DNA of 64,000 bases from Rhodosorus marinus CCMP1338 (Eukaryota; Plantae; Rhodophyta). The notes under the pieces are model-generated. The model did no database searches. It saw nothing but the letters and a program-made list of their open reading frames with translations, and was not told where the DNA came from. Positions 1 to 64,000 of this stretch are shown in pieces. The stretch lies in contig JAMWBK010000002.1 of the NCBI GenBank assembly GCA_029953675.1, positions 3,162,001 to 3,226,000 on the forward strand, read 5' to 3'. The number at the start of each line of letters is the position of its first letter. Position 1 is the first letter of the stretch. The translations under genes were made by a program, and so were the position numbers.

Positions 1-1899
1 TCTTTGAGGTCGCACCCCCGCAACAATACAACTTTCTGTGTACTTATGTATTTACTGGAAATAACTTGGAATGATTTCTATTGATAGGGGTTAGAATGAG
101 ACATGGAATTTCATCGACGTGGAAGGGGGGTATTAAATTACTAAAATTTAGATTTTTAAGAAAATAGTTCACTTACAACATAATGCTGCCTCTCATGCCC
201 ACAGGGCGTAGGTGTCATATCTATTTTCGCATCGGAGAACAATGAATGGAGAGTTGAGAGACTCAAATGTACTTTGGCATCTCAAAAATGTTTCTGTATG
301 TTCTTCATCCCAGAGAAACACTCAAGAATATGAATGCAAAAAAGGAATGCCCTCGAAGGATCCACTATCTTCGCCCCTTCCACGCTCTGCCTCAAAACCT
401 TGACCGGCAGCAACTATATTTAGGACTAAGGACAACGTGCATTTATTCTGCCTACGTTCACGGCGTGGAATCGGCGGATTTCCCACACGAAAGCCTATAA
501 GGATCCCTCCCCCAGTGTCTTCCACCCCGTCTGCACGCCTGCGCACCTGCTAGAACACCAACAACCGCTTATTCAGAGCTAAATAGCCTGGGCCATCGGG
601 TCGTTCGATTTAGATTTATGCGACATGATGGTACCATGACCCGCTTGATTCGGAGATCTCCCAAAATCCCGGCAAGCCCTTAAATGCCTTAGACGAGACT
701 CAATCATTTTAGAGTGAAAGTTCGAAGGTACTGATTGGTGGGAATTGCGAGTCTCCTCTGGGTTCAATCATTATCTAAACCCTTTTCCGATAGAGCAGAT
801 CTTGTTACCAGATAGCGCGACGGATTTATCAAGCCTCTGCAAGCCCTGTGTGTTTCCGCTCTGCAGCTCTCCTGATTGGCGAAGCTATGGAGACTTCGGC
901 GCAGTGACTTGGTCAGTCTTGTTGTGTTGAGTGCGTTGTAGGGTCCACTGATATTCCTCATCATCAATTGTCGTTGTTCAGTGCTGGACCAGCACGTATG
1001 TTGGATTCCATATCTGAAAGGTTGAGTACGCGCGTCAGCGGATCGAGGACCACGGAAATAGCATGTTGCCTTGGAAAGGTTAGTAGCCCCTCTAGCAGGG
1101 CCGACCTCGATTCGCCCTGTCTAAGGAGACGGCGCCGTGTTCACTCGTTGCATGTACGGCCAGGTTGTTCCTTCACCATACGCCCAACGGCAGAGCCCTC
1201 TCGTATCTCCTAATCGCTTGGCCCGATGTTGAAAAACAGAGCTTGCCCCATACCGGTCAATTCGGGTGCTACATCGATATCCAGAGTACCTGACTGTTTT
1301 CGAGCTTCTTGGTGTGTCACCACCACGTGATCGCATTGTCTATTTTCCTGATGCCTTCAGAAGAAACTCGCCTCATGCGTCATCCGGCCTGGTGGGAACG
1401 GGTCAGCCCGTAATCTAATGAATATGCAAACTACGTGTTTCCACGGCCACTTTCTTGCTAGCAATGCATGGCCTCTCCTCAGTCGACAACTGGATCAATC
1501 AACGGGCAAGAGAACTATGCAGAAGACTGATCGCGCAGCCTTGGATCACGCACAGCCGGATTTCGGGCGTCCAAACGTTTCTCCATTGGACGTCCAGATA
1601 CCGCGGAGATACGCTTCCATCGTTGTCAGGGATTTCGAAGCCTCCACATTCCACGTTGTCTTGAGTTTTTTGTTAGTTTTTGGATTGAACTGGAAGACCG
1701 GCCTGAACGTCCTTGATTGCGGTCCATTGCTTTTTAATGATTGACTGTCAATCACTAAATTTGGACAGACTGTCGGTGCGCCCTTGATAAGAGCAAACGT
1801 CCAAACGTCAATTCAGGACAATTCCATTCGGATTGGACCCGATCGGCATGGTCCGGGGTCGATTTGATGTGTAGGCGTTCCCGTTTTAGGATATATCCT

Positions 1900-2982
1900 T
1901 CGATCTACATGCACAGGCTTGGATGCGATTCTCTTCCTTCGCGTACCGGACCGTCCGCAGGTCTTTGAGGGAGATTTCGTGCTTGCGTTTACGTGGCTCG
2001 CAGAGGTGACGTAGACGGCAAAGACAACTTCTCACTCTCGACCATGGCTTCTGCGCCACATTTCTTGTCCCGTTGTGGCTTTCTGCAGAATCTACTCCCA
2101 AACGAGGGATTCTTGCTCAGAACAAACATCGATCCAGGACGTTTCGTGCGGTCGGACAGATTCTCATCGGCTGTTGGACTTGATCGCCCTCGTCAGAGAC
2201 GACGCGGACGACTTCTCACTCTCGCTCTCGACTGTGGCTACTGTCCCACATTTCTTGTCCCGTTGTGACTTTCTGCAGCATCTGGTCATTCCAAATTGAG
2301 GAATTCTGGCAAGCGTTGTTCTTCGGAGTGGGCACGGAAATCTAGCTCTAGAGCTTGCTCTTGATCGGAAGTAACGCCAGAGTTTGAGTCGCACCTCAAA
2401 ACTGAGCCGGAAGTTCTCCGTCGCTTGCTCTGTAACGTCATGAACCATGTCTCCGTATTCCACAAGGGAAATGGGGTCGTTCGCCCCACTACTACTCGGG
2501 ACTATGACAAGGGTTTGTGTATACTCTTGCCGACCATGCCGGATGCCGCCATACACATGCCTGCATCTGTTCGTCCTACAAAACGAATATTAGAACCTGC
2601 TACTATTCAGGCGGAACTTCGTTCGGGAGCTTTTGTGCGAGAGGGAGGGCGCAATCAGGTGAGATAAACAACCCGGGAGGCGCATCTGTTAGGGTTTCCC
2701 GCTTGTTTTCCCCGCGGTAGCCAAAGGCATGGCGGAGGCTGCATGCATATCCCGTGTGAGATGGTCGTTCGCGCGTGTGTAACCGGTCAAAGTCAAATAC
2801 TTTGATCTTGCCAACTTGGCTAGTTCCCGCCCTTCCAGACAAACGTCCCCCCTGGACAACAAGCCAGCGAGCGCACTTTTGCTGTCCAGGAGTGAGCAAA
2901 AACCAGTAAATGCGGCGTCATCCGGAATGAGGGTTCCACCGAGCTCTCGTAGGACAAGCAATGACCACTCAGAGTCTGACAC
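1900..2982 (-). CDS. Possible multi-exon hypothetical protein; model unresolved, may extend further toward position ~320
   Basis: Minus-strand open frames 2689..2982 and 2164..2556. A phase-consistent intron (GTGAGA donor at ~2219 to CCAACAG acceptor at ~2171) joins two exons carrying a duplicated CRKxQRDKKCG peptide. No family recognised. Confidence 0.3.
2023..2283. repeat. Two-copy ~71-77 bp degenerate direct repeat (2023-2093 and 2207-2283)
   Basis: GACAACTTCTCACTCTCG-ACCATGGCTTCTGCGCCACATTTCTTGTCCCGTTGTGGCTTTCTGCAGAATCT versus GACGACTTCTCACTCTCGCTCTCGACTGTGGCTACTGTCCCACATTTCTTGTCCCGTTGTGACTTTCTGCAGCATCT: about 8 substitutions and one 6-nt indel. Confidence 0.9.
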
Positions 2983-4202
2983 CTCCTAGGCTTTTCGCTT
3001 TCTCACCCCTACCATTGGCTACAACAATCCTGAGTTTGGAGGCCAGGCTCTTAATACCAATACAACCACCCAATCTTCAGCTGGGACATGAAGCAGAAAA
3101 AAAACCTAATAAACGCGAACGTCCACTCAAATTCATTCGCTCGTATCGAGGACGCATTCAAAAGACCGCAAATTAAATATTCTGTCTACCTCTGTCCACA
3201 CAATGCAATGCGAACTCCAACCCTTTGGCAAATATCTGTGGGACAGTCACTATGTACCAAAGGAAACTTCAGAATATGTTCCCCAGCCTCAAATGCATCG
3301 CTTAGCATTGGTCTCGTCTCCTTCCGCGTTAACAGAAACCCCCCCTTCAAATACCATTTCTAATCTATATCTACTACTGCAGTGGTAGGTCCGCCAACGG
3401 ATTTTTGTTTGGAGTTAATGAATAACTATTTCGCATTTTCTACAAGTAGCCCCAACCCTCCCCCCCCCCAACACCCGGTCCCCTTTTCCTTCCTCTAGAA
3501 ACCCCAATATGAAAACCTGTTGACCAGAGCCGTTCACGGCCTCAAATAACCTTAAAAAAATTTCGATGAGGAATAACCACCTTAAGATTCAATTGGTAGA
3601 AGAACGAACTCCTCACATCTAATCTAAATATCTGTCCTTTCCTCCAATTAAAACCTTCCCTCAATACCCCTCCTTCGTCCCCGGCTAATTTCGAAAGAAA
3701 AATTAGTACATACAAAAATATATCGATATTATTTTATGTATATGAACAGAATGTGTTTTTTTTCGTCTTTGGAAATTAGAGTATCCCCGAATACCCTCAT
3801 CACCATTTCTGAGGGAGATTGTATGGAGTTCATAAGATATAATATACACTAGGAATAGTGTAAATACAGTAATATAAGTTTATAAATATTAATTTTTGAT
3901 TGTAGACGATAAAAATAGAGGTTAATTGCAGAATTACTAACCCCCGGCCTAAGGACGTATAGCCACAGATTCTCGGAGAGGACTGCGAAGTATGTCCACA
4001 AGATATGGGACACGTGTCTTTGCAAGGGTTTGTGTTGGGTTTCAGTATATGCCCTGGCTTGTGTCCCCTATACATGGGGGATGACCTCCAGTCAGATCTC
4101 GGCATTGACGGGTGCGGGAAGGGTGTCGTTGGGGTTTTGTGGGGCGGTTGTCGGGTTGTTTTGTGGTGTTTGTTGGGGCTGTCGAGGGTGATTTTCTGGA
4201 GA

Positions 4203-6929
4203 ATGACGGACCCTCATAAGGAAGGTAAGCCGCCCAAAGCAAGTCTTCTAATGTGCTCTGGACTGTTGACGCTGAACGATTCGTTTTGATGGTTTCATAG
4301 CTTGGAAGGATAACGCTGATGGGACCGCAGTGATTGCAGGTGACCCCTGGCTTGAGAACTGGCAGGACTCCCTACGCTACAGGTAGGGAGTTTGAATTGC
4401 ACGAGCTTGCTGTGCCGATGTCCATGTATGCGGGTGTCCCTGACGCAGCGCACTTCGTCTTGTGTCCCAACAGGTACAACCAGTACTCCGAAAAGAAGGG
4501 TGCGATTGAGGAACATGAAGGAGGCCTCGAAAACTTTTCGCAAGGGTACACCTACTTTGGGCTGATCCCAAACCGAAATGGTATCAACATCCGTGAGGTA
4601 AGGCGCTGAGCCCCATGGCTGCAAGCTAAACCGATACAATGCGCTGTTTTGCGGTGTTCTGAACTTTCATTGTGGATACCCTTTCTCTTAGTGGGCGCCG
4701 GGTGCCAAGGAGATGTTCGTGTTCGGCGATTTCAACGACTGGAACAGGTATGAGCATCGCATGGAGAAGGATGAGTTCGGCGTATGGAGCATCTTCCTCA
4801 GCAACAAGAAGGACGGCTCAGCGCCAATTGCTCATGGCTCAAAAGTCAAGTTAATGCTGGTTACTCATTACGACCATCATCTCGAGAGGAACTCAGCATG
4901 GTAAGGGTTCTGCACGCGTCTTTTCCCCGCTCCTTGTGTTTTCTGACAATCACTTTCCGCCATCACGCGTACAGGGCCAAGTATGTAGTGCAGAATCCGG
5001 AAACAAACCTCTTCGACGCTTGCTTGTGGAACCCGGAAAAGAAGGACACCTACAAGTGGAAGCATCAGGTCCATGTTCCTAAGCCGAAGTCGCTGAAGAT
5101 TTACGAATGCCACGTTGGTATGAGCTCCTGTGACGCACATGTTGCGTCCTACGACTATTTCACCGATTGGGTGCTTCCTCGTATCAAGAAGTTGGGATAC
5201 AATACGATTCAGATCATGGCCATTATGGAGCACGCCTACTATGGGTCGTTCGGTTACCATGTTACGAACTTTTTCGCCGTCAGCAGCAGAAGCGGAACAC
5301 CGGAAGGTTTGAAGCGGTTGATCGATACTGCACATTCCATGGGGATAAGTGTGTTGATGGACATTGTTCACTCACATGCGTCCTCTAATGAAATGGACGG
5401 TATTGGGAATTTCGATGGCTCCGGTGGACAGTACTTCCACGAGGGAGACCGTGGTTACCATTCGCTGTGGGACAGCAAATGCTTCGACTATGGCAAATGG
5501 GAGGTTATGCGTTTCTTGCTCAGCAACCTTCGTTTCTGGGTTGACGAGTACCACTTCGATGGGTTCCGCTTTGACGGAGTTACATCCATGCTGTACACTC
5601 ATCATGGAATTCACATGTCGTTCAGTGGGAACTACGATGAGTACTTTGGATACCAGATGGACGTCGACGCAAACGTGTACCTCATGCTTGCCAATGAGAT
5701 GCTTCACGATATGTACCCTGACAGCATGATTACCATTGGAGAGGATGTGAGTGGCATGCCCACTCTGTGCCGCCCTGTGCAAGAAGGAGGCATAGGATTC
5801 GACTACCGACTCGCGATGGCGATCCCCGATGTCTTCATCGAGCTCTTCGAGAAGGTGCCCGACGAGCATTGGAACATTGGACATCTCGTTCACACACTAA
5901 CGAACAGACGCTGGAACGAAAAGACGATTGCGTACTTTGAGTCGCACGACCAGGCTCTCGTCGGCGACAAGACGATGGCTATGTGGCTGATGAATGCGGA
6001 CATGTACTACAACATGGAGGTAGACAAGTGGCCAACCGAAACAGTAGAGCGCGGTATTGCCCTGCACAAGGTGCTCCGACTCCTTGTATACAGTCTGGGT
6101 GGCGAGGGATACCTGAACTTCATGGGCAACGAATTTGGGCATCCGGAATGGATAGACTTTCCCCGTGAGGGTAATGGGTTCTCGTACAGCCACGCGAGGA
6201 GGAGATGGGACCTTCCGGCGAACGAAGGTCTCCGGTTCAAGTTCCTCGAGAAGTAAGTTGAAGGTGTCAATGTCTGTTCTCCTATGCATCGCTCCTGCTG
6301 ACGTCTTGGATCGTCTTTCTCAGGTTCGATGAGCTCATGCACGGGGTGGAAGACGAGCATTTCTTCTGTCGTGAGAATGTGCACCAGTATGTGGTCCTTC
6401 AGAACGAGGAAGACAAGGTCATCGTTGTTGAGAAAGGAGATCGTCTAGTTTTCTGCTTCAACCTTCATCCGTGGAAGCAGTACGACAACTACAGGGTCGG
6501 CACGAACTGGAGAGGAAAGTATAAAACCGTCCTTGATACTGACTCCTGGAACACTGGCGGTGGAGGCAGAGTGAACTGGGACGACAAGGAAACCAGCGAT
6601 GAGGGGTGGAATGATAGAAAGGCATCCTTATTCGTCACCATCCCACCAAGGTCAGCGCAGGTTTACTACTGCCACGAATGGTATGACGAGGGGAAGGAGG
6701 GCACTGAAAAATCCGCGGCCGCATCGAAAGCCAAAATGTCAAAGGATGGGGTAAAGGTAACCAAAATGTCAAAGGATGGGGTAAAGGTACTTTCTACCTT
6801 GACATGCAAGTTTTTCCCAATGCTCACGAAAATGGGTCTCCATGAAATCATAATTAGGTCAAAAGTAAGTGGTTTGGAACGATGGTTGACGGTATGACCG
6901 GATCCAAAGGAGAAGGTGTTGGCGCATAA
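4203..6929 (+). CDS. SBE: 1,4-alpha-glucan (starch/glycogen) branching enzyme, GH13_8 type with CBM48
   Basis: Spliced protein [35 protein letters not shown]...[18 protein letters not shown]...IYECHVGMS...[10 protein letters not shown]...[12 protein letters not shown]...IGEDVSGMP...[14 protein letters not shown]...[19 protein letters not shown]. Introns 4225-4300, 4383-4473, 4598-4691, 4901-4974, 6253-6323 and a probable last intron ending 6857 (unspliced stop would be 6897). No transit peptide, consistent with cytosolic floridean starch. Confidence 0.97.
6731..6790 (+). repeat. 30-bp tandem duplication (2 copies) spanning a splice donor at the SBE 3' end
   Basis: CCAAAATGTCAAAGGATGGGGTAAAGGTAA / CCAAAATGTCAAAGGATGGGGTAAAGGTAC; encodes KMSKDGVK twice. 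Confidence 0.95.
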
Positions 6930-6946
6930 GAACCAAAACTGATCTG

Positions 6947-8121
6947 TCAGTCAGAGGAGTTTGCTCTATTTGAAGCAAACGCAATGTGAGGCCTGTCGTA
7001 CATGAGAGAAGCAAAAGCGGCGGCCGGTGTAGCATATTTGAAGCGCCGCGGGGACTTAGGAGACTCTTCGTCAACTGTTAGTGACAGTATTGTGCGTGTT
7101 TCAACATTTTCGTCTAAAGTATACTGCTCCGAAAGAAAGGCACGGGATTTTCTCAGCGGCTCACCACCACCCCTCACAATTCCAACCCATCGCAACCTCA
7201 TTGCTGAAACCCCCCGAAGCAACAAGTGCAGCTCTCAAAGGAGCACCGTCCTGCTTGAACAGCTCTCTCAAGGTCGTTTCGAACATATAGACTTACCAAG
7301 CGAATCAAAACTCAGCAAACAGACACCTATTGTGACAGTGTCGCGGTCAACTCCACCCGTCGGCTTTGTACTCGTCCCTCATCGTCTCTTTCAGGACTCT
7401 CCAAGCGTGAAGACTTCTCCAACGAACAGAGCTTGATCTTTTCAAACCGCCTTGCTTCAACCGTATCGGTTTTGAAGCTGTAGTTGATCTGTCCCTCCGA
7501 AGTCTGAAGATCTTCGCTCATATCGGCTTAATGAATCTGTCTTCATCTTTCTCTCCCAGGACTGGACATCTCGTTCCTCCTCGCGGGGAAAGGAATTGAT
7601 CTGCATTCATATCGCCTTCGAAGCCGTCTTTGCGCTTGCTCTCCAAGGACTGGAGACCTCTTTCCTCTTCCTTTCCATGAGAAGAGTTGCCTGTTTTCAC
7701 CCAGTTCTTGCTTTTGTCGTATCGGTTCTGAAGCTCTACAGTCTTCCAACAAGGACATTTCATTCCAAGTGTGATGTTGTTTCTCACCAGAGCTGTGGGA
7801 AGGTGTGCCAGGAAGTCATGGAGTCCTCGGAAGTTTCGGTCTACTTAGTTCGGTCTGGTGAAGAGTCGTCTATGGTCAGCGGCTAAGCAGACCAGCGATG
7901 GGGAGCTTTTTTTTGGTGTTCATGAGGACTTGTTAGTAGACTGAAGGTTGATTGAGGTGTGAGTTTGTTTGTGTTACTGGAGCTCGGGAAGAGTGCCTGG
8001 ATGTGAAGTCGTTTATATAGCGGGTGGAAAGAGTTTCGTCTACATAGTTGGGTCTGGTCAGACTTTTGTTGTTGTTCGGGGTTGAGGAGACTGGAGTTAG
8101 GGACAAGGGCGAAGGTTTCAT
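6947..8121 (-). CDS. Possible multi-exon hypothetical low-complexity protein
   Basis: ATG at 8121 (MKPSPLSLTPVSSTPNNNKSLTRP...), open frames 7518..7787 and 7327..7521, and a last exon after CTAACAG (VDEESPKSPRRFKYATP...SSD*). Exon joins not resolved; no family recognised. Confidence 0.3.
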
Positions 8122-8214
8122 TCTTGCCGTTTCGGCCGGAACTTTTTGGCCTTTTACGTTTGGGTTTACTCTTTGAGGTTTTGGGCCGCCGTGAGCTCTT
8201 TACTGGTTTGAGAA

Positions 8215-10637
8215 ATGAAGGAGAAAGTAAAGCAGAAGCGTGTGAGTATATTTTCTGTTAGTGAAGCTAGTTTGGGAGTTGGTGGTGTGGATGGGATTGC
8301 TGTGGCAACTTCAGATGGAGGTGAGGAGTATGTAGATGTGAAGGACTTGAGCGAGGAGGAGGGCGAGGAGAGCCAGAGGGTTGGAATTGAAGGATCTGCA
8401 GTGTGTTTGACGTGCGATGGGATTCACTTTGAGGACTACCTCGAGCAGAGGGAACATTTCGGAACGGATTGGCATCGTCACAATGTGAGGAGGAAGGCCA
8501 GGAAGAGACCTCCTTTATCCGAAAGTCATTTTGAGAAACTCGCAGATACACTTTCGATTTCGGGCTCCGAGGATGAAGATGAGGAGGACCGTGAAGAGGA
8601 GGAATTCCAGCGGCTTGAAGCAATTCGAAGAACCCCGAAGCTTGAGTATAACTTGGCTTCTGGAGAATATTTGAGCGCTTGGAAAGCTGCCCTGCCAGAT
8701 AACAGCTCACTCAGTAGCCTGAAGAACATGAAATTGACCTGTGTTTTCCTTGCCGGTGGCGGACACTTCGCTGGAGCAGTTTTTGGTCCGCAAGGAAAGG
8801 TGAGACTCTCGCTCTCACAACGTTAAGTTCTAGGGCGGAAGATTTTGCACACAATTCTCGAGAGGAGACTGTGCTAACAATTTTCTGATATTACTTGTGT
8901 CGTCGTGTTCCCTTTCTTAGGTTTTAAAACATCAAACTTACCATCGGTATACATCCAGGAAGAAGCAAGGAGGAGAGCAGGACTACAACGAGAAGGCATC
9001 CAGAGCGAAATCTGCTGGAGCGCAGATTAGGAGGTACAACATGCAACTGTTGAGACAGGAAATCCGGGGCGTACTGAAGGACTGGACAAACGAAATCCAC
9101 AATGCGGATCTCGTATTTCTCCACGCTCCGGGCAAAGGAACGAGAGAGACGTTTCTGGGATACCCCGATTCTCCATTGAAAGGTAAGAATTATGCTTTGC
9201 TTTTCACGACCGCAACAGGCAAAGTAGTTAGTCCCCCGGAGATCGACAAGACAGTTCGTCGTGATCGGATGGATAACCACTCACGTTGGAAATTCCATGA
9301 CTGCAATCATGAATTTCTTGACATATCAAGCCGGTTCTTCTATTTCGCGTCATCAAACCTTGTGCTGAGCTTGCTAGTTCCTTGCGCCTTCTCCACAACA
9401 ACGTGTAACTCAACAACGGATTCCGCTTTTGTACGATTTCTTCCAGATGTTCAATTGAGACGAATACCATTCACAACAAGGCGGGCGACGCTGGATGAAG
9501 TGAAGCGCGTCATGTCCGAGCTTACATCTGTGTACTTGAGCTCCCAGTCTGTCGTGGAGGTAGTTTCTGTACCGAAGAAAGCTCTCGATGTCAAGGTAGT
9601 GTATCCAAAAAACCACGTTGTCTCACCAGTCGCCCTCCCTGAAAGCCGTCTCCTCTAAATGCGAACCTCGGTGCTTTCGTGGAATTTCGTAGAAGGGAGA
9701 TGCTGTCACATCCAGGGCTACCATCGCAGACAGCAAGCCCCCCGCGGAAAAAGGAACGGCACATCTGAAAACGAAGGTTCCGAAACCTCAGGAAACAGAC
9801 CTCTTGGACAAGGAGATACGCGTGGTTCGTGAGGAACTTCAAGTTCCCGAGGATGTTTTACAACTCTTCGAGGCATGTTGCATAGGGGATGTGGTCACGG
9901 CAAAGCGGGTGCTAGAAATCGATCGAATTGATGCGAAATTCCCACAGGGATGCCGATATCAGAAGGACCAAAAAGTTGACGTGGACGGGACGGGATTGAG
10001 CCCTCTGGAAGTGGCAGCTTCGCTCGGGCATCACGAGCTTGTGCTCACTATTCTGGAGCTTGGAGGAAATCCAGTTGAGGGATCACCCTACCTTCGCGCC
10101 GCTGATAAGGAAACCCGGGATACGTTTAGACGGTTCTGGGCACTTAACCCAGACCGCTGGGACTTTGCGGCTGGAGGCATTCCTTCTCCCCTGACTTCTC
10201 ACATGGAGGCCGAGAGAGAAGCGAAACTGCGGGAGAAGCGGAGGAAAGCCAAGCAAAAGAAGAAGGCGAAGTCGAAGCAAGAAAAAGCTGAAGCTGAGGC
10301 TGCTCAGCAAGCTGCTGAGGCGAGAGCCGTGTGGGAGTGCGTGCCGAAGCCCAAAGCTGTTCGAAACGTTGCGTTCACGTTGTCTTTGTCGATTGCTCTG
10401 TTTCATTCTGTTCCCACCTTGGCGTCCATCTCACTGCTGTGGTGGCTTGCTCGTAGGAGGCTGCCGGAAAGGGAAAAGCGAGCCATGGCCCTCGAGGGAA
10501 GACTGAACTTAAAGACAGCGACGTGTCGGTGGTGTGGCAAGTCGCTTGTAGGAATAACACCTTTCGAGCGCTTGAGTTTCAAGTACTGTTCAACTACCTG
10601 TGTTCATGCGCACCGGGAAGAGATCGAGAACTCATGA
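8215..10637 (+). CDS. ANKZF1: ANKZF1/Vms1 ribosome-quality-control tRNA endonuclease (C2H2 finger, VLRF1 domain, ankyrin repeats, coiled coil, C-terminal treble clef)
   Basis: CLTCDGIHFEDYLEQREHFGTDWHRHNVRRK finger; VFLAGGGHFAGAVF; HQTYHRYTSRKKQGGEQ catalytic loop; KSAGAQIRRYN; IPFTTRRATLDEVKRV; ankyrin SPLEVAASLGHHELVLTILELGGNP; LPEREKRAMALE; CRWCGKSL...FKYCSTTCVHAH. Introns 8800-8920, 9183-9446, 9596-9692, 10337-10456. Confidence 0.93.
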
Positions 10638-10665
10638 AAGGGTTCTTGCTCTGTTCATATATATT

Positions 10666-14202
<3,537 letters not shown>

Positions 14203-14459
14203 TCGCAACCAAAGAGAACAAGACAGAAACCAGAACTGGCCCTGCTCAAAATGCCATCTTCAGCTTCACCTGGTTAACTAGTTGCAGTCGTAGACTCTCA
14301 GTCGTACCCTTTACAGTAACCAAGATCTGAAAAATAGGGATTCTCTTCAAGCTCTCTCTCCCTCTCTCCTTCTCTCCCGCTTTCTCTCTTATCCAATCGC
14401 AGGGATCGTCACGACCGGCGTTAACCATTTTACTAAAACGTATACTTATATGTACAAAT

Positions 14460-14504
14460 GCCTACTAAGCATGATCTGAGTATCGCGGATCATGCTTAGT
14501 AGGC
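14460..14504. other. Perfect 17-bp inverted repeat with 11-nt loop (hairpin)
   Basis: GCCTACTAAGCATGATC (14460-14476), TGAGTATCGCG, GATCATGCTTAGTAGGC (14488-14504); the arms are exact reverse complements. Confidence 0.95.
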
Positions 14505-14561
14505 GTTGGCGAAGAGGAGAGGCTGGGACATCTCTACTTTGGCAACCTGATGCACACGAAT

Positions 14562-14855
14562 TTAGACATTCATTAGAGAACGTACAATTTCGTCTGCAAG
14601 AGCGTGATACCTCTGATCGTTTGCTTTGAGTTTTGCCAGCCAAAACGTCAGCCGGTTCCGAGTGGACACGTTCGAAGGCCCCTCCTGGTACTCAACCTCC
14701 TCGCCATCAACGTTGGTCTGATGTTGGAGGGGCGCGATGTTGACTCTTCAGTTTGCTCTCTCATTTCTCCCCACGGCGGTTTTATTACCTCTCAAAATAG
14801 ACCAACTTCTCACACCTTTCCAAACGCCAGACCATATTTCAGCAAGCTTCACCAT
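14562..14855 (-). CDS. Probable small two-exon hypothetical protein (~73-82 aa), absent from the ORF track
   Basis: ATG at 14855 (MVKLAEIWSGVWK...). A phase-1 donor at 14815 (GTGTGA) or 14788 (GTAATA) joins an AG acceptor at 14744, giving VNIAPLQHQTNVDGEEVEYQEGPSNVSTRNRLTFWLAKLKANDQRYHALADEIVRSLMNV*. Confidence 0.4.
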
Positions 14856-15241
14856 AGGAGACTTAGTACACTGCTCAAAGTTTTTGACAAAACCATGTAT
14901 TTGTACTAAAATAGTACAAACAACATCATCGCACTATTTTTTTAGTACAATGTACTATTCTAATGGAAAGCAAGTTCCATCTTGGATTTTTTTTTTCGGT
15001 TGTTTTTAGGGATACCACGGTCGGGGGAGGGTTATCTAGTGTTCGGCTAAATGGATTGGGGCGGGTGGGAGCGATGTGGAACAAATTTTAGGAGTTGGAA
15101 AGAAGGACTGGATGAATATAAGTTTTCTGTGATTTACATGGCCATATATCTATGGATGAACTTATCTAGGATTTTGCGTTGTTTTTTTTCTTGAAGAGGT
15201 AATTCTGGTTGTTTCTTTTACTTTTTGTTTTGTTTTTGGAA

Positions 15242-17857
15242 ATGATGGATGAAAACAATCTGAATGAGGAGATTGACAGACTGAGCAATGAGTTGCTTGA
15301 GAAGTCTGATCTTCTGCGATCGATGAGGAGGGGTGAGGCGGAGCGATGTGATAGTGCGTCGATAGCGAGCGCGAAGACGGAGGTGAAGGACCTGAATAGG
15401 CGGCTGGGTTCCATGTTGCGGAGACGCGATGCCGGAGTCAAGAAGGACGAGGGCGTGTTTGATAGGGTCGGGACTGAGTCTCTGATGAAGAGGCGATTTT
15501 TTGTGACACCTTCGTTTGAGATTTATGGGTGAGTTCTTTGCGCGAGAAGATACACCAGTTCTCAGCCTGTGCACTTGTAGACTGTCTGGCTTCGAAGGCG
15601 CTGCGCTCGCTGATTGTGAAGTGCGTTTACTTCTTCCAGCGGCATCGCCGGCCTGTACGACTATGGCCCGCCGGGTTGTTCGGTTAAATCAAACCTGGTG
15701 CAGGTCTGGAAAAATCACTTTGTTGTCCAGGAGTCCATGCTGGAGATTGAAGGTACCTGTCTCACTCCCGAGCCAGTGCTGAAAGCCTCCGGCCACGTCG
15801 ATCGATTCACAGATCTGATGGTCAAGGATACGGAGACTCAAGAGTGCTATAGAGCAGATCATATTCTCAAAGTACGGAACTTGATCAAGATTTTCAGTTT
15901 TATGTGTTTCTGTTCTGAGAGATTTTCGGGTACATTTGACTTTTGGATGAGAACAGGCCCAGCTTGAGAAGATTATTGATGATCCAGCCACCGCAGAAGA
16001 CCGAAAAGAGGATGCAGAGGGTGTTTTGGCTGTACTCGATGAACTGGATGCTGATGATATGGATGAAGCGATTGCGTCATGGGACGTGAAAGCGACAGAG
16101 ACTGGGAACAAACTTTCAGCTGCTTTTCCTTTCAACTTGATGTTCGGAACGCAAATCGGTCCCTCTGGACTGGTGAAAGGTTTTCTGAGACCGGAGACCG
16201 CTCAGGGCATCTTCGTGAACTTCAAGCGTCTGCTCGACTTTAATAGATCACGGTTGCCGTTCGCCTGCGCACAGATTGGGTTATCATTTCGCAACGAAAT
16301 ATCTCCGCGCGCGGGTCTTCTTAGAGTTCGTGAGTTCATGCAGGCGGAGATCGAGCATTTCGTGCATCCCCAGAAGAAGAACCATGCAAAGTTCGATTCA
16401 GTCAAGGACTACTCTTTGGCTTTGTTCCCAAGGAGGCAGCAGCTGACGACCAGAACTACGGTGCAAATGACGATCGGAGAAGCGGTGGCAAATGGAATCA
16501 TTGACAATGAAACACTCGGTACGAGCCTTTACTTCCCCGCTTGAAGGTTTGATTGTTTGATTCGAACGCTAGCTCACACACAACAACCACTATCTACTCT
16601 GTTTTCCAGCTTTCTATATCGCGCGTACATCGATGTTCTGTGAAAAGGTCGGACTGAACAAGGAGCACATTCGCTTCAGGGAGCACCTTGAAAACGAAAT
16701 GGCTCATTACGCAACGGAATGCTGGGACCTTGAAGTCAATTGCTCTCATGGATGGATAGAGTGTGCTGGTCTGGCTGATCGATCGTGCTATGATCTTCAA
16801 AGCCACAGTGAATCATCAAAGATTGAACTATCAGCGCGAGAGATATACTCTGAGGTGAGCAGCTTGAGATTCACGAGCTGACCATTGTGGCTCTAGGGTC
16901 AAGTAGAATTGATCATATCTTGTGTGGCACTGGCTGTGCTTAGGTCAAATCTGTGGAGTTTCTGAAGGCGTTGCCCCAGAAGGGAGTTATGGGTAAGGCG
17001 TTTAAGAAGGATGCACAGCTGGTGATGAAAGCGTTGGAGGCGATGTCAGAGGACGAGGTGGCCGGTACTCAGAGTCAGTTTGATTCTGGCGCGGAGAGTG
17101 TATCGGTGAAGGTAGCAGACGGAAGGTCGTTCAGCGTGACCAAGGACATGATCTCCTATGAGAAGGGAATCAAGAAGGTACTGAACGTAGTGGAAAAAGT
17201 CGTATGGAGCCGAGTGTGGCTGAATCCTAACTCCATGATTCCGCTTTCAATCTCTTCGAAAATCAGGAAAGCGGTAGGAACTATTATCCATCCGTCATCG
17301 AACCATCGTTTGGGGTAGGGCGAATCCTATACTGCATATTCGAGCATTCGTACTACGTCCGTGAAGGAGATGACGAGGCCCGGGGGGTTCTGCGATTTCC
17401 TCCGATCGTTGCCCCAATTAAGGCGGCCGTCCTTCCGCTTTCAAAGAACGAGGTGTTTAATCCAATCGCCGCGAGAGTGGGGGAAGCTCTTGGGGCTTGT
17501 GGTCTTATTTACAGAATAGATGACACTGGCGCGTCTATTGGCAAGAGGTGTGTACAAAATCTCCATCTTTTCGACGCTCCAAACCAGCGTTTTGTTCTTA
17601 AGGAGTCTCAACATATGTTGGCACAAAAACACTCCAGGTACGCACGATTTGACGAACTTGGGACGCCGTTTGGCATCACCGTCGACTTTGACAGCGTGAA
17701 CGATTCAACGGTTACTCTCCGAGACCGGGATTCGATGAGGCAAGTTCGCGGTGACATTGACGGTATTGTGCAGAGCATATTCTCTATGGTCTCCGGGACC
17801 GCATCGTGGGGTGACGTGGAAAAGATCTTTCCCCCGTTCAGTGCTGCCGAGGAGTAG
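15242..17857 (+). CDS. GARS: Glycyl-tRNA synthetase, eukaryotic alpha2 type, with N-terminal WHEP-like helical domain
   Basis: [26 protein letters not shown] region, [90 protein letters not shown], and anticodon domain [19 protein letters not shown]. About 9 short introns. Confidence 0.96.
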
Positions 17858-18335
17858 AATAGGGGTTTCACAAAGCGAGTCCATAGTATTTTGTTTCCTC
17901 ATTCTTTTAGTTTGTAAACCATCGACGAATGCCCTGCTCCACCTCCGTCGAAAGAGAACACCTATTAGACATGCACCTGTCCATAGGCCGCTTGGACTGG
18001 GGTGAAGTGCTACAGAGGCAGTCGTTTCGAGCCCAACCTAGCAGAAATCAAAATTTCGCAGACGAGACGATCGCTCTGGAAAGATCGCCACAACACAAAT
18101 TCTAAACAAGACCGGCTGGCCTTCTAAGTATTAGCATGTAGAGCGTCGATGTGACGGTAGTTTTGAAACGCGAAAGCTGCAGTTCTTAATTCAATACTGG
18201 AGTGCCTTCATCTTGTTCGGAGTATCCTTCTCTCTGGTCGATGATCCTCTCCTCGTTCCGTAAGGTCTTCGCTTCTTCAAAACAAGTTCACCAATGAACG
18301 GAGTGGCTTTTTGGTTTAGGCCCTTCCCGTGCAGT

Positions 18336-19085
18336 TTAACCAAGTTTGCTGTACTTCTTCCGTGACGAGAACTTTCTGAACGCAGCAAACATCGTCAGCA
18401 CCAGCAGCTCAACTATAAAGAGGATGTACAATCCGGCTCGAAATCGTTGTCCACCAGATTTCTTAGACATGACGCTGAGTATTTCTCGACTCTTTAACCT
18501 GGAGGATGTCTGCTTCGACTTGATCGCATCAGCCAGTTTCACCACCCTGGCAATTAAACGCGTGGCCTAGAGAAAAGAAGGAGCGCTACATTTTAGCAAA
18601 GGTCATAGATAGTGGAAGCTGAAACGATCTGTATGTGTAGTTCATAATCATACTCGTTCCATATCGCCAGAAAGCTTTCCAGAAATCCCCTGCAGAGTGG
18701 TTTGAGCGTTTTTGAGTGACAACGCGGCTGAGTGAGTATTCTTCCCGGCGTTATTGCTCTTCAGAGATGTCATTAGCTCGCCTGTCATCCGATTCATCTG
18801 GCTGGTGAGCTTGTCCGTTTCGACATTGCTGCCGTCCATGGCACCAGACAAAAGCTCCTTCTTCATTTCCTCAACTTTCTGATTGACGACAGCAGCGACT
18901 TCTGCCGGGTCCATAGACTTGCCCTCCAAAGCGTCAACCACAGCTTTGAAGACATCGTTAGCCCTCTGCTCGCCGTACAGCTGTTTCACAGTATCCAGAA
19001 GGACTTGAGTCTGTTCAGTAGCGTCCGCTGCCGCAAGAACAAGGATGACACTAAACGCACACAACCACGCAGCTCTCCGCACCAT
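18336..19085 (-). CDS. Type-I membrane protein: signal peptide, helical/coiled-coil lumenal region, single TM helix, short basic tail
   Basis: MVRRAAWLCAFSVILVLAAA signal peptide. Intron 18567-18653 (GTATGA...CTAG, phase 0) joins DMER to ATRLIARVVKLAD. TM helix AGLYILFIVELLVLTMFAAF; tail RKFSSRKKYSKLG*. Confidence 0.75.
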
Positions 19086-19523
19086 TCCTTCTCAAGAACG
19101 AAAACCCCGGAAGACGCTCGCTCTCTCTCCCACTGCCAACAACGGGCAACCCACCTCCCCCCCGAACCTGGATCTAACACCCGACCAGTTCCGTAAACTC
19201 CCACTCCACACAGAACAAATCCAAACACACTCAAACAATCCAACCCGCGTCACAGATCTCAGATCGCCACCCAAGAAAAAGCACCAAAGACTCCGCCCAC
19301 TATCATTTCTCACCAAAAAATCCTATCTTACAACCCAGCCACCACCACCACCTACCCCTCACAACATCCTCCGCGCCCTATACAACCATCAAAAAGCCCA
19401 CCCAACCTTGCCTTTCTCCCCCAAAATCTCAATCCCCAGAACAAAACAAAAACCGCTTAGATATCCACAAATCAGTCACCTAATAACTTAAAACAAAACC
19501 CAAAAAGCCTAAAGAATGCTCTA

Positions 19524-19572
19524 CCTCCCTCCCTCCCTCCCTCCCTCCCTCCCTCCCTCCCTCTCTCTCTCT
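19524..19572. repeat. (CCCT)n/(CT)n microsatellite
   Basis: About 9 CCCT units followed by about 6 CT units. Confidence 0.95.
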
Positions 19573-19999
19573 ACCGTTCCAGTACACTCGCTCAGTCTTT
19601 TTTTTTTATCAAATCTTCGTCCCTCCATCCAAAACCTCCTTTTACTGGCACTCCCTCCCCCCCCCCCTTCAAACCACCCCCTCTTTACCCTCTTCCCGAA
19701 TCGGTAAAAAAAGGTCTTTCAACGACCATAGCAACAAAAATAAACAATCAATATGGCAATCGAAAACGATTAATAATGACTATAATCAATCTATAAATGT
19801 AATTGATTGATAGTACTATTTTTTTATTTTCTGGAGGATGTTCACTGTTTTGGGGATCTGGAGCGTTCAATAATGAATTTGTGAAGTTTTATGAGTGACA
19901 GGCTGTCCTGGGATTTTATTTTTTGGGGGGGGTGGGGGCAGCTGGGGTTGGTCGAAGTAGAGGGGGAAGATTAGAAGCGGATTTGGTCTACGGCTGTGA

Positions 20000-20513
20000 A
20001 TGAATGTGAGGAAGGCTTTGGTTCGTACTGGACGATACAATGTCCTGCGAAACTTAAGGAAAAGGACTTGGAGGCTGTGTTGTTCTGCAGGTAACCGTAG
20101 AGTTGCGATTTTTTAAGCCTCTTCCGCCAATTCAATGGTGAACTGCAAGCACTTTATGAGGAGTTTACATATCGACGTTAGCCTGGGCTTAGGTTAGCCT
20201 ATGATCTCCGTACACGATGAGTTTCTAAGGATAAATCTGCAGGAATCGACAAAGGCATTTACCTGATGCACTCCACGAACAAAGAGCTTCAGAAACAACC
20301 TTCGGGTTGGCCTAAATTCGACAGGCTGAGGAACACACTTCGTACAGTGTCTGTTTACTTTCAGAGTGGCTGCTGCTGACTTCCGAGGCTTTTGTGGCCC
20401 TCATCAGACACCGTGCGAGGAATTGCTCAGTCTGCCAGTTTGGCCCTCCGCCCTCCCCACCAGCCAACGAATTCCTACATCAGCTTGGATGGATATTTTT
20501 TGGATTGTTATAA
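20000..20513 (+). CDS. Possible small spliced hypothetical protein
   Basis: Basic presequence-like start MNVRKALVRTGRYNVLRNLRKRTWRLCCSA ending at a GTAACC donor, and a protein-like last exon after TTTCAG (EWLLLTSEAFVALIRHRARNCSVCQFGPPPSPPANEFLHQLGWIFFGLL*). Internal joins are not convincing. Confidence 0.22.
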
Positions 20514-20963
20514 TGACTAGATTCAGTCTGCAAAAATGTCATAAGATTGATTGATAAAGTGAAGTTTTATTTTTATTTTAAGATAGGGATTTGGATCGGT
20601 TAGGTCGCGGTCGGCTCAATCCCAAATTTGGATTGGTGCAGATTGGGGAAGATGGATGGTAGGGTTTGCGTTTGGAATGAATGGGGTGAGGTTTGAGGAG
20701 GGCTGGAAATTTGTTGATACTGGGCGTTTTGCTCCTAATGGAGAGTTCCGCCAGTTGATTTTGTTTGAAATCTGATTGTACAGATCCTTTAGTGCTCTGG
20801 ATTTTTCGGGGAGTACATGCGACGGTCTTGGATTTGAGTGAAATGGTTTGAAAGGTTATGACCGGGTCTGTTTTGCACGAAATGGACTAGTCGCGATTGT
20901 TTTTGAAGCATCGAAGGGATAGTCTGCTTCTAGATCTTGGATTCTAGGGTTTTTGACTCTCAG

Positions 20964-22389
20964 ATGATCTCGATTGAGGATAAGCTGTCCAAGCGCTTTC
21001 GTTCGGGAGGATGTGGAAATCTAAGTCCAGAGGAGACCGCGCCTCCTCCTTACTGGAAACCAGAAGCGGGCTTCGTTTCTTCCTTAAGATGGTTTGTGCA
21101 GGCGAGGCACCACGCCTGCACTGTCTGTGAGCTACGTTTTTCTCGGACAGAGTTTCATCCTCCAATGAGACCGAGAAACATCATTGACATACGAACGCAT
21201 GAAAGCTTTGCACGGGGTCATCTGCCGTACTCGACATCCATTCCTGCTGATGAGCTACAGGAGCGACTTTTGGAGATGCCTCCGCCTGTGGAGGATCCTT
21301 TGACTCTGCTGGGAGAATCCGAGGATCATATCTCCGCTGCGCAACAGCTTCTGGTTGAGAAAGGGTATGTTGAATCAGAGCGAGTTGCGAAAATACTTTT
21401 CGAAGATGACTAGCGCGACGTTGGGTGTCCTTACGCTTTCATCTCGTTCGTAACACTCTTGAACAGATGGGAGCTCAGTGCGGTCTTCAGTGAAGTCGAC
21501 GTGAGGGATGATCTTATATCAACGGACCCATCTGTCCAGTGCTGGAGGTGAGCGCAACAAGAGTGACCTAGGTTTGCATGAAGAACGTTCCCCGCTCAAG
21601 TGGCTTATGCACCTGTTTGTTTTTCAGGCCGAATGATTTTCTCGAATGTGTCATCGAGGAACTCAAGGATAGACTCCCTGCAGTGGGAGTAGCCATTGAC
21701 TATGGTTGTGGCTCCGGTCGTGACGTTGTTTATCTCGCACAGAGGTTGAAGGGCTGGAGGGTTATCGGCGTTGATAACCACTCTAATGCTCTTGCGCGGT
21801 GAGTCGAGCTCTCCCCTTTCCATGGACTAGTAGCTCAATCGAAGTGCTTAAAGAAATTCCCTCCTTTTTGAATCACTCAGCGCTGAGCGTCTTGCTCGAC
21901 GCTATGGAGTTGATGTCGAATTCATTTGCCAGGACTTGCGCAAGGATCCAAATCTTAACACAACGGCTGATCTAGTACATGGATGCAGATTCCTCAGCAG
22001 GCCACTTCTAGTCTACTGCAAGCACGAAGTACGAAACCGTACAGCTGGTTTGTCAAAGGCTCCTGATATCTCTTGCTCAGTCCAAATCTCTTACACTTTA
22101 CGCTTAGGTGCTCAAAGATGATGGATTGTTCGTCTGGTCCACATTCGCGGACGGCGTCGAGAATCCGGCGCCTCCGTATAGAACCAGTCGCAGGCTTGTG
22201 CAGGGAGAGTTGAAACGCCTGTTTCCTGATGAAGAGCTTGAGGAGATACACTACTCTCGAGGGACGTTAACCACTCGTCAGAAGCCCGTTCCAGCTGAGT
22301 TCTTCGCCGGTCGGAAGAAGCCTGCTAGGACTGAGGGAAACCCGGCTATCACCAACGCGTTGGAGACAGAGCGTCATGAGCGGGCGTGA
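20964..22389 (+). CDS. Rhodanese-like domain fused to a class I SAM-dependent methyltransferase (TehB-like)
   Basis: Rhodanese N-terminal signature IIDIRTHESFARGHLPYSTSIP...AAQQLLVEKGY; methyltransferase motif I AIDYGCGSGRD, post-I VIGVD, then DLRKD...ADLVHGCRFLSRPL and VLKDDGLFVWSTF. Several short introns. Confidence 0.8.
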
Positions 22390-23877
22390 ATATCCACATA
22401 GTACCTACTATTCCAAAGATGGCAAGAAGCCATGAAGTGCTTGCGTTGCCTTGACAGGACCCCCTCCTAAACGATGCATGAAGGCAGTCCTCGCCGGTTT
22501 AGTCAATCTCTACTTGTCCAAAATCCTAACTAGATAAAAGTCTAGTAGCTATTATGTTTGGAAAGGCTCCAATGCCATGAAGCAGAGCGGTCATCACGCC
22601 ACCTGATCTTGTGTTGTAGGAGAGCATCGACAGGTCATCCGGACTGAATCACGCTTTTTTCCTGATTCTATCGTCTGTATTCTCAGACTTTCTGGGGTGT
22701 GCACCCTCCAAATTTCGCGACTAGAGTCCACACTTCACGCTTGGATCTATCAGAACGACATGAGCAAAAGCTTCACCTCACGTTCTTAACAGTACGAATT
22801 GAGTAGCAGCTTTCTAATGATAGAGTTTCCGAAGTCATTAAGAGCACGCGCTGCAAACCCCTCCAAATGACGATTACAATGGCGCTAGTACGACTCTCGC
22901 TCGAGCCCGAACCGTGTATGAGGCTCCTAGCATCGCCTAGGGATCTTCACCCTCTTGACTACCTCAACAGAAGCTGTCTAAAGAAGCCTAAATTTTGCTT
23001 GACTGAAAGGTGAACTGCCAGGCAACCGCGGGGAGAATCTGCTGAATACTGTACACAACAGGAATCAGCCAAGGAAACTTGGACAACGACTAGCAGCGGA
23101 AGCGCAAAGCTGCAGGAACTACCCCCAAAAAGCAACATCAAGCTCTCTGTGGACCATCTGATACACCAACACTACATATATATCCGGAAAGATGAGACCA
23201 GGAACCAAAAAAAGAAGGTTTGGTGCCATCAAACCGCTCCATCGCCACGTCTCCATCCCCAACCTTTACACAACACACCAGTACTGGACACCGGCGAAAT
23301 CACTAGCTTAAGTGTCAAGATAAAATTCAGTCAAAATTATCCTAAATATAAAAAGTATTAATAAGATAAACTATAATTACGTTCTTGACTGAATAAATCA
23401 ACGACAATTAAAGTCATTTAGATCGATGAATAACTTTCATGTGACGTAATCCAGAAATTGAAATTTTGAACTTTTTTAAATGAATGTCGGAGAAGGCATT
23501 TCGAAACCGATTGGAGAGCCATTTTTTTAATGGACGAGAACGGTGACGACGAGAAATCGTCGATTTTGGTATTGTTTTGAAGGATTATTGGTTTTCGTGG
23601 TGGTGGCGGGTTGACAATGTGATTTGTGTGGTGGGAGGTGAGTGAAGATGGAATACGGCTTAGGGTTTCAGAGAGATTGTTGAGAGGGTTTGGATGCGGG
23701 CGGGGAAGGGTAGGTTTGTATGGTAGGATAAATGAACTGTTTGGTTCTTTTGAAGTAGAAACTTTTTGGGAGGGGGGTTTTTGGGTTTTGTTTGGTGGTG
23801 TCAGGTGGGGAACTGTAGGGTGATGGTGGTTTTTCTAGGGTGAACTTTTGGGTTTGTTTTGTTTTGTGTGGGGAGAT

Positions 23878-25907
23878 ATGGGGAGGGAATCTGGGTTTGT
23901 GTTTGGCGGTGGTGGGTTTTTTGGTCGTGGGGTTTTTGCTAGGAAATGCTCTTCCGCACGAGTGTTTGGGGTGAAGTCTGGATTCGAGTGTAGAACTCCG
24001 TCGAGGATCTACGCGGTTGCGGGAAATGGGGGTTCTGAGCCTGTTAAAAGTGTGTACACTGGTCAAGAGACCGGGCTCTCAGCGACTCCGAGATTAAGTA
24101 TGTTGTGCCTTAGGTGTTATCTCTGAAGGAAGGGGTTTGAGATCGCTCCCAGAACTAACCAGTCCTCCCCGTGATCTGATTTATTTGTTCTCCAGGCCCT
24201 GATAGGATTTTTGAGGGGATGCGAGGAGATATAAAGCGCAGATTACCTCATTATTGGAATGATTGGGCTGTTGGGTTCAACATGAAAAGCCTGTCGGCTA
24301 CGTTGTTTCTTTTCTTCGCGTGTTTTGCACCGGTAATCGCGTTCGGTGCACTAAGCTCTGTTCTAACTCAGGGCGCTCTCGGTGTAGTCGAGTTTATCAT
24401 CGCCGCTGGATTCTCGGGAGCTATCTACGCGATTTTCTGCGGCCAGCCTCTGACCATTATTGGACCGACTGGGCTCACGCTCGCGTTCACAGGTGCATTG
24501 TTCTCATACTGCCAGACTGTGGGCCTTGCGTTCCTTCCCATGTACGCCTGGACCGGGATATGGTCAAGCATCTTCCTCCTTATTCTCGGGGTGACGAACA
24601 GCTCCGACATTATCAAATTCTGCACCCGATTTACGGACGACGTTTTCAACTCCCTGATCGCGGTCACGTTTGTAACGGAAGCGCTGAAGGCAATGGCGAA
24701 CAATTTTCTCACCACCGGTGCAGACAAGACCGCTGCGTTCATGGCCTTGACAATCTCCCTAGGCACATTTCTTCTCGGACGATTTCTAGGAGACTTTCGA
24801 AAGAGCCGGTATCTCAGAAGATCGATTCGCACGTTCCTCTCCGATTTTGGACCTACTATCGCCATCGCAACGATGAGCGCCATCGCAGCTTTACCAGTTA
24901 TCGCAGCCATTGGATTACAACCCCTCACTGTACCCGCCTCTCTTGTCGTAAGTGATCACTCCTCCCCCCTAGGCTCAAATCCATCCACCACCAACGAAAC
25001 GAAGTGAAAAGTTGACTGGTTGTTTTCTTCATGTGGCGGTGCTTTTGCTAAACAGTTGGCAAACAACAGACCGTTTCTGGTTGATCTAATGGCCGTGCCT
25101 ATGGCTGCAAGGATAGCCGCCTCGATTCCAGCAGTGCTCTTGACCTGCTTATTTTTCCTGGATCAGAACATCACAGTTAGGGTGGTGAACTCGGCAAACC
25201 ACAGACTGAAGAAGGGAGACAGCTACCACCTGGACATATTCATTTTGGGAGTTATTAACTTGACGCTGTCGTTTGTGGGACTGCCGTGGATGTGTGCCGC
25301 TACCGTCCAGTCCCTGAACCACATTCGTGCTCTCGCATATGTGAAAACAGTTTCGGATCCAAATGATGCCAACGCAAACCCGCAGGAAGTGATTGATAGT
25401 GTTTTGGAGACCCGAACTTCTGGTTTCTTCATCCATTTGCTGATCTGTGCTTCAGTACTCATGCTGCCGCTTCTGAAAAGAGTACCACTCGCGGTGATTA
25501 CGGGGCTGTTCTTGTTCCTGGGTAGAAACATGATGACCGGCAACGAATTTCTTCGAAGGATCAAACTATTTTTCGTGGATCCAAAGCTATACCCAGAGAA
25601 CTCTCCGATCAGAAAATTGGGACCTCCTGTCGTCCACAGGTTCACTTCCATACAACTCGCCTGTCTGGCACTTCTCTGGACACTGAAGGCCAACCCGAAG
25701 ACGAGCTTGTTTTTTCCTTCGGTTATCGGTATGCTGATGGTTATCCGCTCCTTCTTCATCAGCCAAGTCTTTTCGAAGCAAGCTTTGCAGCTCCTGGACG
25801 GCGACTTTGACTACTCTGAGGAGAGCGAAAATTCACACCTTGAACTGTACGAAGGAGAACCACGTGACGAAGCGGGAGTCCAAACTTCTGCCGCGACTGC
25901 AAAGTAG
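23878..25907 (+). CDS. SLC4/BOR-family bicarbonate/borate transporter (TM domain only) with predicted plastid transit peptide
   Basis: GMRGDIKRRLPHYWNDW, ATLFLFFACFAPVIAFG, FCGQPLTIIGPTGL, IKFCTRFTDDVFNSLIA, FFLDQNIT, LKKGDSYHLD, GLPWMCAATVQSLNH, VLETRTSGF, VPLAVITGLFLFLG, HRFTSIQL, LFFPSVI. Intron 24098-24195 joins an N-terminal exon MGRESGFVFGGGGFFGRGVFARKCSSARVF in frame. Confidence 0.93.
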
Positions 25908-26302
25908 GAAACGACAAATCATCGCAGCCCCTAAGGAGAAAAAGGACAGCCAAACCTGCAACTTTCAACCTGGTTTCCGGTTTGCTTTGGTTTTTCGGGT
26001 GATAGCTTTATGTGCTTGACTCCTCGGCCTAGTCGCTTAGCGAGCAAGACCATAGGAAACGTAGCAGACGGTATCAAAGCCCAGCCTACCCACAGGAAAC
26101 TTGGTAAGTGCGGTGGGCGACCAGGAGTTGTTATATTTGAGTGTCGAATAAAAATTTATACCATTTCTTTTCTATGCGAGAATCTTCCGCCGGCGTTCGT
26201 TTCTTCGCGTTGCTATGTGCAGTTCCTTTTCCCTCCTCAGCTGGGAGATACGCTAAGGGCGTTTTCCAAAGCAAATTATGCTTGCAGACTCTTTCGGGGT
26301 TT

Positions 26303-28096
26303 TCAATCCGATCTGGCCCCGTCCAGATGCGCTTGCAGAGTGTTTTCGTATGCGTTGCAAAGGTGGTTAGACACCATGCCTTCTGATATGAGGACCCTTG
26401 GCGTCACGCTATTGTCGACATCTTTCACTATCTTCGGGCTCACAAACCATAGCCTACGACCGAGGACGTAGAGCTGTTTGAAGTCGCTGCTGGATGCGTC
26501 AGGCTCTGTAGTCATCGCATCTGCTAACTCCTGCGGAAGGCTTTCATCGGCGATCAATCCCATAACCTTGGTGAAGTCGTACCCAAGTGCATCGATGGCG
26601 TGAAACTTTTTGAACAACGATGTCACGGAGGCCAGAGACAGGCTGGGTACGACATCATCAAGTACCCTACGGAAAAAAAACAGAGGATTCGGTCAGACCA
26701 GTAACGAGAGAGAGCCCGCAGGCTGGCTTTTGTCGGCAGCTTTTTTTTTTAAACAGTTTTGAAGAGTAGATTAGACGTACTGGATGGACACGATGGACTT
26801 CTTCACGACGTCAGGGAGCTTGTCCACCGGACTGAAAACTGGCGGGCTGGCAAAAGCATAGCACTTGACTTTTGTTTCAGGTGGCAAACCGGTTGACTCT
26901 CGAGGTTCCACCAACAGCTTCATTGCCAGCAGGGTGGAGATTCCCGCACCCAGACTGTGTCCGGTGACGACGAGAGAGTAGTCCGGGTATCGTTTTAGAG
27001 CTTTGACGATTGTGTCCCTGCGCTTTGACCAGAGCAGATTCGCGCTTGTTTTGATCCCGTCGTGAGCGACACCGTCCAAGAACGGTGTAGAAGTGCACAA
27101 AATGTCCGTCGCAACGTCGGAGAGCGCAAAGGTCCCTCTCACAGAGAGCACGATGGATTTCTTCTCGTGGTCGCAAGCGATATAATGCCGTGGGTACAGA
27201 ATAGATTCTCCATCCAACTCGATAGACACGAAGTCCTTGTTCTTCACGAACGTGTGCTTTTTGATGATCTCCTTCGACGACATGGTCGGACTGCCGGAAA
27301 CCATTCCCAGAAGGATGAGGAGTGGTCCGTATGCCGCTGAAGATAACCTACAATACCGCATGATGTCCTCCAGTTCCTCCCTCTTGACATCCGCTTGGCG
27401 GGTTCCAGGAATGGTTCCCTCCCTATTGCTCAAGATGGGTTTATGTGCTGCTCTCATTAGCGCAAGGTAAATAAGCCAGTTGTACTTCAGCGCAAATGGA
27501 TCGACCGTCTCTTTGATCGCGTCTAGGATTGCTTCCATTGTGTTCTTGGCAGTATCCCACTGCGTCAAAGAACGCTGTATTTCCTCGTGGTCGATTCTCT
27601 CTGCAAAGAGCCTCACTGAAAGCCAGGACACCACCGTGACTCCAGCTGCGATTCCACCGAACAGGTAGGATTCCAATGCGCGCCCAACCAGAAAGGAAAC
27701 AGATGAGGTCAACACACCAAGACCCAAGCTTTCTTTTAGTTCCACCTTAATAAACTTCCTGTTCCGGAGCCACTTCCCGGTCCCAACGTTGCTAGCGCTT
27801 GGCGCCTCCACCGATATCGACTCATACCCGCCTTCCATTCTGTCCGCGGTATCCAGAATCCTCTGCTTAGAGCCCGACGCCCCTGAAGAAGTCATCCTGA
27901 TAAAATTCCTCCTCGGTAGCTTCTCCAAACACACTCCACCGCCACTCAAGTTACCCTTCGTCCGCCTCCCACCGCCGGCAAAACTACCCCTCAAGCTCCC
28001 AACAAAACCCAGCGGAAAAAGCTTCGCCACTCCACTCCATGACAACATTCGCATAGCATAGACTAACAAAAGAAAAAATCCTCCTACCCTATTCAC
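26303..28096 (-). CDS. Class 3 lipase (DAG-lipase-like alpha/beta hydrolase)
   Basis: HYIACDHEKKSIVLSVRGTFALSDVATD, AHDGI, nucleophile elbow VTGHSLGAG, CYAFASPP. A spliced exon supplies VLDDVVPSLS (catalytic Asp) and MVSNHL (catalytic His). Two hydrophobic segments lie upstream of the catalytic domain. Confidence 0.88.
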
Positions 28097-28999
28097 CCAT
28101 CATCAGTTTCCTTCTCCAAAACATTCGAAAGTTTCCCATGTCTCCCAAACTCGAATCTAATACAACAATCACCGCTTCCTCCTTCCCCCCGCCCCAATCC
28201 ATAAGCATTCACATTGTCATAACGGCATCCTCATCCATTCTCAAAGTTCTTCAATCCAACCACGCCGATCACAAGGAAACATGTCCCATACGCTAACCCC
28301 CCCTTACAGCCGAACACGATAATTAGTTTTTCTGATATTTTAATTAAATATGAAACAAACGTCGAGAAATTCTTACGGGGGGTAAAAATGATCGTGCAGT
28401 TTGACATTTTACCGTGGTTTTTGTACCCTCCCTATGATTTGCTCATAATATTCTATTTATATGCCTAAAGGTAATTGTTTTATATGTTTTGATTTCAACA
28501 TTGAGACGGAAAGGGGGAAGACTAAAGCTTAGCAAGTATCTGTCCCAACTGGACGGAGCTGTTGTCCCATAGATCGTAGTTAGAAATGTCATGGGCGAAG
28601 TCTGCATAGGGAAATGTTATGTTCCTTTTGAGTGTAGACGACTTGTGCGGATTAGCGTTAGCAACCAGAAGGGCATCTTGAAGCAGACTTTCTTAACAGT
28701 GCTCTGCTTTCAATCCTGAAGAGGACTATTCCTCATTTTCCTCGACAACAGATGTACGTACGATTTGCGGAAGATCCCTTGGACCTGCGGCACACTGAGC
28801 CGGTTTCTGGTCGTATCTGTTTGATAGCGACTTTGGCTGCAGAAAAACTCTTGCTAAGCCATATACGGTGCTCGCTTGATTATTTTCGTCACCAATTCTT
28901 GATTTTCTACAGGTTTCGATCTCATGTACTGCTAGACTATCCGACTGATACTATTCGGCACCACAGTGGATGCTATCAGTACTCACTGGAAGCTGCTGT

Positions 29000-31900
29000 T
29001 CAGAATAAGGTGTACGATTTAGGATTTCGGATTAACCTCCATCGATCTTCGTATTCAACAACGTGACGCCAGTTCTTCAGGAAGCGTTAGCAAAAAAGAG
29101 GCAAAGTTCGTCAGCTAAAGTCGGGGGTTATAGGGAAACCCTTGGACTAACTCACAAGCGCGACGAGAAGTCTTCTTCGCAGCTCCAACACTTCTTTTGA
29201 TGCAGTCGGTCCTTCGAGAGAGCCAAGAGCTTTCAATCCGCATGCAAATCGTGACCTTATCCTTTCTCTTTCCGCGGTCATTAACGAGACTTCCGCATTC
29301 ATCGCAGACATGTCCGCGTTCCATTTCCGAAGCTGCTTGAAGCAGCTCTCAAAGGTCTGTTCATACGACGTTCTGTTATCCATATCGTCATCATCTGAAG
29401 AACAAGAGTGGTTGGCTCTGGTCGTTGAGCAAACCATACTTCAACACGGGCTACCCCAATGGCCAAATAAAAAAAAAATAAGAATCGAATCCTTCACAAA
29501 GTCATGTTACCTTTCATTGCATCCAAGCTCTTCTTCAGAATTCGAAGTTTCCGCAACAGTGCTTGGCACAACATTCTCCTATTCTTCTCAGCCTCCTCTC
29601 GAGCTGATACCTCAGATTCATCTTCACTGTCCACCACCGGGTAAAGCGCAGCAGCTATTCCCTCAGTTGATATTTTCTCCACGACTGCGTCCGCTGCATT
29701 AAGAATCTCCTGAACCTGCTTAACCACACCGAGTCAAGGGTAAAACGTTGAGGGGGCTTCAGTGCACGCATCGCAGAGGAGGAAAAAAAAAATCGTTTTC
29801 CTTTGCATGTTCGAACTCACGTTCGGATTTGGATTGTCCTTGGCAGCTTCCTCCAAGCGCTCCAGCCGAATCGATAGGAACGGAACGTAATCAGATTTCT
29901 GCCCAATCGCCACCCTGTATTTTTCGTCGAATTCTCCAAACTGTCGGTCCTTGAGAAGTGCTCTTAGCTCATCAAGCTGGGCCTTAGATTTAGTAAGTTC
30001 CCCTGCAGGCTTTTTGTCTTTCCGCTGAGCTTGTGTGCTTGGCCCCCCGTCACGGGCAAGAGCTGGTCCCACTTCCCAACTCAGGTTGTAGTGTTTAACT
30101 GATCGATCAGTTCGAGGCCCTCCTGTTGAATAGGCAAATGACAACAGCAAGCTCAGAGCGATGAAAGTATAAAGGCAATCAAAAGAGTCCAACGGCTTTT
30201 ACAAGGCTCCGCGCCCCTCAAACATTGAAAAACTTTCAACGAGAGAATCACCAACTTTTGACTCTAGGATTCTTGCCAGAGAATTCCAGACCTCCCTTAT
30301 TCGGTGTTTTGTCTACGGTCACGGATCCAACTAGGCTGTCGCCTACAACTGCGTGCTTCGGTATGGAACCTCTCTTCGGCGCTGAGAAATAGAGGGGTCT
30401 CTTCTCTCCAGGAGAAATGACATCGTTCCATGAAGAGTTCTTCGTCTTCTTGTCAGGGAGCCCAAGAAGCGCTCCCTGCTGGGTGGAGAAGCATTCCAAC
30501 GAAACATCGCTCCCGAGCTTGATTCTCAATATCGCACTTAAGCTCTTCAGCTCTACACATGGAGCAAGAATTCCGTGGCTCAGAAACAGCTCGAACCAAA
30601 TTCAACCGCTAGGAGCTGTGAGAGCTAGTTTTTTACGTACCGTCCAAGTAGGACGTATTCTCATGCCGAATCGCTGCTCTGAGCACGTAGCCCTTGCCCT
30701 TTTCCAACTTTTTCGCACTTGGATAACAGTCTGCTGTGTAGCACAACTTCTTACTAGAGTCAAAAATCATGTGGAATGGACCACCTTCCAATACGCTTTC
30801 ATATACACGGCCAGATAGCCCCGGGAAGTGGATTTTCAGCTCAGCAGTTTCCTAGTGGCATTGGCTGTTTTCAGAACAAACTGGCATCCTTTGAGAGAAG
30901 CGAAATGTTCTTTTCCACCCACGTACAGCCAGAGAAAAGTTGTAGGTAAGGATCAGCTCGTAGATCTGTCTGTTTTTTGGCAGTATGTCCCTCTCCCCCA
31001 ACGCCTTCAGAGTACTGGACGTCGGAGCAAGTGACCTCTCCAAGTGCGTCAGAACCGCTTTAGGCTCGCAGAGGCATGGTGTCCGAGGTGTTGAGTTGGT
31101 TTTGAGTCTATTAATGATGTCAAACCTGTCAGAACACAAGCTCCCGGCACCCACATTGAGAGAATCTGAAGAAGGACACGAGGAAATGTCACTGGTGAGC
31201 GTTGCTTCGCGTTTTTGTAAAGCGCCTAGAGGGACCCGCCCTCCATGGGAGCCTCAAGAGTTGCTCACTCGAGTAAACGTCCAGTCCACCAAAGATGACC
31301 CGCACTTTGTCTACCACGGTTGTCCCTGGCGACGACCACAGTTGAGAAACACAAATCTCAAGAGTCTGCTCGTCCTCTACGCAGATCTGCTTGGACAGGA
31401 CCTATGCGAAGGGATTCGCAAACGTGAGATAAGACTAGCTAGGAGACGGCCCTTCCAAAGCACAGAAGGAGACGTTTCATCCAAAACTGACGCACCATTC
31501 CCGCAGCAACAGAGTCATAAAATGTTAGTCTAGTGTCGTTTGGACTCCTCTCCTTAACGATCTGTACAGTCTGGATGACGAATCGTCGGATGATAGGCGC
31601 CTTGCCCTCGTTGTGAGAGCTAGGGAAATGGTTCGCAAAGTTCATACTAATTGTGCAGTGCGAAGCTCCGCTAGGAACGTGCAGGAAAATTCTGTTAACC
31701 TCTCCGGCACCAAATTCAAGGTTCTTCACAACGAAGGCTCCGGTTCGCGACACTTCGTCCTCAACATCGAGGGGCTTTATCACGGTCACCGGAAACCGGA
31801 AGAGGGGTCCACTTCCGGAGTTGCTGCCACTGCAACAAATGGAATCGAAATTGGTGAAAAGAGTCTCAGAGGACGATTGTGGTCAGCAAAAAAGGGTTCA

Positions 31901-34838
31901 CGGATAAGCTCACTCTTTGTATCCTAAAATCTCCGCAAAGTGAATTTCTCCTTCGTCCAGACCTGTTGGGTCGACAGTAACGGGAAAACTTCTGCCTCCC
32001 CCGAACAAGGCAACAGATTTCGGAGTCTTTACCCACGCAGCGGTGCTTTTCAGCAAGATTAGGGACTCGAACCGAGATGCGGCTGCTTTTCCCGCAGCGG
32101 AGTCGTCATCGGATTTCATGCAGTCAAGTTGAATCATAAACCGTCGCACCAACCGTGAATCGTGAATATCTCGGAGGTAGATCCCACTCATTCTTATCCC
32201 GGTACCGTTCATATAGCTCATCGAGAACTGGACATCGAGCTCCGGCGTATCCTCTGATTGCTCAAGGAGATCAGCGGCTAACGGTACATTAACGCTTCCC
32301 GCTCCGGACCCAAAACGATCGGGGTGTTTCAACTGATTCCCGCTAGGCGATAGATTCTGAAGCAGCAACGGCTTGGCACTGTTCTCAAGAGCAATCCGCA
32401 CACGATGGCTAGTGTATTTTATGCCCTTTGATCTGCGGTAAGCAGGCAAAAAAGAAAAGAAGACAGCGTTGAACGAGATCACGCGTGAGCCCATCGGAAT
32501 GCAGAAACAGGCATAACGAATCACTTACTTGCACATGCAGAGGAGAAGTGCCACAGAGCCCGTTGCAGATGGTGCAGCCATGCTAGTTCCGTTAAGGAGC
32601 ATCTTCTTTCTCAGCGTCCACTCCGGCACAGGCGCAATGGCGCCTCCTGGAGCGCATAAATTGACTCCCATCGCGCCATGCGGAGTTGGACCTCGTGAAC
32701 ACCAAGTGTAGGGTATACCCGGGACCCCCAAACCGCTAAGACCATTTTGTTGGCTTTTGTTCTCCTGTGCTCCTATTGTGCGCTTATCGACAATGCCGCT
32801 GAGGCACGGCGAATCGAGACTGTCGTTGTCAGAATAATAATCAAGCAAATCCTCCGTTTCACTCCTCGGTTCCTTCAGCTCTCCGGTGACCTGGTAAAAC
32901 TCCTCGTCTATGTACGAGTACGCTTGCGTCGCCATCTCAGGTGTCACATACGCTCCGATTCCAATGAGAACGGAGGAGGTACCCCCCGGAGCAGTTCCAG
33001 TGGTTATGCCAGGTCCTAAGTTGGAGAAAGCGGCTCAGTACACGTACCTCACGACAACTGGAGCGAAACCATCCGACTTGGTCATGAATGCGCTCAACCC
33101 ATACCTGCATTCCCTGCCGAGAATATGAACATGACATTGTGCTTCTCAACGAGTTCGCGGGCCATTTCAATAAATCTCCCGCTGTCGGGTCTTGAAGTCG
33201 CTTCTCCGTAGCTCATGTTGAGGGCGTCACAATAGTCGATTTTATGCCGTCTGCGATCATTTTCAGAATCTAAAACACGTTCAGCAGGTTTTGGGTCAGG
33301 TATGTCCAACGACGTTTGTCACCTAAGCCCGAAGTAGAGCGATCCATAGGTACCATCTGGAGTTAGGTAGGCCATCGCACGAATCAACCCCTGATGGGTT
33401 TCCATGGACCCGAGACGCGAGTCTCCAATTTTCAGCGATACTATCTGCATTTGGAATCAGTTGAAGATAGAATTCAGGTGAACAAACCCGTGCTACCAGG
33501 GGCAAGGATTTTCAGGTTCTGGGGCCCCGTCTCACCTGACATCCCGGGGCTACCCCATTCATTTCTGGATTATCTGGATAACTGTGAACAATAGCAAATC
33601 AACGTCGGCCTCACGACACAGATAGAAAAGTTCAAATAAACACAACCGAACTTACTTTGCAGCGATCGTCCCAGCAACGTGCGTGCCATGATGCCCTGCA
33701 TCAACTACCTGTAATATCCGTGGAAGGTCAGAGAAGCTGGGCAAGTTTGGATCGATTAGGTGAGGCCTTACAATCGACAAGACGTTGCCCTCATCGTAGA
33801 TATTCACGCAGTAGTTAAGTAAGTCATGCTCTCCAAAGGTGGCGTACACGCCGTTCAGGCGGTAGTTCTCCAGGATCTTGTAGTGAGCAAGTTGACCTTT
33901 TCCGAAAACAAGGACAGACTGCTGGTCAGTACGAGCCCTCCAAGCAGCGTTTGCTGATTTTAGGCCGTTTAACGCGCAGGCTTTCAAGTCTCACCACTCT
34001 CTTCCGAATCAACAATCGCCCTCCAGTTTTCTCCGTCGTTGAAAACCACGCAGTCGAAACTTCACGGGCATCGTTTACAATACGAAGTTTGAGTAAGCGC
34101 AGAATTGTCGTTGCAATCTATCAACCATTGGATAGGGGTGCGGGGTTTGCCTCACATTTGTCCTGGATCCTTATAATCCTTTTCCATGGCCTTCAGCTGC
34201 GCGATTTGACATTCCACCTCTCCTTGTTCGAGCTTCTTTTGTGGAGTGGGATCCCCACTAGGTCCTTGCTCCTCTTTCCCACTAGCAGGCCTAGCCTTGG
34301 ACTTTGCCAATCGTTGCTGCTCTGTCCACTTGTCACGTCGTTCTCTCCTGATCCGGGTAATTAAATTCCTCGGAAACAGTTCGTAGGCGCTCTTGATACC
34401 AATATGGTACTTCCCGGAAGGGTTGAGTTCTCGAATTTTCTCGCCAAGCGTCAGAGTACGACCAGAAAGCCCAGTAATCGTACCGTCCTCATTTTCCTGA
34501 ACGACGGTCGACGAATCTACGTCCCCGCCTCCTGTGCAATCTACAATGTCTAGAATCTTTCGCTTGCCGTCAGTCGTCTCTGACAATCCAGCCGCGCCGG
34601 GGTCAACACCAGTATCCAACACTCCAACCACAACACCGCGACCATCGAAAGCTGCATTTTTTGACAGAAACTCTGTCGCGCCGATCCATTGCTTCGGTAA
34701 GAACCTAACTCCAGCATCAGCCAAAAAAAAGCAAACCACAACCGTCAGAACTAGCCAGAATATCAAACACACGAAGTATCAGACGCAACAACCAAAACGC
34801 TTACCCCTCTCGAGGTACGGGACCCAGTTCAGGGCCAT
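29000..34838 (-). CDS. TPP2: Tripeptidyl-peptidase II (subtilisin family S8)
   Basis: FLPKQWIGATEFL...FDGRGVVVGVLDTGVDPGAAGL (Asp), GHHGTHVAGTIAA (His), APGGAIAPVPEWTLRKKMLLNGTSMAAP (Ser), and C-terminus NWRHVVEYEDRWRLIRNPKSYTLF*. Many introns; start inferred at 34838. Confidence 0.94.
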
Positions 34839-36215
34839 GATTCACCTCCATCTTCTGTCCCAAATTCTTACATCAACAACAAACAAAACACGAAAGAAAA
34901 AAAAACACGCCACAGAAGATCCACCCCCCAGGCTAAATCAAGAGAAGATTCACAGGACAGAAGCTAACTCTCAGAATAAAGCAAGGATCCCCTCTCATCC
35001 TCTTCCGATCCCCTCTCAACCTCCTCCCCCTAAACATCGACGCAAACTAATATCCCGTTCAATCTCATCCCGAACGGCCCTAATGATATCCATTTTCTCT
35101 CCAAAACAGCCAACGCACCCCTCAAAATGCAAATCTGATATTGACTAAATGCAATCAATAACAACCATCGAAATGGTATATCCTCAGTTTTTACGCCAAT
35201 ATTGGGAAGTTGGATCAGTTTTCAGATTGTTCAATGGTAATTTTAAGAAATATAGGGAAGGGGAGAATTGGGACAACAGCTACAGGGGCTAGTCCAGGCT
35301 CTGAAGCAATGGTGCGCGTCTACTTTGGCAGAACAGCTTTCTTCCCGTTTGTTATTGAATGTCTGGATGGACAGCAAGGGTGGCAATCGCTCCTCAACTG
35401 ATAGTCCTAGTCTCCGGTGTTTTTTTTTTTTTTTGAGTGTCCTAACCACGGTTAGTACGCACTGAGAAGTGCTCTTCTTTTTTTTGGAAGAAAACCAGTT
35501 CGCGTTTTGCGGTTTGCTTGTTTGGTGCAAACGCTGAAATAGTGCGTTCGCTTTCAACCAAACTCATCTGATCTTTTAGGATCTGGCAATCCAACAAACT
35601 AAAAAAAGACCTCACGCGATGAGCTCAACGAGGATCTTCGTAGAACGACCGCCGTGGGGTTGCTAATGAACCTAAGAGTCCGACACCAGCCGCCAGAAAA
35701 GCATACATTGATGGTGCTTACGAGACGACCATATGGCACCCAACCTTTCATGCAGTATCAAGGCCTTGCTCTCCTAAGGATTAGATGCGAAACGTCGTTC
35801 CTAGTCCGTTGTTGGTTGTTCGAGTGTAAGATAGATCAAAGTCCGTACTTGCAGCGGCGTTAAGGAAACATTTCTGGTCAAAAGCAGTAGAGTAAGACAC
35901 TCCGCTCTAGTTTCTTTGTGCTAAGCGCAGGTAGCGGGGATACCGTGACCGTTTCCCCTAGCTACTGATAGAACCAGTATTGCTCTGCAAGTAGGCAGTA
36001 AAGGTTATGGTTACGATCCGGGGCGGGGGGTGAACACCGGCCTCCCTGGATAGTGTGATCCAATTTTAGTGTTGTGCATTGGGCAGCTGCCGAGTAAAGG
36101 GTATGCATACAAGTGGATTGAATGTAATTGATGCAGGAAAGATATTTGCTCGGTTTCGCGGATCGGTGTGAACTGCTCTAAGATGTGGGAGAGGGAAAAC
36201 TTCTGAATTGGATTC

Positions 36216-36938
36216 ATGGCAAGTGTTAATAGGATAGGTCAGCTGAGTAAACTACTCAAGAACTCTGCTGCAGGGTATACGAAGGTCGGGAATGTACCCG
36301 CGACTGCCGCGAGGGCTGATCTGGTGAATCTGTTTTCGAAGTACGGAGTGAATGGATCTGATTGCCTGAAGATTACGAGGTCTAGGTTTGGTTCTGAAGA
36401 ATGGTGCGTGCAAGTATTTGTGCTTTGGCAGGTTGAATAAGGCGGTGAATGATAATTGCTGATCATGGAAGTGAGGTCTCCAGGATTGTAGGGCGTTTGG
36501 ATGAAAATTCTGCAGCGGCGTCACTGGTGGACTTGCAGGGTGCGATGATTGGAAGCCAGAAAGTGCGTCTTTCGCCCACGACTGATCAAGAACTCAAGCA
36601 AATTGCTGCTTCTCAAGCACTAGTCGATCCCGATGCTTCTAGTCGAAGCCTGTTTGTAAAGGGCCTCAAACAGATCGACCCGGCTTCAATCAATCGACAA
36701 ATGCAGACGCTATTCGAAGGATATTCCTTGGAAAGATTAAGCTACGATTTGGATCGGAAAACTGTGAGTCATCCCCAAGCATCGCTTCTACAGGGTTGAG
36801 AGACGTAAGCTGAACGCATTGACAACTCTCGTTTAGGTGTTGATTATTTTCGCGTCTGAAAAACAAGCGCAGGTTGCGCACCGCAACTTGAACGGTGCTT
36901 ATGTTGGATTTAGCATGATCAAACTGGAAGAAGTCTGA
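36216..36938 (+). CDS. Protein with two degenerate RRM-like domains, probably organelle-targeted
   Basis: MASVNRIGQLSKLLKNSAAG presequence-like start; YTKVGNVPATAARADLVNLFSKYG and SRSLFVKGL RNP2-like motifs; last exon VLIIFASEKQAQVAHRNLNGAYVGFSMIKLEEV*. Introns start GTGCGT and GTGAGT. Confidence 0.7.
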
Positions 36939-37452
36939 GTTAGGAGCTTTTTGTCTTGTTCGCTTGAAGACATAAGCTCGAACCTTTCTGAAGTGCTCCG
37001 GTTTAGCCCAGAAGACGGGCCCACTCTAAGTTTAATCCGGGGCGTGTCGGCAACATATTTTCAAGTCTGGGGAGGGTTGGTGGGAGCAAAAAAGTATCTT
37101 GAAGATGAGCGCTTGCTCAATCGCGATCCACACTGACTGGAATCTAAGCAAATGCGCTTCGCGCCGATTATATTATTGGTTCGTATGGGTCGACCCCTTC
37201 AGACAATTCGTTCGAAGATGGATAACGGGCCTCGCTTCAGTGCAGAGGTATTTAGCAACGCACCCGGTTATAATACTTAGGACAGCAGGGGAATTCACAT
37301 GTAAATGAACGCCCTCCCGGGATGCAATCAACTTTTTCTCTGGCCGTGCTGGAACCGCGAGGATGCCCTCCCCGACTAGCTGGCGAAAGCAATGATGTAA
37401 AGCCAAAACAAACAACCTCGTTAGTCAAAAGCGTCTAAAAGAACAAGACACT

Positions 37453-38730
37453 TATGACAGGGCATTCCCATCGACGAGATGGTTGCCGTGAAGCTACCTA
37501 TTCTTTCCTTCCGCAGCACTAGTAGCCTTGAAGGATATAACTCTCCTAGCTTGCCTGTCAGAAAGTCGAAACGAAATTACACCAAAAGCTCGTCGCTAAA
37601 GGGAGGATATGTATGACAATACTCCCATCGTCGAGGTGGTGCAGTGAAGCTAGGTCTTCATTTCTTCCGCAGTACTGCCAACCTTGAAGGATAGAACTCT
37701 TCTGACCCTTCTGTCCGCAACTCAAAACGAAGGAACACCCAAAGCTGACGCTAGCTAGCAACTGGATGTTTATGACAATATTCCCATCGACAAGATGGTC
37801 GCAGTGAAGCTAGGTTTTCCTTCATTCCGCAGTACTAGTAACCTTGAAGGAGAAACCTCTTCTCAACCCTTCTGTCCGAAACTTGAAACGAAAAAACACC
37901 CAGAGCGTCGCTGCCAATGTCGACTCTGTGGGCTCGGGAGTCTGGGTAAGCGGGCTGGAGGCAGCTGTCGCTGGTGATCTAGCAACGATGTTACCAGCTT
38001 GCTTACAGCGACTCTCGAAGCGCACGGAGTAGCCGACGGTCGATGGCAGTGGAGATGTAGAAAACTACATCAGCAAGCTCGAACATTTGCTAGCAGTCTA
38101 CGCAGGTACAGACGAGCGCGATAGACTGTTTGTGACGGTCAGGGGTCTAGCAAAACGGGCACCGAATGGTACCGTGTGCTGCCAATAAACCAGCTTACTT
38201 CGTGGGCGGAGCTACCAATGGCCCTGAGGGGCGGTACGCCATCCACAACAAGGATGCGGACTGGCGAAGCAAATCTCCAGATGCGACAACGAGAGGGAGC
38301 AAGCGCCAGCGACTACACTACGCAATTTGAAACGACGTTGGAGCACCTCAAACGCTTCGAGGAGGTGTTGTTGAGTGATTTCATGCAGGTTCAGTCCTTT
38401 TTGCCAATATTCGCATCCACGAGATGGGCAACCCCAGTCCCTCGCAGTGAAGCTAGGTCTTCCTTCCTTCCGCAGTACTAGTAACCTTGAAGGATACAAT
38501 CCTTCCAACCCTTCTGTCCAAAAGTCAAAGCGAAAACAACTCGATGCATCGCTGCTAAGAACAGGATATTCATGCAATATTCCCATCGACGAGATGGTCG
38601 CAGTGAAGCTAAGTCTTCCTTCCTTCCTTCCTTCCGCAGTGCTAGTAACCTTGATAAACACAATTCTTCTAACCTTCTGTCCGAAAGCCAAAGCGAAAGC
38701 CATCCAAAGCTTCGCTTCTGCGAAGAAACA
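37453..38730 (+). repeat. Array of five degenerate ~159-bp repeat units (starts ~37453, 37612, 37771, ~38403, ~38571), interrupted after unit 3
   Basis: Recurring core ATTCCCATCGACGAGATGGTCGCAGTGAAGCTAGGTCTTCCTTCCTTCCGCAGTACTAGTAACCTTGAAGGATA...CCTTCTGTCC. Units 1 and 2 are each 159 bp by start-to-start distance. Confidence 0.93.
38033..38395 (+). pseudogene. Decayed retrotransposon gag (Ty3/gypsy capsid-like) fragment
   Basis: PTVDGSGDVENYISKLEHLLAVYAGTDERDRLFVTVRGL, then a frameshift near 38150-38165, then EWYRVLPINQLTSWAELPMALR...LQMRQREGASASDYTTQF. This follows the Retrotrans_gag pattern (DG.gDv..yi..fE; A..Wy..lp...sW.eL; Q..g.s..dY...F). A TAG at 38030-38032 precedes it. No pol or LTR seen. 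Confidence 0.72.
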
Positions 38731-38983
38731 GAATATTTAGCAGCTTCCCAATGTTGAGATTTTGGCCTTGAGATGCACTCCGGGAGATCATGAAATGGCC
38801 GTGAACCCCTTGAGCTTGAATGAGGAATTGATAAGTACTGGTGATGAAAAAGGTCAAGGTGTTTGATACTGCTGAGTTAGAGGAGGGCAAGTTCTGAGCA
38901 TTAGGAAATCGTTTTTGGATAAGAGGTTGAGGATACCCGTGATTTTGTTTTGCGAAGGTCTGGAAAGTACCGGGTTCGAATCG

Positions 38984-40753
38984 ATGGCGTGGGTTGGGTT
39001 CGTCAGCGGATTTGGAGTGAAGGCGAAGCGCGTTGTGGGTGAGAGATGTGCGGGAAGGAGAAGGGAGTTTATTTGTCTGGCTGAGAGTGGTGGTCAGGCT
39101 GCGCCTGCTTTTCAGAGGACGGAGGACACGTTCCAGCAGGATGCTGGGAAGGATCTGTTCTTTCCAGGTCTGGATGAGGAAAAGGCGATTGAGCTGATTG
39201 GAACGGGGTCCACTGATATGGAAGATCCATCGGAGAGGTATATCGCTGCGGAAAGGCTCAAGTTTTATCCAAGCCAAGCTTCCACAGACGCGCTACTGAA
39301 ATGCGTGAACGACAAGTCATCTACGGAACTGTATGACCTTATCGCGAGACGTAAGTCTATCGAGAGCCTTGGACATTTTAAAGGGGAATTTTCTAGGGAG
39401 GAAGTGATCGAAACGCTAGTGAGCAGTCTCCAAAGCTCGGATCCGTATGAAGCTGAAGTGGCGGTGTGGGCACTCTCCAAACTTGGGGCAAAAGCTCCAG
39501 ATGTGATTGACGCAGTCGACGCGATCTTGGATCGTGATGACGTGAACAAGCGTGTGGTCATACAGTCCTTGGCGCAGATGGACAGCAAGAAATCAGTAGA
39601 TAAGATTAGGCGATATCTCGACGACGAAGATCTGGCGACTCGCTGCTCTGCCATTGGCGCCATCTACAGCCTGTCTGGAAATGATGACGTTATGGCAGGT
39701 AAATTGTACCACAAGCGGCGGACAAGAGTATTGAAGTCAACGTCCCTACAGACTGTGTACTGATGATCTCGTTCGCGTGAACGGCAGGTATTTTTGACGT
39801 CCTCAAGAGCAATGATTTGAATCAGCGAAGAGCAGCAATAGAGGACATCACAAGGGCAAAGTATTTACCGGCTTTAGACAGGGTTATCGAGACTGCCAAC
39901 TCACTGGTGCTGAAGTCCCGCGCCGTTCGGGAAATGGTAGGAGCTGAGAATCGACGGGAGGACTTGGAATGGAATGATGACCTGGCTAAGAAGCTAGACA
40001 TTCTGATTTGGGACAACCCAAGATCAATCAACCTTCTCGGCACCGTTGCAGATACCTCTAAAGCTCGCTCCGTACAAAGATGCGTAAACAGACTGTACAA
40101 CAATGACGCGCTGCAATCGTATCTCGGAGCCAAGGTGCTGCTTGAAGACCACAGAGACAACGACGAGGCTGGAGCTCAGGCAAGTCCGGGCGAATTGCCC
40201 AGAACAGCATGAAGCGGCTACATATCTTTCTTGAACTCTGACACCTAGCTTTTTTGTACTGGGGGATGTCGGCCAGGTTCTGGACAGATTCAACTCCATG
40301 GAGTATTTTGACTACTTCGCTGCCTACCACGTCTTCAAAGCCCTCGGATGGTTGTCCTACAAGCCTTCTGAGGGTCTTCTCCTTGATAATTTTAGAACGC
40401 TTCCCCCGCGTTTCTTCAATCACAAAGCGGGGGCTTGTCTCAGTCTCTGCAAGATTGGGTCGGAGTCGGCTCTGGATGACTTTTTGAAGGTACATAGCGC
40501 TTCCCCCTTGGCTTGTGGCGATAAAAGTGTTCACCACGTGGGGAAAGGTTAATGAAATGATAAACATCTGCTTTTCACTTCTCCCTCACAGATCGGAAAA
40601 GAAACCAACATTTGGGAGCTGAAATACGCGTGTTTGATCGCGGCTGAGAGGCTTGGCGACAATAGGCTAAGGAGAGAATTTCAGGACGACTCGGACTGGC
40701 TAATCAGGTCACGAGCGCAAACAGAGCTAGGATTTGAGCACCTGACCTTGTAA
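38984..40753 (+). CDS. cpeY: CpeY-family (fused CpcE/F-type HEAT-repeat) phycoerythrobilin lyase with plastid transit peptide
   Basis: Colinear with cyanobacterial CpeY as I recall it: LDEEKAIELI...SERYIAAERLKFYP, IARRKSIESLG, EVAVWALSKLG, RVVIQSLAQM, RRAAIEDI, LYNNDALQSYLGAKVLLEDH, DYFAAYHVFKALGWL, KAGACLSL, IWELKYACLIAAERLG, DSDWLIRSRA. Presequence MAWVGFVSGFGVKAKRVVGERC. Introns 39699-39787, 40180-40276 (GC-AG), 40490-40591. Confidence 0.88.
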
Positions 40754-41509
40754 GCGCCTTTCAGGACTGTTCCTTTTGTAATTTACCAGCCCGTGACGGA
40801 CTCACGTTCTGGATTAGAGCCGCAGCGCTCACGAATGAGCTTTTAGCATCCTCATGTCGGAGTTAAAGGACTTGAAACTATTTCTTACTGGCACCAACGT
40901 ACAGACTCCAGCGGTGGATACAATAGGCACAACATATGCTTTGCTGAGCAAACAACCCAGCAGGGCAAATCTCGAGCTACCGTTTCCGCCAAGAATGTAT
41001 GACCAAGGTGTAGGCACAGGTTACCACCAAAGCAACGAAATCCGAGTGTCTGCTGACTGACGCATTGCTCGATCAATGATATCATGACATCATGAGGATA
41101 TACATATGACTAGTTTGTGCGAATGGATCTAGAGAGCACCTGAGCTCGTAAAACCTACAACGATGAACACACCCGCCAAGAACCAGCGAGCGTTTGCTCA
41201 AGATTCCAATGTTTCGGTTAGTACCGTTCTGTAGTCAGTACATGATACTAATAGCAACAACTTCTGCAGTACAAAAGGAGTCATACAACTGCGGGATCTT
41301 CCGCTGGACGTGAAACTCTTGCCTTTTAATACGTCAATGAGAAGTTCAGCATCATGAGAAGACAACTGACGTGATGTTCGATCGCGCCCATTAGATCTCA
41401 GGGCCCTCTCAGGCCCAATGTTCCTTTTCCTCCTCTCCGTTGATTCGCCAACACCTGTGAGCTATCGAAGCAAGCGGATTTTTTTTATCAAAAGCGAGTT
41501 GGTACTCAT

Positions 41510-41722
41510 GGAGCTTTTCCTGTCTCTCTTCATGAAAGCATCCTCGCCTTTTACGATGGTGAGCATTGGCCTTGGATTCCTTGGCCTGTCCAAAATACCC
41601 CAAGAGACCCTTCGTGACGTTTGGGACATGAGACTCCCGACGGTGGGGGGAGGGTCCATTTCTGAACTTGAAGTTTCTATAAATTTCGGCCGTTCAAGAA
41701 GGAGCTTTTCCTGTCTCTCTTC
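41510..41722. repeat. Exact 22-bp direct repeat (41510-41531, 41701-41722)
   Basis: GGAGCTTTTCCTGTCTCTCTTC occurs twice, 191 bp apart. Confidence 0.9.
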
Positions 41723-42176
41723 TAGAAGGCATTCTCTCTTCCCTCAGCGCAAACAATGGCCTTCCTTTTGGCCCGTCGCATGGCAGAACATTGGCATTTC
41801 CATGGCCGAGTTAAAACAACCAAATTTTTGGAAAGGAAAGTGTTTTCAGCAGAAGACGTGTGAAGCACGGTTTTAACAGCTGGCATTCTTGAAGGTGTTG
41901 TGTTGTCGTTTTTACCGCAAGGTTGGCTTTTCTAGTCAGTTGGGGGATTGTGGGAAGGGTGGAGGGAAGGGTAGGGTAGGGTTGAGTCTGAGCGGGCATG
42001 GGGTGTGCATCTATCTTGGACGTGTTAGAGTTTTCTTGATTAAAACGTCTGCAGGTTTGTTGGCAGAGATGAGGCTCTTTTGAATGTACTTTTGAAGGGA
42101 ACACCCTACTTTTTCGGGTTTTAAGGGGAACAACGAGGAAGGAGAGTAGAGGGATTTTCTTTTGGGTGGAGCAAAA

Positions 42177-45100
42177 ATGTCTAAGGCTTTTACTAACGCG
42201 AAGAAAGGGGAACTTTATGAATTGAAAGCTGAACTCAATTCGCAGAGCAACTCAACTCGAAAAGAAGCTGTTAGAAAGACGATCGCGGCAATGACCATTG
42301 GACGCGACGTTTCTGGTCTTTTTACAGATGTTCTCAACTGCATGCAAAGCCCTAATATCGAGATAAAAAAGCTGGTTTATTTGTATATCGTGAACTATGC
42401 TCACACCAAGCCGGTACGTCGTATCTCTCGAGATCAAAAGATACAGAAGAAGAGTTCTGACACAATCGAGGGCGCTGTAATGCAGGATTTGGCGATTCTT
42501 GCTGTAAACTCTTTTGTAAGAGATAGCGCAGATCCGAATCCTCTGCTGAGAGCGCTTGCCATTCGGACGATGGCATGCATACGGGTTGACAAGATTGTTG
42601 AGTACTTATTGGAACCTCTTCAAAGAACACTGCACGATCAGGACCCCTATGTCCGAAAGACTGCTGCTGTCTGTGTTGCAAAGTTGCACGCCATGAACCC
42701 GGAGCTGGTCCAGGACCAGGGCATGCTGGATTCCTTGTTGGACCTACTCACCGATGGAAATCCCATGGTGGTTTCTAATGCTGTGGCCTCCCTTATGGAT
42801 ATCGCCGAATACCGTCCAGGTGTCTTCAAGATCGATTCGCCTTTGGTGATGAAACTTCTTCACGCCCTGAATGAGTGCAATGAATGGGGACAAGTGCTGC
42901 TCCTAGATGCACTCGCCGAGTACAATCCTAGAAATCACGACGAAGCGGACGCAATCGTTGAACGAGTCACATCGAGACTCCAGCATGCGAATGGGGCGGT
43001 TGTTCTCGCCGCCACAAGGATAGTGATTGCCAACGCAGAAAAGCTGAGCTCTGATGAGAAGCGGGTGCATAGCTTGAAAAAGCTGACTGCCCCTCTGATT
43101 TCTCTGTTGAGTGCTAATGGCGAGTTCCAGTACGTTGCCCTGAGGAGCATACGCGTTATCAACCAAAAGTACAGTTTTCTGTTCCAAAACGATGTGCGAG
43201 TGTTCTTTTGCAAGTACAACGATCCTCTTTACGTGAAATTTGAGAAGGTAGAGCTCCTTATCGCTCTACTAGACGAGTCGAATTCCTCGATGGTCTTGCA
43301 AGAGATGAACGAGTACGCTTCAGAGGTGGACATGGACTTTGTAAAGAAGAGCATAGACGGTATCGGCAGAATCGCCCTGGCCACGGAGGCTTCGGCGGAC
43401 AAGTGTGTGGAGCTTCTCGTCGCCTTACTGAAAGCTGGACACGAAGGTGTGACTGACCAGTCCGTTGTCGTTTTAAAGAACATATTCAGAAGGTAGGATT
43501 GGATGCCGTATGAAATATTATCTTCTCTGATAGTAACTGACAGCTCGAATGGTGTGTTGATTTACCTGTTGCAGCTACCCTCAGAGGTACTTGAACGTGG
43601 TAAATGTTATCTGCGAGAATTGTGAATCCATTGGTGAACCCGATGCGAAAGCGTCCATGGTCTGTGCCCACCCCGAGTAGCCGTCCTCCCTGGTCTTTGG
43701 CCTCAAACTGATTGTGTTTATTCTGCGCTTGAAATGTAATGTACAGATCTGGATTTTTGGAGAGTACGCAGAGCATATTCCACAAGTTGTAGAGCTCTTG
43801 GGAGAACTGATGGAGGGCTTTTCTACGGAGCCTCTGAGTGTTCAGCTTCAGCTCCTGTCTTCCACTGTCAAAGTGTACCTGGCAAGAGGGGACGAAGGAA
43901 AGAGATTGGTAGAGTCAGCTCTTCGGCTCAGTACGAAGGAGACGTACAATATGGATTTGCGGGATAGAGGATACGCATTTTCACGTCTTCTTGCCTGCGG
44001 AGATGAAGTTGCTAGAAAGGTCATTATGAACGAGAGGCCCGCGGTAAGCGATAACAGAGGCGAGATGAACGCAGATCTGCAAGAAGATTTGAGCAGGAAT
44101 ATGGGCAAAATGAGCAGTTTGCTGATGAGAAAGTCAGCGAGTTTGAGGTCCCCAACGGCTCCGCCAGTGCTCACCGTTGGGGATAATGATAATCTATTAT
44201 CGATGAGCAATGACGATTTATTGATGATTGACGATGGACCCTCGGATGCCACGCAAGCACTTGAGAACGGCTCGAATCAGTTCCTGGGAACCGACGACTT
44301 GATCGGTGCTCTACCTTCTGTCGCGAATGGAAGCCAACCACCACGAAAAGATACTAAAGCAGGGAACCTTCTGGATGAGCTTTTCGGGGCGCCAGGTAAG
44401 AGCACTGACCAGCGAGCGCTTGAGCGTGTGAGGATTTCATTCGACTCATCTTTATTCGGCTTTCCTCTTCTATTCCACCAGCGGCACCTGCTATGGCTCC
44501 TGCGAGAGCTCAACCTCTGCCGCCAGTGGACGATATTCTCTCACTCCCGTCTACGCAGCCGCAAAAGAAAACACATGACACAGATATTTCGGCCCTAGGT
44601 GTTGATGGTGGCGGGGAACCCGCTGATTCAATTCCGTCGACACAACGGAACTCCTTGTCTGCCGCTGGCCTCTCGGCAGAAAGTCCCGAAGACAACAACA
44701 AAAATCAGCTAACTAAGGTGTTGGGAGCGGAGAAGGGGAAAGGGTTGATCATATTCGCGGAGCTTAGAAGGATTGACGATTCTCTTTTCCTGGAGATGGA
44801 ATTCCAGAACACGTTGCAGGTCCCAATGGGAGGCTTCGCGGCGCAGTTCAACAAGAACGCGTTTGGGATTGTTCCATCCTCCGCTCTGTCTTTGAGTGAA
44901 CCACTGAAGGCTTTGAAGTCCGAGGTTGTTATGGTGCCGCTGAAGTTTGGGGGAGCTGTGGATCTAGAGAAAGGGGCGATGTTGCAGTTGGCTATCAAAT
45001 GTGAGCCTTGCGGGGTTTTATACATGATTTACGACGTTGGGAAGCATCTAGACGCGCTCTTCTCAGCAGACGGAGGAGTTGCGAAGCAAGAGTTTCTTCA

Positions 45101-45422
45101 GCTGTGGGGTCAGACGTTGGACCAGTCCGAAGTATTGAGACCTGTGTCCATGGCACCATTTAGAGAGGACCAGGAGCTCTTCCAGAAGCTGCACAACGCG
45201 AAGGTGTTTTTCACTGCTAAGCGAGGGGGGCAGGGTGGAGCTCTTTTCGTTGCGTACTTCGCAGCGAGAGTTGAAGGGGTACAGACGCAATTCTTGATCG
45301 AATTGACTGTGAATAGCCGGACGGCAGCAAAATGTGCCGTTCGCCCTGTTGGGAACTGTCCTCAGGCTCTCGTCGCTTCGATGGCCATGACCGTTGAAAA
45401 GATCCTAACGGATTCGGGCTGA
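42177..45422 (+). CDS. AP1B1: AP-1/AP-2 complex beta subunit (beta-adaptin)
   Basis: KKGELYELKAELNS...RKEAVRKTIAAMTIGRDVSGLF...KKLVYLYIVNYA...DPNPLLRALAIRTM...DPYVRKTAAVCVAKL...ECNEWGQ...FFCKYNDPLYVKFEK...LQEMNEYASEVD, hinge with LLDELFG clathrin-box-like motif, and ear domain (GFAAQFNKNAFG...EFLQLWG). AP1B versus AP2B cannot be separated by eye. Confidence 0.95.
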
Positions 45423-45761
45423 GCCTGTTGCTGCTCGGTGGCGACAAAGGAAGTGACTTCAGTTTGCTTGGTTGCTCCCTAGCCCAAGCGAAATTTTCCA
45501 TAGGGACCGGCCTACATGGGTTTTCCTTGAAGGCAAAATATTCAATCACACGCAGAGCTAGGAGCTTGACACGTGTCTATGGGTAGGGTTGCTTTGCCTC
45601 TTTTTTTTTACAAGGATCTCACTCCTTCATAACGTTTTCACCTCGAAAGTGATCTAACTTCGTGGGAGCTGTACAGAAAACTACCACAGACAAAAGTTCC
45701 AACCTAACAATTAAACATTTGACCAGTGAAAACCAAACCAACGAACAGAAGAATGCCATGC

Positions 45762-46863
45762 TCACTTCTCCTGATCTCTCTGCCACTGTAAAAGCGAGCA
45801 CGCCAATAATCTTCAGCTTGTTTTTCCCGTGATCACGCGGAAAGTCGTAGCTGGTTGTTTTATCCTCTTACCTTTACGGCATCTCTATAAGAGAGGTCTC
45901 CTCCAAATATGTCCAGTGCACTTCCGATGGTTAGGTCCACTCTACCGTTTCCCAGTATTCTTGTTCTCTCCTGCAGAATGAAAAACAGCATGAGACGCTT
46001 TGGGTTAGAGGCAGGAAAAAGTTTTCAAAGCGCAACGCCTCACCAACTTCTTACCAGATCGTCCAAGCTTCGCGCGCCCCCTGCATAGGTAATCGGAATG
46101 TCGCAAGTTGAAGCAAGGAGGGTGACGAGCCTGATCAAAACGAAAACGCAGAGTGGATGTTAGACCAACTTGCCATGAGCACGATTCTACCCTATTGCCC
46201 GGTTTCGACTCACTCTTCCTCAATCCCAGATCGCTTTCCTTCCACGTCTACAGCATGAACAAGGATTTCATCACAAAATCCAGAAAGAAACTCAAAAGAT
46301 TCTCTCTTCAGCTTAAAATCGGTCCACTTCTGCCATCGGTCTGTGCATACGTAGTATTCCCCGTCGCGTTTCCTACAGCTAACATCCAACACCAGCCGAT
46401 CTTTGCTGATCGCTGAGACCAATTCCTGCAATCGATCCATGTCGACCTTGCCATCTCTGAATACATACGACGTGACGATCACGTGGCTGGCTCCACAGTC
46501 CAAGTAGTCCTTCGCATTCTGCGGATTAATCCCTCCACCAACCTGCAGTCCTCCAGGAAACGCACCGAGGGCCTCCTTTGCAGCCTCCTCATTTCCAGGT
46601 CCGAGCATGATCACATGGCCCCCCGGAAGGTTGTCCTCCTTGTACATCGTCGCAAAGAAACTCGAAGGAAGATCTGACTCAAAGTTTGTGCTGGCAGACC
46701 CATCACTGTCTTTTAAAGTGCTTCCAACAATCTGCTTCACTTTCCCTGCGTGAAGATCAATGCATGGCCTGAAGCGCATCTCTGCTCGTATCTCGACACG
46801 ATTCCGTTGCGATGCCCTCCTTGTGGTTCCCACACGAGCCAAAGACTGGAAACCCGTGGCCAT
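45762..46863 (-). CDS. HIS6: ProFAR isomerase (HisA, eukaryotic His6 type) with N-terminal transit-peptide-like extension
   Basis: [78 protein letters not shown]. Spliced exons add [15 protein letters not shown] and [16 protein letters not shown], ending WQRDQEK*. Confidence 0.95.
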
Positions 46864-47996
46864 TGCTGCCTGCGCCTAACCAGTGAAATTGATGCGAAAC
46901 TAGATGCAAAGAGACGATCTTACCATCGCCAAAGGTCTTCCCTCTCAACCAGACCGGAGCTGCTCACGACCATAGTGTTCGGCCACCCCTCCCGTATTCG
47001 AAGGTTGATCTGACCTTCGAATGATGGATCGGAATATGGTGTCAAGCCGAAAGTTCGCAGAAGACTAGGAAACCGGTTGAAGCTCTCTAGGTAACAAGTT
47101 GCAGAACTAAACCGGCCGTTCTAGACTAATGTTAGAGCAAATCGATTTTTTCGTCTCCTTAATGGAGTTAGAAAGTTCTCTGCGTTGAAGTGGATGCAGA
47201 CCCGAATCAACGGTTCTGCCAAACACCCAGATGACACGATATGGATTATCCAGACTGGACTCACCTAAACCGATTTTTTCGCCATGGCATAGATTTGTAC
47301 CAAATCCATCCAGCAGCACGTACGGTGCTCTTCAGCAAGGGTAATAACTATTGCGAAGCCGTTGATTGGATCAGATTCCAAACGAGCGGTTCGCCTCAGA
47401 AAAAGTCCAGCGGAACAGAGGACGGCAACACCACTCACCATCTATCTAAAGATGGTTGATTCAGCACCTCCTTGACGGAGCATACAGCTCATCTATGTCA
47501 AAATTGAACAAACCGAGTCCAATCGGTTGAAGTACGCCGAGAACAAGTGAGCTCAGTGAGCTCCTCTTCCGATGATCAGAACAGCGATTCAATTCCTCGG
47601 AATCGCATCCGCTCGTTACTATCAGGGCTTGGTATGCGCTACCTTCACCAACGAACAGATGAGGAGTATTACATTTGGAAACTCTTGCTGTTCCAGTCGT
47701 CGTTCGCCTTATTTTCGGTTTGGGAGCTAAAACCTTGAGGAAACTTGAGGGGTTTTCCAAAGTTTTTCTGGAGTTTCCACCAAACTAGATGTTGGGCGTT
47801 TCCCTTTGATTAGGGACAAATGCTCACCCTGCAACCCCCCGTTTGTCTTTTAGCTGGTCCAGCCCGTTCTAGCCCACATCTATTTTTGGTGTTTCGCCTT
47901 ACTGCTTTGGTTGGATTTGACTATCGTTTTGAGATGCTCGCATGATATACACACGTGTCAGTATATTGGTGGCTCTTAGAATTTAGACAGTTTGTC

Positions 47997-49446
47997 TCAG
48001 TCATTATTGAGGAAGGGTCGGTGCTCTGTGCAAATTGTCCATTGGGGTCCTTTGCAGCGATTGATGGAGACGCTGTTTCCTGTACGTAGGGAGCTGGTGA
48101 TCCGTCTCCGAGGAACTGGATAGGAATCCTGATCTTTGATCTACACGGATCGAAGTGAACATCCGCGCACAGCAAGTACCCGTTTCAAGATAAGTATGTT
48201 CTCTATCAAAGCTAGCTTTGGAGGTTCCCATAGTTCTCTTACGGCCTCGCACGCTGTGGGGTCGTGTTGCATTGATGTTGGAGGCGCGCGATCTTCGCCG
48301 CGCTTAGTCTGTTTTTCCGCTCGGGGTTTCTTCTGCAGTCTCCGATTAAACAAAATTCATTCAACCATAATACTAAACGGACCAATTTTGGTCCATAACA
48401 TAAAACTAGAGAGAACTACCGTTGTTTTCTCATTCAGCGAGACAAGCCTGGCGCTGCTTGACCACTTATCAGGTTCTGGGGAATCAACCTCCTTCTCTAG
48501 ATATCGTAATACGTAGAGTAGCTACATTATACTGTAGGGGATAGGCAGTACGGGATGGCAGCTTCACCAACGTACCAATGCCGGTACAGAGGACGGTATG
48601 AGTAGGTCGACAGAGCAACCGAATACGGACTATAGACTATTATTGGTGTTGAAACGGTCAATCGTGACCATGTGCTCTCAACACGTAGAAGGGCATTCAC
48701 ACATCGTAATACATACGGTAAGACCGATATTCACATGGCATACGATGGGTGGATGCGGAATCATACCGTTACTGTTTCAAATGGAGGAAACAGTTTGAAC
48801 AGTACAAGATATCGATCATCTTCACATTATAGTAGAGAACTTAAGTGGAACATATCGGCATATTAGTCAGTGGAACAATAAAGAAGGCACCGAAGTTTGG
48901 AGGATGAAACTGAGGTCAAGATCAGGAATCCTTGAAAATTCCAACAATTGGTAAGCGAGGGAAAGTAAACTCTGCTCTGAACATGATGACGAGATCAATT
49001 TGGTAACGGACTTACCCCCTTTTCAGCGGGACTCGGTCACACGAGGGGGTCCACCGTCCACCATAGGAATGTATTGTGCTCGAGGCCTGACTTGTTCTTG
49101 TTTTTCGATATTTTTAGAAAGGGAGGTGTGCCGGAGAGCCTGCCACATCCAGAACCCCAAGGTTTCACATCGCCATAACAATGAACCGCAGTTTTCTACA
49201 TTTTCTTTAAAGTAGAGCTTCAGCGCCTCTCGTTTTTTACTGACAGTGTCCAAAAAATATACTCTATGACATATACTCAAGAAAATCCCCTACAATTCCT
49301 AATCTGACAGAAAAAGGTTCACTTTTAGATATGTTTGAATCTAATTTAGGCGATTGCATCCGTATTGCGCGTCTGAACTGCGACTTATCTACAAAATTTG
49401 AGGTGCTCCGGAGCTCGTGCTGAACGATCCCCGCGAGATCCGTCAT
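47997..49446 (-). CDS. Possible multi-exon hypothetical protein
   Basis: Three consecutive phase-0 GT-AG joins give SVFGCSVDLLIPSSVPAL|LLYVLRYLEKEVDSPEP...EKTT|KKPRAEKQ...ENILILKR|IKDQDSYP...NND*. Upstream frames 49264..49446 and 49023..49280 may be 5' exons. Confidence 0.35.
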
Positions 49447-51148
49447 TTGCTTCCCTGTTGTTTTTTTTTGTTTCCAAGCAGGGAAGGTTATCTACAGATC
49501 CTACTTTTTTAGATATTTTTGAAGTCAATGTCATATTAGGTTTGTGGATCGTTTAATATTTTTTTGATGTGGGGGGCGGGGAGGGGGGGGAGGACTCGTA
49601 TGGGACTGTTCTGGAGAATCGGAATGGCAAACTGCATCCTTTTCGAAGAAAACGAGCCATAGGGGTGATGAGACGGGTGAGGGGGGGGGTACCTAGGACC
49701 GGTGTAGCTGTTGATCTTTCAGATCCCTGTTTTTCGGTGTATTTTAAAGGCCCGGGTTAGGAATCGTTAAGTCCTCTTGAAAGTTTTCGGAAGTGAAAGG
49801 GTGATTGCAACTGAAAAATCACAGCTCAGACTAGGGGTGGGGTGCACTCGTTCATGATAGGTTTAGTACGAATCAGCATACTATAGGGTATCTCATAATA
49901 TATCTAGGATCGTGGGGCGTTGTTGTTGGCTGAAGCCTTCTGCCTGGTCACAGGCGGTAGAGTGCGAGCGCACCCGTTGTTGTCGCTCCGGCAGCAGCTC
50001 TCAATGGAATGTCCCTGAGGATTCTGCTCAGAACCATCTGCTCGAGTAAGAGAGCTTACCAGGTTCTCTTCATGCTCTGCGTGGAATGCTCTAGCCAGTA
50101 CGCTGTGCCTCGTTGAGCAGCTTGTAGTGGTTGACAAGACCACACCCGTTCCAGGACAACGTTGATTGTTCTCCAACATTCTCTGTTTCACTGCAGAGGA
50201 AGCGTGCAGCAGCCCAACCAGAAAATTCCCACCACAGCTCTCTCTACCATCATGAGTCTGGCCTTTGGATACTGACTTTTTTGACGTTCGTAGGGTAAAA
50301 GGGCTGGGTTTTCCCTTGAAAACTGCCCAGAGGAGCAGTTCGCACAAAGCACAAGGTTGTTTCTATTTTGTTTCAATTGTTCCCCTGATTGACCCAAAAG
50401 GGGGGCCAACGTGCACCTGAAAACATTTCGGGCGTGACTATATATTGCAACGGGTGAAATTTTGAGGGGGGTTAAGGAATGTGTCTACGCGAGATATTTT
50501 AGATGAATTATTGTAGACTTTTTGACGGTTTTCGGTGAGGTCCGAGGTGTGCCTGTTGACGAAGGTGGGGGGTAGGTTGAGGAGAAATAGATTGGTTTCT
50601 GTGAGGACATTCTCAGGTGTGCAAATTCATTGGCAGACTGGGTGCGTTTTGTAGGCGCTCAGGAAGTGAAAAGTTGTTTTCATCATAGGCGTGCTGGACT
50701 GGTGGCGGTTGCGATTAGCGCAGCGATAGGAAACCCCTGAGGATGGACAGGTTGCGGGCTGCAGGTCTGGAGAAGATGAGGGTTTGTTGAGGCGGCGGTG
50801 TCCTCCGTTTAACTGTTGCCGCGCAGACCACTTTTTTTTTATTGACCCGCGATACTTGCAGTCGTGGGGATAAAGGGCAGGGAGGTTGGGTGGATTGCTT
50901 TTGCTGTTTTGGGGGTCATTTACTGTGAGCATCTTTTAAGCTTTCGGTTGGGCGCCAGCGCGAGCTTTCAAGCTTCTGGCTCGGTGCCTGTCCGAGCGCC
51001 ACATTGTACTACGCCCTGGTTCAACGGAAGGATTTTTCCGGCCGCGAAGCCGTAGAGGCGCCCTTGGGAGAGCGAGAGGTTTGTATCTGTTTGGTTGACA
51101 ACTCTCATGGATTTCAAATGAGCTTGTTGGGAACGGTCAAACTGGCTG

Positions 51149-52532
51149 ATGGACCCCGGGCAATATAATCAGGGCTACTTCCCGTTCATAGAGTATGACT
51201 ATTTTCGTAAGTTGGATCCATTCAGCGCTGGAGTAGCTTGCTTGGTCAGGACCTCTGGTTTTAAGATAAATCTCTTTGATTTTTGCAGAGGGAAGAGCAC
51301 AATGCACTGTTTGTGGTAGACTGCTTGTTTTTGTTCCTGGAAGCGCACTGGTCCAGTGCTCACACTGCTCCTCAGTGCTGAGTTTACGAGTCTTCGGTAG
51401 GCAGGGCAGTGGGATCTGAAAAGCTCGGGGCCATAGGTTTGCTGGTTTGCTGAGACGCTGATCCCTTTGTTGTGAAAATGTAGGAGCGAGAGGCCAAGTT
51501 TTATGCTCCGGTTGCCAGCAGATGATCCTTTTTCCTCTGGGATGCGTAGCAATCCAATGCTCATTCTGTGAGACTCGTATTGAATTGCCACGTCAGCGGT
51601 ACTACAGTTGCGAGTAAGTTCAAACACCTCTGCATCCCCTACCAGTCCATCTGGACGTGCTTTTGTTACTACTCGTAGGCGGTTTATTTGCCCCCGCAGA
51701 GCGAGGAGTTTGTCACAAATTTCTGCACGGTCGATAACAATTCGAAGCTGGAGGAGGGGGGTGACAGTGACACAGTGTCAACTAGTTGTCGTTTAGTTGT
51801 AGAGTTAATAGCCTGCGCAGTGTACGTCTGGGGACTCATGCCGGTAGAGGGTCGAGATGGATCCGGGGGTGCTGGGTTAAGGTTTCACGGAAGGGTTTAT
51901 ATGTTTTTCTTTGATTGCGTTGGGAAGTGATATTCTGTTTTTTTTGGTTGGTTGTTGTTGTTGGATGATCCGGGGGATTGACTTATTACCTTTTCTTGTT
52001 TAGGGGTTGTGGATTATATCTTACATATTCAAATGGACCTGCGACGAGGGTGATGTGCATTGTTTGTAACACTTTGAGAGATGCCCGAGAGGATGATACA
52101 GAGGAGCGGGCATGGAAGGAGACCGGAAAAGGCCTGCCTCCGTCTGAAGCGGGACCCAGTGGAGCCGGAGTGCGACGAGAGGCAATCGCTGCTGTGGAGA
52201 CTTCAGAAGAGGATGTTGATGAGGAGAATAGAGCGGGCGATGCCGAGGTTGCGGCAGCTCATGGCGAAGGGCGACGACCAGGGCCCTCAGAAGATGCTGA
52301 CCGGACGTCAGAACAATTGGAATTGGCAGAGGCACCCGCGGAAGCCTCTCCTGAGAAGGAGCAGGAGGATCCCCGCACCGCGGCCGTCGAGGAGTCAACA
52401 GGGGATTCGAGTCCTTTGAGCGCTGATGATAGTGGACAAGCTCCTGCCCAATCCGGTACTGAGGAGATAGAACAATCCTTGGAACAGACATATATAGAGG
52501 ACCAGGGCTCGCAGGATGAAGATAAGCCATGA
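51149..52532 (+). CDS. LSD1-type zinc-finger protein with three CxxC-x13/14-CxxC fingers and a long acidic tail
   Basis: Exons 51149-51206, 51289-51396, 51484-51613, 52004-52532 join in phase: MDPGQYNQGYFPFIEYDYFQGRAQ-CTVCGRLLVFVPGSALVQCSHC-SSVLSLRVFGARGQVL-CSGCQQMILFPLGCVAIQCSFC-ETRIELPRQRYYS-CEGCGLYLTYSNGPATRVMCIVC-NTLRDA followed by a Glu/Asp/Ala-rich tail. Confidence 0.85.
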
Positions 52533-52994
52533 AGGAGTTGATTGGGCACTACTGCCTGATGCTTTCCTCCGGTCTGGGTTCACAGAAAGAAGCGGATCGG
52601 TTGTGGTTCAAAAGCAAACGTCAATGCGCCAACGCTCCTTGAAGCAGCAAAGGGCAGATAGTCTGTACTTAACTGGGCTATGTCCTTGTGCTTTACAAGG
52701 CAGCGCGCTGGTCGAGAACCGAGTGGAAAGGTAGTCGACGCAGTGCTTCACATTTTGCGGATAAAAGTTTTGGTATCCGTCCGCTGTGAGGGTGAAAAGA
52801 TCGAGGCTTTTTGAGATGATCGAACACCCTACTAACTTAGGCCATGAGCTTCTAACCTACCTTTTTGAATGTAAACAACACTGAGCATTCGTAAGAATAT
52901 TCATTTCCATTAAATACGACTAGGTTGTAAAGTTATCAATGCAAGTCTTCAGCTCGCCGAAACAGAATGTACAATATAGATTGCATCAAAAAGT

Positions 52995-53034
52995 CACAAA
53001 GCATGCGACGCACAAAGCATGCGACGCACAAAGC
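52995..53034. repeat. 16-bp tandem repeat, 2.5 copies
   Basis: CACAAAGCATGCGACG CACAAAGCATGCGACG CACAAAGC. Confidence 0.92.
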
Positions 53035-54297
53035 GCATACGAACATTTTGACCACAGTGTGCACCGTGTGCATCGCATCGCCTTCCACATATAAACCCGA
53101 TGCCGTCTAAAGTGAACCTGCTCCACCACCGCATGGAATGGAAACCCCGTCCACAAACGCGCACATTTGATGGCTACAGCGAGAACCCTAATCCATAAAG
53201 ATTGATCTTTCCCAATAATGATTGCATTATGCCTAATAATTCCGGAAAACAGGTCATTTTTATTTTAATTTGTTTTAGCTTTTCATTCCCCTTCCACAAC
53301 TCAGAAAATTCCAAGTATTTCAAGAAATATGGAAAAAAAAACCATACACCACGACATTCCGAAAAAGCCGGCAACCAAAAGGTTTTCAAAACTCTATTCC
53401 AGAATGCATACTCGAGACCGCCTCTGCCTTCAAAGAAAGGGGGGGGGTAATGTGCCTTTTCTCTCTCGCTCATACCGGTAGGAAAAATCTATGTGACTAG
53501 GACTTCGGCGGGGGGTTGGCCATGTTTTTGTTTTCGACCGTTGTCCTTTACTAAGGAAAATATTTCAGTTTACTACTGCTCCTAAGGGTTTTTTTCTGAG
53601 AACAAATCAGGGACATCTGTTGACTAACTTTCGTTTATGAGGAAGGGGGATGTTTGACTACAGAAAAAATGAATTGAAAATCTGAAAGGAGGCCGGGGGG
53701 GAAGGAGGTTGAAGGCGTTAATCATTATCCAAGCGTCCGACCAGTTTTCATCAAACCGTGAAAAAGATCCAAAATTTACAAATAAAGTGGAAATCTACCT
53801 CAGAAACTAGAAAACAGGAGGTAGGAAAGTAGTGAGATCCAGTGTCTAGTTTTCTTCAAGTTTATATGAATCCATGGTTTTGATGTGAGCTCTGAATATT
53901 CTTGCATTTTTCTTAATTTTTATCTACATAAAAATATTGAAAATATTTGAAGGACAACAGCCGTCCGACAGGTGACAGAAATCGTGATTTTCAAGAGGTT
54001 TTCTCTCGTTTGGGTTGAAGATGGAAGACGTGAAATGGGATTGTGGCGCTTTTAGCTTTTTTGGACGGTTTCGGGAGGGAAGAAGTCTGTTTATATGGGA
54101 TGACGATGACGACGTGAGATCGGGTCGAGGCTAGAGGGTAGGGAAGGGGGTGGGAAACTTGAGCGTGTCAGTGAAGAAGTTTAGGGGAAGTATAATATAT
54201 AGGTTCTTTTCCTTTTTGGGGGGAGGAGGGAGGTTTGGTTTGGTGTTGTTTGAGGCGATTGTGTTTAATATTTTGTGCTCCGGGGAGTGGGTTGAAA

Positions 54298-55839
54298 ATG
54301 GCTGCTTTCGTTCCGTCTGGAGTGGGTTTGGGAGGAAGGGCGAGGTCTAGTTTCGTGGACTCGAGGGTAAGATTGGGCAATGGGAAGGAACGGATAGGTA
54401 CGAGGGTTAATATGGGACTGGAGTCGGCAGATTTTTCGGCGATGGGAGATCATATTGTCAGATTTCACGATTCGCTGGTGGCATCAACAATTCTGTACGT
54501 TTTTTTTCATGGGTTTGTGACTTTGCAGTGTTCGAATTGGCGCCGATCGTTGGCTGACGCGAACAAAGTTCCTTCGTCCTGCGTGTTTTTGTTTCTTATC
54601 CTGCAGACTCGCCGACGCCGCTGCTCCTGCGGTTGAAGCTGTTGCAGGTGAAGAAAAACGTGGTCTATGGGGAAGTTTTGTAAAATTGATTGAGTCCTCT
54701 ATAGTCGGTATTCATAATGGTCTTTCAGGTAAGGCACTTTCCTTCGTTGAGTCTCTGATTGCCCCAAGTGGAAAGAGTATCATAAGTGGCTCGGGAGGGA
54801 CCCGTCCCTTTCAACCTTTGAAAGGCCAGGTTTGGTATCAAGCTTTTAGACTCTGACGCATATTGCCGTGCCTTGTAGGAGTTGGTGTTCCCTATGCATA
54901 TGGATTCTCCATTATTCTGTTTACTATTGGTATTAAGGTGCTCACCCTCCCGTTGAACTCCAAACAAATGGAATCAACGATGAGGATGCAGGATATGCAG
55001 CCGATGGTGAAAGAGATCCAGGCCCAGTACAAGGACAACCCTCAGGTGATGAACGAGAGGCTTGCAAATCTCTACAAGGAAGAGAACGTGAATCCACTGG
55101 CCGGTTGCCTTCCCGTACTCGCACAGACTCCCATCTGGATCGCTCTCTATCGCGCCCTGCTCAACATGTCTAACGAAGATCTTTTGATCGTACGATTTGC
55201 CTTATAGCGTGCCGCTGTACTCTTATATATCTAAGTCTTACCAGCGTCTTTTCCCTTTTTGGCTTTGTCCAACAGGAACCTTTCTTCTGGGTACCGAGTC
55301 TTCAGGGCCCAGTGGCCTCTGGGGGGAATGTTGGGGACTGGTTGTTCCCTTTCAAGGATGGAGCTCCACCGGTTGGATGGCATGATGCTATCGCCTATCT
55401 TATCCTGCCGCTTGTGCTAATTGTAACGCAGTCGTACTCAACGAAGGTCCTGACTCCGCCATCCACGGACCCGCAAACCGAGCAGACAAACCAGATCCTC
55501 AAGTACGCAATACCAGTTCCTTTCTTGACTCGATAAATATGCTAACCAGGTTATGTCCCCGTTCACGTGCTGTTCAGGTTCCTGCCGCTAATCCTCGGCT
55601 GGGTCTCTCTTAGTGTGCCCGCGGGATTGACTCTTTATTGGGTTGCGAACAACGTCCTGTCGACAGCACAGACCGTAGTTCTTAGAAAGAACTACAATGA
55701 GAAGAAGGCTGCTGCCACGCCATCTGCAAGCGCGGTTGTGGATGTGGAAGCCGAACCTGTACGGGTGCCGAGACCAGATGCTGACGGGTTTTCTTCAAAG
55801 AAATCGCAAAAGAAAAAGTCGAAGAAGAGGAGAAAATAG
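54298..55839 (+). CDS. ALB3: Thylakoid membrane insertase ALB3 (YidC/Oxa1 family)
   Basis: Transit peptide MAAFVPSGVGLGGRARSS; VPYAYGFSIILFTIGIKVLTLPLNSKQMESTMRMQDMQP, LYKEENVNPLAGCLP, PIWIALYRAL, FFWVPSLQGP, GWHDAIAYLILP, VPAGLTLYWVANNVLSTAQT, and a basic C-tail KKSQKKKSKKRRK*. Confidence 0.96.
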
Positions 55840-56127
55840 TTCGACATGATAGATTTACCAGCTGAATCTCGTGGGCTTGCATGACAGTAGCCGTCACAAA
55901 CCTTTGGGAAGTTCTAGTACATACCACTTTTAGCAAGAATCTCCGCACCGTTCGCTGGGGACGGGAAATTTGCCTGATGTATTGAAGAGATATGTATATC
56001 CAGGTTCAGGATGATGCCGGATATGAGCAATGGGAGTGTGGGAACTAAAAGGAAGAAATTGCACGTATTCTACCGCCACAAGCAACGTCGACAAGATCAC
56101 GAATTTCACTTCGTCTGCAGAGATCAG

Positions 56128-56500
56128 CTACTCTACGAACTCAGGATACGACACACCGCACCACAACTTGTTGCAAACCTGACGAGGAAACATTCAGCAA
56201 ACCCTTTGCCCGTATGACGGAGTACAACGTCAGTACCGCTCGATTAAAGTTTGTTCACACAACTCACCGCTAGAATCGGAGGAGTGGAGCAGTCCCCGCG
56301 CGGTCCATGTTGAGAATAATTGTAGCATCCTTTTGGTCGAAAGCACTTCTGGATGGGGGGAAGACATAGACTAGCAGATAGTAACACGTAAGTACGTCGA
56401 CTTCCAAACGCCTATCAGTCCTAGAGACCAAACCCAAGGACCGTACAAGTCCAATCTCCTGTCCCAACTTCACCCTCCAAACTGACTGAGCTAAAGATTG
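56128..56500 (-). CDS. Possible small spliced Cys-rich protein; start unresolved
   Basis: Phase-0 introns 56349-56395 (GTACTT...CCAG) and 56179-56267 (GTGAGT...TACTGAC...TCAG) give ...RRLEVD|KCFRPKGCYNYSQHGPRGDCSTPPILA|VCNKLWCGVSYPEFVE*. Confidence 0.35.
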
Positions 56501-57110
56501 AATACTCCCATAAACTAATAAACTTCTATATCTAAAAATGATTGATAAACCTACAACAAACTTAAAAAACAATATTCACTTCTCATCTATTTTAAAAAAC
56601 TCGTATTCGTTTTTCAAAACTTTTCTAACCATACGCGATATTATTTATCATCTTTCAGTACTGGGAAGAGTTGAATTTAGGTTTAGAACCAAATTATTTT
56701 GGAAATTAGAATTTTAGTCAAGGACTCGGATTGGGTGGGGATTTCTTGGGGTGAGGGCATTGTGAATATTTTCAAAGGAGCATTGAAATGGGGTTTTGAC
56801 GGAAGGGTTGGAAGTATAGATATATATATGGTTTGAAGGGGGTTGCGGTGGCTGGAGGAGAATGGACAAGGAGCATTGAGGGAGAGGTACTGACGTTTTC
56901 TTTCGTTTAGAAAGTGAGGGGAGGGAGGAGGAAGAGTGTTTGCTGTTCCGTTTTGTGTTTTTTGTGGAGGGGGTTGCGTATTATTATTTGTTTCCCGTTG
57001 AATTTGTTCCGGCCTTTGTTGGTTGGAATGGGTTCCTTTTTTTGTTTGCATGGGTAGGGGGGTGGGTGAGATGGTTTGATTGAGGACGGGGTCTGGTTTA
57101 GCTTTGGGAG

Positions 57111-60100
57111 ATGGAACGGGGTGTTCTCCGGAACGTGCGTCGGGCACGGAAAAGAGACGACGGTCACTCTTCCGTGGTTGAAGAGGGTCCAGATCCACTT
57201 GATGCTCGGACGCGGCCAAGGTCTTTGCTTGAAGTGAACTCTTCCGATGAACGGCTTGCCTTCAGAAAAATCGCTAGCGAGGAGGAAGAAGCTAGTGTCG
57301 GAAAGAGAAACGAGGGTGCTCGACAGCCCGGTAGGTTGAGGTTGGGTGGTGGGCGGAAAGAGGAACGGCATAATGATGACTCGAACCGAATAAGTCTCGA
57401 TGAAACCGAGCATCAACCCTCCAAGAGAAAACCCAACAGCTCAGCTTGGAAGCCGTTTGTCCGATCGAAGAGCATTTTGGATGGGGATGCTGAAGATTCC
57501 CGTCGCAGGCTGGTATTTGACAGCCAGCTTGAGCATAGACCGAGCAGGGCTGCACAGGGTTCCGAGCCCAGAGAGAATCCATTGGATAGGTTCTGGCAGC
57601 AAGAGATGTTGGATGCCCATGAATCGAAGGCCTACGAGAACCAGGACGGGACGGACTCATCGGAAGACCGTGATAGCTACCTCGCGGAAGATTCGATGGT
57701 GAAGCAGCAGAGCGCAGTTCGATTGTTTGGTACCTACGCAGATCCTGGAGAGGAAATTGACGACTGGGGCGACGATTTTGACCTCGATGAGCTTGTTCCG
57801 TCAACGGAGGACCTGTCAATGTCTCAAGACGCCGGTTGGTCAACTCATGAAGAAAAAGAGATCGATGAGCCTATCAAGCCATCTGACGTTCCCTCGTGCC
57901 AACGTCTGTTGAAATCTCTGGAGGATCCGTCGTTGTCCGCTGAGCTTGACCGTGGAATGTCGTGGCTGTCTCGGATCATGAGCTCGAGCGAAATTGAACT
58001 TGCACAAAAGAAAAAGTCCCTCCTGTTTGATGAGGATGTTGAGAAAGCGGAGAACGACTTCCAGCAGGTCCTGGAATGGAAAACACAGCTCGCTGTAGTA
58101 GCAAACAATTACTTTGAGCTCGGCGTTAGCCTTTTGAAGAAGTCGCGAGTGTACAGAAGTATGAATCGATTTGCTGACGCGAGTCAAGTATTGGATAGAG
58201 CCGCGGACGCGTTGCAGCGACTTGAGGATAGCCCTTTGTCAGCCACTGATAGCATGCAAAAGGAGCAACTCGAGCTTGAAATACTAGCCGAGGAGGGCGA
58301 ACTGGCACTAGAATTAGGCGCCAACGAGCGAGGAAGGCGTATACTAAGCTCAGCATTGGAGAAAGGAGAGGGAGCGGTTTTCGCAGGTTCCATGGATTGG
58401 TGTTTGATGTCCATGAGGCTCATCCTTGCCAAAGCCAGTTTTAGTGGGAACGACTTGGTTGCAGCTGCTGATGCTTTTGCCACCTATGCTCTGGATTCAA
58501 TGCAGTGGGTTCTCAAATCGTACGCAATGTTTGGAGCTCGAACCGGCGTGAACCCACCGAGCTCGCTCTTCCAATCGATGTTGGACTCTATGCTGGTCTT
58601 GCCAGACTCGACGTGGCAAGCTGGAACCCATGATCTCGTTCCAAACTTTGTCCCAAGCGGCCTGGCTGAGTCCTTTATTTTCTTGACGGACTGCTTCGTA
58701 ACGTTTGGAGAACATAGCAATGCACTGTCGATTGCTAAATTTTCATCCTTCATTGCTCATGAATTCGATCTCGTTGAGCTAGCAACAAAAGCGGCTCGTG
58801 ATTGCGAAGATATCGATGACCTGCTAGCAAGAGATGAAGAGGACGGAGGAATCGATAGCGACATAGAGGAGGATTGGGACAACCTTCTCGAAACAGAATT
58901 GAACGTGAAGATCATAAGGTGCTCTGAGCAACCGTCGGCATTTAAGCCAATATTTGGTGCCAGCGGTGACGAGGATGACAATGGATCGTGGCGGGGAAGC
59001 CGGGATGACCTCTCGACAAGGTTGGTACAGACCGAGGCGAGGAGGTTTATTGAGAATATGTTTGCCGAAGCTGCAAGCTCGAACAAGACCATGCTCCAAC
59101 TCTTTCCCCTCCCCACTAGACCGTACCAAACTGACAAGGGGCGGAATACGCGCGAGTTGGAATCATGGATAAGGAGTTTTGTTCGAAAGCATACTCGAGT
59201 CATGCGCCTCGACATGACCCGCGGGACTAAGCGATCTGCTGATTTTCACTTAGCAGAGATGGAGCCAGAATACGTCAGCTATTCCCCTTTGACCGTTGAG
59301 ATTAGTGATCCAATGAGTTACTTCAGGGCTATCATCCCATATGTGGAGAAATTTAGCGCGGACTGGTCCTTTATTCACATGCACACCTGCTGGAGACTTT
59401 TGCGGTGCGTGCGAAATGTGATGGATGGGCGGCGACTACAGCTTCGACTGCTGCTTCACGAATACTTTTCTGAGCTTGCTTCGTTCTTTAAGAGGATTCC
59501 CATATTCGACGAACAAGAGAGGCAAGAGAGGTTCAGGATATTTTGGTACAACCTGCAAATGTGCGGCATGGCCAGGGAGCTTCTTACACCGGATGGAATT
59601 GAAGCCCGAGGATATCTACAGCTCTTGGATTACACACGCAAAAGTGTGCCTCGCGATCCGAAGGGTAACGACGAGAGCGAGGTTCAGGCAGCGAAGTTGG
59701 CCGTGGACCTGCATGTTGTGGATACGACTGCTCACTACGGACGGTCCGCGATGACTCCGGAAGAATGGGAAAGTGCTCTGCGTAGTGGAAGGTCTGTGAC
59801 TTCAAACACCATTCAAAGCTACATGGCCATCACGAAATCCGCCGGCAAAATATGGCGCAAGTGGAGGAAGTTTGATCGAAAAAAGCCGAGCATGGTGGTC
59901 ATAGAGGAGCTCAGCCCAGAGGTTATGTATGCGCAGACCCTATGCAACCTGTACTTGGTTATTGTCGGTCTCTCCCCTTTGGACCTAACCGAGCTAAGAG
60001 GGGAGAAGCAGAATGGCAACCGACGTCCGGACACCACATCTGAGGTGGAGATTCACGCGCTTCACGAGGAGCTGGAGAAACTCTATCCGAAGCTCCCGGA

Positions 60101-63100
60101 AACCTTTACAAAAGCGAAGCTGGCTTTTTCCTTGGCATACCACGCGGCGAATATAGCTCACGAGCACAGCTTTGCGGAGCGCCTCCTATATGATTCGTTA
60201 ACACTGCTTCAAACGTACAGCACATCCACATCCGGTGCGGTTCGCGAGTCGATTGACATAGGGGTCTTTATGGAGAACGTCTTGCAACGATACGGAGCAG
60301 TTCTGCTGCATAACGAGAAGTACAGATACTCTATAGCTGCGTTTGAGGCAGCTATGGACGCGCGTCTAGTGGGGGAAGCAGAACGGTCGTTATCATTCTC
60401 AAGCGCGGCTGAAGTCGCAAACGTGTCATTGAAGAAGGGCGACTGGCGTCATGCACTTCGGCTGCTGTACCCCCTCAGAGTAAGTATCCCGCCACGAACC
60501 TCGCTTTGGACCAGAGTATGACAATACCAAAGCCGGAGCCGCAACTACGTGACAATCTTACTAGTTGGTTTCAATTTGTCCTCGCAGGGGCACCTCCATC
60601 CCAAAGATGGTAACCGTAACGAGTTCTCAAGGTACTGCTTGACATTGAGCTCTATATGCTTTGATGCAGGCTGTTTCGACGCTGCAACGGAGCCGCTGCG
60701 AGCGTACTCGATGCTGTTGGTGGAGGAGCACTTTCTCAACCTCTCACGACTGAAGTATGACAAGCTTTTTTCTTTTGATAAACTGTTGCTGAGCGCGTTT
60801 GTTTGTTTTTTTCGGGGTGAGTACTCAACGTCTGGGGTCTCTCTCTCGCATGATCGGAATTAGGTTTCTATCAGCAGTGGCGGATCGACATGGCAAAGGC
60901 TCCCTTCCGCAAGCTGGGGTGGATGCCGTTGGTGCTCTCGGGAGTATTTTTGGAGCAGAAGTTCAGCAGGAACTGTCGGACTATCATCATAGACTGAATA
61001 TAGAAAGGAGCCAGCTGGACGTTCTGCACGTGAAGAACCTTCTTGCAAGAGGACACTTTCAAGAAGCAGAGGAGGCTCTGCAGGACTTATTGACGAGAGA
61101 GGTAGGAAGGTCCCATGCGTTTTCAGCAATGGAGGATGTTGACTCCCGACCGTATTAAGACTGGCAGGAGGGCAGTATTCTAAAAACGTTTATTTTTCTT
61201 CTAGATTCCATTCGGAAAGAAAGCCGAGCTCCTACAGCTTCGAGCTGGATTGAAATTCAGAAGGGGAGAGATATCACGATGTCTCGAGTTTCTCCAGCTT
61301 GTTGAGCGTGAGCACCGGTACGTACCTGTGGGGTTCAAGAAGCCCTGAGAGATTCTGAGGGCATCTGACGGACTGGTTTCTCTTGCGATTTCTTAGGGAA
61401 ATGCTCCGATGTCGACAGAGACAAGAGCTCAGCGCTAGTGAGGAAAGGGCGGATGGCAGATCGCCATGTGCGGCCAGCGCAGACCCATGTGCAAAGAATG
61501 TGTTCAACCCGGATGTGGCCTTCCTTCGTATCCGAGCACTTCTTTGCGGGGAGAGGTTTAACGAGGCGCTGGACTATATCGAGAACCTCCTCCCTTTGGC
61601 GAAAGCGTCAAATATGAAGAATCAGGGGAAGCTGCATTATCTTCGGGCGAAGGTAGCGTTTTTTGGGTTGACTCGTCCCGTTCGCTTGTCGTGTTATGCG
61701 ACTAACTGACGTATCAGCCACTCGCTCCAGGTCCTCCACGCTTTGCAGTATTACCAGACTGGTGATAGGGCGAGCGCCACTGCTCTAGCGTTGCAAGAGC
61801 TCGATACAGCTGAAAGCATCTATCGGAGAATTGGTGATGATCTCCTTGTGGCCAAGGTCAACCTTCTGCATTTGAAAGTGGCTCTGGAGTGGATTTTTTG
61901 CGCCATGGAAATAAGACAGTCGTCGTTCACGGGTGCTATGTTGGTGAACGCAAAAAGAACGCTTGACGCCGATGATTTGGAACACCGTCTCATGGCCCTC
62001 CTTGTGTTCTTTAAAAGGGTCAGTCCTCTGTAGAATCCAGCGTGGTTGCGCTCATAATTTCCTCCGTTTTATGTACGTTCATACTGAACCTTTTGGACCT
62101 CTGTGATGTCTACAATGCAGGTCAACACTCCGCTAGAGCTTGCTGACGCTCTCCTCTGCCTTGCAGAGTTTAGACTGCTGGAAACGAAGAAGACTTCATC
62201 CTGGGCTCCGTGGCTGAAACTTTCCTGGGAGCTTATTGCACACTTGCTTCTAGACAAGTTCATGCATTTGGTAACAGAGCGCGTAAGTTGAAACGGTATC
62301 TCCTCGGCGAGACGCTTATTGGGCGTGATGTCCACGGCACTCGGCACCAACTGGAATTCGAACGACCTTCTGAACTAAGCTGTTCGTCTTCAGGTTTGCT
62401 CGGTGTCATACCTTCTCAAGCTGAAGAAGATTTTCGAAAGAATGGTTCGGTTGGTTCTGTTCGATGAGCGTGGAACTGAGACATCCACGCACGTCCGCAT
62501 ATTTGAGGCATACCTAAGAATTGAACGAGACGTGAAAAAGCGTATGAACGTTTCCAAGGCTTATATTGAGAAGAAGAAAAAGAAGAAGAAATCGCAGAAA
62601 AAGCAACTTTTCAGTGACGCTCAGGTATGCTAGAAGCTTCATGTTGTGAAGCGCTGGTTGTGCGCTGCTTGGTAAATGGCGGGGAAACTCAGGATGCTCA
62701 CTTGTTGGTTATTGCTTTAATCTACTTGGTCTATTATGTTTCAGAGCACAAACGTTTTGCAGTCTTTGGGGTACAGCGGCGTTGACGAGCTTGCGAAAGG
62801 CTACAAGCTCGTGTCAGAGTCGGTGGTAGGCACAGGAAACGTGGTAGCCTTGGCACTTCCGTTCAAGCTGCCTCTGCCTCGGTTTTTGCGGGTAAACGGT
62901 GCTCCCGAGGCTACCGACGAAGAGCTCTCATTGGGGATTGGAGCGGTAAAGGTTTTGAACAACCAGAGAACTGCCTTCGGGCGGCTGATGCGGCACATAT
63001 CTGCGAACTTTCATGACGTGATGGAGATCTACGAACCACGGGCTACTGATGCCGACAAGGTTTGCTTTGCTTATAAGTGCTTGCCTATGTTCCTTTCGTC

Positions 63101-64000
63101 GCTGATAAGAACGACCCCAATTGATTCGCAGGTGCTATCAAGTATGTTCCAGATGAAGGTCACTTGCAGAAAGTTCTGCCGTGGCGAGATCACCCTCGAG
63201 GAGATGTCGACCAGAAACTCAGCCACGCTGAAGGCGTGGATGAAAGTCGGCCCACGTGGTGCTAACTCCCTCATGAACATTCCGGATCACATATGGCATC
63301 ATCTTTTCTACATCCTGCGTGCCAACCGTCTCGTCGGCTACTATTCAGTTGAGAGTGGAAAATGTGTCAGAAAGTTCCCTTTCGGTGGTTTTGAGCCAAA
63401 TTCCGAGCAGAGCGCGTTGGTGCGAAGTTCGTCTTTGGAAAGGACAAATCCGCGAGCCCCGACAAGAAAGGAATACCAATACATATCCGAGCTTGTGCAG
63501 GGCGCGGACTCGAACGGCGACATTTCCTTGAAGGAGCGCGAACTGTTTCAGGGGTTGGCGCGAAAGGTAGGGCAAGAAGCGAACGATTGAACTTGTGAAT
63601 CGATATGCTGACAGGCTGGACTACCTTCGCGTAGGTGTTCTGCGCTCCGCAACAGCTATTCAATTGGAAGACGCCTGCGACGCTCTCGAAAGGTCGACCC
63701 GCAATCCTAATGGTGTCCGAGAGTTTCCTATCTATTCCGTGGGAACTTTTCTTCGACCATTTGGTGGTCCGTTCCTTGTGCCTGATGGACCTCGTGCGTG
63801 GAATTCAAACCGGTGGTCATATTGAAGCCCTGAAGCCATCCGCCCGTACCGTGGAGCGAATCAAGTGAGTTAGCGCTTTTGGTTGCTATTTTTGATGTTA
63901 TCTGTGCTTACGTCATGTACAACTTTTCATTAATAGGTATCTAAGCTTTTACACAGAGCGCAAGTCGAACTCCCGAGACATGACCGACCTTTCCAGGCGC
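57111..64000 (+). CDS. Very large alpha-solenoid/TPR-like protein of unknown function; 3' end outside the window
   Basis: First exon of about 3.37 kb (donor near 60480), then short GT-AG introns through 63868 and beyond. TPR-like helical pairs (ELGVSLLKKSRVYRSMNRFADASQVLDRA; YGAVLLHNEKYRYSIAAFEAA; RALLCGERFNEALDYIE; ALQELDTAESIYRRIGDDLLVAKV). Total more than 2000 aa. No family recognised with confidence. Confidence 0.8.

Follow-up and report, generated by a model that had tools for sequence, protein, structure and literature searches.

We found a short minisatellite interrupted by the degraded remnant of a retrotransposon capsid gene in the ~2-kb spacer between an RRM-like and a cpeY-like gene. 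A fragment of Ty3/gypsy-type gag probably entered this array when the array already existed as non-coding DNA, and both parts would then have decayed neutrally. The locus is real but ordinary, that is, genomic debris and not a gene.

The window, by which we mean the whole 64-kb stretch of DNA analysed, is eukaryotic nuclear DNA with ~49% G+C. Pfam identifies genes for a beta-adaptin, an alpha-amylase, a class-3 lipase and a HEAT/PBS-lyase protein (cpeY-like) in it. The DNA is probably red-algal, judging by this phycobilisome-lyase gene in the nucleus and by the gag relatives described below, which stem from the red alga Rhodosorus marinus. The cpeY-like gene lies immediately downstream of the array, with its ATG at 38984, ~247 bp 3′ of the last unit. 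For the RRM-like gene upstream, neither of the two ORF pieces tried has a Pfam match at E <= 0.01. The features of the locus and its flanking genes are listed in Table 1.

Table 1. Features of the array, its gag-bearing insert and the flanking genes (u, unit).
Feature	Position	Strand	Basis or remark
Upstream flanking gene, earlier labelled RRM, ORF pieces	36216..36930	+	ORF list; outside the feature
u0, degenerate partial unit, tail only, left edge of array	37399..37459	+	Local alignment, weak
u1, full unit, most diverged	37460..37616	+	72-75% identity to other units
u2	37617..37775	+	Tandem Repeats Finder, repeat finder, alignment
u3, shortened unit	37776..37918	+	~19 nt of unit tail absent (TAAGAACAGGATATTCATG in u4)
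GCCAAT, left copy of 6-bp direct repeat	37913..37918	+	Read from sequence
Linker, 87 bp	37919..38005	+	No similarity to the unit or to Rhodosorus relatives
Ty3/gypsy-type gag (capsid) relic	38006..38403	+	tblastn/tblastx limits, phmmer, piecewise three-frame alignment
GCCAAT, right copy	38403..38408	+	Read from sequence
u4, full unit from first base of unit	38404..38574	+	14-nt insertion GCAACCCCAGTCCC
u5	38575..38737	+	8-nt (CTTC)2 microsatellite expansion at 38615-38635
Downstream flanking cpeY-like HEAT/PBS-lyase gene	38984..40212	+	Pfam HEAT_2 3e-17, HEAT_PBS 5e-6

The array consists of five units, all direct (+) and in register, with three on the left and two on the right of a 484-bp insert (repeat finder). 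A preliminary description of this DNA had given the same layout with an insert of ~470 bp, and this layout is real. The unit length of 159 bp, or 53 codons, given there has to be revised. Tandem Repeats Finder places the period on the left side at 156 bp (37464-37906, 2.8 copies, 77% matches), the unit consensus is 156 nt long, and the start-to-start spacings of the five units vary (156-157, 159-161, 629-643 and 156-170; repeat finder). A 27-nt core of the unit occurs four times at <=3 mismatches compared to 0 occurrences expected by chance, and none of these lies beyond the array in the 64-kb window. Accordingly placed are the matches of 37400-38800 to the window in a self-blastn: all are unit-to-unit, with E values down to 1e-55. 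The repeat finder reports no inverted repeats in the region, and the DNA pattern of the unit has 0 matches in JGI metagenome contigs.

Overall, the units are 72-85% identical to each other, i.e. 15-28% apart. Pairwise identities include u4-u5 (84.8%), u3-u4 (82.7%), u3-u5 (81.2%), u2-u3 (81.0%) and u2-u4 (77.9%), each computed on ~138 sites with a standard error of ~3%. Similarity drops steadily toward u1 and u0, irrespective of the insert. At the left edge, 37399-37456 aligns to consensus positions 104-156 with a score of 15, for which shuffled sequences give 9.9 +/- 1.7 (7 of 500 reach 15). At the insert, the last unit similarity of u3 is found at 37912-37917, its final bases being ..CGCTGC. 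No further unit similarity extends the array 3′ of u5 or into the 87-bp linker. With units arranged head to tail at a constant period, and with no coding or structured-RNA signal, the array is a minisatellite.

The other tandem repeats in the window that score >=80 are a perfect 30-bp tandem duplication at 6731-6789 inside the ORF 6337-6897, a (CCTC)12 microsatellite at 19524-19571 and a 16-bp repeat at 52995-53034.

The units are non-coding. One of two earlier readings had taken them for Ser/Lys-rich coding modules, in view of one frame that recurs across copies. This frame does recur in parts of the units, and, as had been seen for several copies, stops or 1-nt indels interrupt it; we find a stop or an indel in every unit. 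A stop precedes the unit end even in the consensus, and in u3 the frame changes internally between NIPID..LEG and NPSVRNLKRK. Differences between units are even over the three codon positions of the proposed frame (0.197/0.172/0.213, pairwise). Likewise, the dN/dS comparison among units suggested in the preliminary description reveals no codon-like pattern: Nei-Gojobori pN/pS is alike in all three frames, at 0.80 for the proposed one and at 0.79 and 0.86 for the two controls. No unit frame has a Pfam match reaching the gathering score. The 39-codon open frame in the 156-nt consensus is unremarkable over six frames (~0.08 per whole-unit 52-codon frame).

The frame said to stay open from u4 into u5 exists as an ORF of 121 aa (38375-38740), but past the (CTTC)2 expansion in u5 it no longer reads the recurrent peptide. 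This ORF has no homologues at E <= 0.1 among 5.8 billion proteins, over the length range 66-212 aa. The frame said to run from u3 into gag across a single stop is likewise correct in part. The second half of u3 (NPSVRNLKRK) leads through the linker and across the TAG into the first gag piece in a single frame, but three frameshifts more are needed to read the remainder. Such continuity carries no weight because it is a 1-in-3 chance event. The N-terminal gag region of the relatives described below has no resemblance to the unit. Finally, no Rfam family reaches the gathering score in the window, or E <= 1 in 36900-39000, and the 64-kb window contains no tRNA genes.

On the opposite strand, an ATG-initiated ORF of 163 aa (38212-38703, -) covers u5, u4 and some of the relic. 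Pfam gives no match for it and it has no record as a called gene; by our estimate, chance alone would produce ~2.4 ORFs this long in the six frames of 64 kb.

The interval between u3 and u4 contains the gag-like sequence. Using HMMER (phmmer) with 38125-38430 as query against 1.84 billion representative proteins, we obtained seven matches. Four of these are credible: P0001 (E 1.9e-16), P0002 (5.2e-12), P0003 (8.4e-5) and P0006 (9e-4). We dismissed the other three, which are repetitive proteins aligned on a short low-complexity stretch. The nearest relatives that can be named are the Rhodosorus marinus MMETSP0315 transcripts P0001-P0003, P0006, P0009 and P0010. P0002 and the related cluster P0008 lead to this transcriptome via cluster members; P0001 and P0003 share a JGI sample with P0002, and P0006 comes from a second JGI sample.

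These relatives are recognised by capsid profiles. P0001-P0003 and a longer version, P0010, exceed the Retrotrans_gag (PF03732) gathering score with 31.4-46.3 bits compared to 24.1, P0001-P0003 by themselves scoring 37.8-46.3 bits. P0002 (31.3 bits), P0003 (34.5 bits), P0010 and an extended P0001 (L001:259-915) also exceed the Ty3_capsid profile (PF19259), at 30.3-36.2 bits compared to 29.1. Transcript L001 in addition encodes an Integrase_H2C2 domain 3′ of gag (32.6 bits, gathering score 25.5), followed by an rve core, and nothing 3′ of the integrase. Since gag precedes the integrase and the integrase comes last, this is the Ty3/gypsy gene order. Judged by its sequence relatives, which pass Pfam capsid profiles and one of which has a downstream gypsy-type integrase, the relic is genuine Ty3/gypsy-type capsid sequence, as the preliminary description had proposed.

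The relic itself spans approximately residues 60-192 of the 321-aa P0010. It resembles Ty3/gypsy (Metaviridae-type) gag in the capsid N-terminal domain, with 38-53% aa identity over ~133 residues, and it keeps the motif order of Rhodosorus gag (RLPKRSEAP-FDG-DVE, FVTVRGLAK..EWYR.LP...SWAEL, QREGA..DY..EFE..L.HL, FMQ.QLF). In the profile search that had been suggested as a check, the longest uninterrupted piece (38125-38478) matches PF03732 over profile positions 13-92 of 97 with E 7.8e-4 and 20.1 bits, which is below the cut-off of 24.1; searching the frameshifted pieces separately lowers the score.

In total, the relic carries one stop and three frameshifts and lacks both ends. The stop is a TAG at 38030-38032. 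One frameshift results from the loss of 1 nt (A) in the A-run at 38152-38155, and two more are placed near 38230 and near 38272 by piecewise alignment; between the latter two, the third frame reads RYAIHNKDADWRSK compared to RFASHNQDVELATK in P0001. The N-terminal coiled-coil/Q-rich part is absent, as is everything after ..FMQ.QLF.. The 3′ break at the u4 junction falls inside the capsid domain, at Retrotrans_gag profile position ~92 of 97. The 87-bp linker on the other side could represent sequence from further upstream in gag that has diverged.

Unlike a complete Ty3/gypsy element, the locus is devoid of the rest of the capsid and of PR, RT, RNase H, IN and LTRs. This agrees with the preliminary description, which had seen no pol, PBS or paired LTRs. 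The self-blastn described above offers no paired LTRs, a tblastx search of the window against transcripts L001-L004, which encode gag and integrase, matches 38006-38403 alone, so that no further gag, integrase or RT similarity to them was found in the window, and the tRNA search gave nothing. None of the ten ORFs scanned with Pfam in the window contains a TE domain, and the relic has no second copy in the 64-kb window.

The footprint of this gag lineage appears remarkably narrow. Searches of 1.84 billion representative proteins and 5.8 billion clusters give as its credible relatives only a few MMETSP transcripts, those that can be traced being from Rhodosorus marinus. A word-based search with the gag piece gave no candidate having three words in common; the same search with the family alignment gave five Rhodosorus clusters and nothing else. 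Searching JGI metagenome contigs with the gag alignment gave 114 pattern matches, 0 of which were confirmed. None of L001-L004 contains the 156-bp unit or a long-period repeat, and a CAG/CAA tract is found upstream of gag instead; this comparison is a weak one, the relatives being those of another organism or else old paralogues at 65% nt identity.

Two of these transcripts have features of their own. L001 (Rhodosorus marinus, 2492 nt) is a transcribed but defective gypsy copy at 259-2064: the integrase (H2C2, rve and C-terminal pieces) lies in three frames directly 3′ of gag, protease and RT/RNase H are absent, and a CAG/CAA tract occupies 156-266 upstream of the capsid core. In L002, positions 1-900, 5′ of gag, contain Ty1/copia-type RT-like motifs in three frames (..YLATITRPDISYAV..). 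These motifs, judged by eye, suggest nested or adjacent elements of two superfamilies.

We then consider the junctions between array and insert. The insert starts with GTCGAC and stops inside a gag codon, and it has no TG..CA element termini. A GCCAAT repeat is found at both ends, the G of the right copy also completing the final codon with gag homology. By a rough estimate, 5-6-mers would match by chance this close to both junctions (+/-6 nt) with a probability of ~0.04-0.14. Because no element termini adjoin it, the GCCAAT pair is probably not an integrase target-site duplication. Together with the small loss of unit sequence, it is compatible with break repair involving a short duplication or microhomology. 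The preliminary description had stated that its reading would be refuted by a common satellite unit without a codon-like pattern together with a target-site duplication of the gag piece. This is mostly what we find, codon-like change being absent and a candidate duplication of 5-6 bp bracketing gag. The identity of u3 and u4 is comparable to that of adjacent pairs (u2-u3 and u4-u5), suggesting that u3 and u4 are former neighbours in one array; with ~138 sites and a standard error of ~3%, this argument is suggestive only.

Within the relic, an 11-nt stretch GATTTCATGCA (38377-38387), 18 nt before the actual relic/u4 junction, resembles the tail/head junction of the unit, GATATTCATGCA (e.g. 38564-38578). 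Chance may account for this likeness, or microhomology-guided repair may have left it as a trace, and it could also hint at a relationship between unit and element. A tblastn match of E 1.5 and a common TTCATGCA led us to consider the unit as a descendant of the gag segment that would follow the break on its 3′ side. We rejected this candidate: a profile of that segment built from four relatives scores -0.4 and -1.2 bits on the units in six frames, and 182 and 384 of 500 shuffles, respectively, score the same or better.

The succession of events that we infer, with the array first and the fragment second, includes two possible routes of entry. An old non-coding array of five to six ~156-bp units would have been present in the RRM-like/cpeY-like spacer when a piece of a Ty3/gypsy LTR-retrotransposon came between u3 and u4. 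This piece may have been a cDNA or DNA fragment captured during the repair of a break in the array. Alternatively, it may be the remainder of a full insertion from which deletions have taken away the LTRs, pol and all other parts of gag, including its N-terminus. The site would have lost ~19 nt of unit sequence, with the 5-6 bp repeat GCCAAT now at both junctions, and the array and the gag fragment would have decayed neutrally afterwards. The locus today would have nothing translated or mobile and no function of its own.

The capture of filler DNA or retrotransposon cDNA at repaired double-strand breaks is a known process, and nested TE remnants are known in tandem repeats. The locus resembles such break-repair capture in its doubly truncated internal TE fragment, in the loss of 19 nt of the target and in the short junction repeat or microhomology. 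A full insertion with subsequent deletions would leave the same picture.

The units could instead have been borne by the element, as tandem repeats in its LTRs or UTRs (comparable to plant Ogre/Tat-like elements). The locus would then be a heavily deleted non-autonomous copy consisting of a repeat-bearing 5′ end, a gag remnant and a repeat-bearing 3′ end. We judge this unlikely. Units of the same orientation do flank a sense-oriented gag fragment on both sides, the unit is confined to the locus as far as the 64-kb window and the JGI metagenome contigs are concerned, and the resemblance of GATTTCATGCA to the unit junction can be read in this direction. Nevertheless, a pair of LTRs would be expected to correspond unit by unit and to have sequence besides the units in common. 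The left and right arrays have nothing in common except the units, which leaves no LTR bodies, and they show no left-right pairing, the identities of u2-u4 and u3-u5 being below those of u3-u4 and u4-u5. In addition, gag breaks off within the capsid domain directly against the units, UTR, PBS and PPT all being absent from the junction, the window has no tRNA gene, the four Rhodosorus relatives lack the unit, and the profile of the gag segment 3′ of the break matches nothing in the units. For these reasons we do not favour the non-autonomous element with amplified terminal repeats that the preliminary description had offered as one of its readings. LTR-retrotransposons carrying short tandem arrays, from which satellite DNA can arise, are well documented in plants (Vondrak et al. 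2020, PMC7004042), which lends the idea some support, and as in those arrays, units of 100-200 bp adjoin retrotransposon coding sequence here. However, the plant arrays occupy a defined non-coding part of recognisable elements present in many copies, whereas here a broken internal gag piece lies between the two parts of the array, the element is unrecognisable and the relatives are without the array. A bolder version, which we regard as improbable, is that units and gag form one undescribed non-autonomous red-algal retroelement that would depend on the Rhodosorus-type gypsy family for mobilisation in trans, or that the array was seeded from that element as a nascent TE-derived satellite in a compact red-algal genome. 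If true, this element would retain only a capsid remnant between repeat-built termini.

Far less credible is the reading as a decaying host gene, in which a domesticated gag was fused in frame to amplified Ser/Lys-rich modules of 52-53 codons and is now a pseudogene. As this reading would have it, a common frame can be followed through stretches of every unit, the latter half of u3 continues in frame past a single TAG into the first gag piece, and u4 and u5 are joined by one ORF. It is already largely refuted: third-position or synonymous changes are not in excess, the unit consensus contains a stop, the unit peptide has no homologues, and gag breaks off within the capsid domain where u4 begins, has lost its N-terminal coiled coil and needs three frameshifts to be read, while the in-frame junction has the 1-in-3 chance given above. 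The domesticated or chimeric gene of the preliminary description is thereby abandoned. Domesticated gag genes of the PEG10/Arc type serve here only as a comparison. Like them, the locus has capsid sequence derived from gag and no neighbouring pol, but its capsid domain is truncated, it has no intact ORF, and its units show no sign of selection. The least probable reading of all is that the repeats or the gag similarity are unreal, or that a mis-assembly has put them side by side. We found no point in its support; the four core matches compared to none expected, the blastn E values, the gag match of 1.9e-16 among 1.84 billion proteins, and diverged units next to a degraded relic, unlike a collapse artefact, all argue against it. 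Entry of a gag fragment into an existing minisatellite is thus the reading that we consider probable.

Two observations concern the genes nearby. The cpeY-like gene has a putative GT-AG intron at 39699-39787 (splice sites read from the sequence), which joins ..NDDVMA-G-IFDVLKSNDL.. and restores the frame between the ORFs 38915-39763 and 39817-40212. The beta-adaptin gene (42162-45422, +) is split over three ORFs (42162-43496, 43714-44598 and 44493-45422) and therefore has introns or frame changes.

The locus has little significance in itself: it is neutral debris, and one candidate for a domesticated gag or chimeric gene can be struck off. It does offer a clean case of a doubly truncated TE fragment in a minisatellite ~250 bp upstream of a phycobiliprotein-lyase-like gene, and, should array or insert prove polymorphic, it could be used to mark strains. 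Finally, the locus points to a Ty3/gypsy gag lineage whose relatives are detectable in Rhodosorus marinus alone among the 1.84 billion representatives, and this lineage may help the annotation of repeats in red algae.
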